This document shows positions 1-64,000 of a stretch of 64,000 nt of DNA, piece after piece (within the stretch, counting starts at the first letter, position 1; every line of letters begins with the position of its first letter). Made by a program: the position numbers and the translations under genes. This DNA is from Geosiphon pyriformis uo1 (Eukaryota; Fungi; Glomeromycota), in NCBI GenBank assembly GCA_016748015.1, contig JAAOMT010000570.1:376043-440042 (forward strand), given 5' to 3'. Under the pieces are notes generated by a model. The model was not told the DNA's origin and searched no databases. It was given only the letters and a program-made list of their open reading frames with translations.

Positions 1-158
1 ATGCGGCTCTAATTCTCCTGGTCGTTTGCCAGAGTAGGCTTGTATGATATCTTGTGAGTATAATGAAACGTTTTGAAAGGGATTGGTGGCGATCAAGACA
101 ATCCCGGAATACGTATAGATATTACGTTGAAGATAACGCGTTTTGATCGTATGGAGCA
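1..158 (-). CDS. MYO2: Class V myosin, exon 3 (continues beyond window)
   Basis: CAG acceptor ending at 159; (V)LHTIKTRYLQRNIYTYSGIVLIATNPFQNVSLYSQDIIQAYSGKRPGELEPH; splice phase fits exon 2. Confidence 0.92.
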
Positions 159-279
159 CTGATTGGAAAAGTTATCATGAGATAATGGGAAGATCTATTG
201 ATATCTTATGTTTTTACATTATTTGAAAATCACAATTTATTTATTTATTTATTTATTTTTAATCTGTGTCTTTACAAAC

Positions 280-412
280 CTGCAGGTTCATTCAAGTAAC
301 TAAGACTGGTCAAATCATCTACTGCCTCTAACATAGGAGGATTACGAAGAGGAGGCAGACCGGCATTATTTGTAGATTTTAATTTGCTCAAGGTAGTCTC
401 GACAACAACATC
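280..412 (-). CDS. MYO2: Class V myosin, exon 2
   Basis: TAG acceptor ending at 413; translates DVVVETTLSKLKSTNNAGLPPLRNPPMLEAVDDLTSLSYLNEPA (myosin motor start); GT donor at 279. Confidence 0.9.
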
Positions 413-624
413 CTATCGAAAAAACATCAAAGGCACCCAAATTTGAGGTAGGTAGGAAGGTAAGTCCTTTATTTTGAAATTTGGTTACCTCTAATTATAA
501 ATAATGATAATGAAGTTCTTTGAAACTATTAAAACCACTATAAATTTTGCATTTCTTATTACTCTCGTTCTTTCATAGGAAACCTTTAAGGAAGAAAACA
601 AAAAAACTTGAACTTTGAGACTAC

Positions 625-771
625 CTTGCCCTGCTCTGTCCTGAAGGAGAGTTTAACTTTATCTCCTGAGACATCTTTTGTAGATAATGCACCGCTTATC
701 CAGCCCTCTTTTTCATCTGGGAACCATACTGCTGTTCCCTTAACATAAACCTCTAAAGAATGTGAGGCCAT
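625..771 (-). CDS. MYO2: Class V myosin heavy chain, exon 1 (N-terminal SH3-like region)
   Basis: MASHSLEVYVKGTAVWFPDEKEGWISG... resembles the fungal Myo2 N-terminus; GT donor after ...EQGK at 624. Confidence 0.85.
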
Positions 772-1270
772 CTTTTTGGTAGATTAGGATATGGGTTCAC
801 CTGGAAGAACAGGATGAACGATCAATTAATTAATTGTTTAATTTTTTAACACAATTGTCACCCTCCGGGCGCAGTTTTATCAATGATTGCACGACTTCGC
901 ATTATTGGGAACGATACCCACTCTCCCGTTCTGTAGCACAGCCAAACAACAACGCCTTTGCAAATTTATTTTTAATATCAGATTTAAGATTATCATTTCT
1001 GATAGCCATGAGCCTTTTGATTTCATATTTCCATTTTTAAATTAATACTTTATCATTCGAGAATCACAAGATTTTGGCTATTTTTAAAAGTGTAAATAAG
1101 ATTTTGGTGGAAAAAGACCGAAATATTGTTTATCCAATAGTGAATTTTAATGCTAAATAAAAATAAAATTAATTTGGGTAATATAAAAGTGAAAAATTTG
1201 TAAAATCGCGTATCTAACTGGCTTGATTTAACATATATGATTACATTTGAGAATTGTGTTAGTGAAAAAA

Positions 1271-2263
1271 TTATAACGGCCAAGCTATCAAGCTAATTCT
1301 TAATAGTGGTTCAGCAGACAACATCGTCACATGACAACTCATGGACCAATTAGATCGCCAAGTTGATCGAGCTGCCAGTGCCAGAATTATTACTGCTGAT
1401 GGAACAATAAAGACTCCTATTAACAAGATTGATAATTTCCCATTTGAAGTCAATGGCATTATTATGTCCATCAAAGTCTTAGTTATAGAAGCCATGCAGT
1501 ATCAAGCTCTCATTAGTAACAACTGGCTGTCCAAAACCAACACAGTGCTTAACTGAAATACTCAAGAGTTTTAGCTTAACTATAATGGTCAGCAAAATTG
1601 AATACTGGCTACTTGTGATTATTTTAAGACCTTTTTAAGAAAACAATCATTGATTGAGTTGAAAAAAGAAAAAAAAACCTCTGAAAAGCCTACCAAGTTT
1701 TATGAGCTAAAGAAAAACACAATAAATTGTTACCAATACTTATTTGGAATAAAAAAGAAAAAAAAAAACAAATTTTAAACCACTATTTCTATAGAGAAAT
1801 CAGCAAATAGTTGGCTTATTTTATATTTAATACTAGTACCAAAGAAACATTTATCTTATATTTTATTCAGATGTATTAATTATAACAAAAAACTTTTATT
1901 CATAAAAGTTTGTATCTTACCAAAAAAAGAATATAAAATACATATCTGTTATTATTGCAAAGCATATTATAAGAATGTTTTAGATGCTTAAAATAACAAA
2001 AAAAGTAGAACAATAAATCTTGTTTAGTTTATAAAGAAACTTTACTTAATAAAAAAATATAAAATAATATTTTTGGTTAAGAAAAAATATGTGATATATT
2101 ATATTAATACACAATTCTCATTAATAACTTAATAAACAAAAAAATGCTTTTTAATATTACATAAAACCAAGTTTTTTATGTTTAAATAATTATTTACATA
2201 ATGAAGATAAGATCTAAAAAATAATAAATATTAAAATTAAAAGCATTTTACTTAATAAAATAC
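1271..2263 (+). pseudogene. Highly decayed Ty3/Gypsy protease/Cys-rich fragment (family C-like), host of element A1
   Basis: IKLILNSGSA..MDQLDRQVDRAASARIITADG matches the family C protease near 30190-30480; decays into AT-rich sequence. Confidence 0.8.
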
Positions 2264-2930
2264 TGTTACAGATTGGAGTAACAAATTAACAGATAGCAAG
2301 AGAAAACAGAATTGTAGGGTGATGGAAATAATCAAAAAGAATTCAACTTTAAAGAGCAAATTGAATAAGTATGAATTCAATATGTAAGATCAGTCTTATA
2401 AAATATTTCAGTTACTATACTTTTCAAGGATAACCAGAGAATCTGAAAATAGAAAAATAGTCCGTACTGTTAACAAATGATCACATCTGATACAATTTTT
2501 ATGCCTCACATTGGCACTCTTAGAATTCAATATCAAATATTAGATTTACTCTTCAGTCATGTTTTATTCAATAATCTTCAAATATTACAATTACACGTTT
2601 TAGGAAAAGGATAGGAAATAACTAACAAGTAATCTTTTATCTTTAAGATGTTCAGATACTTGAAAGTAGAAAAAGGAAAATTAGTGATAAGAGAGAGATT
2701 AAGATAAAAGTTGTTATTTTTATTTATTTTATTTCTTTGATTTCTTCATTCTTTATACTTTTCTATAGTTTAAAAGATTCATCACTTATATAACTATCAA
2801 TAATCAGATCAATGATCAGGTCATTGATCAGGTTAATGATTACTTACTAAAAATAGAGTGGCTAATTTATATAACATCAGTGGCTAATACATGTGATAAT
2901 TAATAAAAAGTATAAGTTTTAACTGTAATA
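2264..2930 (-). repeat. A1 3' LTR
   Basis: TGTTACA...TGTAATA termini; adjacent PPT (minus-strand GGAGAGAATGA); homologous to other A LTRs. Confidence 0.9.
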
Positions 2931-3504
2931 TCATTCTCTCCAAAGAGATTAAGCTCTGGTGAAATTAAGCTATTTATGGTGTAATCTATTGAAAGGGTTT
3001 TATCTAATTCAAAGTTAACTAGTTTGTTAAAGTCTTTTGTCGATAAAGTATATAACACTTGAGACAAAATGAGTTTTGTATCCAGGAGACCAAATCTTTG
3101 TATTAGAGTTTTGGTTTTTTTAGCAATAGTTAAAACTTTTAAGACATCTAACTGTATAATGCCCAAAATTTCTGCCTGTATTTCTGAAGTTGTTTTCTTC
3201 ATGAGTTTTATATCCTCTATGATTTTACCAAGACAACCATAGAGTTCTAATTGCCTTCCATATCACAAGTTTTTGTCTATGAGTAAAATTTCTTGAAGTG
3301 TTTTTCCAATTGTGTTGGAAAGTAGGAGTATAGCTGCTATTATACTTTCCAACAGATATTTATTCATTTTATTACTAATTCTTTTTTTTCTAATAGTGGT
3401 TTTTTTTGGTCTAATAACAGTATGTGTTTCACTGTTATCAGTTATGGTGGTTTGTTTTCCAATAGTTAGAGTAATATTTGGATAGTTTTTGATCCAATAC
3501 TCAT
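2900..3504 (-). pseudogene. A1 accessory ORF3 (env position, unknown function)
   Basis: Homologous to 56442-57047; reads through the PPT into the LTR. Confidence 0.8.
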
Positions 3505-3597
3505 GAAGAGTATAGAAGGTGTTTTGAATGTTTTGATCTAGAAAATAATTGTTTATGTTGATTGAAGATACCTCTGTTTTGGGAATAGTGCATTAAT

Positions 3598-4917
3598 TTA
3601 TACTTGATTTTTGCTAATTATTTGAGTTGGTATTACCACAACAGACAGCCAATTAGGTTGTTTATGATATTTCTTGAGTCATGTATCATGAACAGAACAA
3701 TCATTGAAGATTGTTCCAGATTGATCTTGAAGAATATAAGAACCATTGTTCAAAACTTTGTTGACTATAAAGGGTCTTTTTCATCAGCTAGAAAATTTAT
3801 TACTATAGACATTGTCTCTGTCTGAATGATATTCCAATACCAAGTCACCAATACTTAAAGAAAGTATTTTATAGGTTTTCTTTTTCTTAAGCTTTTCTTA
3901 GAACTGTTTTATTTTTTCAAAAACAATTATTCATGCTTCTATCAAGGAGTCAAGAATAGTACCAAGTTTTCTTTGCAAAATATCTTTGTAATTTCCTATT
4001 GTGATCTTTTTAAAGAGTATTGTTTCAATATCAGTTTTTATTAGTAGTGTTGCCATGTGTTCATAGAGCAGATAAAAAGGTTTATAACTTGTTATGTCAT
4101 GATTCACAGTTCTATAAGCAAACAAAGCTGAAGACAGTACTTTGTCCCATAAGTTTGTTTCTTCACTGGTTTTGGCTAAGGTTTCACATAATGTTCTATT
4201 GAAATGTTCCATTAGGCCATTTGTTTAGAGGTAATAAAGAGAGGAAAGTTTATAATGTATTCTCATTTTTCTACAAAGTTTTTCAACCAGTGTATTGAGA
4301 AAAGCTCTTCCTCTATCAGATAAAAGTTCTTTGAAGCAGCCATGACAACAAATAATATCTTCATAAATGAAATTGGCTATTGAGACTGCTGTTTGGTCTG
4401 GGGTGGCTCTTGCTTCTACTCATTTTGTAAGATAGTCGATAGCTGTGATAATATATCTGTTGCCATCAGGAGTAATTGTTAAAGGTCCAACAACATCTAT
4501 ACCAATTCTGTTAAATAATTGACCAACAGAGATTGGATGGATATTTTCTTTGCAATTGGGTTTGTCTCTTCTTTGGCAGATGTCACAGGTTTTAATGTAT
4601 TCAGCAATGTTTTTTCCCAAAATAGGCCAATAATAGCGAGTTAAAGTTTTCTGAATTGTCTTTGTTTTTCCAAAGTGTTCAGCTAATGAGTCAGTGTACA
4701 TGTTGTATATTACAATTTCTTTTTCTTCAAATCTGATGACTCTCTGGAGGTGGTTAGAATCTTTTCTGTTTCTTTTGTATAATTGGTTCTGGCAGATCAA
4801 ATAAAAATTTGATTGTTTGCGCAAATGTTTTTTTTGCTGTTGAGTGTATTCAAGTGGGTATTGTCTTTTACCCAAAAATTTTATTAAGACAGAGTAGTTG
4901 TCTAAGTCTATTATCAT
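3598..4917 (-). pseudogene. A1 integrase (separate ORF)
   Basis: HHCC zinc finger (HFG...CDICQ), IGIDVVGPL core, GPY/F-type tail; interrupted by stops. Confidence 0.9.
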
Positions 4918-4975
4918 GTTTGTTTATGAAAGAGTTACTAATAATTAAGTTGGTTTGGTTTGAGAGATTGTACTG

Positions 4976-7900
4976 TCACTGGATGGTAAGTCTAGATAGA
5001 GTGTCAGTGTTTTAATAATTTGTTCCTTTGCAGTATTGAATATCATAGTCGAATTCATTTAAGTGAAGTATTCAGTGAGTTATTCTTTTGTGTTCTAGCT
5101 TTTTTTTCTTGTACAGCCAAACCAAGGCTTAATAATCTGTTACCACTAAGAATTTTGCACCAAGAAGATATTGATCCCAGTAGTTGGTAGTCCAAACTAC
5201 TGCTAGACATTCTTGTTCAATAATTGAATAGTTCTTTTCTACTGGTGTGAAGGATCTACTGGCATATGTTATAGCATGTTCTCTGCCATTTTCATCTTTC
5301 TGTGAAAAAACAGCACTAAGTTCATAGCCAGATGTATCAGTGTAGAGGATAAAAAGTTGGTTCAGATCAGGTTGTTTGAAAATTGGTTCAGTAACAAGTT
5401 TTTCCTTCAAAAATTCAAAAGCTTTTTGTTGATGAGTGCTCCAGTAATAATTAACATTTTTCTTAAATAGCTGATTAAGAGGAAAGGCAATTTTAGAGAA
5501 ATTTTTGATAAATTTGTGATAGTAAAAGGTGTTATCAGAGATTTTTGGTCTTTTTTCTTGAATGTTGTAACTGTCTGTTGGTTGCCAATTCACATTTTCT
5601 AGAAGTAGTTGAACCTCCAATAACTGAATTTATCTTCAAATTATTTTCTATAATTTGAACTGCTGAACTTATGGGTGGAATGGCCAATTTCATGCTAGTT
5701 ACTTTGTATAGTTACATTGTAGTAAATGTCAATTCTTTTCCAGGAATTGCTCATCTGGAAGCTCACTAAAAATGTGTAGTTACTTTGCTGTGAAAGTCAA
5801 CTCTTCTACAGGAATCTTGTCTGTAGGTTACTTTAATGATTGTAATAAGAAAAGAAAAAAAAAATAAAAGAAATATAAAAGAAATAGAATTCTGTCAAGG
5901 GAAATGTTTTCTATCCAGGCCTGGAGTTACTAACAGTTTACTGAAATTGGTAGCTAATCAATTTCAAAATGTTAGTTGGGTTTTGGGGATTTTCCAAGTG
6001 CAATAATTAAAGAACTTGGTTTTTCAAATTATTTGATATTCATTTCTTTTTGTGTATATAGGAATAGTTCTAAGTGATAAATCTAAAGTAAGATATATTT
6101 TCTTAAAGAGAAAAGCTCTTTTTTTATACAACTTGTTGTAGTACTAGTCTATGAACTTGCACTTTTTCTCTTTGCTCAAATTTCGGCAAACTAAAGATAC
6201 ACTTTGATGGACTACAAGTTATTCGCTGAACTATTGATTAATTTGGGTGAACTATTCATAATTTCGGCGAATTTCTATAAATTTTGGCAAATTTCTTATA
6301 AATTTCGGCAAATTTCTGTAAATTTCGGCGAATTTTTGAATGTAACAAAGTTCAGGGTATTGTGTAATTTGATCATCTTACTTTTTGTTATACTAATTGG
6401 ATTATTTAATTGAATCATAATATGTGATAATTGATTAAATAATAAATAATAATTTGAAATGATATTAATATACTAATTAATTATAGGAATTATAAGGGTA
6501 ATTTTATGCTAATTAATACCTAAAATTCTACTGGTAACAGAGGCTAAACCAAGGAAAGAGTGTAGTTCAGAAACATTCATTGGTTGTCTAATGTTTTGAA
6601 CTTTTTCAACTTTAGCTAGGTCAGGAAAGATTCCATCTTTTGTAACAAGATGACCAAAAAATTGGGTGGATTGGCATCCAATAAAAGATTTGATTGGGTT
6701 GATCTTAAAGCCAGCATTTCTGAGCAGGTCAAAAACCTTCTGTAAATGTTCAAGATGTTCATCTCAGATTTTTGAATATACCATTATGTCATCCAAGTAA
6801 ACCAGAACAAAGTTTTCTTTTATTGATTCAAACATTTTATCCATTAGGCATTAAAAGGTGGGAGGAGCATTAGTGAGACCAAAAGGCATGACTGTGAATT
6901 CATAGGTGTCATACTTGGTGATAAAGGCAGTTTTCTTTCTGCTTTCTGGATCCATCTCTACTTGCCAGAATCCAGCAGTTAAGTCAATAGTTGAGAAGAA
7001 AGCAGCACCATTAAATTTATCTAGCATTACATCAATTTTGGGAAGTGGGTACATGTCTCTTATAGTGATGGCATTTAATTAGTGGTAGTCAACACAGAAG
7101 CATAGAGTTCCACCTTTTTTGGATATCACTACAACTGGGAAAGCCCATTCACTCTTGGTTTCTTGTATGAATTCAAGATCTTTTATCTGGTTTATCTCTT
7201 TTTTGATAAACTCATCATTGTGTCAATTGGATTGATAAGGCTTCAAATAGATGGGGCAAGTTTCTTTGGTGGTAATGATATGTTGTATCACTTTTTTTTA
7301 AGATAACTGGGCTATTTCTAGCCAACAGATTTTCAATGTTCACTTTTTTTTCTTCAGGAGAAGGTTCTCTTTGTTCTACAACTAGTAATTGAATTTCAGG
7401 TGGTTCATTCTCAAAAGACTTTTGTACTTCTTTAAGTTCTTTTCAAAGTATCAAGCTAATTGGTTCTCAATCTTTGTAGTAGATTAGACAGGATTTGCAT
7501 TCATCACTTGGTGAATACAAAGATTTATTACACTAGCACCATGCACAAAGGCCATGCCACCAATAACTGTATTTTGCTTTCTTGCTAGGTTTTCTGTCAA
7601 AAGTTCTTCTGAGGATATTATAGTAGGGCCAGCAGATCAGTTTGCTATTTACCATAATTCCTTTTTTGTCAGCTTTAACATTGTCCAATAACTTGCCATT
7701 ATTGGTAAAGATAGTATAAGCAAGTTTAGCAGTTTCTTCTGGTTCTTCTTGATCTTTTTTATCATCACTCTTATCATTATCTGATTCATCTAATTGTTCT
7801 TTTTCTTGGTTCTGCTTGGGTATTGGAGAAGTTGTCCAATATCAGCATTTAATCACAATGAGTTTCTTACCACATCTGATAGTTAGCTCACAAAGTTTAT

Positions 7901-8660
7901 AGTCAAGTAGTGCTTTGGCTTTCTTAAGCCATTTATTATTAACAATAATAGTATACTCTTTTGCTTCAGATACTTCCATATCTGTTTCAATGCTGATACC
8001 ATTGATGCAGACAGGAATAGCTTTGGCTATATCCAGGCCTTTCTTTTTATCACCATGTACATTAGTCATTGGTTTTGTAAAAGACTTATCAATCTTTCTG
8101 CCAATTGCTTCAAGAAAATGTTTGGCAATTATATTAACAGATGATCCACTGTCTAGGATCAGATCAATGAAGTAACCAGCCACTTGGGCTTTACAAATCA
8201 GAGGGGTGATATTGCTGTTATCAGCAAGTCCAGCTTGGCAAGGGTGTTTGTTGGTCTTTGGTGTCTTTTTCTTTGGTATTAATAATTTGTGAAGATCTTT
8301 TCTGAATTGTGGATGGGTCATCAGTTGGCCAAATATAATGTGTGCTGGGGTTTCCATAAGATTTTTAACAACAGAATAGGATCCAGATTTTTGTACAATT
8401 TCTGGGGGTTCCAACTTTGGAGGATTTTTAAAAACCTTAGCCTTTGATGGCTCATTGTTATCAGCAGATGATTTGGATGCTTTGTTTGGGTCCAAGACAA
8501 AATTAACATTGGCTTTCTTCTTCTTTCTGGTTGATTCAAAGATGTTGATTGCTAATTCATCCATATTATGATTATTATTAGTTAGGTTAAAAACATAAAA
8601 AAGGTTTTCTTCTGGTTGGCTTGTACTCTCACTCTTTGAAGATGTGCTTACCAGTTTAAA
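4976..8660 (-). pseudogene. A1 pol (protease-RT-RNase H), interrupted by D solo LTR
   Basis: LDSGS protease; YPLPKID, IDLTAGFWQV, MPFGLTNAP, YLDD RT motifs; TDTSG...EQECLAVVW RNase H. Confidence 0.92.
5530..6539 (-). mobile_element. Solo LTR, family D
   Basis: TGTTATCAG...CTGGTAACA; TSD AAGG/GAGG; similar to 38570-39548 and 48042-49021. Confidence 0.88.
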
Positions 8661-10177
8661 GGCTAATAAACAGTGGCTTCAACTAGGGGATCCTCTCCAA
8701 AGAAATTAATGTTAGCATAATTGGTTTTTTGGTTGGGAACATTATTGTTATTGTTTCTAGAAGCTGGAGGGCACAATGAAGGATTGTTGCAGTCTCTTAA
8801 GAAGTGTCCAGTTAGTCCACAATAATAGCACACAGGTGGGCCATGATTTTGTTGTCTTTAATTTGGTGGTTATTGGGGCTGATTGAAACGGAGTTCAAAT
8901 CTGGGTCTTTGGGGTTGTTAATTCTCTCTAACTGCTTGGGCCAATAATTCTAATAGCTGGACAAGATTAGCTGTAAGTCTATCTATTAACTGTTCATTTG
9001 GGTCTTGAGTTTGGACAGCAAAAGAGATAGCAGCCATTTGGGAAGCAGAAGCCATAACAGAAGCAGAAGCAAAAACTGGAAGTGTAGATCCTAGATGCAT
9101 TCTTTAATTGTCTTCTATTCTCTAAGCAAGTTTAATGACTATGTCCATTATGGGATTATCTTTCAAGGCCAGGAAGGGCCAAAGAGCATATGATAGATCA
9201 GTTTTCAGTCCTTTTGTAAAGGAATGTATTTTCTGCTCTTCTGTCCAATTTCTTTCAGAGTCTATCTATTTAATAAATTTCTTTATTGCTTTGGCATATT
9301 CTGTCACAACCTCACCAAGGCCTTGAGTTTTTCTTTCTAATTCCATATGCCATTTTGAGATTAAAATGGGAGTTTTAAATTTAGTTTCAAATTGGGTAGT
9401 GAAAAAGGTGTTGTTTTCTTCAGTATTTGCCAGTGCCTATTTAATGATTCTTTACTAAGCATTGGTATTGGTTTCTTGTGAGAACCAAGTAGCAGGAGAG
9501 CCTTGGAGGTAGCCACCAACAATTTGGAACTTGTATTTATTATCATATTAGTTTGCTGTGGCAGCTCTTTCAAAATCATCCAACTATTCAATTGGATCTT
9601 GAGTATCACCTCTGAATAATGGTAATGGGGTGTTGTTTTTTTACCCTAAAGCAGTCTGTATATCTTGAAAGGCAATCAGAATGTTTTATTGCAGAGAGTC
9701 TTGAGCCATTGGTTCAGATATAACTGTTTGTGTAGAGTGTTCTGATTTACTTGAAAAGAGATCAAAAACAGAAGCAGTTTGATAGCTTTCTTCTTTTGTT
9801 TCAAGATGAGTTTCTGTTGATTGATGAGCAGCAATCCAAATGTGAATCTGATGATTCAGATATTCGAGATCAAAGGGCTGTTGTTTAAAGGTTGTAGAAT
9901 ATAAAAGCTGATTGATACTGTTGTTTCTTTCTTTAAAGTTGTCTTTAAAATAAGCTTGATCAAAGTAATAAGTTGTATAAGTTGTGTAGGTTTCAGTTGA
10001 ATGCTTGTTCAGGAACCAGTTCCAAAAGTTTTGGAATTGTCTACTGGATTGTTCTTTAATGGAAAAGCAAATCAAGCAGGAGAGCAAAGGATTGAGTTCA
10101 ATAAAGTCTAGATTGTTTTTGTTGTGTGCTTTAAAGTGTTCATCTGATTGTTATGGCAGATATAAATAATCACCCAT
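8648..10177 (-). pseudogene. A1 gag
   Basis: Homologous to intact gag 58920-60476; CCHC knuckle; multiple stops. Confidence 0.9.
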
Positions 10178-10459
10178 ACAATAGGAAACAAGATATATTT
10201 TGACAACCTCACAGGGAGCACCACTTTTATGTTACGAGTTGGAGTAATAAGCTAATGGATAGCAAGGAAGAACAGAATTGTAGGGTGATGGAAATAATCA
10301 AAGAAAATTCAACTTCAAAAAGCGAATTAAATAAGTATGAATTTAATGTGTGAGATCAGTCTCATAAAATATCTCAGTCGCTGTTACTCATAGAATATAA
10401 GAAATATAATATTATTAGTCAGTAGATATTAGCCAATCAGAAGTAGGCATAGTAAATAT

Positions 10460-10632
10460 GGAATTCCAGGATTCCTCTCAGGAATTGCAGGATTTCAGGA
10501 ATTTCAGGATTCCTCAACAAGGAATTGTAGGATTCCAGAATTCTAGAATTCCTCTCAAAGGAATCGCAGGATTCCAGAATTCCAGGATTCCTCTCAAAGA
10601 AATTGCAGGATTCCAGGAATTCTAGGATTTTT
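10460..10632 (+). repeat. Tandem GGAATTCCA/GGATTCC-type array in LTR C
   Basis: Repeated ggaattgcaggattcca(g)gaattcc units; also at about 36220-36352. Confidence 0.8.
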
Positions 10633-12972
10633 GTCATAAAAAATTGAGAAATTAAGGAATCTTAATTATGTATATATAGCAGTAGGATTAGAAGCTAAAA
10701 AGACAAACCTCTCAGTTTTAAATTTAATCTAAGCAACATTTCAGTTTCCAATCATTAAATAAATAATTATTCCATATCTCAACCCACTCTCTACTATCAA
10801 CACTTCATGTTGATAGTAATTAATACTTAACCACACTGGAACAATAGCTCTTGATCATGGCTATTGACAAGATATTAACATACCAAATTGCCTTGGCTTA
10901 TTTTCTCTATTTTCTTTATTTTATTTTCTTTATTTTTTATTTTCTTTATTTTATTTTATTTTATTTTTGATTTTGTTGTTGTATACTAATTGATTAAAAG
11001 ATTAAGTACTGAGTTATTGATGTCAAGGATAGCCTGGTAAAAGACCCAGAAATAAGGGTAGGATTTTATATATATTATCAGATAGTTTACCAAAAGGGCA
11101 AGACTGCCAGACTAAATCTGGCCACCATGTTAAGAAAAAAATTGGGAAAACTCTTGGAAAGATATATCTACTATCGACACTATCGAATCTCTGTCCATTA
11201 TACAAAGAACTCCATCAAAACCTTCAGATACAACACTTGCAGAACCCCATCCACAGAAGTAGCTTTTGAGCACTGAGTTATGAGTTTATTATTTAATTCA
11301 ACAGCAGAAATAATTACCTGTTGTTACGGGATGGTTTTCTTGTTATATTTAATTGCTGATATCCCACTTTAATTGCAATCAGTCTTTCGTGAGTTCCTCA
11401 GTTCTATTTGTGTGATAATGTTACTGTTACACTGAAGGCTTTCTTTTTATTGTTGCGATGTAAGTTATTCTTTAATTCTTGATTGTTGTGTGTGTTTATG
11501 TACTCCTTTTCAGAGGCTGAACTGAAATCTACCCACTGTTTGGGGTCTTCTCTAAGGCTATCCTTGCAATTGCCTGATGTGTTTTTCTAATCTAGAAACA
11601 CAGAATGTTAATGGTCTTTAGTGCTTTTCTAATTCTCACAATAAAGCTTTTATCAATTAGTAATAACGTGAATAATCTTGATCAAGAATTATTCTTCCAA
11701 GGGATTCAGTTGATGAATGATAGTTTCATTCAATAAATAATACAAGTAAGTTTCTTAATACTTTGGGTTGTGATAGTTCAGTTTTAAATATTTTTTTTCA
11801 TTTCTTTTTGATTTTAAAGGTTTCTTGGGATATTTAATTTGAAAGTATGATTTAAAGTGGAGTTTGTTGAATAAAATTGGATCTATTGCTTGATAAGTTA
11901 TGATTTTTATTACTTGATTGATTATTTCCCAATATTAAAACTACTGTATATATACATGTTTGTAGTTCTACGAGAAAATACTTTCTTTTTGATATTTCAA
12001 CCTGGTGTTTGCTGCTATCACCAGTTGGTGTTGGCTGCTATTGTGAACTGGTGCTTGCCACTATCGCGAGATGGTGTTTGCTACTATGTTAATCATTACC
12101 TTTCTAAGATTATTACTGTGCTATATTATGATTGAATAGTTTGTATTATTTTTATGATTCTTTTTTCTAAATTCTTAAACTGTAACATTATCCCCTCCTT
12201 TCAAGATTGAGCTCTGTCGAAATCGAAGTTAATTTCTTCATTAAATTCTAAGTTACTATAGTGGTTCAATACTGTGTTATTAATTTGTTGTTGTAATTCT
12301 TGAAATTGCGAGTTGGTAAGTCATCCAATACTGTTGGTTGTTATTATGTTTATGGTTGNNNNNNNNNNNNNNNNNNNNNNNNNNNNNNNNNNNNNNNNNN
12401 NNNNNNNNNNNNNNNNNNNNNNNNNNNNNNNNNNNNNNNNNNNNNNNNNNNNNNNNNNNNNNNNNNNNNNNNNNNNNNNNNNNNNNNNNNNNNNNNGTCA
12501 AAGTGAACACAACTCCAGACTACTGCTAAGCATTCAAGTTCATGTGCTGCGTAGTTTTGTTCTGCCGTACTGAGACTTTTGCTGGCATAAGCGATTACAC
12601 GTTCTCTTCCATTATCATCTTTTTGTGACAGAATGGCTCCAAGTCTAGTTCCAGAGGCATCTGTGGCCAAAATGAATTTCTTGTTGAAATTCGGATAGAT
12701 CATTATTGGTGATTCAATGAGCTTTTGTCTAAGGTACTCAAAAGCTTTTTGTTGTGCTTCAGTTCATTTAAACTTCACATTTTTAGATAGTGGGTAATTA
12801 AGGGGTTTGGCGATGTTTGAAAAGTTTTCTACAAAGTGGCGGTAGTAAGATGCGAGTCCTAAAAAGCTTCTAACTTCTGAAACGTTTCAAGGTACTGGAA
12901 AATTTTTCACTTTGTCTATTTTTGATGGATCTGGTTTTATTCCATCTTTTCCNNNNNNNNNNNNNNNNNNNN

Positions 12973-14243
12973 TAAATCTCATGGAATTTGTTCTGGTAGA
13001 ATTAAAGGTAATTGTGTTCCAATTCTGGGTGTTTTTGTTGTTATTACTGGTTTACTGTAATAGAATTTCAGCCGGTTACCATGTGCTGCTTTTCTTAATA
13101 TTTTATCATCTAGTCTTAGCTTGTATGCTCCATTTCCAAGTATTTCGTGAATATAAAATGATCCATCCCACTTGTGATTAAATTTTCCACTCCACTGTTT
13201 TTCCATTTTTGTACGATGCAACAATACTTTATCTCCAATTTTGTAGCTAATTATATTATCTGGTAACTGGTTATCATGTCTCACTTTTTGTTGTTCTTGT
13301 GATTGTTCAATATTTTGTGCTGCTTTTCTTCTTTTGTTTTTTAAAGTTCCCATTAATTCGTATGTTCTTCTAAGTAGTGTTTCCTGGAATGTTGCTTCCA
13401 TGATAGTGTCACTCGGATAAGTTGGGATAGTAAGTTCAACGGGTAATGTGGCTTTTCTTCCATAAACTAGTTCAAACGGTGTGAATTGTGTAATATCTTG
13501 TTTTATTGTTCTATATGCTAATAGTACTGCTGGTATGAACAAATCCCATTCTTTTTCATGTTTGTTACTAATTTTCGCCAGTGATTCGCATAATGTGTGA
13601 TTAAATCTTTCAACTAATCCATTTGTTTGAGGGTGGTATAGTGATGACAGTGGTCGCTTGATTCCAAATTTTTGGCTAAGTTCTTTTAAGGTGCTGTTTA
13701 CGAAGTGTGTGCCTTGATCTGATAGCAATTCTTGTGGACATCCATGTCAGCAAATTAAGTCTTCATGTACAAATTGAGCTACGGAAATAGCATCAGCTGT
13801 TTTAATAGCTCTAGCTTCTGGCCATTTGGTGAGATAGTCCATGGCTACTGCAATATAACGGTTGTTTCTTGTTGTTATTGGTAAGGGTCCAACTAAATCA
13901 ATTCCAATTCTGTCAAATGGCTGTCCAACTTTTATTGGTCTTAATAATTCTGTTGTTTTTGCTCCTTCTCTTTGTTGGCATGGGTCACAATTTCTTATGT
14001 ATTGGATTATGTCTGAGCTCATTTTTGGCCAATAGTAATGGCTAGTTGCACATTAGATGGTTGCTGTTTTTCCAAAGTGGCCTGAATGAATATCTGAGTG
14101 CATGTTAAATAAGATAGTTTCTTTTTCATCCGTGGTTATAACTCTTAATGGATTATCTGGATTTTGTCGATTCCGGTAATAAAGTATGTGATTTTGGATG
14201 AAATAGTGTTTTGCTAATTTTTGGAGCTTAATTAGCTCTTTTA
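12973..14243 (-). pseudogene. B integrase
   Basis: HFG..CDPCQ zinc finger, IGIDLVGPL, SDQG, YHPQTNGLVERFN, WDGSFYI..GAYKL; both ends at assembly gaps. Confidence 0.92.
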
Positions 14244-14263
14244 NNNNNNNNNNNNNNNNNNNN

Positions 14264-17200
14264 CATCTGTGGCCAAAATGAATTTCTTGTTGAAATTCGG
14301 ATAGATCATTATTGGTGATTCAATGAGCTTTTGTCTAAGGTACTCAAAAGCTTTTTGTTGTGCTTCAGTTCATTTAAACTTCACATTTTTAGATAGTGGG
14401 TAATTAAGGGGTTTGGCGATGTTTGAAAAGTTTTCTACAAAGCGGCGGTAGTAAGATGCGAATCCTAAAAAGCTTCTAACTTCTGAAACGTTTCAAGGTA
14501 CTGGAAAATTTTTCACTTTGTCTATTTTTGATGGATCTGGTTTTATTCCATCTTTTCCAACTACGTGTCCTAAAAATGCTAGCTCATTTTTCCCAAAGAA
14601 ACATTTTTCTAGATTTAGTTTAAGTCCAGCGTGTCTCAATCTCTCAAAAACTTGTTGTAAATATTGGAGATGATCCGTGAATTTTGACGAGAAAACATTT
14701 GTATTATCCAAGTAGACAACAACGAATTGCCACAGGATTCCGGAGTAAATTACGTCCATTAGTCTTTGGAATGTTGCGGGAGCATTTGTTAATCCAAATG
14801 GCATTACATTGAACTCATAATTGCCATTTTGTGTTGTGAATGCTGTTTTATGCCTGTCCTTTGGGTCCATTTCCACTTGCCAGTACCCACTAGTCAAGTC
14901 CAGTGTAGAAAACCATTTTGCTCCTCCAAAAACGTCGAAGATTTCGTCAATTAACGGTATTGGGTATGAGTCTTTGGTTGTTTTGCTGTTTAGTTTGTGA
15001 TAGTCGACGCAAAATCTAATTTTTCCGTTCTTTTTCCTTACTAAAACAACTGGTGAGGACCATGGGCTCATTGATAGTTGTATTATTCCTTTTTCCAACA
15101 TGCTTTGGACTTCTTTTCTAATAAAATTATGCTCCATTGGTGGGACACAGTAAGCGCGTTGTTTTTCAGGTCTGGCGTCTCCAGTGGGGATTTGGTGTTG
15201 AACCAAGTTGGTTCTTCCAAATTCGCCATTTCTTGAAAATATATCAGAGTATTTTAAAATTAATGCTTTTAATTGTCGCTGTTGGTCGGGATCCATTGTT
15301 CCAATGTTTAATTTGGCCAATTCTTCTGGTGTAAATTGATAGCATTCTACTGGTTGTTGCCAATTTATTGAAGTGAGTTCACAATAGAGAGCGATTTTTG
15401 GGAAATTTAGAATTTCTTGTGGTGTTGATGCGTTTTCTAGCTCCGTTCCGAGATATCCAATGATGGTATCTTCCGGAATGTAGACGGGTTCTTCTGTGGT
15501 GTTTGCGATAGAAATTTTTATCCATTGAGCTTTATCAGCTGGAATAAAAAGATTAGTAAGTCCTATGAGAAACTGTTGGCAAGTTTCTGGGTAGGGCTCA
15601 AATATTAGGTCTTTTTCTTTAATTGTCCTTTTTATTCTTATTTCTGATTTTCCATATGGTAAGAGCGTGATGGACTGCTCATTTTTAATTACTTCGTCTT
15701 TTTCCTCTATTATTTCAGCGAAATTCGCTTCAATTCCTTTTTCTGTCGATCCGAAACCAAAAGTTTTTCTCGTTGTTTGTGACAATTCCTCACAATTTTC
15801 CACTGGCACAAATTTCCAGTGTATCTGGAGTCAATTACTCCTCCTTGAATGCTTATTCCTTTTTTCGCGAGGCTTGATCGCGACACCATTTGAACCATTA
15901 TTCCTGGCGGAATTTCAACCGCTATTTTTAGGTCGATTTTGGTGATGCTCCTGGGTGGTAACATTGTGGATTGGTCTTCCGGATAACGTAGATCGAATCC
16001 GGTGTCAGTTGGATGGGCTCTTTCAGGTATTATTCCTAAGTGCCCATTGTCGAAGTATCGAATGTCGGTCACCTGTTCTAGGTCGGTATAGGCTACAAAT
16101 TTTTCTGACTTGGGACCGTCAGGTGAGTCTTGTTGATTTATTGATTGATTTTGAGACTGCTGATTCTCAATTTCCATTTTTTTTTCTAAGTCTTTTTCGT
16201 CTTGACACTCTTCACAGCACTGACTTTGGCATGGAATGAGACAGTTTTCGCAGAGGTAAGTGTTGATTTGGGTGAGGTATTGTTCTTGTTCTTGTCGAGT
16301 GGAGCATAGTTGTTGGTAGTAGTCCTGGATTTTGTCCACTGGGTCAAACATGTTGTAGCTGGCGACTTCGTCGGCTACTTCGGCTGACTCTTTCCAACGT
16401 TGTATTTCTTTGGCGGTTCCTTCTCTTACTTTGGCTTGTGTGGTGTTGTACAACTCGTCCTCGTCGTGTGGGTAGTGCTGTAGTCTTTTTAACGCTCTGT
16501 TGAACGCTGCTTCGAATGGCATTCCTCCTCTTACCCAGTCACAGATGAGGATCATGTATTGGCAAGTTGCGTCACACGTTCCTCCTCTGCCTGGTAAGTC
16601 GTTCCAGTCGCACTCTCTTGGTAACGGTTCTCCACAAGCGAGGCACGGTTCCTCGTCCCATTTTCCATGTCTTTTTGGGTAACCGTATTTTTCTTTGTTA
16701 CAACGGTTACAATAGTAGTGGGTGGGGTTTCTTGGGTCTTCGTCCGGTGTGCTGCACGCAGTGATAGACGAGAGTTTCTTCTTGCAAACTGAGCATTCTA
16801 GCTTTGGTCTGCGCCGCTGGTGGTTTCTTCGTGAACTTACCTGGTTCCATTCGGATCTTTCTTCGCTGGTCCACATTGGTATGGCTGGTAGTTCTGTTCT
16901 TTGGTCATCAGCCCAAGAGAGCTAATAGGTTTCGATGGCTAGTAGTGCTGGATTTTCCTCAAATTCGAAGATAGGTCTTTGGTTGGCGCTGGATTTTTGG
17001 AAGTGGCCACAGGTGGCTGGAATTTTGGCCTGGTGGCCATTATAATTGATCAGAAGCTCTTGGGTGGTCCAGTCTAGGGTGGTGTTGGCTTTTGTTAGCC
17101 AGTCATTCCCTACTAACACTTGATATTGTGTAGTGTCCATTACTAATACTTTTGTAGGTATTACTATGCCGTTAATTTCGAAAGGAAATGAGTTGATTTC

Positions 17201-19513
17201 GCCATAAGGCAGCTTTGTACTTCCATTGGCTGTTATGATTTGGGACGTCGCGGCACGATCAACTTTGAAACCCAGTTGGTTTACTAGTTGAAGCGTTACG
17301 ATGCTTCCAGTGGATCCGCTGTCTAAGATAAGTTTTATTGGGATATTGTTTACAGTGGCTTCCGTATACATAGCAGTGATTGGGTGTTTTTCGTCCAATG
17401 CTGCTCCACTGAACATAGCCTCGTTTTCCTCTAATTCAAAAGGAAAAATAGCTGCGAGGCTGCTATCTTCAGTGGCAACTGCTGGTGGTATTGTCTGGCT
17501 CAATTTGGAAGAATTCTTGGTTCTGTTTATGTTTCTACCATCATTGTTTCCGATGATCAGGTTTTCCGGTATATTAAGGTAAGTTTGTTGATAATTTTGG
17601 TAGTTTAGATTGGTTTGCTGATTGGTTCCGGCGTGGTTTGGATTCCTCTGGACCAACGCGTTTTGGTTCCACATGGGCTGATTTTGGGCCTCGGGACGCC
17701 AATTCGGGTTGGCTATCATGGGCTGTTGCTGGTAAGCTCCTTGATTTTGATACATGGTGGGATATTGGCGTGGTATTGGCGTGTACTGGTTTCTGGGCAT
17801 TTGGGGTGGCGCGTAGTAATTATTTTCGCATGCTTCCTGCATCATTCGTGTTTGACATTGACTAATCAAATGTCCTACGCATTTGCAAAAATGGCAGGCA
17901 CGTGTTTCTGTTCTGAATTCCTGGCGCGACGAGCGATTATTTCGACTGTCGCTGACTTCCTGGCTGCGTTTTTGGGGTGGTTGGTATGTATTTTTTCTCG
18001 GATCCGGGATGAGGTAACTTTCTATTTTCTTAGAGAATTCTTCCCTTAATCACGTTACTCTTTTCTCTAATGTTTCTGTCTTATTTTTCTCCATTACCAT
18101 GTTAACCATTTGACTATGATTAGCTTCTTTCTCAGCTGATTCAAGGGCTCTGGCGAGCGTAACAGCTTCTGGTAAGGAATTAGGGTGGGCAGGGCGTACT
18201 CTTCCTAAAATGCTGCTTTTTAATCCTCTAATAAACTGATTTAAAACCTGAGGATCAGTGTAGTATCCTTGTTCAATCGCTTCAATCTGACGGCGAATTC
18301 GATTGAATCGAGCAAGGTATTGGGTAACAGTTTCACTGGTATTTTGCTTGATAGTATTGAATTCATTCTGTAGTTGGATTATGGCGTTTGGGTCGCTAAA
18401 ATACTCCAGGAGTGCATTTTTAAATTTGGCGAAGCTCATGGGTTTTGTTTCTAGGCTTTGATACCACGAGTCGGCTGTGCCTTTCAGGAAGAAAGGTAAT
18501 GTTTAAATTGCTCTTTGGTCATTCCAGTTATTTGCCTGGATGGTTTTTTGTGCTTCTCTGAGCCATGTGTGCACGTCCGTTTCTTCTTCTTCTCCTGAGA
18601 AATCTGTTAGTCTTGTAATATATGGTGTGGTCATTTCGTTGCCGTTTTCTGCTAGTGGGTTTATTGGTCTAAGAGGAGGTGGGATGATATTTCCTTGAGT
18701 GTTCCTAAAGGTGGCTTCCCTTATATCCGGTTCTTCCTCTTGATCACGAGTTTCTTGGTTTCTGGACTGGCTGCTTGTTCCAGTGACTGGTCTTGTGATT
18801 GTTTTTTCACTGGTCTCTTTTTCAGATTCTGATTCAGACTCCTCTTCACGGTTTTCAAACCCTGTTCTAAATTTTGGCTGAAAAAGAGGGTTTTGGAATA
18901 GTGATGAATATCCTCCTGTAATTGGTATGTCTCCCCAGTTACGTTGTTTAATTTTATCAATATAACTAGGAGTTCTTGGTGTTTGTGGAGTTGATGTTGA
19001 TGATGATGCAGCTCCTAATGGAATTTGTATCTTATTTTCTGGTGAAAAATGGTATGATTTATCTTCTGGTGAATAAATACATTGTTTCTTTATTGATTGA
19101 GTGACAGTTTTCTTTGGCGTTTAAGCTGGTGTTTCTAGTTTTTGCTGGTTACTTTCCTGATTAGTTTCTAAATTTTCTTTGGTTTTGTTGGCGCGTTCCC
19201 TAGTGTTTCTTGTGGATATTAGAAAATTTTCATTGGCGTATTGCTCAATTTCTCGATGGATTTTGACAATAGTTGCGGCTATTACTGCTACTTTTTTTGT
19301 AGTGTATTGTGATAATTCTCTATACAATCCAAGTTTTGCGTCGTGTGGTTCTTCTTCCTTTCCTATATGATAATTTATTCTGGCGTTGATATAATAAGTG
19401 AGGGCAGATTCTGCTGGACAACACCCTTCTGGTAATCCAAGATCACTTTGATTTTGTGTGTAAATAGCATGGCAGAATTCAAGAACAGTAAGATTAGGGG
19501 TTTTTGTCGCCAC
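14264..19513 (-). pseudogene. B gag-pol (Gag-PR-Cys-rich-dUTPase-RT-RNase H), one frame apart from a deletion in dUTPase
   Basis: ORF pieces starting 19513, 18439, 17869 and 16876 share a frame; CHFCK..GH..SQC knuckle, LDSGS, DTGFDL, RSSLA, GFGST, FCVDY, LDLTSGYWQV, MPFGL. Confidence 0.92.
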
Positions 19514-19576
19514 TTTTGTCTTTTCCTTTTTAGCAATGAATTATTGCTAATTATTATTTCCTTTTTGATTTTCTTT

Positions 19577-19593
19577 CCTCGTAGGGTTCACCA
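19577..19593 (-). other. Primer binding site of B (TGGTGAACCCTACGAGG)
   Basis: TGG-initiated 17-mer, 2 nt from the 5' LTR end. Confidence 0.8.
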
Positions 19594-20471
19594 AATGTTA
19601 CGGGATGGTTTTCTTATTATATTTAATTGCTGATATCCCACTTTAATTGCAATCAGTCTTTCGTGAGTTCCTCAGTTCTATTTGTGTGATAATGTCACTG
19701 TTACACTGAAGGCTTTCTTTTTACTGTTGCGATGTAAGTTATTCTTTAATTCTTGATTGTTATGTGTGTTTATGTACTCCTTTTCAGAGGCTGAACTGAA
19801 ATCTACCCACTGTCTGGGGTCTTCTCTGAGGCTATCCTTGCAATTGCCTGATGTGTTTCTCTAATCTAAAAACACAGAATGTTAATGGTCTTTAGTGCTT
19901 TTCTAATTCTCACAATAAAGCTTTTATCAATTAGTAACAACGTGAATAATCTTGATCAAGGATTATTCTTCCAAGGGATTCAGTTGATGAATGATAGTTT
20001 CATTCAATAAATAATACAAGTAAGTTTCTTAATACTTTGGGTTGTGATAGTTCAGTTTTAAATATTCTTTTTCATTTCTTTTTGATTTTAAAGGTTTCTT
20101 GGGATATTTAATTTGAAAGTATGATTTAAAGTGGAGTTTGTTGGATAAAATTGGATCTATTGCTTGATAAGTTATGATTTTTATTACTTGATTGATTATT
20201 TCCCAATATTAAAACTACTGTATATATACATGTTTGTAGTTCTATGAGAAAATACTTTCTTTTTGATATTTCAACCTGGTGTTTGCTGCTATCACCAGTT
20301 GGTGTTGGCTGCTATTGTGAACTGGTGCTTGCTACTATCGCGAGATGGTGTTTGCTACTATGTTAATCATTACCTTTCTAAGATTATTACTGTGCTATAT
20401 TATGATTGAATAGTTTGTATTATTTTTATGATTCTTTTTTCTAAATTCTTAAACTGTAACACTGTAATATT

Positions 20472-20488
20472 TGGTGCTCCCTGTGAGG
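20472..20488 (+). other. Primer binding site of C, complementary to the elongator tRNA-Met 3' end
   Basis: TGGTGCTCCCTGTGAGG, identical to the family A PBS; complement CCUCACAGGGAGCACCA resembles eukaryotic elongator tRNA-Met 3' ends. Confidence 0.8.
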
Positions 20489-21649
20489 TATAATCCTATA
20501 GAGAACCAGCACCAACAAACACCATCCAAAAATGGCAGAATCAGAAAATATAGGAGCAAACCATTTAGGATTTGCAAAATTCTTATTTCAACACTATTGT
20601 TAACACTTGGAATTAAACCACAATCATATATCCACTGAATCAGCCTTCAATTTTTATGTCAACAAAAAGATTTCCTCTTTATTAAAAACACCAGTGAATA
20701 CTGAATCAGCAAGAGAAACTTTCTATAGGGAGTTAATTCACAACACCAACCTGCCAACAAATCATAATTTCGCATCTATCATCACTGAGATCAACAAGGA
20801 AATTAAACACCACATTCAACAAAGATATTCAATTATATATGCTAATAAAAGCAAGGGAAAACTACAAACACCAGCAGTAACATCCAGAAAAATACAGCCA
20901 TCTACTTGGAAGAAAAACAGAATTGAATCCCCAAGCAACCCATCCTACCACTATACACCTGAAAGTGCCATCAACATATTGTTACAGTTGAAACACATAG
21001 TTTTTATTAATTATCACATGTATTAGCCACTGATGTCATATAATTAGCCACCCTATTTTTAGATAGTGATCGTTGACCACTTTAGATAGCTATATAAGCG
21101 ATAATTCTCTTAGCTGTAAAAAAACATGATTAAAGTAATGAAATAAACAATATCAATTACTTCCTCTCATAATTGCTTATTCCCCTTTCCTTACCTTCAA
21201 GTATCTATTTGTTGGCATTCACATACCTTATCTTTTCCCCTTCTTGATTTGTATTTGTTAGAATTAGCCTAAGAAGCAATTGGCTTGCTCTTGTAATTCA
21301 TTGAATAAAGAAATGATTAAAAAGCACAATGATACCTGTTATTGATTTTAAGAATCGCTGAGTTGAGGCATAGAATAATAGCAGCAGTGTTATCTTGTTG
21401 ACAATTATGGACTATTCCTCTACCTTCAGATTTAAGAAAAGATTAGCAACTGTGATTTTTATGAGACTGATCACACACATTGAATTCCTACTTATTCAAT
21501 TTGCTCCCTTATTGTAATTCCTTCTTTGTTTATTTCCATCACCCTACAATACTGTTCTCTCTTGCTATCCATTAGCTTGTTACTCCAACCCGTAACATAA
21601 AAGTGGTGCTCCCTGTGAGGTTGTCAAAATTCACTTATTCCCTCATTGT

Positions 21650-23203
21650 ATGGGTGATTACTCATATCTGCCACAGCAATCAGAAGAACACTTTGTAGTA
21701 CACAACAGAAACGACCAAAGTTTCATTGAACTTAATTTTCTGCCCTCCTGCTTGATCTGCTTCTCCCTTGAAGAACAATCTAGTAGACAATTCCAAGACT
21801 TTTGGAACTGGTTCCTGAACGAGCATTTAGCTGAAACCTATACAGCTTATACAACTTATTACTTTGACCAAGCTTATTTTGAAAATGACTTTGAAGAAAG
21901 AAACAACAGTATCAATCAGCTCTTATATTCTGCAACCTTTGAACAACAGCCCCCTGATTTCGAATATCTGAATCATCAAATCCATATTTGGATTGCTGGC
22001 CATCAAACAATTGAAACTCTCTTTGAAACAGAAGAAGAAAGCTACCAAACTGTTCCTGTTTTTGATCTTTTATCAAGCAAATCAGACTCGTCTACACAAA
22101 CAGTTACCCCTGAACCAATGGTTAATGACCCCATGCAAGTAAACATTCTGGCTGCCCTCCAAGGTATACAAACTGCTCTAAGGCAAAGAAACAACACCCC
22201 AATACTATTATTTAGAGGTGATGCACAAGATCCAATTAAATGGTTGGATGACTTTGAAAGAGCTGTTACAACCAATCAATATTATGATGAGTACAAGTTC
22301 CAAATCATTGGTGGCTACCTTCAAAAATCTCCTGCTACCTGGTTCTCACAAGAAACAGATGCCAATGCCCAGCAAAGAATCATTAGATGGACATCAGCAA
22401 ATGTGGGAGATATCAATACTTCTTTCACTACCCAATTTGAAAACAAGTTCAGAACCCCAATATTAATATCAAAATGGCATATGGAATTGGAAAGAAGAAC
22501 CCAAGGTCCCAGTGAAGTTGTAACCAAATATGCCAAAGCAATCAGAAAGTTAATCAAACGAGTAGACACTGGAAGAAATTGGACAGAAGAGCAGAAAATT
22601 CATTTCTTCACAAAAGGATTGAGAACTAATCTATCGTATGCTCTTTGGCCCCTCCTGGCCCTGAAAGATAATCTCACCATAGATATGGCCATTGAATTAG
22701 CACAAAGAATTGAAGACAACCAAAGGATGCACTTGGGATCCACACTACCAGTTTTTGCTCCTGTTCCTGTCATGGCTCCTGCCCCTCAAATGGCTGCTAC
22801 TTCTTTTGCCACTCACACTCAAGATCCAAATGAACAGTTAATAGACAGACTCACAGCAAATCTTGCTCGGTTATTAGAACCCTTAACCCAAACAGTCAGA
22901 GAAAATTAGCAACCACAAAGACCCAGATTTGAACCACACTTCAATCAGCCCCAGCAACCACCTTATCAAAGACAACAAAATTGTGGCCCACCTGTATGCT
23001 ATTGCTGTGGATTAACTGGACACTTTTCAAGAGATTGCAACAATCCTCCACTACCTCCACCAGTTCCCAGAAACAATGATGCTCAGAACAACAGACCCAA
23101 TAACAACAATGTGCCCAACCAAAAACCCAATCATGCCAACATCAATTTCTTTGGAGAAGATCTTCTAGTTGAAGCCACTGTTTATCAGCCTTTAAACTAG
23201 TAG
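21650..23203 (+). pseudogene. A2 gag
   Basis: 419-aa ORF plus continuation with CCHC knuckle up to the slippery site at 23191-23197. Confidence 0.9.
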
Positions 23204-25884
23204 GCACACCTCCAAAGGGTGAGAGTGCAAACCAACCAGAAGAAAACCCCTTTTATGCTTTTAACTTAACTGATGATGACCATGACATGAATAAATTAGC
23301 AATTAACCCCTCTGAATCCACAAGAAAGAAAAAAAAAGCCAAAGTTGATTTTGTTCTAGACCCCAATAAAGCTTCTACATCAACTGCTGACAACAATAAG
23401 CCCCCAAAAGCCAAAGTTTTCAAGAACTCTCCAAAGTTGGAACCCCCAGAAATAGTACAAAAATCCGGTCCCTATTCTGTTGTCAAAGACCTTATAGAAA
23501 CCCCAGCACATATAATCTTTGGCCAATTGATGACCCATTCACAATTCAGAAAAGATCTTTGCAAATCTCTGATTTCAAAGAAAAAGACACCTAAAACCAA
23601 TAAACGCCCTTGCCAAGCTGGACTTGCTGACAATAGCAATGTCACTCCTCTAATTTGTAAAGCCCAAGTGGCTGGCTACTTCATCAATTTGATCCTAGAC
23701 AGTGAATCATCTGTTAGTGTTATCGCCAAACACTTTCTTGAAGCAATTGGCAGAAAAATTGATGAACCATTCACATGACCAATGACCAATGTGTATGGTG
23801 ATAAGAAAAAAGGGCTTGGCATAGCCAAAGCTATTCCTGTTCGCATCAATGGCATCAGCATTGAAACTGATATGGAAGTGTCTGAAGCAAAAGAATACAC
23901 CATTACTGTTGGCAATAAATGGCTCAAGAAAGCAAAGGCTTTGCTTGATTATGAACTCTGTAAACTAACCATCAGATGTGGTGAGAAACCCATTGTGGTT
24001 AAGTGTCACCATTGGACAACTCCCCCAGTACCCAAGCAGAGCCCAGAAGAAAATGAATCAGATGAATCAGATGATGAAGAAAGTGAGGAAGAAGAAAAAC
24101 AAGAAGAACAAGAAGAAACTGCTGAACTCGCCTATACCATCTTCACTAGCAATGGCAAACCACTAGATAATGTCAAGGCAGATAAAGAAGGAATTATTGT
24201 CAATGGCAAGCTGATCTGCTGGCCTTATTATGACATGCTCAGAAGAACCTTTGACAGAAAACCAGGCAAAAAAGCCAAATACAGTTATTGGTGGCATGGT
24301 TCTTGTGCCCGGTGCTGGTGCGACAAACCATTGTACTCTCCTAGCAATGAATGCATGTCCTGTCTGATCTATTACAAAGATTGAGAACTAATCAGCTTGA
24401 TACTCCGAAAGGAAATAAAAGAAGTCCAAAAGTCCTTTGAAAACAAACCACCTGAAATCCAATCACTGGTTGTAGAACAAAGAGAACCTTCTTCAAAAGA
24501 AAGAAAAGTAGACATTGAAAACCTGCTGGCTAGAAACAGCCCAGTTATCTCAAAAGAAGGTGAACCTCCTGAATGTACACATGTAATACAATACACTATC
24601 ATCACCAGAGAAACTTGCCCCATCCATTTGAAGTCCTATCAATCCAACAGGCACAATGATGAGTTTATCAAAAAAGAAATAACCCGAATGAAAACCTTTG
24701 GATTCATACAGGAAACCAAGAGTGAATGGGCATTCCCAGTTGTAGTGGTATTCAAGAAAGGAGGAACCCTACGCTTTTGTGTTGACTATCGCCAATTAAA
24801 TGCCATTACTGAAAGAGACATATACCCACTTCCCAAGATTGATGCAATGCTAGACCAATTCCATGGTGCCACTTTTTTCTCAACCATTGACTTAACTGCT
24901 GGATTCTGGCAAGTAGAGATGAATTCAGAAAGCAGAAAGAAAACTGCCTTTATCACCAAATATGGTACCTACGAATTCACAGTCATGCCTTTTGGTCTTA
25001 TAAATGCCCCTCCCATATTTCAATGCTTAATGAACAAAGTATTTAAATCAGTAAAAGAAAACTTTGTTCTAGTTTACTTGAATGACATAATGATATACTC
25101 AAAAACCTGGGATGAACACCTTGAACATTTGCAAAAGGTTTTTGACCTCCTTAGAAATGCTGGTCTTAAGATCAATCCAATCAAATCATTCTTTGAACGT
25201 TAATTCACCCAGTTTCTTGGCCATCTTATTACAAAAGATGGAATCTTCCCTGATCTAGCCAAAATTGAAAAAGTTCAAAACATTAGACAACCAATGAATG
25301 TTCATGAACTATGCTTTTTTCTTGGTTTGGCCTCCTATTATTGCAAGTTTGTCAAGGATTTCTCCAAAATCGCTGCTCCTCTCAATCAGCTACTTAGAAA
25401 AAACATCAATCATTACAGGAGCACTCATCAACAAAAAGCATTTGAAATTCTGAAGGAAAAACTGGTTACAGAACCCATCCTCATGCAACCTAATTTGGAT
25501 CAACCTTTTATCCTCTACACTGATACATCTGGCTATAGACTTGGTGCTGTTCTTTCCCAAAAAGATGAAGATAACAGAGAACATGCTATAGCATATGCCA
25601 GTAGAACTCTTACACCAGCAGAAAGGAACTACTCAGTCATTGAGCAGGAATGCTTAGCAGTAGTTTGGGCTACCAGCTACTGGGACAAATATCTTAAGGA
25701 TGTGAAATTTTTGGTGGTAACAGATCACCAAGCTTTGGTTTGGCTATGCAACAAAAGAAACCTGGAACATAAACGGATAACTCGCTGGATACTCCACTTG
25801 GACGAATTTGACTATGACATTCAACACCGCAAAGGAGCTAATCATCAAAACACTGACGCTCTCTCCAGACTTACCATCCAGTGA
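23191..25884 (+). pseudogene. A2 pol (PR-RT-RNase H)
   Basis: Protease, FCVDY/YPLPKID/MPFGL RT motifs, RNase H ending DALSRLTIQ*. Confidence 0.92.
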
Positions 25885-25949
25885 TAGTAAAACCCTCTCA
25901 AACCAAACCAACTTAATTATTTGTAACTCCCCCACAAACAAACACAATA

Positions 25950-26206
25950 ATGGACTTGGACAACTACTCTGCTTTAATGAAATTTTTGGGTAAAGGACAA
26001 TACCCGCCAAACTATACTTGACAGCAAAGAGAACATTTGCGCAAACAATCAAATTTCTATTTGATTCACCAGAACCAGTTATATAAAAGAAATAGAAAAG
26101 ATCCTGACCGCCCCCAGAGAGTCATTAGATTTGAAGAAAGAGAAATTGTGATCTACAATATGTACACTGATCCATTAGCTGGACACTTTGGAAAAACAAA
26201 AACAAT
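25950..26206 (+). pseudogene. A2 integrase 5' part (rest in assembly gap)
   Basis: MDLDNYSALM...PLAGHFGKTKT. Confidence 0.8.
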
Positions 26207-27210
26207 NNNNNNNNNNNNNNNNNNNNAATTGAAAAAACAATACAAGAAATCTTGCCCATAGACAAAAACTTGTCATATAGAAGACAACTAGAACTTTATG
26301 GTCATCTTGGTGAAATCATAGAAGACATGAAGCTCATGAAGAAAACAACTTCAGAGATACAAGTGGAAATTTTGGGCATTATATGATTGGATGTCCCAAG
26401 AGTTTTGACCATTGCTAGAAGAGCCAGAACTCTAATACAAAGATTTGGTCTCTTGGATACAAAGCTTATTTCGTCTCAAGTACTATATACTCTATCCACA
26501 AAAGACTTTAACAAACTAGTTAGTTTTGAGTTAGACAAAACCCTTCACATAGACTATTTCATAAATAGTTTGATTTCGCCAGAGCTCAATCTCTTTGGAG
26601 AGGATAATGTTATGGTTGAAACACATAGTTTTTATTAATTATCACATGTATTAGCCACTGATGTCATATAATTAGCCACCCTATTTTTTGATAGTGATCA
26701 TTGACCTGATCATTGACTTGATCAATGACCTGATCATTGACCTGATCATTGACCTGATCATTGACCTGATCATTGACCTGGTCGTTGACCACTATAGATA
26801 GCTATATAAGCGATGATTCTCTTAGCTGTAGAAAGACATGATCAAAGTAATGAAATAAAACAATATCAATTACTTCCTCTCATAATTGCTTATTCTCCTT
26901 TCCTTACCTTCAAGTATCTACTTGTTGGCATTCACATACCTTATCTTTTCCCTTTCTTGATTTGTATTTGTTAGAATTAGTCTGAGAAGCAATTGGCTTG
27001 CTCTTGTAATTTATTGAATAAAGNNNNNNNNNNNNNNNNNNNNNNNNNNNNNNNNNNNNNNNNNNNNNNNNNNNNNNNNNNNNNNNNNNNNNNNNNNNNN
27101 NNNNNNNNNNNNNNNNNNNNNNNNNNNNNNNNNNNNNNNNNNNNNNNNNNNNNNNNNNNNNNNNNNNNNNNNNNNNNNNNNNNNNNNNNNNNNNNNNNNN
27201 NNNNNNNNNN

Positions 27211-27580
27211 CTTGTCATATGGAAGACAACTAGAACTCTATGGTCATCTTGGTGAAATCATAGAAGACATGAAGCTTATGAAGAAAACAACTTCAGAGAT
27301 ACAAGTGGAAATTTTGGGCATTATACGATTGGATGTCCCAAGAGTTTTGACCATTGCTAAAAGAGCCAGAACTCTTATACAAAGATTTGGTCTCTTGGAT
27401 ACAAAGCTTATTTTGCCTAAAGTACTATATACTCTATCCACAAAAGACTTCAACAAACTAGTTAGTTTTGAGTTAGACAAAACTCTTCACATAGACTATC
27501 CCATAAATAGTTTGATTTCGCCAGAGCTCAATCTCTTTGGAGAGGATGATGTTATGGTTGAAACACATAGTTTTTATTAA
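27211..27580 (+). pseudogene. A2 ORF3 3' part (near-duplicate at 26227-26638)
   Basis: LSYGRQLELYGHLGEIIEDMK...DDVMVETHSFY. Confidence 0.8.
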
Positions 27581-30500
27581 TTATCACATGTATTAGCCAC
27601 TGATGTCATATAATTAGCCACCCTATTTTTAGATAGTAATTGTTGACCTGATCAATGACCTGACTGTTGATCTGATCATTGACCTGATCATTGACCTGAT
27701 CATTGACCTGGTCATTGACCTGATCATTGATCTGGTCATTGACCATTTTAGATAACTATATAAGTGATAATTCCCTTAGCTGTAGAAAGACATGATCAAA
27801 GTAACGAAATAAACAATATCAATTACTTCCTTTCATAATCGCTTATTCCCCTTTCCTTACCTTCAAATATCTATTTGTTGGCATTCACATACCTTATCTT
27901 TTCCCTTTCTTGATTTGTATTTGTTAGAATTAGCCTGAGAAGCAATTGGTTTGTTCTTGTAATTCATTGAATAAAGAAACGATTGAAAAGCACAATAATA
28001 CCTGTTATTGATTCTAAGAATCGCCGAGTTGAGGCATAGAATAATAGCAGCGGTGTTATCTTGTTGACAATCATGGACTATTTTTCTACCTTCAGATTTA
28101 AGAAAAGATTAGCAACTGTGATTTTTATGAGACTGATCATGCACATTGAATTCCTACTTATTCAATTCACTTCTTTATTGTAATTCCTTCTTTGTTTATT
28201 TCCATCACCCTACAATACTGTTCTCCCTTGCTATCCGTTAGCTTGTTACTCCAACCTGTAACAATATCATCAACAGATATGTTTCCATCAATTGTAACAT
28301 TAGCATTTAAATGATTCTCATTCCAAAGTAGACAAAGGAAAACAGAATTATTAGGACCATATGGTAAATACTTTAAGGGATTTAATTCACAATCATCAAC
28401 TCCATCAGGACTTTGATTACCACCACCTCCACCAGATTTCAGAATCTCTGATCCGTGGAAAGCAGCAAAATCAGAAAAAGAGGAAAAAGAATCAGAGGAT
28501 CAAGAATTAACTTACCAGAACCCAATCACTGAAAACCTAGAAATTGAAACCCCAAATTTTCAAACTCAGCAAAATCTAAATCTAGAAAATTCAAAAATCA
28601 AAACTCTGAATCATCAAAGACAGAACAATCCAAACCCCGAATTAATTAATCAGCAGAACTTACCTTCAGTAATTGTTATCAATCAACTGCTGATTAATCC
28701 CATAGCCAAACTCATACAACAGCCACCTCAACTACCACCCCAACAACCAGTACAACAACAACTGCTTCAACAGCCACCACAACCACCTAACTTAGATCCA
28801 ATGGTCTATGCACCAATTGCAAAACTTGACAACTTTACTGGCGAAGAAGATGATGTTCAAGTATGGCTGAATAATGTAGAAAAGGCCATCACAGCCAACG
28901 GATGGAATGATGCCCAAGCAATGCAAGCCATTCCCTATTTTCTCAAGAATACCACCAATTCATGGTATCAAAGCTTGGTTAATAAACCACAAGATTTCAA
29001 TGCCTTCAAAGTGGAATTCTTAAGATACTTTAGCAATAATAACAGCATTAATTGCCTAGTCAATACATTTACCACCATAAAACAAAGAGAAACTGAAGCA
29101 ATCACCACTTACCTGAGATGCTTTCATCGAAATTTGCGCCAAATTCAAGCAATTGATGCCAACTATTTCACAGCCCCACAGATACTCAACCAGTTTATCC
29201 ATAGCCTGCGCAGCAGCATCTTGCAACATGTACGTCCGTTGTATCCAGGCACTCTTCAAAACACAATCACATGCACCAGGGATTTTGAATCCGCTGAGTC
29301 AGAAACTAACCATGCCCAAGCCATTAATCTAGTAATAAATGGATCATCTGAATTGGATTCCAAATTGGAGAAGTTCAGTGAATTAATTAAAAAGAGATTG
29401 GAAAGATACTTAGCTAACAATCATGCCATTTATTAGCCTCCACAATGACGCAATAATCATGGAAACTCTAATCATGTCCAAAATCAACCACGTTTATCTT
29501 CATTGACCAATTAACAGTGGCAACAGGAAATGCATATCTGCCATTATTGTGGTAAACAAAAACATATCCAAATTGACTGTCGTCAGCATTTAAATAACCA
29601 ACGATTGGGAAATCAATATCGGAACCCCAATTGCCGGTTCCAAACTCCAAATCAGTACCCAAATCAAAACCAACCTGCTTACCTACCAGTGATGCAGTCA
29701 TCAGTCTATCAACCTCCAGTGTATCAAGCTCCAATCTATTAATAACAGCCACAAGTAATTTATTAACAACCGCAGCCACAAATAATCTATCAGCCCCAAC
29801 AAATCCAAACACCACCCCAAAGCTTACCACCCAATGGAATCCAAAGACCGAGAATGACTCAACAGTGCTGGAGATTGGTGATGGTAGTTCATCAACTGAT
29901 CCCCAGTTCTTCACAGCAACCATCTGGATTACACAGGTGGAATTCGGGTACTGGTCAACCCCAGAACTATTTAAGTCTCCTGGTCACCCCAGAAGACGCC
30001 TCAACCAATAATCCGGTATTCGCCCAAAAACAACCACTCACCAGTAATATCTCACCTGCTACTATCACCAAAGATGAGTCTTTGGCTACTATATTCTCAT
30101 TCAAATTTGAGGAAACAACTGCAACGCCATTATTTAGTGGAAGCCAAACCAATCACTGCAATGTACACTGACGCCAAAGTCGAGGAACAATTCATCAAAT
30201 TGATCCTTGACAGTGGTTCAGCAGGCAGCATTATCACATAACAACTCATGGATCAATTAGGTTGCCAAGTTGATCGAGCTGTCAGCGCCAGAATCATCAC
30301 AGCCAACTGAGCAATCAAAACTCCAATTAGCAAAATCAACAACTTCCCTTTTAAAGTCAATGGCATTGTGACTCCCATTAAAGTTCTAGTGATAAAAGCC
30401 ACTCAATACCAAGCTTTCGTTAATAATGACTGGTTATCCAAAGTCAACGCGATGTTAGACTGGAACACCCAGAAACTCCAGCTAACATATTAGGGCCAAC

Positions 30501-31768
30501 ACATATGTGTACCAGCCATGTGTGGCCATTTCAAGACTTTTCCAAAAGAGAAACTATTGATCAAACTAGAGAAGGAGAAAGAGAAACCTACCTGAAAAGC
30601 TTATCAAGTCTCCTGGGCTGACACTGACCACAACAAACTACCACTGATACTCTCGTGGAATGACAACCTTAAGGGAAAGCAAAAAGAAGAACTGATCTGA
30701 GAAACAGACAATTTGACCTGAACTAACAACGAACAGGAAAAACCATTGAGTTGGGAGTGGAAAGAAGAAAAAGGAAAAGGGAAAGAAAGGGAGGAAAAAA
30801 ACACTCAAGCCAACAACACTTATATTCTATACACCAATGGTCAACAATGATCATCGATTTATTGCCAACCCAAACTGATATGCATTGATTGCAGCAAAAA
30901 ATTGTCGTCAATGAGCGCATGCTGTGGCGACGATGAAGAATATCAGACAGCAACCAAGTTCTATTCTCGCACATGCCATGTCAAATGTTTTGGAAGACCA
31001 AAACGAATGGGAAAATGGGATAATACACCATGTATAGCCTGTAGAAAAACTCTTCTTGACAAAGGAATGTAGAACAACATTCTGGGGAGAGGAGGAACAT
31101 GCGATATGTTCTGCCAATACATGATCCTCATTAGCGACTGGTTTAAGAAAAGAACACTCATAGAAGCTGCCTAGAGAAAAGCTGTACAGCAACTGAACAG
31201 TTGTCCACATGACGACGACAAAATTTGGAGGATAGCAATCACCAAAATTGAAGGCACATCACTAGAAGAAATTAGGACAATTAAAAACAACCCACTAGAA
31301 CCCATTGAACTTGACTGGGATACAGAGCCAGTCATAAATTTTCTGGAACCAGAAGAGTTCCATGAACACTATCAAAACTTGGCACTCACTAAAGAAGAGC
31401 AAGAACAATGGCTAACACAGTTAAATACTAGACTGTATTACCATTGTTTAATTCCCACTGACTTTGAATATTGTAATGATTGTGATCTTATTTACAATTC
31501 ACCACCATGCATGATCTACATGATCCCTAAAGAAGAAGAACCAATCAACAGCTGTGCTTTGGAATTAGAATCACTGATCAAGCGCAATCCAGACTCTGAC
31601 AATGACGACAAAAACACTGGTTCCAGCTCTATTTAAAATAACAATAACAACAAAGACAATTCAAACTCAGATTCAAACTCTAATTTAAACTATGAACAAT
31701 ACATTGCACTACCAGATCTCTCCAAAGAACAAGAGTTGAAATAGTATAATAACAATGGGGAAGGTATT

Positions 31769-32165
31769 ATGCCAGAACGTGTGCATGATACTGATGCAGG
31801 GTTTGATCTAAAGTATCCAGGAAAAGAGGCCATCAAATTGGAACCACATTCACGCACCTACATTGATCTGAAAGTAACACTAGAAATTCTGGCAACAACA
31901 ATGGTTCAATTAGCATCTAAGAGTAGTTTAGCAAAAAGAGGGATTAATATAAGAGGAGAAATAATTGATGTGGGATATGTAAAAAATATCATTGCTATGC
32001 TACAAAATGACTTAGAAAAAGCCTATATAATAGAGCCAAACAAAAAGATAACACAGGCAATATTTTTACCTTTGGTTAAAATAGCTCAGTTAGTACCAGT
32101 GGGAAATAAAAAAGAGTTAGGAATAACAGCAAAAGGGATACAGGGATTTGGGTCAATGGGTAGAA
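31769..32165 (+). pseudogene. dUTPase domain of element C
   Basis: All five trimeric dUTPase motifs recognisable: AGFDL, SKSSLA, IIDVGY, KITQAI, KGIQGFGSMG. Confidence 0.9.
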
Positions 32166-34062
32166 TAGATGTACCAGTTAATATGGTGAAGGAAGAAATT
32201 GTTGGCCAAGAAGAAATTATCTCAACTGGTCAAGCTATTTCCATTTCACTATATAACCAGTACATGCTAGCAATAGAAAGAAAAGAAAAAGACCAAGCAC
32301 AAATTTTTGAAGCAGAAGCCAGTCTTTGTGAATTAGGAGAAGTTGGACTTATCAATCTCCACATATCAGCAAAAAATTACAGCCACATCAAAATTCTCAT
32401 CTACAACAATACAGAAAATGTTATAAAAATACCAGCCGGAACTATTATTGGATACTTAAATACTGAAATGGAGGATCAACTACCAAACCCCATTCCAAAC
32501 TTTCCACAACTTTATAGATATGTCAATATCACATTACAAACAATATACGGACGAAGTGAATGTTATTTGCTCCAACCAGAACAATTAGAACAAATGAACA
32601 TGGGAAACTTAGATCCACTCCAACGTATGCAATTCAAGATGTTGCTCAACCAGTTCAATAACATCTTTGCCAGCGAAAATGAGTTTGGCCAAACTGACAT
32701 CATCTAGCATCAGATCAAAACTGGAGATGCAATGTCAATTAAACAAAGAGCATACAGAGTGCCACCAGTCAGCCATAAGATTATTTGTCAAGAGATAAAC
32801 TGAATGCTTGACAATGAGCTAATTCAGCCATCAATGAGCTCATGGTCATCACCAGTGGTACTTGTTTGCAAGAAAAATGGAAAGATCTGATTTTGTGTGG
32901 ACTACAGAAAACTCAATGGTGTAACTCATGGAGACAGCTATCCAACTCCACGGATACAAGAATTATTCAATGCTTTTGGCGGAAACAAATGGCTTTCAAT
33001 GTTAGACTTAGATAGTGGTTACTGACAAGTAGCCATGGATCTAGCTGACAAAGAGAAGACAGCATTCATCATGAGAGAAAGGAATTTTGAATTTGAAGTA
33101 ATGTCATTTGGTTTAACCAATACATCAGCCACTTTCCAATGGCTAATGGAAATTGTCTATACTGGCTTATTGTGGAAATCAGTAGTTGTATACTTGGACA
33201 ACACCAATGTATTTTCAAAAACATTTGATGATCATCTTCATCATCTTCAACAAGTGTTCGAAAGACTAAGAAGAGCAGGGCTAAAGTTAAATGCAACAAA
33301 GTGCTTCTTTGGCAAGACAGAGCTAAAATTCTTAAGACACATAGTCAGCAAAGATAGTATCAAAACAGATCCAAAGAAAATAGAGATAGTAAAGAACTTT
33401 CCAGTGCCGACCAATATGACAGAACTGAAATTATTCTTGGGATTTGCCAGCTACTATCAACATTTTATCAAGAACTTTTCCAAGATAGTGCAGCCACTTA
33501 ACCAACTGCAAACCAAGAATACCAAATATGAATGAGCAGAAAGTTAACAAGAAGCTTTTGACATTTTAAAAAGAAAGCTCATTTAAGCTTCAGTACTGAT
33601 TTATCCAGATCACAGCAAACCATTCATCATCACCACCGATGTATCTGGCCAAGTATTGGGAGCAGTATTATCTCAGAGAGGACTAGACGGCAGAGAACAT
33701 CCAGTAGCATATGCCAGCAGAGATTTAACACCAGCCGAAAAGAACTATGGAACACCGGAACAAGAACACTTAGCAATATACTGAGCAGTCATAAAATAGA
33801 AAAAATACTTGAGCCAGAAGTTTGAAGTATACACAGATCACAAAGGATTAACATCACTCCAAAAACAAAAATTTGAAGATAGAAGACAGTCAAAATAGAA
33901 AATGGCATTCGCACTATACAATTATACTATACATTACAAAAAAAGAAAAGACAACAGAAATGCTGATGGTTTGTCGCGAATGAGACAAATCTAAGAACAT
34001 TTCAACACAAAAAAAAAAATATAACAAAACCAGAACAATACTAACGAAAAATATAACAAAAG

Positions 34063-35445
34063 ATGAACATACAAAAATATCAACAACTGCAACATTATAT
34101 AAACACTCAACAGTTCAAGGAGAATTTATCTCAAATGGAACAAAAGAGTATCAGACAACAATCAAAATATTTTATCACTTACCAAAATATACTTTATTGG
34201 AAAAATAGAAAAAATCCAGATCAACCAACCAGAGTAGTTACAGAACCAGAAAAAGAGACAATATTATTTAACATGCACTCAAATCCAACAGCAAGACATT
34301 TTCACAAAGAAGCAACCATGGAAAGAACCAGAAAAAGATACTATTGGCCATCAATGTATTCAGACATTATCCAATATGTTCAGAATTGTAATGCTTGTCA
34401 ATGAAGAGGAGGTATAAAACCCAGTAAACTGTTAAGACCAATCAAAGTAGGACAACCATTCAACTATGTTGGAATTGATCTAGTCAGACCATTAACAATT
34501 ACCAGTGGAGGAAACAGGTACATAGCAGTAGCTATGGACTATCTCACTAAATGGCCAGAGGTGAAAGCAATTCAAAGAGCAGATGCAGAATCCATTGCCA
34601 AATTCGTTAATCAGAATTTGATCTGTCGACATGGATGTCCAAAAGAATTATTATCAGACCAAGGAACTCATTTTGTGAACAAAACATTAACAGAATTGAG
34701 CCAAAGATTCGAAATTAAGAGACCACTATTATCACCATACCATCCACAAACCAATGGATTAGTCAAAAGATTCAACAGAACATTGTGTGAAGCAATAGCT
34801 AAACTCAGCCAAGAAAACCAGGACAATTGGGATTTGTTGATACCATCAGTATTATTTGCTTATCGGACAATAAAGCAAGATATTACACAAGCAACACTAT
34901 TTGAATTAGTATATGATAGAACAACAACACTACCAGTGGAAATAGAAGTCAGTACATACCCAACTGAACCAATAACAGAAGAGAATTTCAAAAATACATT
35001 GTTAAGAAGAACATATGACTTAATAGAAACATTAGAAAACAAATGATGAAGAGCAGCTGATAACATACAAAAGTCACAAGAGAAACAAAAAGAAAGACAT
35101 AATAACCAACTACCAGATAAACCAGTTGAATTCAGGATTGAAGACAAAGTACTACTACATTGTACCAAAGCGGAAAAACAATGGAGTGGAAAATTTGACC
35201 CCAAATGGGATGGATCATTTTACATAGAAGAAATTCTAGGAAATGGAGCTTACAAATTAAGACTGGATAACAAAATTTTAACCAAAGCAGTATATGGAGA
35301 TCAACTGAAACCATACCACAACATCACCCTACCATCTACCAGTAATATTCCACAATTAAGAGTACAGAGAATACTAGTTCAACCAGATAAGATTCCACGA
35401 GATCTGAAACCAATCATTATCATTGACAACAACACGTCTAATTGA
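34063..35445 (+). pseudogene. C integrase (separate ORF)
   Basis: Own ATG after a 68-nt spacer; HHCC, core motifs, GPY/F tail; ends LKPIIIIDNNTSN*. Confidence 0.9.
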
Positions 35446-35468
35446 TTGACAAAAAAATATATAAGAAC

Positions 35469-36128
35469 ATGGCAGATGCAACAGAAAATATCAGAAAAAT
35501 GGAAATTACAGACAACATTCACTCACTAGCACAATAACTCTTTCAATTGATCCAACACCAGGAAATGGAGATTACAATCAATTAACAAACCATTCGATAT
35601 CAAGATACTAGAAAGACATTGCAACCCAGAACACAGAAGAAAACTGAAAATACTGTGGACAAAATTATTGCAAAAGTAAAATTAGCAATAGAAGAACCAA
35701 CAAAAGAATCACTATATTAAGAGTTGACTAAAAAAACTTGGAATTGGTAGATACAACAATTTCCACAAAACTATTGTTATTTTTACTTGCGACAACATGT
35801 AAATATCCAGAATCTATATACAGATAAAACAAAGCAACTATTTGACAAAAGAATACTACAATAATTAGAATATTTTGTGAGAAAAAACAACTTATCCACA
35901 CAGATCTGAGCTATATACTGAATACACACAGTATTTCAGGATAGACCAGAAATCCTATTCAATAAAGCAATGGATATGGTTACCAGTAATCAATTGGGAA
36001 AAATCACCAATGCTCAATTTGAAGAATTACAGACCCAAATAACACAAGTAATTCTCGAAAATGAAATCCAGGAAATACTTCAAGAGAGGAAATTAAATAA
36101 GTTGGATTTCAACGGAGCTCAATATTAA
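35469..36128 (+). pseudogene. C accessory ORF3
   Basis: MADATENIRKMEIT...YCYFYLR...NQLGKITNAQFEEL...; decayed. Confidence 0.7.
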
Positions 36129-37615
36129 AAAGAGGGAATAATATTATTCATAGAATATAGGAAATATAATATTATTAGTCAATAGATATTAGCCAATCAA
36201 AAGTAGGCGTAGTAAATGTGGAATTCCAGAATTCCTCTCAGGAATTGCAAGATTCCAGAAATTTCAGGATTCCCTGACAAGGAATTGCAGGATTCCAGAA
36301 TTCCAAGATTCCTCTCAAAGGAATTGCAGGATTCCAGGAATTCCAAGATTCCTGTCGTAAAGAATTGAGGAATTGAGGAATCTCAATTATGTATATATAG
36401 CAGTAGGATTAGAAGCTGAAAAGACAGATCTCTTAGTTTTAGATTTAATCTAAGCAACATTCCAGTTTCTAATCATCAAATAAATAATTATTCCATATCT
36501 CAACCCACTTTTTACTATCAACATGAAGTGTTGATAGTAATTGATACTTAACTACACTGGAACAATAACTCTTAATCATGGCTATTGATGAGATATTAAC
36601 ATACCAAATTGCCTTGGCTTATTTTCTCTATTTTTTTTATTTTATTTTTTTTATTTTTTATTTTCTTTATTTTATTTTCTTTCTTTTTTGATTTTGTTGT
36701 TGTATACTAATTGATTAAAAAATTAAGCACTGAATTATTGACGTCAAGGATAGCCTGGTAAAAAACCCAGAAATAAGGGTAAGATTTTATATATATTATC
36801 AGATAGCTTACCAGAAGACCATGACTGTCAGACTAAATCCAGCCACCACACTGAGAAAGAAATTGGAAAAACTCTTGGAAAGATACATCTACTATCAACA
36901 CTATTGAATCTCTGTCCATTATACAAAGGACTCCATTAAAACCTTCAGATACAACACTTGCAAAACTCCATCCACAGAAGTAGCTTTTGAGCACCGAATT
37001 ACGGGTTTGTTATTTAATTCAACAGCAGAAATAATCACCTGTAATATCACTATACTTTTCAAGAATAACCAGAGGATCTGAAGGTAAAGGAATAGTCTGT
37101 ACTGTTAACAAATGATCATACCTGGTACAATTTCTATGTCTTATGTTGGCATTCTTAGAATTTAATATCAAGTATTAGATGTACTCTTCAGTTACATTTT
37201 ATTCAATAATATTCAAATGCTGCAATTACACGTTTCAGGAAAAGGGTAGGAAATAATCAACAAGTAATCTTTTATCTTTAAGATGTTCAGATACTTGAAA
37301 GTAGGGAAAGGGAAATTAGTGATAAGAAAGAAATTGAGATGAAAGTTTTTATTTTTATTTATTTGATTTTCTTGATTTTTTCATTTTTCATACTTTTCTA
37401 CAGTTTAAGAGATTTATCACTTATATAGCTATCAAAAGTGGTTAATTATTAAGTCAACAACTAGGTCAATAATCAGATTAATAATCAGGTCAACAGTTAG
37501 GTCATTGATCAGATCAATGATTACTTACTAAAAATAGAGTGGCTAATTTATATAATATTAATGGTTAATACATGTGATAATTAATAAGAAATATAAGTTT
37601 CAACTGTAACAATAC

Positions 37616-37950
37616 TAATAAGCAAAAACAAATCACTAGAACTTATTAAATCTATTTTTATTCTAAACTTAGACATCTTTATTGACATTATAAAAAACCT
37701 AGAACAATTTTATAAATATTACCAGAATTTAATACTTATATAATAAAAACAAGAATAGTATTTAAAATAATTAAACATTTGACTTTATAAATATTGTCTA
37801 ATTTTTAGTAATTTTGAATACTATAATAATTGTGATTTTATTTACAATTTATTATTGTACATAATATATTTAATTTCCAAAAAAAAAAACCAATTAACAA
37901 TTACATCTTAGAATTAAAATCAAAATTTAATCTCAATTCAAACTTAATAA
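37616..37950 (+). pseudogene. Continuation of the old family-C-like fragment
   Basis: Similar to C at about 31270-31700; resumes after the A1 TSD. Confidence 0.6.
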
Positions 37951-38079
37951 TTTTTTTTATTTATGTATTTAATAAATGAAGTCCAACTGCTATCTAATAT
38001 ATAGAACCAAATTAAGTAATCCAAACTAAATGCAACTCATGTACTTACTACATATAACTAATTACTCAGACCAAACAAG

Positions 38080-38569
38080 ACAACATTATATATTTATACT
38101 AACATATACAGTACCACTCAGATCAAAAAAAAAATAATATGGCTTGTAATAACCAAAGCTAACAGCAAAAGACTCAATAATATTAAACAAACTGATTATA
38201 TCATCAAACAATATTGAAGACACACTATAGACAGCCTAAAAACTACACCATTATCACAAACCAAACCAATCTTCTCTATCTTCACTCTGTACTTAGACCT
38301 TATCAATCATGTCTTGGTACAATGTAATTCTACAACAAATTTCACAAATTTGACCACCCTAACAGCAGCTTTCTTTTTATTCTTAAAAATACCAAAAGTC
38401 TTTTTGCACCACTTTTTCAACACAAATCTCTTACATACTACTGTATATAAGTCAACATCTAAAGAACATTGTAAAAAAATTTACAAAACAGCAGAAAAAG
38501 ACAAATCACAAATGCCAGCCAAAGCAGACCAATATGTAAAAGTTTCAGACAAAATCTGGCCATAAACAT
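38080..38569 (-). mobile_element. Non-LTR (LINE) ORF2 3' remnant; continues at 49026-49286 and 57931-58040
   Basis: Joined translation ...IAKIWHSDFYMLA..YTYLMKAMYR.LLVAVKKRLYDK..LYLLCNKVEFLDYAFTC (decayed CCHC)...LYTVVCKRFV...; split by D and A3 with matching TSDs. Confidence 0.65.
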
Positions 38570-39516
38570 TGTTACTGGAGATTTTTAGTCTCTTCTTAGC
38601 TCTTGTATGTTTGTTGTAATGCTGTTAATTCACGACTATAGAAAGTGTTTGAACCTCTGATAACTGAATTTATCTTCAAATTATCTCCTATAATTTGAAC
38701 TGCTGGGCTTATAAGTGGAATGGCCAATTCTATGCCAGTTACTTTGTATAGTTATATTGTAGTAAATGCCAACTTTTTTCCAGGAATTGCTTGTCTGGAA
38801 GCTCATTAAAATGTGTAGTTACTTTGCTGTGAAAGTCAACCCTTCTACAGAAATCTTGTCTGTAGGCTACCCTAATAATTATAGTAAGAAAATAAAAAAA
38901 AATAAAAAAAATGTAAAAGAAATTGAATTCTGTTAAGGGAAACGTTTTTTTTATCCAGGCCTGGAGTCACTAATAGTTTACTGAAATTGGTAGCTAATCA
39001 ATTTCAAAACATTAGTTGGGTTTTGGGGATTTTCCAAGTGCAATAATAAAAAAATTTGGTTTTTTGAATTATTTGATATTTATTTCTTTTTGTGTGTGTA
39101 AAAATAGTTCTAGTGATAAAATCTAAAGTAAGATACATTTTCTCGACGAGAGAAGCTCTTTTTTTATACAACTTGTTATAATACTATTTCATAAACTTGA
39201 ACTTTGCTCTTTTCTACAATTTTGCTAAACTAAAGATATATTTCGGCGAATTACAAGTTATTTCTGCAAACTATTAGATATTTCAGTGAACTATCAATTA
39301 TTTCGGCAAATTTCTACAAATTTTGGCAAACTTTTGAATGTTACATATTTCAGGGTATTGCATGATTGATCATTGCACTTAGGTTATATTTGTGTTATGT
39401 ACAAATTGGATTATTAATTAAATGATAATTTCGGATATTTTGCTAATATAATAAGTGATAATTTGAAACAATAATATATGCTAATTAATAATAAGATTTA
39501 TAAGGGTAATTTTATG

Positions 39517-40236
39517 CTAAACAATATTTTTAATTTTGTCTGGTAACATAACCTCCTCCTCAAGACTGAGCTCCATCGAAGTCCAATTACTGTCTGTAAT
39601 TTCCAGATAATAATCCAAAATTATTGAAGAAATTTGGTCTGAAAATTGTTAAAAATTCAGTTCTGTGAATTTTCCAATGTATTGAATCTTCAAGGGTTGT
39701 AAAATTGGGTTTTGTAAGATGTCTTCACAGGTGTGAAATAGGTCATAAAGTCTAAGAGCAGCTCTTAGTTTATAATAACTGTTTGTAGGTCCAGCTGTTG
39801 TCTTGAATTTATTGTAGAGTTGTTTCTGAATAGCTTTTTTTGTGAGGTTTGCTGCTGTAAGCTCCCGTTTTTGTTCATGAAGTGTTTTTTTAATGTAGAA
39901 ATATCTATATATTGGAGTATAGTCATAGTTTTCTTTATTAAGACACAGTTGAAGTTTTTGTTGAATAGTAGTATTTGGTAGAAAACTAATAGGAGTGAGC
40001 ATTAAGTTTTCTCTTAAAGCAAGCTTTAAAAGTTCTGGCAGGTGAATTCCAGAATAACTTCTTGTGTTCTTCTTATACAGATGATATTTTCATGAATTTG
40101 GGGCTAAATTTGTAACTACTTCTGTTTGGGTATAATTAATGTGGTTTCCAGTAATAGTAATAAATAATTTGGGTATTGTTTTTAAAGCTAACATTAGTTT
40201 TTGGGATAATTGTTGAATGTTTTGAAGAATAGTCAT
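39517..40236 (-). pseudogene. D accessory ORF3
   Basis: MTILQNIQQL...YRYFYIKK...RAALRLYDLF...IGKFTELNF; reads into the LTR. Confidence 0.75.
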
Positions 40237-40358
40237 TATAAGAGATTTAAAAATAAAAGAAAATTATTTTTGGTGTATGGGTTTTTATGTTATTTTTGCT
40301 TTGTTTTTGTGAAATTGTTTCTAAATTATAAGGAGATAACTATAATAATAAATTTAAG

Positions 40359-42380
40359 TTAAGTATTCAAGTTAGGAGATTGTTTAATGACAACTATTGG
40401 TTCTAAATTTTGGAGAATATCTTCAGGATTGATTAAAGAGAAATGTGTACCAATTTGTGGAATTAATGATTCAGGATTGTTTCTGGAATTATAGTGTTTC
40501 AAATAATCTCCATGTGCAACTTTTGCTAGAATTTTGTTATCAAGTCTTAGCTTGTATGATCCATTGCCTAGGACTTTATGGATAAAGAATGGTTCATTCC
40601 ATTTATTTTCAAATTTTCCACTCCATTGTTTTTCAGCTTTAGTTTTGTGTAAGAGAACTTTGTTTCTAATTTTAAATTCATTGGTAATTGGTGGCAATTT
40701 GTTGTCATGCCGTTCTTTTTGTTGAGCTTGGAAGTGTTCGATATGGGTGACTGCTATTTGTTGTTTTCCTTCCAACGTCCTAAGCAGAGTGTAGGCTTTT
40801 CATTGTAGTGTTTTCTGAAAGTTGTCTTTATTAATTGGTTGTACTGGGTATGTTTCTATTGTAAAACTAATTGGTAACGTTGCTGTTCTTCTGTAGGTTA
40901 AATTAAATGGTGTGTGTTTTGTGGTATTGTTACAGGTTGGAGTAACAAGCTAATGAATAGCAAGGGAAAACAGGATTGTAGGGTGATGGAAATAATCAAA
41001 GGAGAATTCAACTTTAAAGAGCAAATTGAATGAGTATGAATTCAATGTGCGAGATCAGTCTCATAAAATATCTCAGTCGCTATTCTTTTCAAAGGTAACT
41101 GGAAAATCTGAAGGTAGAGGGATAGTCCATATTGTCAACAATTGATCACTGCTGGTATTAATTTTATGCCTTCATGTTGGCACTTTTAGAATTCAATATT
41201 AGGTATCAACTTGTGCTCTTCAGTCACATTTATACAAATAGTCTTCAAATACTACAATTATTCAAACAAAAAAAGACCAACAAGTAATCTTTTATTCTAA
41301 GATGTTCGGATACTTGAAGGTAGAGAAAAGGAAATTAGCGATAAGAGAGTGATTGAGATAAAAGTTGTTATTTTTATTTATTTAATTCTTGTTTGAGAGA
41401 TGATTTTCTACTGCTAAGAAACTCATTGCTTATATAGCTAATAAAAGTAGTCAACAACTAAGTTAATAATCACTATCTAAAAATAGAATGGCTAATTATA
41501 TGATATCAGTGGCTAATACATGTGATAACTAATAAAAATTATGGGTTTCAACCATAACAGTATCTTGTTTTAGTGTTCTATATGCTAGTAACACTGATGG
41601 AATAAAGAGATCCCATTCTTACTCAAAATTGGTTGAGACTTTGGCTAATGATTTACACAATATTCTGTTGAAATGTTCTATAAGTCCATTTGTTTGTAGA
41701 TGGTAGGGCAAAGATAATGGTCTCTTAACATTAAATTATCCACAAATTTCCTGGATTAAATTGTTCATGAAATGTGTTCCTTGATCAGATAAAAGTTCTA
41801 TTGGACATCCATGTCTACAAATAATGTCTTCATAGATGAAGTTTGCTACTGATTTCGCATCTGCTCATTGAATGGCTCTGGCTTTGGGCCATTTGGTGAG
41901 ATAGTTTACAGCTACTGCAATATAATGGTTTCCTTAATTTGTGATAGGTAGTGGTCTGACTAAATCAATACCAACTCAGTCAAAAGGCTGTCCAACTTTG
42001 ATTGGGTTTAAAGGTTCTGTAGAGTGAGTTCCTCCTCTTCTTTGACAACTATCACAAGACTTAACGTATTCATAAATGTCTTTTCTCATTTGAGGCCAAA
42101 AGTAATATTCTAGTGTTCTCTAAGTGGTGCTGTCTTTTCTTAGGTGTGCTGATAAAGAGTTTGAGTGCATGTTATATAAAATGGTTTTTTTTTCATGTTC
42201 TTATATTAATCTGAGTAGATTGTCTGAGTTTCTGAAGTTTTGATAATAAATCATGTTGTTGTGTAAGAAGTATTGTTTGGCTTGTTGTTGTAATTGATGT
42301 TTTTTATCTGAGGACCAATCTGTTGGGATTGTTAATGTTTCCAAATATTGTTTAAGATTGTTGTAGTTTTCGGGGTTTAT
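40359..42380 (-). pseudogene. D integrase (separate ORF), interrupted by A solo LTR
   Basis: HHCC, SDQG, YHLQTNG, GPY/F tail; ends LEPIVVIKQSPNLNT*. Confidence 0.88.
40928..41559 (-). mobile_element. Solo LTR, family A
   Basis: TSD GTAT at 40924-40927 and 41560-41563. Confidence 0.92.
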
Positions 42381-42426
42381 TGTTTATTGTTTTGTTGTTA
42401 ATTCAAATGAGTGTTGGTTTTGTATT

Positions 42427-45400
42427 CTAATCTTGCCTCATTCTTGAGAGACAATTAATGTTGGTATGGAGTTTTCTTGGTTTGTGGTGTACAATATATT
42501 GGTAGTTGGCTAAAAATCCTGTCCATCGGGTTTGTTTTGCATTCAGCTAAGTGTTTTTGTTCTGAAGCCATTTAAGTCCAATATTATCAGTGATAATATC
42601 AAATTCTTTGGGTCTGAGGTAAAAGTTGAAGTGATGTAGGGCCCAGATTACTGTTGCAGTTTCTAATTCTGTTGCAAGGTAGTTCTTTTTGGCTGGTTTC
42701 AATGTTCTACTAGCATAAGCAATTACTTACTCATTTCTATTGTCATCTAACTATGATAGGATGGCATCAAAGGCAGTATAAGAGACATCTGTTGCTAACC
42801 AGAATCGGTTGCTGAAATCTGGGTAGGCGAGAATTGGAGCTGTTGTTTGTTTTTCTTTGAGAATTTCAAATGCATTTTGGTGTTCAGCAGTTCATTTGTA
42901 TTTGACGTTTTTGGTGGTAAGCTAGTTGAGAGGTTTTGCAATTTCTGAGAATTCTTTGATAAACTTCTGATAGTAAGAGGCTAATCCTATGAATCCTCTT
43001 AGTTCTGTAGTGTTTTGAAGAGTTTTGAAGTTTTTGACAGCACTGATTTTTCCAGGGTCTGGTTTGATTCCATCTTTACTAACAATATGACCAAGAAAAG
43101 CCAAGCTTGTTTTTTCAAAGTAGCATTTTTCAATGTTGAGTTTCAGTTCTGCTTTTTGTAATCATTGAAAAACTTCTCACAGGTGTTTTAAGTGTAATTT
43201 GAAAGATGGAGAATAAACATCAGTATCGTCAAAATAAACGACTACTGACTTCCAAAAAAGTCCTTTGTATACAATATCTATTAATCTCTGAAATGTTGCT
43301 AGTGCATTGCATAATCTAAAAGACATTATATTGAATTCATAATTTTTTTCTTGGGTTGTAAATGCTGTTTTGGGAGGATCTTTGAGGTCCATGGCAACTT
43401 GCCAGTATTCACTTTCTAGATCTAATGTTGAAAAGTATTTGGCTTTTCCAAGGGCATCCAACATATCATCAATTCGGGAAAGGGAGTAGGCATCTCCAAT
43501 GATAACACTGTTAAGTTGTCGATAATCAACACAAAATCGTATCTTTCCATTTTTCTTTTTAACTAAGACCACAAGTAAGGCCCATGGACTCATTGATGGT
43601 TGAATAAGCCCATTGTTGAGCATCTGTTGTACTTCTTTGCGGATAAATTGGTGACTTTCTGGAGCAACTTAATAGGCTTGCTGTCACCTTGGTTTGGCAT
43701 CTCCTGTATAGATTTAGTGTTGAACCAAATTGGTTCTTCCTAAGTCATTGTTGTTTTTGGCAAAGATATCGGCAAATTCTATAATTAGCTCTTTGAACTG
43801 GCTCTGTTGTTGTGATTCAAGTTGTCCCATGTTGATTTGAGATAGTTTTTCCATGACAACATGGTAGTTTTCAGAGCTGGGGTTTGGGTTGATTTTTGGT
43901 AGTGAATGTTCAATAATTTCAGAGAAATTGGAGACTGTTTGAGGTAATTTTTGTTAAAAGATATTACTATGAATAACTCCAATTTCTAAGTTATTTAATA
44001 AAACTATGAAATAATTATTGGGGTTGTAAAAAGTAACTCGAACTTTCTTTGTTCCTTCTGGAATGTAAATATTTGGGATCGAGATATTATGTTTTAAGCA
44101 AATTTGTTCATTGGACTCAAAAATTTGTTGGGTGGTTGTTGGCTTTGGGCAGATATAGATTTCGGGATGTTCTCTGAAAGGTAAAATAGTGATTGGTTGG
44201 AGAAGGCGTAAAATCTGGTGAGACTCATTTTGTTCATTGAGAGCTATGTTTACTGGAACTGTAAATCATCCAGTTGAACCAAAATCTTGTGTTCCTCTTT
44301 TGCTTTTTCTCAATTGTTCTCTTTAATTGACTAACTGTAAACCCAAAATGTTGATTAAGGGTAAATAGATAGCTTGAGCAATTTTTTTGGCATGTTTAAT
44401 TTTGAAAGGTTTATCAGTTTCATTTTGGAGTATTACTGTTATGTCACTAATATATCCAGCATTGATTATTCCTCCTCTGACATTGATTCCTTTGTTTGCC
44501 AGAGAGGACCGGGAAGTGATTTGAACCATTGCTCCTGGTGAAATTTCAAGGGCAATTTTGAGATTGATTTTTGTGAGAGATTTGGGTTTGAGAACAAGAG
44601 TATTCTTGTCTGGATATCTTAGGTCATATCCAGCATCAATTTTATGTGCTTTTTTGGGTTTTATTCCTTGTCCATTGTTGTTGAAGTATTTGAGTTGTAA
44701 GGCAGGCTGATTTTTAATGAGATAGATGGGTGTTGCTTCAATTTCTTCTGTTGCTTCAGGTTCTCCAAATTCAATTTCGTTTTCATTATTTTCACTGGGC
44801 AGAGAAATGCTATGAGCATAGCATTCAGGGCACCATTGCTCATTACAAGGCATTATGCATTCTTTACACAATTTAATGTTCATTTGCTCTAGCCATTGGG
44901 CTTGAGCTTCTTTGGGCAATTTGGTGATATACTTCTACTTTATTTTCGTAGTTGTATCCAGCGATTTCAAAGGTGTATGTAATGTATTCTGATTCTTTCA
45001 TTTGATGAACATTTTCTTGAGTGGCTCCATTAATTAAAGCCATTGCTAGATCAAAAATCATTTCGGTATTGTGAGGGTAATGGTACAGTTTGTTGAGGGT
45101 ACTGTTGTAAGCAGCATCAAAAGGGATTCCTCTTATTACTTTTTCTGAGATTAAAAGGGCATATTGGCATGTTTGATTGCAGACTCCTTCTCTGAATACA
45201 ACATCAATCCAGTCGCATTCATCAGGTAATTGTTCTCTACAAGTCAAACAGGGTGTTCTGTTCCATTTTCCACTTCTTTTGACTAGGTGTTTCCATTGTT
45301 CTTGGTGGCAGGATTTGCAATAGTAACAGATATGATTTCCATATTCTTCCTCAGATGAAATACAAGCTCCCATTGATGAGAGTTTTTTGTGGCAATCTTT

Positions 45401-47995
45401 GTATTTGAGTGGAATGTAGGAGCATTGTTTTTGTGGTTCTGGTTTTGAATAGGAGATATTCCATCCAGGTGTCACTGGTTCTTTTGTTTTAAGAGAATTG
45501 TTTGTTGAAAAATACTGTTGTTCAGTTTCATCAGCCCAATTGGAGGTTGATTCAAGTGCCATAAATGTTTCAATGATGAGTTTTTCTTTTTCCAGTTCGA
45601 ATTCAAAAGCTGGGGCTTTTTTGGAGCACTTGTTGAATATATTATAAGTGGCAGGTATCCAGGCGTGTTGTCCTTGGTAGGAGATTGTTAACTCTTGTGT
45701 CTCCCAATTCAGATTAGAATTGGCTTTTTGAAGCCAATCATTTTTGACAAGAGCTTAATATTAGAGAGCATCCATAACCAGAACTTTGACTGGAATGGTG
45801 ATTCCATCAATTGTAAATGGGAAGTTGTCAATTTCTCCTACTGGAGTCTTTTTTATGCCATCAGTAGTGACAATAATTGTCTGAGCTAGTCAGTCAACGT
45901 TCCTTTTTAGCTGCTGCATTAATTGATATGTGATAATGCTTCTGGCAGATCCACTGTCTAGGATCAAGCAAATTGGCTTTCCTTCTGCTTCAGCTTCTGT
46001 GTATATTGCAGTGATGGCTTTTTGCTCATTAGCTGCTGCATTGTTAAGTAAGAATGGTGATTCATTTGCTTCAAATTCGAAAGAGAATATATCTGAAAGA
46101 TTGGCATTTTCAGCAATTCTGGCTGGTGGGATTGTGGTAGGAGTATAAGAAGGGTTTTGTTGTTGTGCTGTAGTTCTACCTTCTGAGAGTGCAATATGGT
46201 GAAAATCCTGTTCTTCTGGCATCATAAGATAACTAGGTTGAGTATGATAGTGGTTGGGTCTTGGTTGAACTGAATTTTGGAAAACCAATTGGTTGTTTAA
46301 ATTGATTCTATTGTTGTTTACTTGGTATTGGTTTTGTGGTGTGAACTGATTTTGTGGAATCAATCTTCGAGCAGGCACTTGATAATGTTGTGTGGATGGT
46401 TGTTGGTATTGCTGTTGGATTGGCTGTAAGGCAGGCTAATAATAGTTACTTTGATATTAGGGTCTTGGTAGATAGTAAGCTGGTGGTGGTGATTGATAAT
46501 AAGATTGCTGTGGTGGAGGGTAATATTGATTACTCCTATTCTGTTGGTTTCATTGTAGCTTTCTGCAATCTCTTTTCTAGTGGCCAGAGATTCCACAGTA
46601 ATGGCAATTCTGAGACTGGTTATTAGAAAGTAGTGTGAAGTTATTTTGATTTCGTCTTTGGGGTAGTTGATATCTTTGGGGTTGCTGTTGTTATTATTGG
46701 TTGGTGAAGTAGTTTTCAACTTTCTTGGTTAATTGGTCAATTTTTTCTTCAGCTGCTGAGCTGGTTTCTCCAATAACTAGGTTAACAAGTTTGGTATGGT
46801 TGGCTTCTTTTATGGCCATTTTATAGTTTTTCGCCTATTGAATAGCAGTGGCTAAATGTTCTAGTGCATGTGGGCAAACTTTCTTGATAAGTTTGTCTTT
46901 TAGTCCAGTAATGAATTGATCCAAAATTTGTGCATTGGAGTAGTATTTATTGGTTTCTAATTGCCAAATCCTTCTAAGCAGTTTGTTGAATTTCCCAAGA
47001 TAGGTCATAACTGATTCACTTGGTTTTTGCTTGATATTTCAGAACCAATTTCGAAGGGTGATGGAAGTGTTATTGTTAGTGAACTGTTCTAGAAAAGCAG
47101 TTTTGAATACTTTCCAGTGTTCTGGTGGGGCTTCCAAGTTTTCAAACCATTTACTGGCCATTTCTTGTAAGAAGTATGGAATTGCTTTTAACATTTTGGC
47201 AGTGTTCCAACCATTTGCATCTCCTGCTTTTGAGACTTTGTCAAGCCATTCTTGAGGACTGGTTTCGCTGTTTTCTCTTATGAACTCAGAGATTTTTGCG
47301 ATATATGTGGAGGCCATTTCTTCTTTGTTTTCTGAGTCTTTTGTTTCTTGTTCTGATTCGGTCTCTTCACTTTGATTTTCTGCTAAGTAGTCAATAAGAT
47401 TTGTGCTGGTTAATATTGGTTCCTGTTGTTGAATAGGGCTTTTGGGTGACTGAAAATTTTCTATCCTTGAAAACCAAATAAGTGGTGAGCTTGGTGTTTG
47501 TGATTAAGCAAGTGAAGCTGGAAATGGTGTGATTGAAAGTGGTAATTTAAAACTGGTTCTTTGTTCTGGAGTTTGTAAATGTTTGGCAGTGGTTTTAGGT
47601 GTATTGGAAGTAGTTCTGAGTTTTTGTTTCTTTTTTCCTTTTCCTTCTTCTGTTTCCGATTCAAAACTAAGAGAAAATTTCTGTTCTACTGGGTAATTCT
47701 CTTTACAATACTGAATGATATTGAAGTTGAGTTCTTGGAAATATGTTTCAAGTGTTTGACTGTTAAAATCCTGAGTGTTTAGATGAGAGTGATGTACTAA
47801 GCTTTCATATAAGTTGTGTCTAACTTCTAAAATGTTGTAGTCTCCAAAAAGATAATTGTTGATGCAATTTTCAATGTACTGGTAAAGTGTTTTCTTGAAT
47901 GTTTCAATTCCATCTGGGATGTTAAATCTCTGCTTGCAGTGGGTGTAGATTGACTGATAATACTCTAGAGTTTTTGAATCTGTTTGAGTCGCCAC
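42427..47995 (-). pseudogene. D gag-pol (Gag-PR-Cys-rich-dUTPase-RT-RNase H)
   Basis: Capsid MASTYIAK (47317), LDSGSA, AGYDL/RSSLA/FGSTG dUTPase, FCVDY, YFDD; ends LSRMRQD*. Confidence 0.9.
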
Positions 47996-49373
47996 TTTTG
48001 AATTTGTTATTGCTGTGTTATTTTTGTGGGAGAGCACTAAATGTTACCAGAGGTTTTTGGTCTCTTCTTAGCTTTTGTATGTTTGTTGTAATGCTGTTAA
48101 TTCACGACTATGGGAAGTGTTTGAACCTTTGATAACTGAATTTATCTTCAAATTATCTTCTATAATTTGAACTGCTGGGCTTATAAGTAGAATGGCCAAT
48201 TTTGTGCCAGTTACTTTGTATAGTTACATTGTAGTAAACGCCAACTTTTTTCCAGAAATTCCTTATCTGGAAGCTCACTAAAATGTATAGTTACTTTGCT
48301 GTGAAAGTCAACTCTTCTACAGAAATCTCATCTGTAGGCTACCCTAATGATTATAGTAAGAAAATAAAAGAAAATAAAAGAAATGTAAAAGAAATTGAAT
48401 TCTGTTAAGGGAAACGTTTTTTTTTATTCAGACCTGAAGTCACTAACAGTTTATTGAAATTGGTAGCTAATCAATTTTAAAATGTTAGTTGGGTTTTGGG
48501 GATTTTCCAAGTGCAATAATAAAAAAATTTGGTTTTTCAAATTATTTGATATTTATTTCTTTTTGTGTGTGTAGGAATAGTTTTAGTGATAAAATCTAAA
48601 GTAAGATACATTTTCTCGACAAAAGAAGCTATTTTTTTATACAATTTGTTGTAACACTATTCCATGAACTTGAACTTTGCTCTTTTCTACAATTTTGCTA
48701 AACTAAAAATACATTTCGGTGAACTACAAGTTATTTCTGCAAACTATTAGATATTTTGGTGAACTATCAATTGTTTTGGCAAATTTCTACAAATTTCAGT
48801 AAACTTTTGAATGTTACATATTTCGGGGTATTGCATGATTGATCATTGCACTTAGGTTATATTTGTGTTATGTACAAATTGGGTTATTAATTAAATGATA
48901 ATTTTGGACATTTTGCTAATGTAATAAGTGATAATTTGAAATGATAATATATGCTAATTAATGATAAGATTTATAAAGGTAATTTCATGCTAAACAATAT
49001 CTTTAATTTCATCTGGTAACAACATCAACATCTTAAGTACAAGTGAAAGCATAATCCAAAAACTCTACTTTATTACATAACAAATACAGCATATTAAAAT
49101 AACTCTTATCATATAATCTTTTTTTGACTGCTACTAATAGCTATCTATACATAGCTTTCATTAAATATGTGTACAAGTTAAAAGACTTTTGGCTAATAAA
49201 CTCAGCAAGCATATAAAAATCAGAATGCCATATCTTTGCAATAGTAATCTAATCCATACATTTAATTATCATATTTGGAATTATATTGTTATGGTTGAAA
49301 CTTATACTTCTTATTAATTATCACATGTATTAGCCACTAATGTTATATAAATTAGCCACACTATTTTTAGATA

Positions 49374-49507
49374 GTGATCATTGACCTGATCAATGATCTG
49401 ACTATTGACTTGATCATTAACCTGATTATTGACCTAATCAATGACCTGATTATTAATCTAATCATTGATCTGATCATTGACCTAGTCATTGACCTGATCA
49501 TTGACCA
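49374..49507 (+). repeat. 12-bp tandem array (TGATCATTGACC)n in LTR A
   Basis: About 11 units here; about 1-9 in other A LTRs (e.g. 26693-26790, 54174-54281). Confidence 0.9.
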
Positions 49508-50071
49508 CTTTTAACAGCTATATAAGTGATGAATCTCTTAGCTGTAGAAAAGTATGTTCCAAATAATCAAAAATAAATAAAATAACAACTTTCATCTCAA
49601 TTATTCTCTTTTTCTACCTTCAAGTATCCAAACATCTTGGGATAAAAGATTACTTGTTGGTTAATTTTTACTCTTTTTCTGAAATGTATAAGTGTAGGAT
49701 TTGAAGATTATTGAATAAAACATGACTGAAGAACACATCTGATACTTGATATTGAATTCTAAAAGTGCTAACATGAGGCATAGAATTATACCAAGTGTGA
49801 TCATTTGTTGACAGTATGGACTATCCCTTTACCTTCAGATTTCCTGGTTATCTTTTTGAAAAAAATAGCAACTGAGATATTTTATGAGACTGATCTTACA
49901 CATTGAATCCATACTTATTCAATTTGCTCTTTAAAATTGAATTTTCTTTGATTATTTCTATTACTTTACAATCCTGTTTTCCCTTGCTATCTGTTAGCTT
50001 GTTACTCCAACCCATAACATAAAAGTGGTGCTCTCTGTGAGATTATCAAAATCCACTTTGTTTTTTATTGT

Positions 50072-51575
50072 ATGGGTGATTATTCATATCTGCCACAACA
50101 ATTAGAAGAACATTTTGAAGCACACAACAAAAACGATCTAGACTTTATTGAACTCAATTCTTTGCCCTCCTGCTTGATTTACTTTCCCATTGAAGATCAA
50201 TTCAGTAAACAATTCCAAGATTTTTGGAACTGGTTCCTGAATGAACATTCAGCTAAAACCTACACAGTCTATACAACTTATTACTTTGATCAAGCTTATT
50301 TTGAAGACAACTTTGAAGAAAAAACAACACCATCAATCAACTTTTATACTCCACAACTTTTAAACAACAGCCCCCTGATTTCAAATATCTGAATCATTAA
50401 ATCCATATTTGGATTGCTATCCATCAAGCAACTGAAACTTTCTTTGAAACAAAAGAAGAAAGCTACTAAACTGCTCCTGTTTTTGACCTTTTATCAAGCG
50501 AATTAGACTTATCTATACAAACAATTACCCCTGAACCAATGGCTAATGACTTCATGCAAGCAAACATTCTGGCCACCCTCTAAGGTATACAAACTGCTCT
50601 AGAAAGAAGAAACAATACCCCATTATCATTATTTAAAGGTGATGTACAAGATCTAATTGAATGGTTGGATGATTTTGAGAGAGCTGTCACGGCCAACCAG
50701 TATGATGAAAAATACAAGTTCCAAATCATTGGTGGCTATCTTCAAGGCTTTCCTGCTACCTGGTTCTCACAAAAAACAGATGCCAATGCTCAACACCAAA
50801 TAATCAGATAGACACCAACCAATGCTGAAAAAAAAAATATCTCTTTCACTACCTGGTTTGAGACCAAGTTTAGAATCCCAATATTAATATCCAAATAGTG
50901 CATGAAATTGGAAAGAAGAACTCAAAACCCTAAAGAAGTAGTGACTGAATATGCTAAAACTATCAGAAAGCTAATTAAATGTATAGACTTTGGGAGAAAC
51001 TGGACAGAAGAGCAAAAGGATTGAAAACTAATCTATCATATGCTCTTTGGCCTCTCTTGGCTTTAAAAGACAACCCAACAATGGACATGGCTATTGAACT
51101 GGCACAAAGAATTGAAGATAACCAAAGAATACATTTGGAATCTACACTTCTAGTTTTTGCTCTTGCTTTTACCATGGCTTTAGCTCCACAAATAGCTGCT
51201 GCCTCTTTTGCTGCCCAAACTCAAGACCCAAATAAACAGTTAATAGATAGACTCACAGCTTATCTTGCTCAGCTATTGAAATCTTTGGCCCAAGCAGTTA
51301 AAGAAAATCAACAACCCCAAAGACCCAGATTTGAACCCTGCTTCAATTAGTCCCAACAATAACCATATTAAAGACAGCAAAATCACGGCCCACCTGTGTG
51401 CTATTATTGTGAACTAACTGGACACTTCTCAAGAGACTGTAACAATCCTTCATTGCCCCCTCCAGCTTTTAGAAATAATAACATCCAGAATAACAGATCC
51501 AACAATAATAATGTTCCCAATCAAAAACCCAATCATGCCAACATCAATTTCTTTTATTAGCCTTTAAACTGGTAG
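50072..51575 (+). pseudogene. A3 gag
   Basis: Homologous to 58920-60476; stops and indels. Confidence 0.88.
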
Positions 51576-54500
51576 GTGCACCTCCAAAGAGTAAGAGTGC
51601 AAGCCAACCAAAAGAAAACCTCTTTTATGCTTTTAATCTAACTGATAATAACCATGACATGGATGAACTAGCAATCAACACTTCTGAACCAACAAGAAAA
51701 AAGAAAAAAGCCAAGGTTGATTTCGTTATAGATCCAAAGAAAGCATCTACATTAACTGCTAATAACAATAAGCTACTAAAAGCTAAAGTTTTTAAAAATC
51801 CTCCAAAGTTGAAACCTCCAGAAATTGTACAAAAATCTGGACCATATTCTGTTGTCAAAGATCTTATAGAAACTCCTGCTCACATTACCTTTGGCCAGTT
51901 AATAACCCATCTCCAATTCAAAAAAGATCTTCACAAATCATTAATACCAAAGAAAAAGACACCAAAAACCAATAAACACTCTTGTCAAGCTGAACTTGCT
52001 AACAACAGCAATATCACTCCTCTGATTTGCAAAGCCCAAGTGGTTGGCTACTTTATTGATTTGATCCTGAACAGTGGATTATCTGTTAGTGTTATTGCCA
52101 AACACTTTTTAAAAGCAATTGGCAGAAAAATTGATGAACTGTTCACAAGACTAATGACCAATATATATGGTGACAAAAAGAAAAGTCTGGACATAGCCAA
52201 AGCTGTTTCTGTTCAAATTAATGGCATCAGCATTGAAACTAACATGAAAGTATCTGAAGCAAAAGAATACACCATAATAGTTGGCAATAAATGGTTAAGA
52301 AAGCAAAAGTTTTGCTTGATTATGAACTTTGTGAACTAATCATCAGATGTGGTGAGAAACCCATTGTGGTTAAGTGCTGTCATTGGACAACTCCTCTAGT
52401 AACCTGACAGAACCAAGAAGAAGAACAATCAGATGAATCAGATGATGATAAGAGTGATGATAATGAAGATTAAGAAGAACAAAAAAAACTGCTGAACTCA
52501 CCTATACCATCTTTACCAGCAATGGCAAGCCTCTGGACAATGTTAAAGCTGACAAAGAAGAAATCATGGTGAATGACATGCTGATCTGCTGGCCCTACTA
52601 TAATATCCTCAGAAAAACCTTTGACAGAAAACCTGGCAAAAAAGCCAAATACAGTTATTGGTGGCATGACCCTTATGTACAGTGCTGGTGTAATAAACTT
52701 TTATATTCACCAAGCAATAAATGCAAATCCTGCCTGATCTATTACAAAGATTGGAAACCAATTAGCTTGATATCTCAAAAAGAACTTAAAGAAGTACAAA
52801 AGTCCTTTGAGAATGAACCACCTAAAATCCAATCATTAGTTGTAGAACAAAGAGAACCTTTTCCTGAAGAAAAAAAAGTGGACATTGAAAATCTGTTAGC
52901 TAAAAATAACCCAGTTATCTCAAAAGAAGGTAATATCTTTGGATGAATCCATGTAATACAACACATTATCACCACAAAAGAAACTTACCTCATCTATTTG
53001 AAGCCTTATTAATCTAATCAACACAATGATGAGTTTATCAAGAAAGAGATAAACCAGATAAAAAATTTTGGATTTATACAAGAAACCAAGAGTAAATGGG
53101 CTTTTCCAGTTGTAGTAGTATCCAAAAAAGGTGGAACTCTATGCTTTTGTGTTAACTACTGTCAACTAAATACCATTACTATAAGAGACATGTACTCACT
53201 TCCCAAAATTAATGCAATGCTAGATAAATTCAATGGTGCTGCTTTCTTCTCAACCATTGACTTAACTGCTGGATTCTGGCAAGTAGAAATGGATCCAGAA
53301 AGCAGAAAAAAAACTGCTTTCATCACCAAATATGGCACCTATGAATTTACAATCATGTCTTTTGGTTTTACCAATGTTCTTCCTACCTTTTAATGCCTAA
53401 TGAATAAAGTGTTTAAATCAGTAAAAGAAAACTTTGTTCTGGTTTACTTAAACAACATAATGGTATATTCAAAAACCTGAGATGAACACCTTGAATATTT
53501 ACAGAAGGTTTTTGACCTGCTTAAAAATGCTGGCATTAAGATCAATCCAATTAAATCTTTTTTTGGATGCCAATCCACTCAGTTCCTTGGTCATCTTATT
53601 ACAAAAAATAGAATTTTCTCTGACCCAGCTAAAGTTAAAAAAGTTTAAAACATTAGACAATCAATGAATGTTCTTAAACTATGCTCTTTTTTTGGTTTGG
53701 TTTTTTACTATCGTAAATTTATCAAGGATTTCTCCAAAATTGCCTTTCCTCTCAATCAGCTACTCAAGAAAAATGTCAATTATCATTGGGGCACTCATCA
53801 ACAAAAAGCTTTTGAAATTCTGAAGGAAAAACTTGTTACTGAACCAATTTTCAAGCAACCAGATCTGGATCAACTTTTCATTTTCTACACTGATACATCT
53901 GACTATGGACTTGGTACTGTTCTTTCACAGAAAGATGAAAATGACAGAGAACATGTTATAGCATATGTTAGTAAATCTCTCATATCAGCAGAAAAGAACT
54001 ATTCAGTTACTGAACAAGAATGTCTAGCAGTAGTTTGGGTTACTAGCTACTGGGATTAATATTTTTTTGGTGCAAAATTCTTAATGGTGTTATGGTTGAA
54101 ACACATAGTTTTTATTAATTATTACATGTATTAGCCAATGATGTCATATAATTAGCCACCCTATTTTTAGATAGTGATCGTTAACCTGATCAATGACCTG
54201 ACCATTGACCTGATCAATGACCTGATCATTGACCTGATCATTGACCTGATCATTGACCTGATCATTGACCTGGTCATTGACCACTTTAGACAGCTATATA
54301 AGCAATGATTCCTTCAGCTGTAGAAAGACATGATCAAAGTAATGAAATAAACAATATCAATTACTTCCTCTCATAATCGCTTATTTCCCTTTCCTTACCT
54401 TCAAGTATCTACTTGTTGGCATTCACATACCTTATCTTTTTCCCTTCTTGATTTGTATTTGTTAGAATTAGCCTGAGAAGCAATTGGTTTGCTCTTGTAA

Positions 54501-54972
54501 TTCATTGAATAAAGAAACGATTGAAAAGCACAATAATACCTGTTATTGATTCTAAGAATTGCCGAGTTGAGGCATAGAATAATAGCAGCGGTGTTATCTT
54601 GTTGACAATCACGGACTATTCCTCTACCTTCAGATTTAAAAAAAGATTAGCGACTGTGATTTTTATGAGACTGATCACGCACATTGAATTCCTACTTATT
54701 CAATTCACTCCCTTATTGTAATTCCCTCTTTGTTTATTTCCATCACTATACAATACTGTTCTCCCTTGCTATCCATTAGCTTGTTACTCCAACCTGTAAC
54801 AATGGTAACAGATTATTAAGTCTTGGTTTGGCTGTGCAATAAAAAAAAGCTAGAACACAAACAAATAACTTGTTGAATACTTTACTTGGATGAATTTGAC
54901 TATAATATTCAACACCACAAAAGAGCAAATCATCAAAATGCTGATGCTCTCTCTAGACTTATTATTCAGTAA
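51563..54972 (+). pseudogene. A3 pol, interrupted by solo LTR
   Basis: PR, RT and RNase H motifs; ends DALSRLIIQ*. Confidence 0.88.
54088..54801 (+). mobile_element. Solo LTR, family A (beta subtype), in A3 RNase H
   Basis: TSD ATGG at 54084-54087 and 54802-54805. Confidence 0.93.
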
Positions 54973-55036
54973 TAGTACAATCTCTTAAACCAAACCAACT
55001 TAATTATTAGTAACTTTTTTACAAACAAACACGATA

Positions 55037-56342
55037 ATGAACTTAGACAACTACTCTGCTTTAATAGAATTTTTGGGTAAAAAACAATACCCATTAGAAT
55101 ACACTCAACAGCAAAGAGAACATTTGCGAAAACAATCAAATTTCTATTTGATCTGCCAAAACCAATTATACAAAAGAAACAGAAAAATCCTAACTGCCTC
55201 CAGAGAGTCATTAGATTTGAAAAAAAAGAAATTGTAATATACAACATGCACTCTGACTCATTAGCTAGACACTTTAAAAAAACAAAGACAATTCAGAAAA
55301 CTTTAGCTTGCTATTATTGGCCTACCTTGGGAAAAGACATTGCTGAATACATCAAAACCTGTAATACCTGCCAAAGAAGAGGAAAACCCAATCGCAAGGA
55401 AGATATCCATCCAATTTCTGTTGGTCAACTATTTGATAGAATTGGTATAGATGTTGTTGGACCTTTAACAGTAACTCCTGATGACAACAGATACATTATC
55501 ACAGCTACCAACTATCTTACAAAGTGGGTAGAAGCAAGAGCCACCCCAGATCAAACAGCAGTCTCAATTGCCAATTTCATTTATAAAGATATTATCTGTC
55601 GCCATGGCTGCCCCAAAGAACTTTTATCTGATAGAGGAAGAGCTTTTCTCAGTACACTGGTTGAAGAACTTTGCAGAAAAATGGGAATATGTCATAAACT
55701 CTCTTCCCCTTATCACCCCCAAACAAATGGCCTAGTAGAACGTTTCAATAGAACACTATGTGAAACCCTAGCCAAAACCAGTGAAGAAACCAACCTATGG
55801 ACAAAGTATTGCCTTCAGCCTTGTTTGCTTACAGAACTGTGAATCATGACATAACAAGTTATGAACCTTTTTATTTGCTCTATGGACAAATGGCAACTCT
55901 ACCAATAGAAATGGATATAGAAACAATACTTTTTGAAGAAATAACAATAGGAGATTACAAGGACATTTTGCAAAGAAGACTTGGTACCATTCTTGACTTA
56001 TTAGTAGAAGCACAGATAATTGCCTTTGAAAAGATAAAACAGGTCCAAGAGAAGCTCAAAAAGAAAAAGACCTATAAAACACTTTCCTTAAGTGTTGGTG
56101 ACTTAGTTTTGGAATACCATTCAGACAGAGACAATGTCTATGGTGATAAATTCTCTAGCCAGTGGAAAGAACCCTTTATAGTCAACAAAGTTTTGAACAA
56201 TGGTTCTTATATCTTACAAGATCAATATGGAACAATATTCAGTGATCACCCTGTTCATGGCACGTGACTCAAGAAATATCACAAACGACCTGATTGGTTA
56301 CCTGTTGTGGTAATACCAACCCAAATAATCAGCAAAAATTAG
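55037..56342 (+). pseudogene. A3 integrase (separate ORF)
   Basis: CNTCQ, IGIDVVGPL, SDRG, YHPQTNGLVERFN; ends DWLPVVVIPTQIISKN*. Confidence 0.9.
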
Positions 56343-56441
56343 ATATAAATAAATGCACCATTCCCAAAACAGAGGTATCTTCAATCGACATGAACAATTA
56401 TTTCCTGGATCAAAACATTCAAAATGCTTTCTATATTCTCC

Positions 56442-57047
56442 ATGAGTACTGGAATCAAGAACTATCCAAATGCTACTCTGACTATCGGAAAACAAACCAC
56501 TATAACAGACAACAGTGAAACTCACACTGTTATTAGACCAAAAAAAACAACTACCAGAAGAGAAAGAAATCGTAGCAAAATGGATAAATACCTGCTGGAA
56601 AGCATAACAGCAGCAATACTTTCACCTTCCAGCACAATTGGAAAAACAATACAAGAAATCTTGCCCATAGACAAAAACTTGTCATATGGAAGACAACTAG
56701 AACTCTATGGTCGTCTTGGTGAAATCATAGAAGACATGAAGCTCATGAAGAAAACAACTTCAGAGATACAATTGGAAATTTTGGGCATTATATGATTGGA
56801 TGTCCCAAGAGTTTTGACCATTGCTAGAAGAGCCAGAACTCTAATACAAAGATTTGGTCTCTTGGATACAAAGCTTATTTCGCCTCAAGTACTATATACT
56901 CTATCCACAAAAGACTTCAACAAACTAGTTAGTTTTGAGTTAGACAAAACCCTTCACATAGACTATCTCATAAATAGTTTGATTTCGCCAGAGCTCAATC
57001 TCTTTGGAGAGGATGATGTTATGGTTGAAAAACATAGTTTTTATTAA
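56442..57047 (+). pseudogene. A3 accessory ORF3 (about 201 aa, one CGA>TGA stop)
   Basis: ORFs 56424-56795 and 56796-57047 are contiguous in frame; the A2 copy has CGA at the stop position. Confidence 0.85.
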
Positions 57048-58039
57048 TTATCACATGTATTAGCCACTGATGTCATATAATTAGCCACCCTATTTTTAGA
57101 TAGTGATCGTTGACCTGATCAATGACCTGACTGTTGACCTGATCATTGACCTGATCAATGACCTGATCATTGACCTGATTATTGACCTGGTCATTGACCA
57201 CTTTAGATAGCTATATAAGCGATGATTCCCTTAGCTGTAGAAAGACATGATCAAAGTAACGAAATAAACAATATCAATTACTTCCTCTCATAATCGCTTA
57301 TTCCCCTTTCCTTACCTTCAAGTATCTACTTGTTGGCATTTACATACCTTATCTTTTCCCCTTCTTGATTTGTATTTGTTAGAATTAGCCTGAGAAGCAA
57401 TTGGCTTGCTCTTGTAATTCATTGAATAAAGAAACGATTGAAAAGCACAATAATACCTGTTATTGATTCTAAGAATTGCCGAGTTGAGGCATAGAATAAT
57501 AGCAGCGGTGTTATCTTGTTGACAATCACGGACTATTCCTCTACCTTCAGATTTAAAAAAAGATTAGCGACTGTGATTTTTATGAGACTGATCACGCACA
57601 TTGAATTCCTACTTATTCAATTTGCTCCCTTATTGTAATTCCCTCTTTGTTTATTTCCATCACCATACAGTACTGTTCTCCCTTGCTATCCGTTAGCTTG
57701 TTACTCCAATCCATAACAACAGTATGAACTATCTCTCTACCTTCAGATTCCCCAGTTACCTTTGAAAAGAATAGTGACTGAGATATTTTATGAGACTGAT
57801 CTCGCACATTGAATCCATACTCATTCAATTCACTCTTTAAAGTTGAATTCCCCTTTGATTATTTTCATCACCCTACAATCCTGTTCTTTCTTGCTATCTG
57901 TTAGCTTGTTACTCCAATCCATAACAGTATAACCAGAACTCTATGGAGTATTATACTATTATATAAAGTAATCTTACTACAAAAAACATCAACCAGTATC
58001 CTATTACATTATGTGAACCTATTACCTAACTAAATTTTG

Positions 58040-58224
58040 AACATACCAACATTATTACTTCTACTCTTCACTATCTCATAAATGTTGGGTGTACTTAATA
58101 GGCCTCTCTTAAATTTGGTATCAATACCCACTGACTTTTTCCACTCAGTTTGTAATTTGCAATGTTCTCTCCACAATCTATTCCTTGCTTGAGTTACAGC
58201 CCATTTACAGACCTTAATTAATAT
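58040..58224 (-). mobile_element. Second LINE ORF2 C-terminal remnant
   Basis: ILIKVCKWAVTQARNRLWREHCKLQTEWKKSVGIDTKFKR resembles the W..(R/H)C....EW...GI tail of fungal non-LTR ORF2. Confidence 0.5.
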
Positions 58225-58919
58225 TGTTATGGTTGAAACCCATAATTTTTATTAGTTATTACATGTATTAGCCACTAATGTTATATAATTAGCCACTCTA
58301 TTTTTAGATAGTAATCATTGACCTAGTCATTGACTTGGTCATTGACCACTTTCATTAGCTATATAAGCAATGAGTTTCTTAGCAATAGAAAATCATCTCT
58401 CAGACAAAAATCAAATAAATAAAAATAACAACTTTCATCTCAATCACTCTCTTATTGCTAATTTCCCTTTCTCTACCTTCAAGTATCCAAACATCTTAGG
58501 ATAAAAGATTACTTGTTGGCCTTTTCCTGATGTATATAATTGTAGCATTTGAAGATTATTTAAATAAATGTGACTGAAAAGCACAAGTTGATATCTGATA
58601 TTGAATTCTAAGAGTGCTGACGTGAGGCATAGAATTATACCAGTGGTGATCAATTGTTGACAGTACAGACTATCCCTCTACCTTCAGATTTCCCAGTTAT
58701 CTTTGAAAAGAATAGTAACTGAGATATTTTATGAGACTGATCTTGCATATTGAATCCATACTCATTCAATTCGCTCTTTAAAGTTGAATTCCCCTTTGAT
58801 TATTTCCATCACCCTACAATCCTGTTCTCTCTTGCTATCCATTAGCTTGTTACTCCAACCCGTAACATAAAAGTGGTGCTCCCTGTGAGGTTGTCAAAAT
58901 TCACTTATTCCTTCATTGT

Positions 58920-60476
58920 ATGGGTGATTACTCATATCTGCCACAGCAATCAGAAGAACACTTTGCAGCACACAACAGAAATGACCTAGATTTCATTGAA
59001 CTTAATCCTCTGCCCTCCTGTTTGATCTGCTTTCCCATTGAAGAACAATCTAGCAGACAATTCCAAGACTTTTGGAACTGGTTCCTGAATGAGCATTCAG
59101 CTGAAACCTACACAACTTATACAACTTATTACTTTGATCAAGCTTATTTTGAAGACAACTTTGAAGAAAGAAACAACAGTATCAATCAGCTCTTATATTC
59201 TACAACCTTTGAACAACAGCCCCCTGATTTCGAATATCTAAATCATCAAATCCACATTTGGATTGCTGCCCATCAATCAACAGTAACTCCCCTTGAAACA
59301 GAAGAAGAAAGCTACCAAACAGCACCTATTTTTGATCTCTTCTTAAGTGAATCAGAGCACTCCACACAAACAGTAACTCCTGAACCAATGGCCCAAGATC
59401 CAATGCAAGTAAACATCCTGGCCACCCTCCAAGGCATACAAACTGCTTTGGGACGAAGAAACAACACCCCACTACCCCTATTCAGAGGTAATGCCCAAGA
59501 TCCAATTGAATGGTTGGACGATTTTGAAAGAGCAGCCACTACAAACCAGTATGATAATGAATACAAGTTCCAAATCATTGGTGGCTACCTCCAAGGCTCC
59601 CCTGCTACCTGGTTTTCACAAGAAACCAATGCTGGTGCTCAACAAAGAATTGTTAGATGGACCCCAGCAAATATTGGAGAAAACAATACCTCTTTCACTA
59701 TCCAGTTTGAAAACAAATTCAGAACCCCCATCTTAATATCCAAATGGCATATGGAATTAGAAAGAAGAACCCAAGGTCCTGGTGAAATTGTGACCAAATA
59801 TGCCAAAGCAATCAGAAAACTCATCAAGTGTGTAGACTCTGGTAGAAACTGGACTGAAGAGCAAAAGATCCACTCCTTCACAAAAAGATTGAGAACTGAC
59901 TTATCTTATGCTCTTTGGCCTCTCTTGGCTCTGAAAAACAACCTTACAATGAATATGGCTATTGAACTCACCCAAAGAATTGAAGATAACCAAAGGATGC
60001 ATCTGGGATCCACACTTCCAGTTTTTGCTTCTGCTCCTGTCATGGCTCCTGCTCCTCAAGTGGCTGCTACTTCTTTTGCTGCCCAAACCCAAGACCCAAA
60101 TGAACAATTGATAGATAGACTCACAGCTAATCTTGCCTGGTTATTAGAACTGTTGGCACAAGCAGTCAGAGATAATCAGCAACCACCAAGATCTAAATAT
60201 AAACCTTGTTTTAACCAGCCCCAGCAACCTCCCTATCAAAGACAGCAAAATCGTGGCCCACCTGTGTGCTATTGTTGTGGATTAACTGGACATTATTCAA
60301 GAGATTGTAACAATCCTCCACTGCCTCCTCCAGCTCCCAGAAACAATGACAACCAAAACAACAGACTCAACAACAACAACAATGTCCCCAATCAAAGACC
60401 CAATCATGCCAACATCAATTTCTTTGGAGAGAATCCCCTAGTTGAAGCCACTGTTTATCAGCCTTTAAACTGGTAG
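58920..60476 (+). CDS. A4 Gag (intact 518-aa ORF): N-terminal extension, capsid, CCHC nucleocapsid
   Basis: FRGNAQDPIEWLDDFE capsid motif, QGPGE..YAK major-homology-like region, CYCCGLTGHYSRDC knuckle. Confidence 0.9.
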   Translation: MGDYSYLPQQSEEHFAAHNRNDLDFIELNPLPSCLICFPIEEQSSRQFQDFWNWFLNEHSAETYTTYTTYYFDQAYFEDNFEERNNSINQLLYSTTFEQQPPDFEYLNHQIHIWIAAHQSTVTPLETEEESYQTAPIFDLFLSESEHSTQTVTPEPMAQDPMQVNILATLQGIQTALGRRNNTPLPLFRGNAQDPIEWLDDFERAATTNQYDNEYKFQIIGGYLQGSPATWFSQETNAGAQQRIVRWTPANIGENNTSFTIQFENKFRTPILISKWHMELERRTQGPGEIVTKYAKAIRKLIKCVDSGRNWTEEQKIHSFTKRLRTDLSYALWPLLALKNNLTMNMAIELTQRIEDNQRMHLGSTLPVFASAPVMAPAPQVAATSFAAQTQDPNEQLIDRLTANLAWLLELLAQAVRDNQQPPRSKYKPCFNQPQQPPYQRQQNRGPPVCYCCGLTGHYSRDCNNPPLPPPAPRNNDNQNNRLNNNNNVPNQRPNHANINFFGENPLVEATVYQPLNW

Positions 60477-60512
60477 GCACACCTCCAAAGGGTGAGAGTG
60501 CAAGCCAACCAG
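60464..60512 (+). other. Putative -1 ribosomal frameshift site (U UUA AAC plus stem-loop)
   Basis: In-frame heptamer just before the gag stop; the -1 frame is open into protease; present in all four A copies. Confidence 0.8.
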
Positions 60513-63163
60513 AAGAAAACTCTTTTTACGCTTTTAACTTAACTGATGATGACCATGACCATGACATGGATGAACTAGCAATCAACACCTTAGAACCAAC
60601 CAGAAAGAAGAAGAAAGCCAAGGTTGATTTCGTTCTAGACCCCAACAAAGCCTCAACTTCTGCCGCTGATAACAATGAGCCACCAAAGGCTAAAGTTTTT
60701 AAGAATCCTCCAAAGTTGGAACCCCCAGAAATTGTACAAAAATCTGGACCCTATTCCATTGTCAAAGATCTCATGGAAACCCCAGCACATATTACCTTTG
60801 GCCAGCTGATGACTCATCCACAGTTCAGAAAGGATCTTCACAAATCCTTGATTCCAAAGAAGAAGACACCAAAAACCCACAAGCACCCTCACCAAGTTGG
60901 ACTTGCTGACAACAGCAATGTCACCCCTCTGATTTGTAAAGCCCAAGTGGCTGGATACTTCATTGACTTAATTATGGACAGTGGATCATCTGTTAGTGTT
61001 ATTGCCAAACACTTCTTGGAAGCAATTGGTAGAAAGATTGATGAACCTTCCACTAGACCAATGACCAATGTACATGGTGACAAAAAGAAAGGACTGGGTA
61101 TTGCCAAAGCTGTTCCTGTTCGTATCAATGGAATCAGCATTGAAACTGACATGGAAGTTTCTAAAGCCAAGGAATACACTATCATTGTTGGCAATGAATG
61201 GCTCAAGAAAGCAAAAGCTTTGCTTGATTATGAACTTTGTGAATTAACCATCAGATGTGGTGAAAAACCCATTGTGGTTAAGTGTCACTATTGGACAACT
61301 CCCCCAGTACCCAAACAAAACCAAGAAGAAGAACAATCAGATGAATCAGATGATGAAGAGAGCAATAAAGAAGAAGAATAAGAAAAGCAAGAAGAAACTG
61401 CTGAACTCGTCTATACCACCTTCACCAGCAATGGCAAACCACTGGACAATATTAAAGCAGACAAAGAAGGAATCATTGTAAATGGCAAGCTGATCTGCTG
61501 GCCTTATTATGATATTCTTAGAAGAATCTTTGAAAGAAAACCTGGCAAGAAAGCCAAATACAGTTTTTGGTGGCATGGTCCTTGTGTCTGGTGTTGGTGC
61601 AACAAACCCTTGTATTCTCCAAGTGATGAATGCAAATCATGCCTGATCTATTACAGAGATTGGGAACCAATCAGTTTGATACCCAGAGAAGAATTGAAAG
61701 AAGTACAGAAGTCCTTTGAGAATAAACCACCTGAGATCCAATCACTGGCTGTAGAACAAAAAGAACTCTCCCCAGAAGAAAGAAAAATAGACATTGAAAA
61801 TTTGCTGGCTAGAAATAGCCCAGTTATTTCCAAAGAAGGTGATACCCCTGGACGTACCCATGTGATACAACACACCATCACCACCAGAGAAATTTGATCT
61901 ATCCATTTGAAGCCTTATCAATCCAATCAGCACAATGATGAGTTTATTAAGAAAAAGATAAACCGGATGAAAGAACTTGGATTCATACAAGAAACCAAGA
62001 GTGAATGGGCTTTTTCAGTTGTAGTGGTATCCAAGAAAGATGGAACACTACACTTCTGTGTCAACTACTGCCAATTAAATGCCATCACTGAAAGAGACAT
62101 GTACCCATTTCCCAAGATTGATGCAATGTTAGACCAATTCAAAGATGCTGCTTTCTTCTCAACCATTGACTTAACTGCTGAATTCTGGCAAGTAGAGATG
62201 GATCCAGAAAGCAGAAAGAAAACTGCCTTCATCACCAAGTATGGCACCTATGAATTCACAGTCATACTTTTTGGTCTCACCAACGCCCCTCCTATCTTTC
62301 AATGCTTAATGGATAAAGTATTTGAATCAGTTAAGGAAAACTTTGTTCTAGTCTATTTGGATGACATAATGGTATACTCAAAAACCTGGGATGAACACCT
62401 GGAACATTTGCAAAAGGTTTTTGACCTCCTCAGAAATGCTGGCCTCAAGATCAACCCAATCAAATCTTTCTTTGGAAGACAATCCACCCAGTTCCTTGGT
62501 CATCTTATCACAAAAGATAGAATCTTTCCTGATCCAGCCAAAGTTGAAAAAGTCCAAAACATCAAACAACCAATGAACATTCATGAACTATGCTCTTTTC
62601 TTGGTTTGGCCTCTTATTATCACAAATTTGTCAAGGATTTCTCCAAAATCGCCTCTCCTCTCAATCAGCTACTCAGGAAAAATGTCAATTACCATTGGGG
62701 AACACATCAACAAAAAGCCTTTGAAACTTTAAAGAAAAAACTGGTTACAGAACCCATCCTCAAGCAACCTAATCTAGATCGACCCTTTATCCTCCACATT
62801 GATGCATCTGGCTTTGGACTTGGTGCTGTTTTCTCCCAGAAAGATGAAAATGGCAAGGAACATGCTATAGTCTATGTCAGTAAAACTCTTTCCCCAGCAG
62901 AACAGAACTATTCAGTTACTGAACAAGAATGCTTAGCAGTAGTATGGTCCACCAGTTACTGGAGTAAGTATCTTCTTGGTGTGAAGCTTTTGGTAGTAAC
63001 AGATCACCAAGCTTTGGTTTGGCTGCACAACAAAAAGAGGCTAAAACACAAATGGATAACTCACTGAATACTCCACTTGGATGAATTCGACTATAATATT
63101 CAACATCACAAAGGAGCTAATCATCAAAATGCTGATGCTCTCTCCAGACTTACCATCCAGTGA
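60464..63163 (+). pseudogene. A4 pol (PR-RT-RNase H)
   Basis: MDSGS, YLDD, EQECLAVVW, DALSRLTIQ*; a few in-frame stops. Confidence 0.92.
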
Positions 63164-63229
63164 CAGAACAACCCTCTTAAACCAAACCAACTTAATTATT
63201 AGTAATTCCTCTTTTTGACAAACATGATA

Positions 63230-64000
63230 ATGGACTTGGACAACTACTCTGCCTTAATGGAATTTTTGGGTAAAGGACAATACCCACTGAAATACACATG
63301 ACAACAAAGAGAACAATTGTGCAAACAATCAAATTTCTATTTGATCCACCAGAACCAATTATATAAAAGATCTTGACCGCCCCCAGAGAGTCATCAGATT
63401 TGAAGAAAAAGAAATTGTGATCTACAATATGCACACTGATCCATTAGCTGGACACTTTGGAAAAACAAAAACAATTCAGAAAACTCTAGCTCGCTATTAT
63501 TGGCCTACCTTGGAAAAAGACATTGCTGAATACATCAAAACCTGTGATATCTGCCAAAGAAGAGGAAAACCCAATCGCAAAGAAGATATCCATCCAATCT
63601 CTGTTGGTCAACCCTTTGACAGAATTGGTATAGATGTTGTTGGACCTTTAACAATAACTCCTGATGGCAACAAATACATTATCACAGCTACTGACTATCT
63701 TACAAAGTGGGTAGAAGCAAGAGCCACTTCAGACCAAACAGCAGTCTCAATAGCCAATTTCATTTATGAAGATATCATTTGTCACCACGGCTGCTCCAAA
63801 GAACTTTTATCTGACAGAGGAAGAGCTTTTCTCAGTACACTTGTTGAAAAACTTTGCAGAAAAATGGGAATACGTCACAAACTTTCCTCTTCTTATCACC
63901 CCCAAACAAATGGCCTAGTGGAACATTTCAATAGAACACTATGTGAAACCCTAGCCAAAACCAGCAAAGAAACAAACTTATGGGACAAAGTACTGCCTTC
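63230..64000 (+). pseudogene. A4 integrase, partial
   Basis: MDLDNYSALM..., AGHFG...CDICQ, IGIDVVGPL, SDRG. Confidence 0.9.

Follow-up and report, generated by a model that had tools for sequence, protein, structure and literature searches.

The long terminal repeat (LTR) of a Ty3/gypsy element in this DNA, element A, carries two short boxes which, placed end to end, are the complement of the anticodon arm of tRNA-Met(CAU), nt 27-47, as yeast and human tRNA sequences had suggested to the earlier note. Judged by comparison between elements and against shuffled sequence, the boxes are real and chance falls far short of explaining them; a second element replicates them strongly and independently, and a third does so in part. 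They probably form a second docking site for the primer, at which the arm would be opened into two helices and the primer selected or held, with reverse transcriptase (RT) displacing it about 133 nt into synthesis. The window, that is, the whole stretch of 64,000 nt analyzed, lies in the genome of Geosiphon pyriformis, and the coordinates of its features are collected in Table 1.

Table 1. Features of element A and of related elements in the window, with positions counted from the first nucleotide of the window
Feature	Position	Strand	Remarks
5' LTR, element A, alpha subtype	58225..58867	+	643 nt, TG...CA; from self-BLAST; contig loose ends at 58221 and 58867
TATA-like box (putative promoter)	58360..58366	+	common to L024
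First AATAAA past TATA-like box	58414..58419	+	
Box 1	58680..58690	+	complement of tRNA-Met nt 37-47 (3' anticodon stem, variable loop)
Spacer	58691..58728	+	38 nt in alpha
Box 2	58729..58740	+	complement of tRNA-Met nt 27-38 (5' anticodon stem, anticodon loop)
Predicted 6-bp stem	58720..58745	+	58720-58725 with 58740-58745; box 2 in 14-nt loop
PBS, element A	58874..58891	+	18 nt; 6 nt past LTR; fits tRNA-Met(CAU) 3' ends
gag, element A	58920..60476	+	CCHC knuckle at about 60264-60311, under Pfam cut-off
pol remnants (PR-RT-RH-IN), element A	60446..64000	+	broken by stops; rest cut off by window end
Extra ORF, element A	56442-57012; also about 3014-3382	+; -	no Pfam match; L024 counterpart at 1-470
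LTR A, beta subtype	20980-21597	+	
Both boxes, beta LTR	21422..21470	+	
Further intact box pairs in LTR A	28088, 49831, 54626, 57543, 57739; 41115	+; -	
LTR A pieces split by element C	10230-10381 and 37047-37611		
Box 1, 5' LTR of element C	11220..11229	+	98 nt before C PBS, inserted B discounted
Box 1, 3' LTR of element C	36941..36950	+	
PBS, element C	20472-20489	+	identical to that of A
LTR B	19576-19715	-	

Self-BLAST and Pfam searches showed the window to be a nest of Ty3/gypsy LTR elements in AT-rich, CpG-poor DNA (CpG at 0.27 of the expected level). Four LTR families were distinguished, A, B, C, and E, the first of which has an alpha and a beta subtype. Within an old copy of A lies C, which in turn contains B and an A-beta copy, and 4-bp target duplications were found for A-beta and B. 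The insertion point of element C (10382, 37046) falls in the spacer that separates the two boxes of the older LTR A copy. The hallmarks of Ty3/gypsy elements (Metaviridae) were present, comprising TG...CA LTRs, a primer-binding site (PBS), a polypurine tract, and a target-site duplication, and the gene order determined by Pfam, gag followed by PR-RT-RH-IN, was also that of Ty3/gypsy. The best PDB matches of the RT were to Ty3 RT (E 3e-71), while its closest named matches were from Rhizophagus, at about 50%. Downstream of the integrase core, no Pfam match, such as the chromodomain that marks chromoviruses, was obtained in three frames of two (degraded) copies. The N-terminus of the A Gag matched 119 proteins, of which 118 were named Geosiphon pyriformis and one came from the window itself; a search for it in five genomes that had supplied loci found nothing.

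Three phage tRNA-Met(CAU) genes, whose anticodon arm is a different one, have a 3' end to which the PBS is perfectly complementary over its first 17 nt. No tRNA gene with both a PBS-matching end and the arm was found in the viral or prokaryote-genome contigs searched. The whole arm was present in L177, a non-host tRNA-Met gene that is followed by a T run and is therefore eukaryote-like; 14 of its 15 gene-encoded positions pair with the PBS (12 Watson-Crick and 2 G-U). A methionine tRNA is thus the likely primer of element A. The arm complementary to the boxes is, we assume, that of the elongator rather than the initiator tRNA-Met, with base 37 presumably being t6A. Within the window itself, no tRNA gene was called at the standard setting, and none of seven weak Rfam matches was to a tRNA family; the 170 calls returned by ARAGORN at a relaxed threshold with introns allowed were rejected as pure noise. 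As a side observation, the prokaryote-labelled genome records behind L100-L102, L107, L108, L121, L167, and L177 contain large contigs in which gypsy RTs and a tRNA gene of eukaryotic type were found, and which are likely to be eukaryotic contamination.

A sequence search placed both boxes exactly where the earlier note had located them, and the distance from box 2 to the PBS, claimed as about 135 nt, was measured as 133 nt. Their retention in both subtypes of LTR A was likewise borne out. Nine of the 12 LTR A pieces examined span both boxes, eight of these nine are unchanged, and the ninth has 2 + 1 C>T/G>A changes in its boxes. When the 300 nt before the PBS were shuffled with dinucleotides preserved, both boxes occurred in 0 of 20,000 shuffles. 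A two-box scan of viral contigs, with a gap of 0 to 30 nt allowed, returned nine loci, eight of them gapless, and ARAGORN identified all eight gapless loci as tRNA-Met(CAU) (one at a contig edge). Two matches of at least 9 nt were obtained solely with the 8 tRNA genes that bear the arm, out of 31 such genes compared from the loci. Long chance matches do arise among the 186 comparisons made, as illustrated by a 14-nt match between LTR E and a phage tRNA-Gly, which was missing from the other E copy and was taken as chance. A shorter copy of the start of box 1 together with upstream bases was also noted at 58471-58481, about 210 nt upstream of box 1 (7-nt match); it is present in both LTR A subtypes, at about 21193 in beta.

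Conservation of the boxes relative to their flanks was assessed at several levels. Between alpha and beta, none of the 23 box positions differed, compared with 21 of 100 flank positions (Fisher p 0.012). Across 2,741 LTR A contigs from the host run, aligned to 58645-58790, the boxes showed only C>T and G>A changes, at 3 to 14%. No RNA data set was listed among the runs with this sequence, which has no bearing on expression. Variants above 15% were found at 0 of 23 box positions versus 10 of 93 other positions, which was not a significant difference (p 0.21). The boxes contain no CpG and would therefore decay more slowly in any case. The comparison of boxes with flanks called for in the earlier note thus came out in favor of the boxes between the subtypes, and again in the distant element described next, but did not reach significance within the alpha copies.

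Metagenome contigs were scanned with the PBS alone as the query, giving 22 loci, of which only one, L024, was an LTR element. L024 is known from a single 1.5-kb contig and is the sole independent two-box locus. Its cores are the complements of tRNA-Met nt 38-46 and 27-35 (9 + 9 nt), in the same order as in A and 8 nt apart, and its boxes lie 146 nt before its PBS. Each box arose in less than 0.5% of shuffles and both together in 0 of 20,000, while the 21 other loci from the scan had at most 7 nt per box. The LTR of L024 could be aligned with LTR A, its beta subtype, or LTR C no better than 100 shuffles of each. The only other alignable sequence left in it was the TATA-like box, where 11 nt are identical to A. 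At the protein level, the Gag N-terminus was 43% and the extra ORF 26% identical to those of A. Because L024 was found by its PBS alone and has kept the boxes in an unalignable LTR, it lends independent support to extended pairing between primer and template. That part of the earlier proposal is therefore supported, with L024 keeping both boxes and L177 carrying the arm along with a PBS-matching end, whereas the hairpin bridge was not supported as a conserved feature and Ty1 and Ty3 were not the closest analogues. An 11-nt complement of tRNA-Met nt 48-58 was also seen at L024 8-18, which is internal sequence some 460 nt ahead of the LTR; it may be due to chance.

LTR C carries box 1 at both places that had been claimed for it (core nt 38-47; 22 of 20,000 shuffles), with a match of only 5 to 7 nt to box 2. 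Element C therefore has box 1 only, together with the same PBS as A and an RT 44% identical to that of A; in the RT tree it fell in a separate clade from A, with B and E (98/98 support). L024 and C also have a few extra bases ahead of box 1 in common (15 of 17), which the tRNA does not explain. The PBSs of B and E do not fit tRNA-Met (9/15 and 7/15 pairs), and the longest match to either box was 7 nt in B and 6 nt in E. B nevertheless matches tRNA-Met at nt 40-46, 47-56, and 27-33 (7, 10, and 7 nt; the 7 + 7 pair occurred in 372 of 20,000 shuffles), which, given its different PBS, blurs the co-occurrence of boxes and PBS. RT-based searches for further loci returned either no match or distant elements. 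Of the 142 more distant RT loci, 84 were scanned (L035-L041 and L100-L176, leaving out L042-L099, which are whole virus genomes about 30% identical), and none of the 84 had the PBS of A after an LTR or both boxes. In U3 of LTR C, a tandem array of short EcoRI-like repeats was observed upstream of the TATA-like box (10461-10629 and 36220-36350).

The sequence between the boxes was less different between subtypes than the earlier note had held. The spacer was said to differ completely, but the beta spacer proved to be the alpha spacer with a gap of 12 to 13 nt, and the identity of 21 of the 26 aligned positions indicates that the two are homologous. Spacer length was 38 nt in alpha, 26 nt in beta, and 8 nt in L024. 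The hairpin thought to bridge the boxes was indeed the predicted minimum-energy fold in three of five alpha copies, but it was no more stable than shuffles (z scores of -0.30, 0.24, and -1.20). It was rejected as a conserved element, its 5' arm being deleted in beta, where it cannot form, and the hairpin being absent from L024. The predicted 6-bp stem around box 2 contains one compensatory change between alpha and beta, inherited by a subtype, and gives a hint that the first contact with the tRNA might be a loop-loop interaction.

A TATA-like box followed 27 to 87 nt later by AATAAA was found in six of the seven LTRs examined, a motif layout that suggests a short R and would place the boxes in U5. 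Overall, the boxes lie 98 to 194 nt upstream of the PBS, with cores facing tRNA nt 38-46 and 27-35 and a linker of 8, 26, or 38 nt, and the cores common to all lineages leave tRNA nt 36-37 free. With unmodified bases and the crossed topology ignored, the predicted gain on binding of the arm was -20.0 kcal/mol for A, -18.6 for beta, and -21.0 for L024, compared with shuffled means near -4.7 kcal/mol and a lowest shuffled value of -12.6 (60 shuffles each). The gain for LTR C, -12.4, equaled its lowest shuffle. On the same terms, opening nt 27-47 of the PBS-bound tRNA was predicted to cost 3.9 kcal/mol.

In the mechanism that we consider probable, the boxes would be located in the transcribed U5 leader of the element RNA, and the 3' 18 nt of the tRNA would anneal to the PBS first. 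The zinc-knuckle region of Gag would then open the weak anticodon stem, allowing the opened arm to pair with the boxes as two helices of about one turn each, joined by a flexible linker. With the break at nt 36-37, modified base 37 would be left out of the helices and the winding of two full turns avoided. The gain would probably lie in primer selection, packaging, and a stabilized initiation complex. After about 133 nt of minus-strand synthesis RT would need to displace the arm, as it does in HIV-1. A bolder version of this reading is tentative and, in our estimation, doubtful. It holds that a gypsy lineage of the Glomeromycota unzips the whole elongator tRNA-Met arm as a two-helix clamp, with 36 to 39 of the 76 nt paired, and that, owing to the split, two genomic RNAs could be joined by one tRNA, intact or nicked, or the tRNA could serve as a checkpoint that RT has to remove. 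If true, the clamp would be an independent and much stronger version of the disputed anticodon contacts of HIV-1.

Pairing upstream of the PBS in cis crosses the PBS helix and blocks the path of RT, which speaks for an arrangement in which the boxes pair with the primer in trans, a tRNA on the PBS of one RNA linking it as a dimer to the boxes of the second packaged RNA, or at the 3' copy if R spans the boxes, in minus-strand transfer. Drosophila gypsy has a second tRNA-Lys2 site of 11 nt, matching the anticodon and T stems, near the RNA 3' end (PMC1635307), circularization by the primer has been proposed for Ty3 (PMC4974528), and in L024 an AATAAA directly precedes box 1. We nevertheless regard this arrangement as unlikely. 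In A, beta, L024, C, and B, an AATAAA is found 27 to 87 nt past the TATA-like box. The boxes follow only much farther downstream, and this early position of the AATAAA argues for a location of the boxes in U5 and a single copy of them per RNA. In addition, the early tRNA-dimer models for Ty1 and Ty3 were weakened by later work.

It is quite improbable that the boxes bind tRNA halves instead, with box 2 taking the 5' half and box 1 together with the PBS the 3' half, or that they bind a protein, the tRNA match being partly coincidence. The location of the break in the anticodon loop is in keeping with halves, since half-tRNA priming from this very arm is described for copia-type elements (PMC10886601, PMC6317226), and the 15 of 17 bases that L024 and C have in common ahead of box 1 go beyond the tRNA match, as a protein site might. 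Element A, however, is of the gypsy type and has a PBS of the full 18 nt, priming at box 2 would presumably forfeit the U5 end needed for integration, and a protein site could hardly yield two motifs that match adjacent parts of the very tRNA named by the PBS. Half-tRNA priming as in copia and Ty5 was rejected on related grounds, namely the gypsy gene order, the position of box 2 139 nt inside the LTR, and the presence of a PBS for the tRNA 3' end.

The earlier note had offered, as its alternative, a captured pre-tRNA fragment. In this account, an ancestral LTR acquired a copied piece of tRNA-Met, or of a pre-tRNA with its intron, perhaps when RT read through m1A58, and the piece is now functionless. 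The break is compatible with a cut between 37 and 38, where eukaryotic tRNA introns are located (PMC10275265), the alpha spacer read as an intron would end in a purine run able to pair with the anticodon loop, and box 1 ends at modified base 37, a reported stopping point of RT (PMC13191261). Nonetheless a functionless relic is very improbable: in-register tRNA matches outside the boxes number only 4 to 8 of 20, so that there is no tRNA likeness past the boxes; the cores are fixed around spacers of three different lengths and have outlasted the rest of the L024 LTR; and run-on copies would be expected next to the PBS rather than 133 to 194 nt upstream of it. Capture is possible as the origin of the boxes, and it is the lack of function that fails.

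With the docking-site reading retained, the boxes were compared with known systems. On sequence and layout, the closest analogue is HIV-1, not Ty1 or Ty3. In HIV-1 MAL, an A-rich loop pairs with the anticodon stem-loop of tRNA-Lys3, while the variable loop and some of the anticodon stem are bound by a C-rich region (PMC13191261, PMC10730233). The two systems have in common an 18-nt PBS and two upstream sites that face the same parts of the tRNA, in the 5' leader in HIV-1 and probably also in element A. They differ in that the element described here is a fungal Ty3/gypsy element that would use tRNA-Met, with 18 to 21 perfect nt over the whole arm at 133 to 194 nt from the PBS, whereas the loop contact of HIV-1 centers on nt 33-36 and needs modified U34. 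The HIV-1 contacts have been probed and mutated, while the boxes are known from sequence alone, and models of extended pairing in HIV-1 itself conflict (PMC5066621). On this comparison the boxes represent no new class of mechanism and would be an HIV-1-type layout in a longer form.

A further parallel is provided by a tRNA-Lys3-like sequence in U3-R of HIV-1, which, in work of Piekna-Przybylska from 2010, reportedly promotes minus-strand transfer and is centered on nt 38-46, the nucleotides of the box 1 core. The U3-R sequence acts at the RNA 3' end, in contrast to the boxes, which are probably in U5 and have no wider tRNA likeness.

Drosophila gypsy differs from element A in having one site near the 3' end of the RNA, an 11-nt PBS, and a site that is dispensable for cDNA synthesis (PMC1635307). 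Ty1 and Ty3 resemble A in multipartite pairing with a methionine tRNA primer, used in Ty1 for packaging and initiation, but they use the initiator tRNA and a PBS of 8 to 10 nt, and their additional sites, which pair with the T and D arms, follow the PBS on its 3' side in Ty1 and are at the far end of the RNA in Ty3 (PMC4974528, PMC5371799). Boxes of the Ty1 type were rejected for element A, in which both boxes precede an 18-nt PBS and are complementary to nt 27-47. A bipartite PBS of the Ty3 type was also rejected, as A has a full 18-nt PBS and the motif layout would put its boxes in U5, away from the RNA 3' end. The Helenus TRIMs of fungi likewise have tRNA-related sequence within the LTR. 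In Helenus, which is non-autonomous, a complete tRNA-like gene is retained with its A and B promoter boxes, and no link to PBS complementarity is described (PMC10886601), whereas element A has the complement of the anticodon arm only and is of the autonomous type. Further literature around these comparisons is found in PMC6468702, PMC8647823, and PMC11952901.

No description of these boxes was found in the literature searched, although subscription papers, Repbase, and supplements could contain one. The PBS string was absent among the literature matches listed (the best 25 of 677), and the words "primer" and "PBS" were absent from the accounts of transposons of these fungi that were checked. 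Pairing of a primer tRNA with its template outside the PBS has so far been known from few model elements, and the putative contact described here is long, perfect, and visible by comparison alone. The elements form a natural series, since A and L024 have two boxes, C has a single one, and B and E have other PBSs, and the boxes offer a clean in vitro system for the effect of anticodon-arm pairing. U5 would be able to hold primer-specific signals that are missed by annotation of the PBS only, which suggests a simple screen of LTR element collections in which the tRNA named by the PBS is compared with complements in U5.

Several minor features of the elements were also observed. The gap between the LTR end and the PBS was 6 nt in A (58868-58873) and 8 nt in L024 (1228-1235), and 2 nt in B, C, and E; a gap of 6 or 8 nt in the two-box lineage would mean an unusually long end for integrase to trim. 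The gag gene of A begins just 28 nt past the PBS, and its first part (58920-59420) encodes an N-terminal extension of about 170 aa ahead of the capsid-like part, without a Pfam match and with His and Cys residues common to A and L024. The extra ORF of A and L024, which follows integrase and precedes the 3' LTR, is 26% identical between the two over 144 aa (E 7e-10). Elements B and C encode a dUTPase between protease and RT, at 15713-16921 (-) and 31745-32704 (+).
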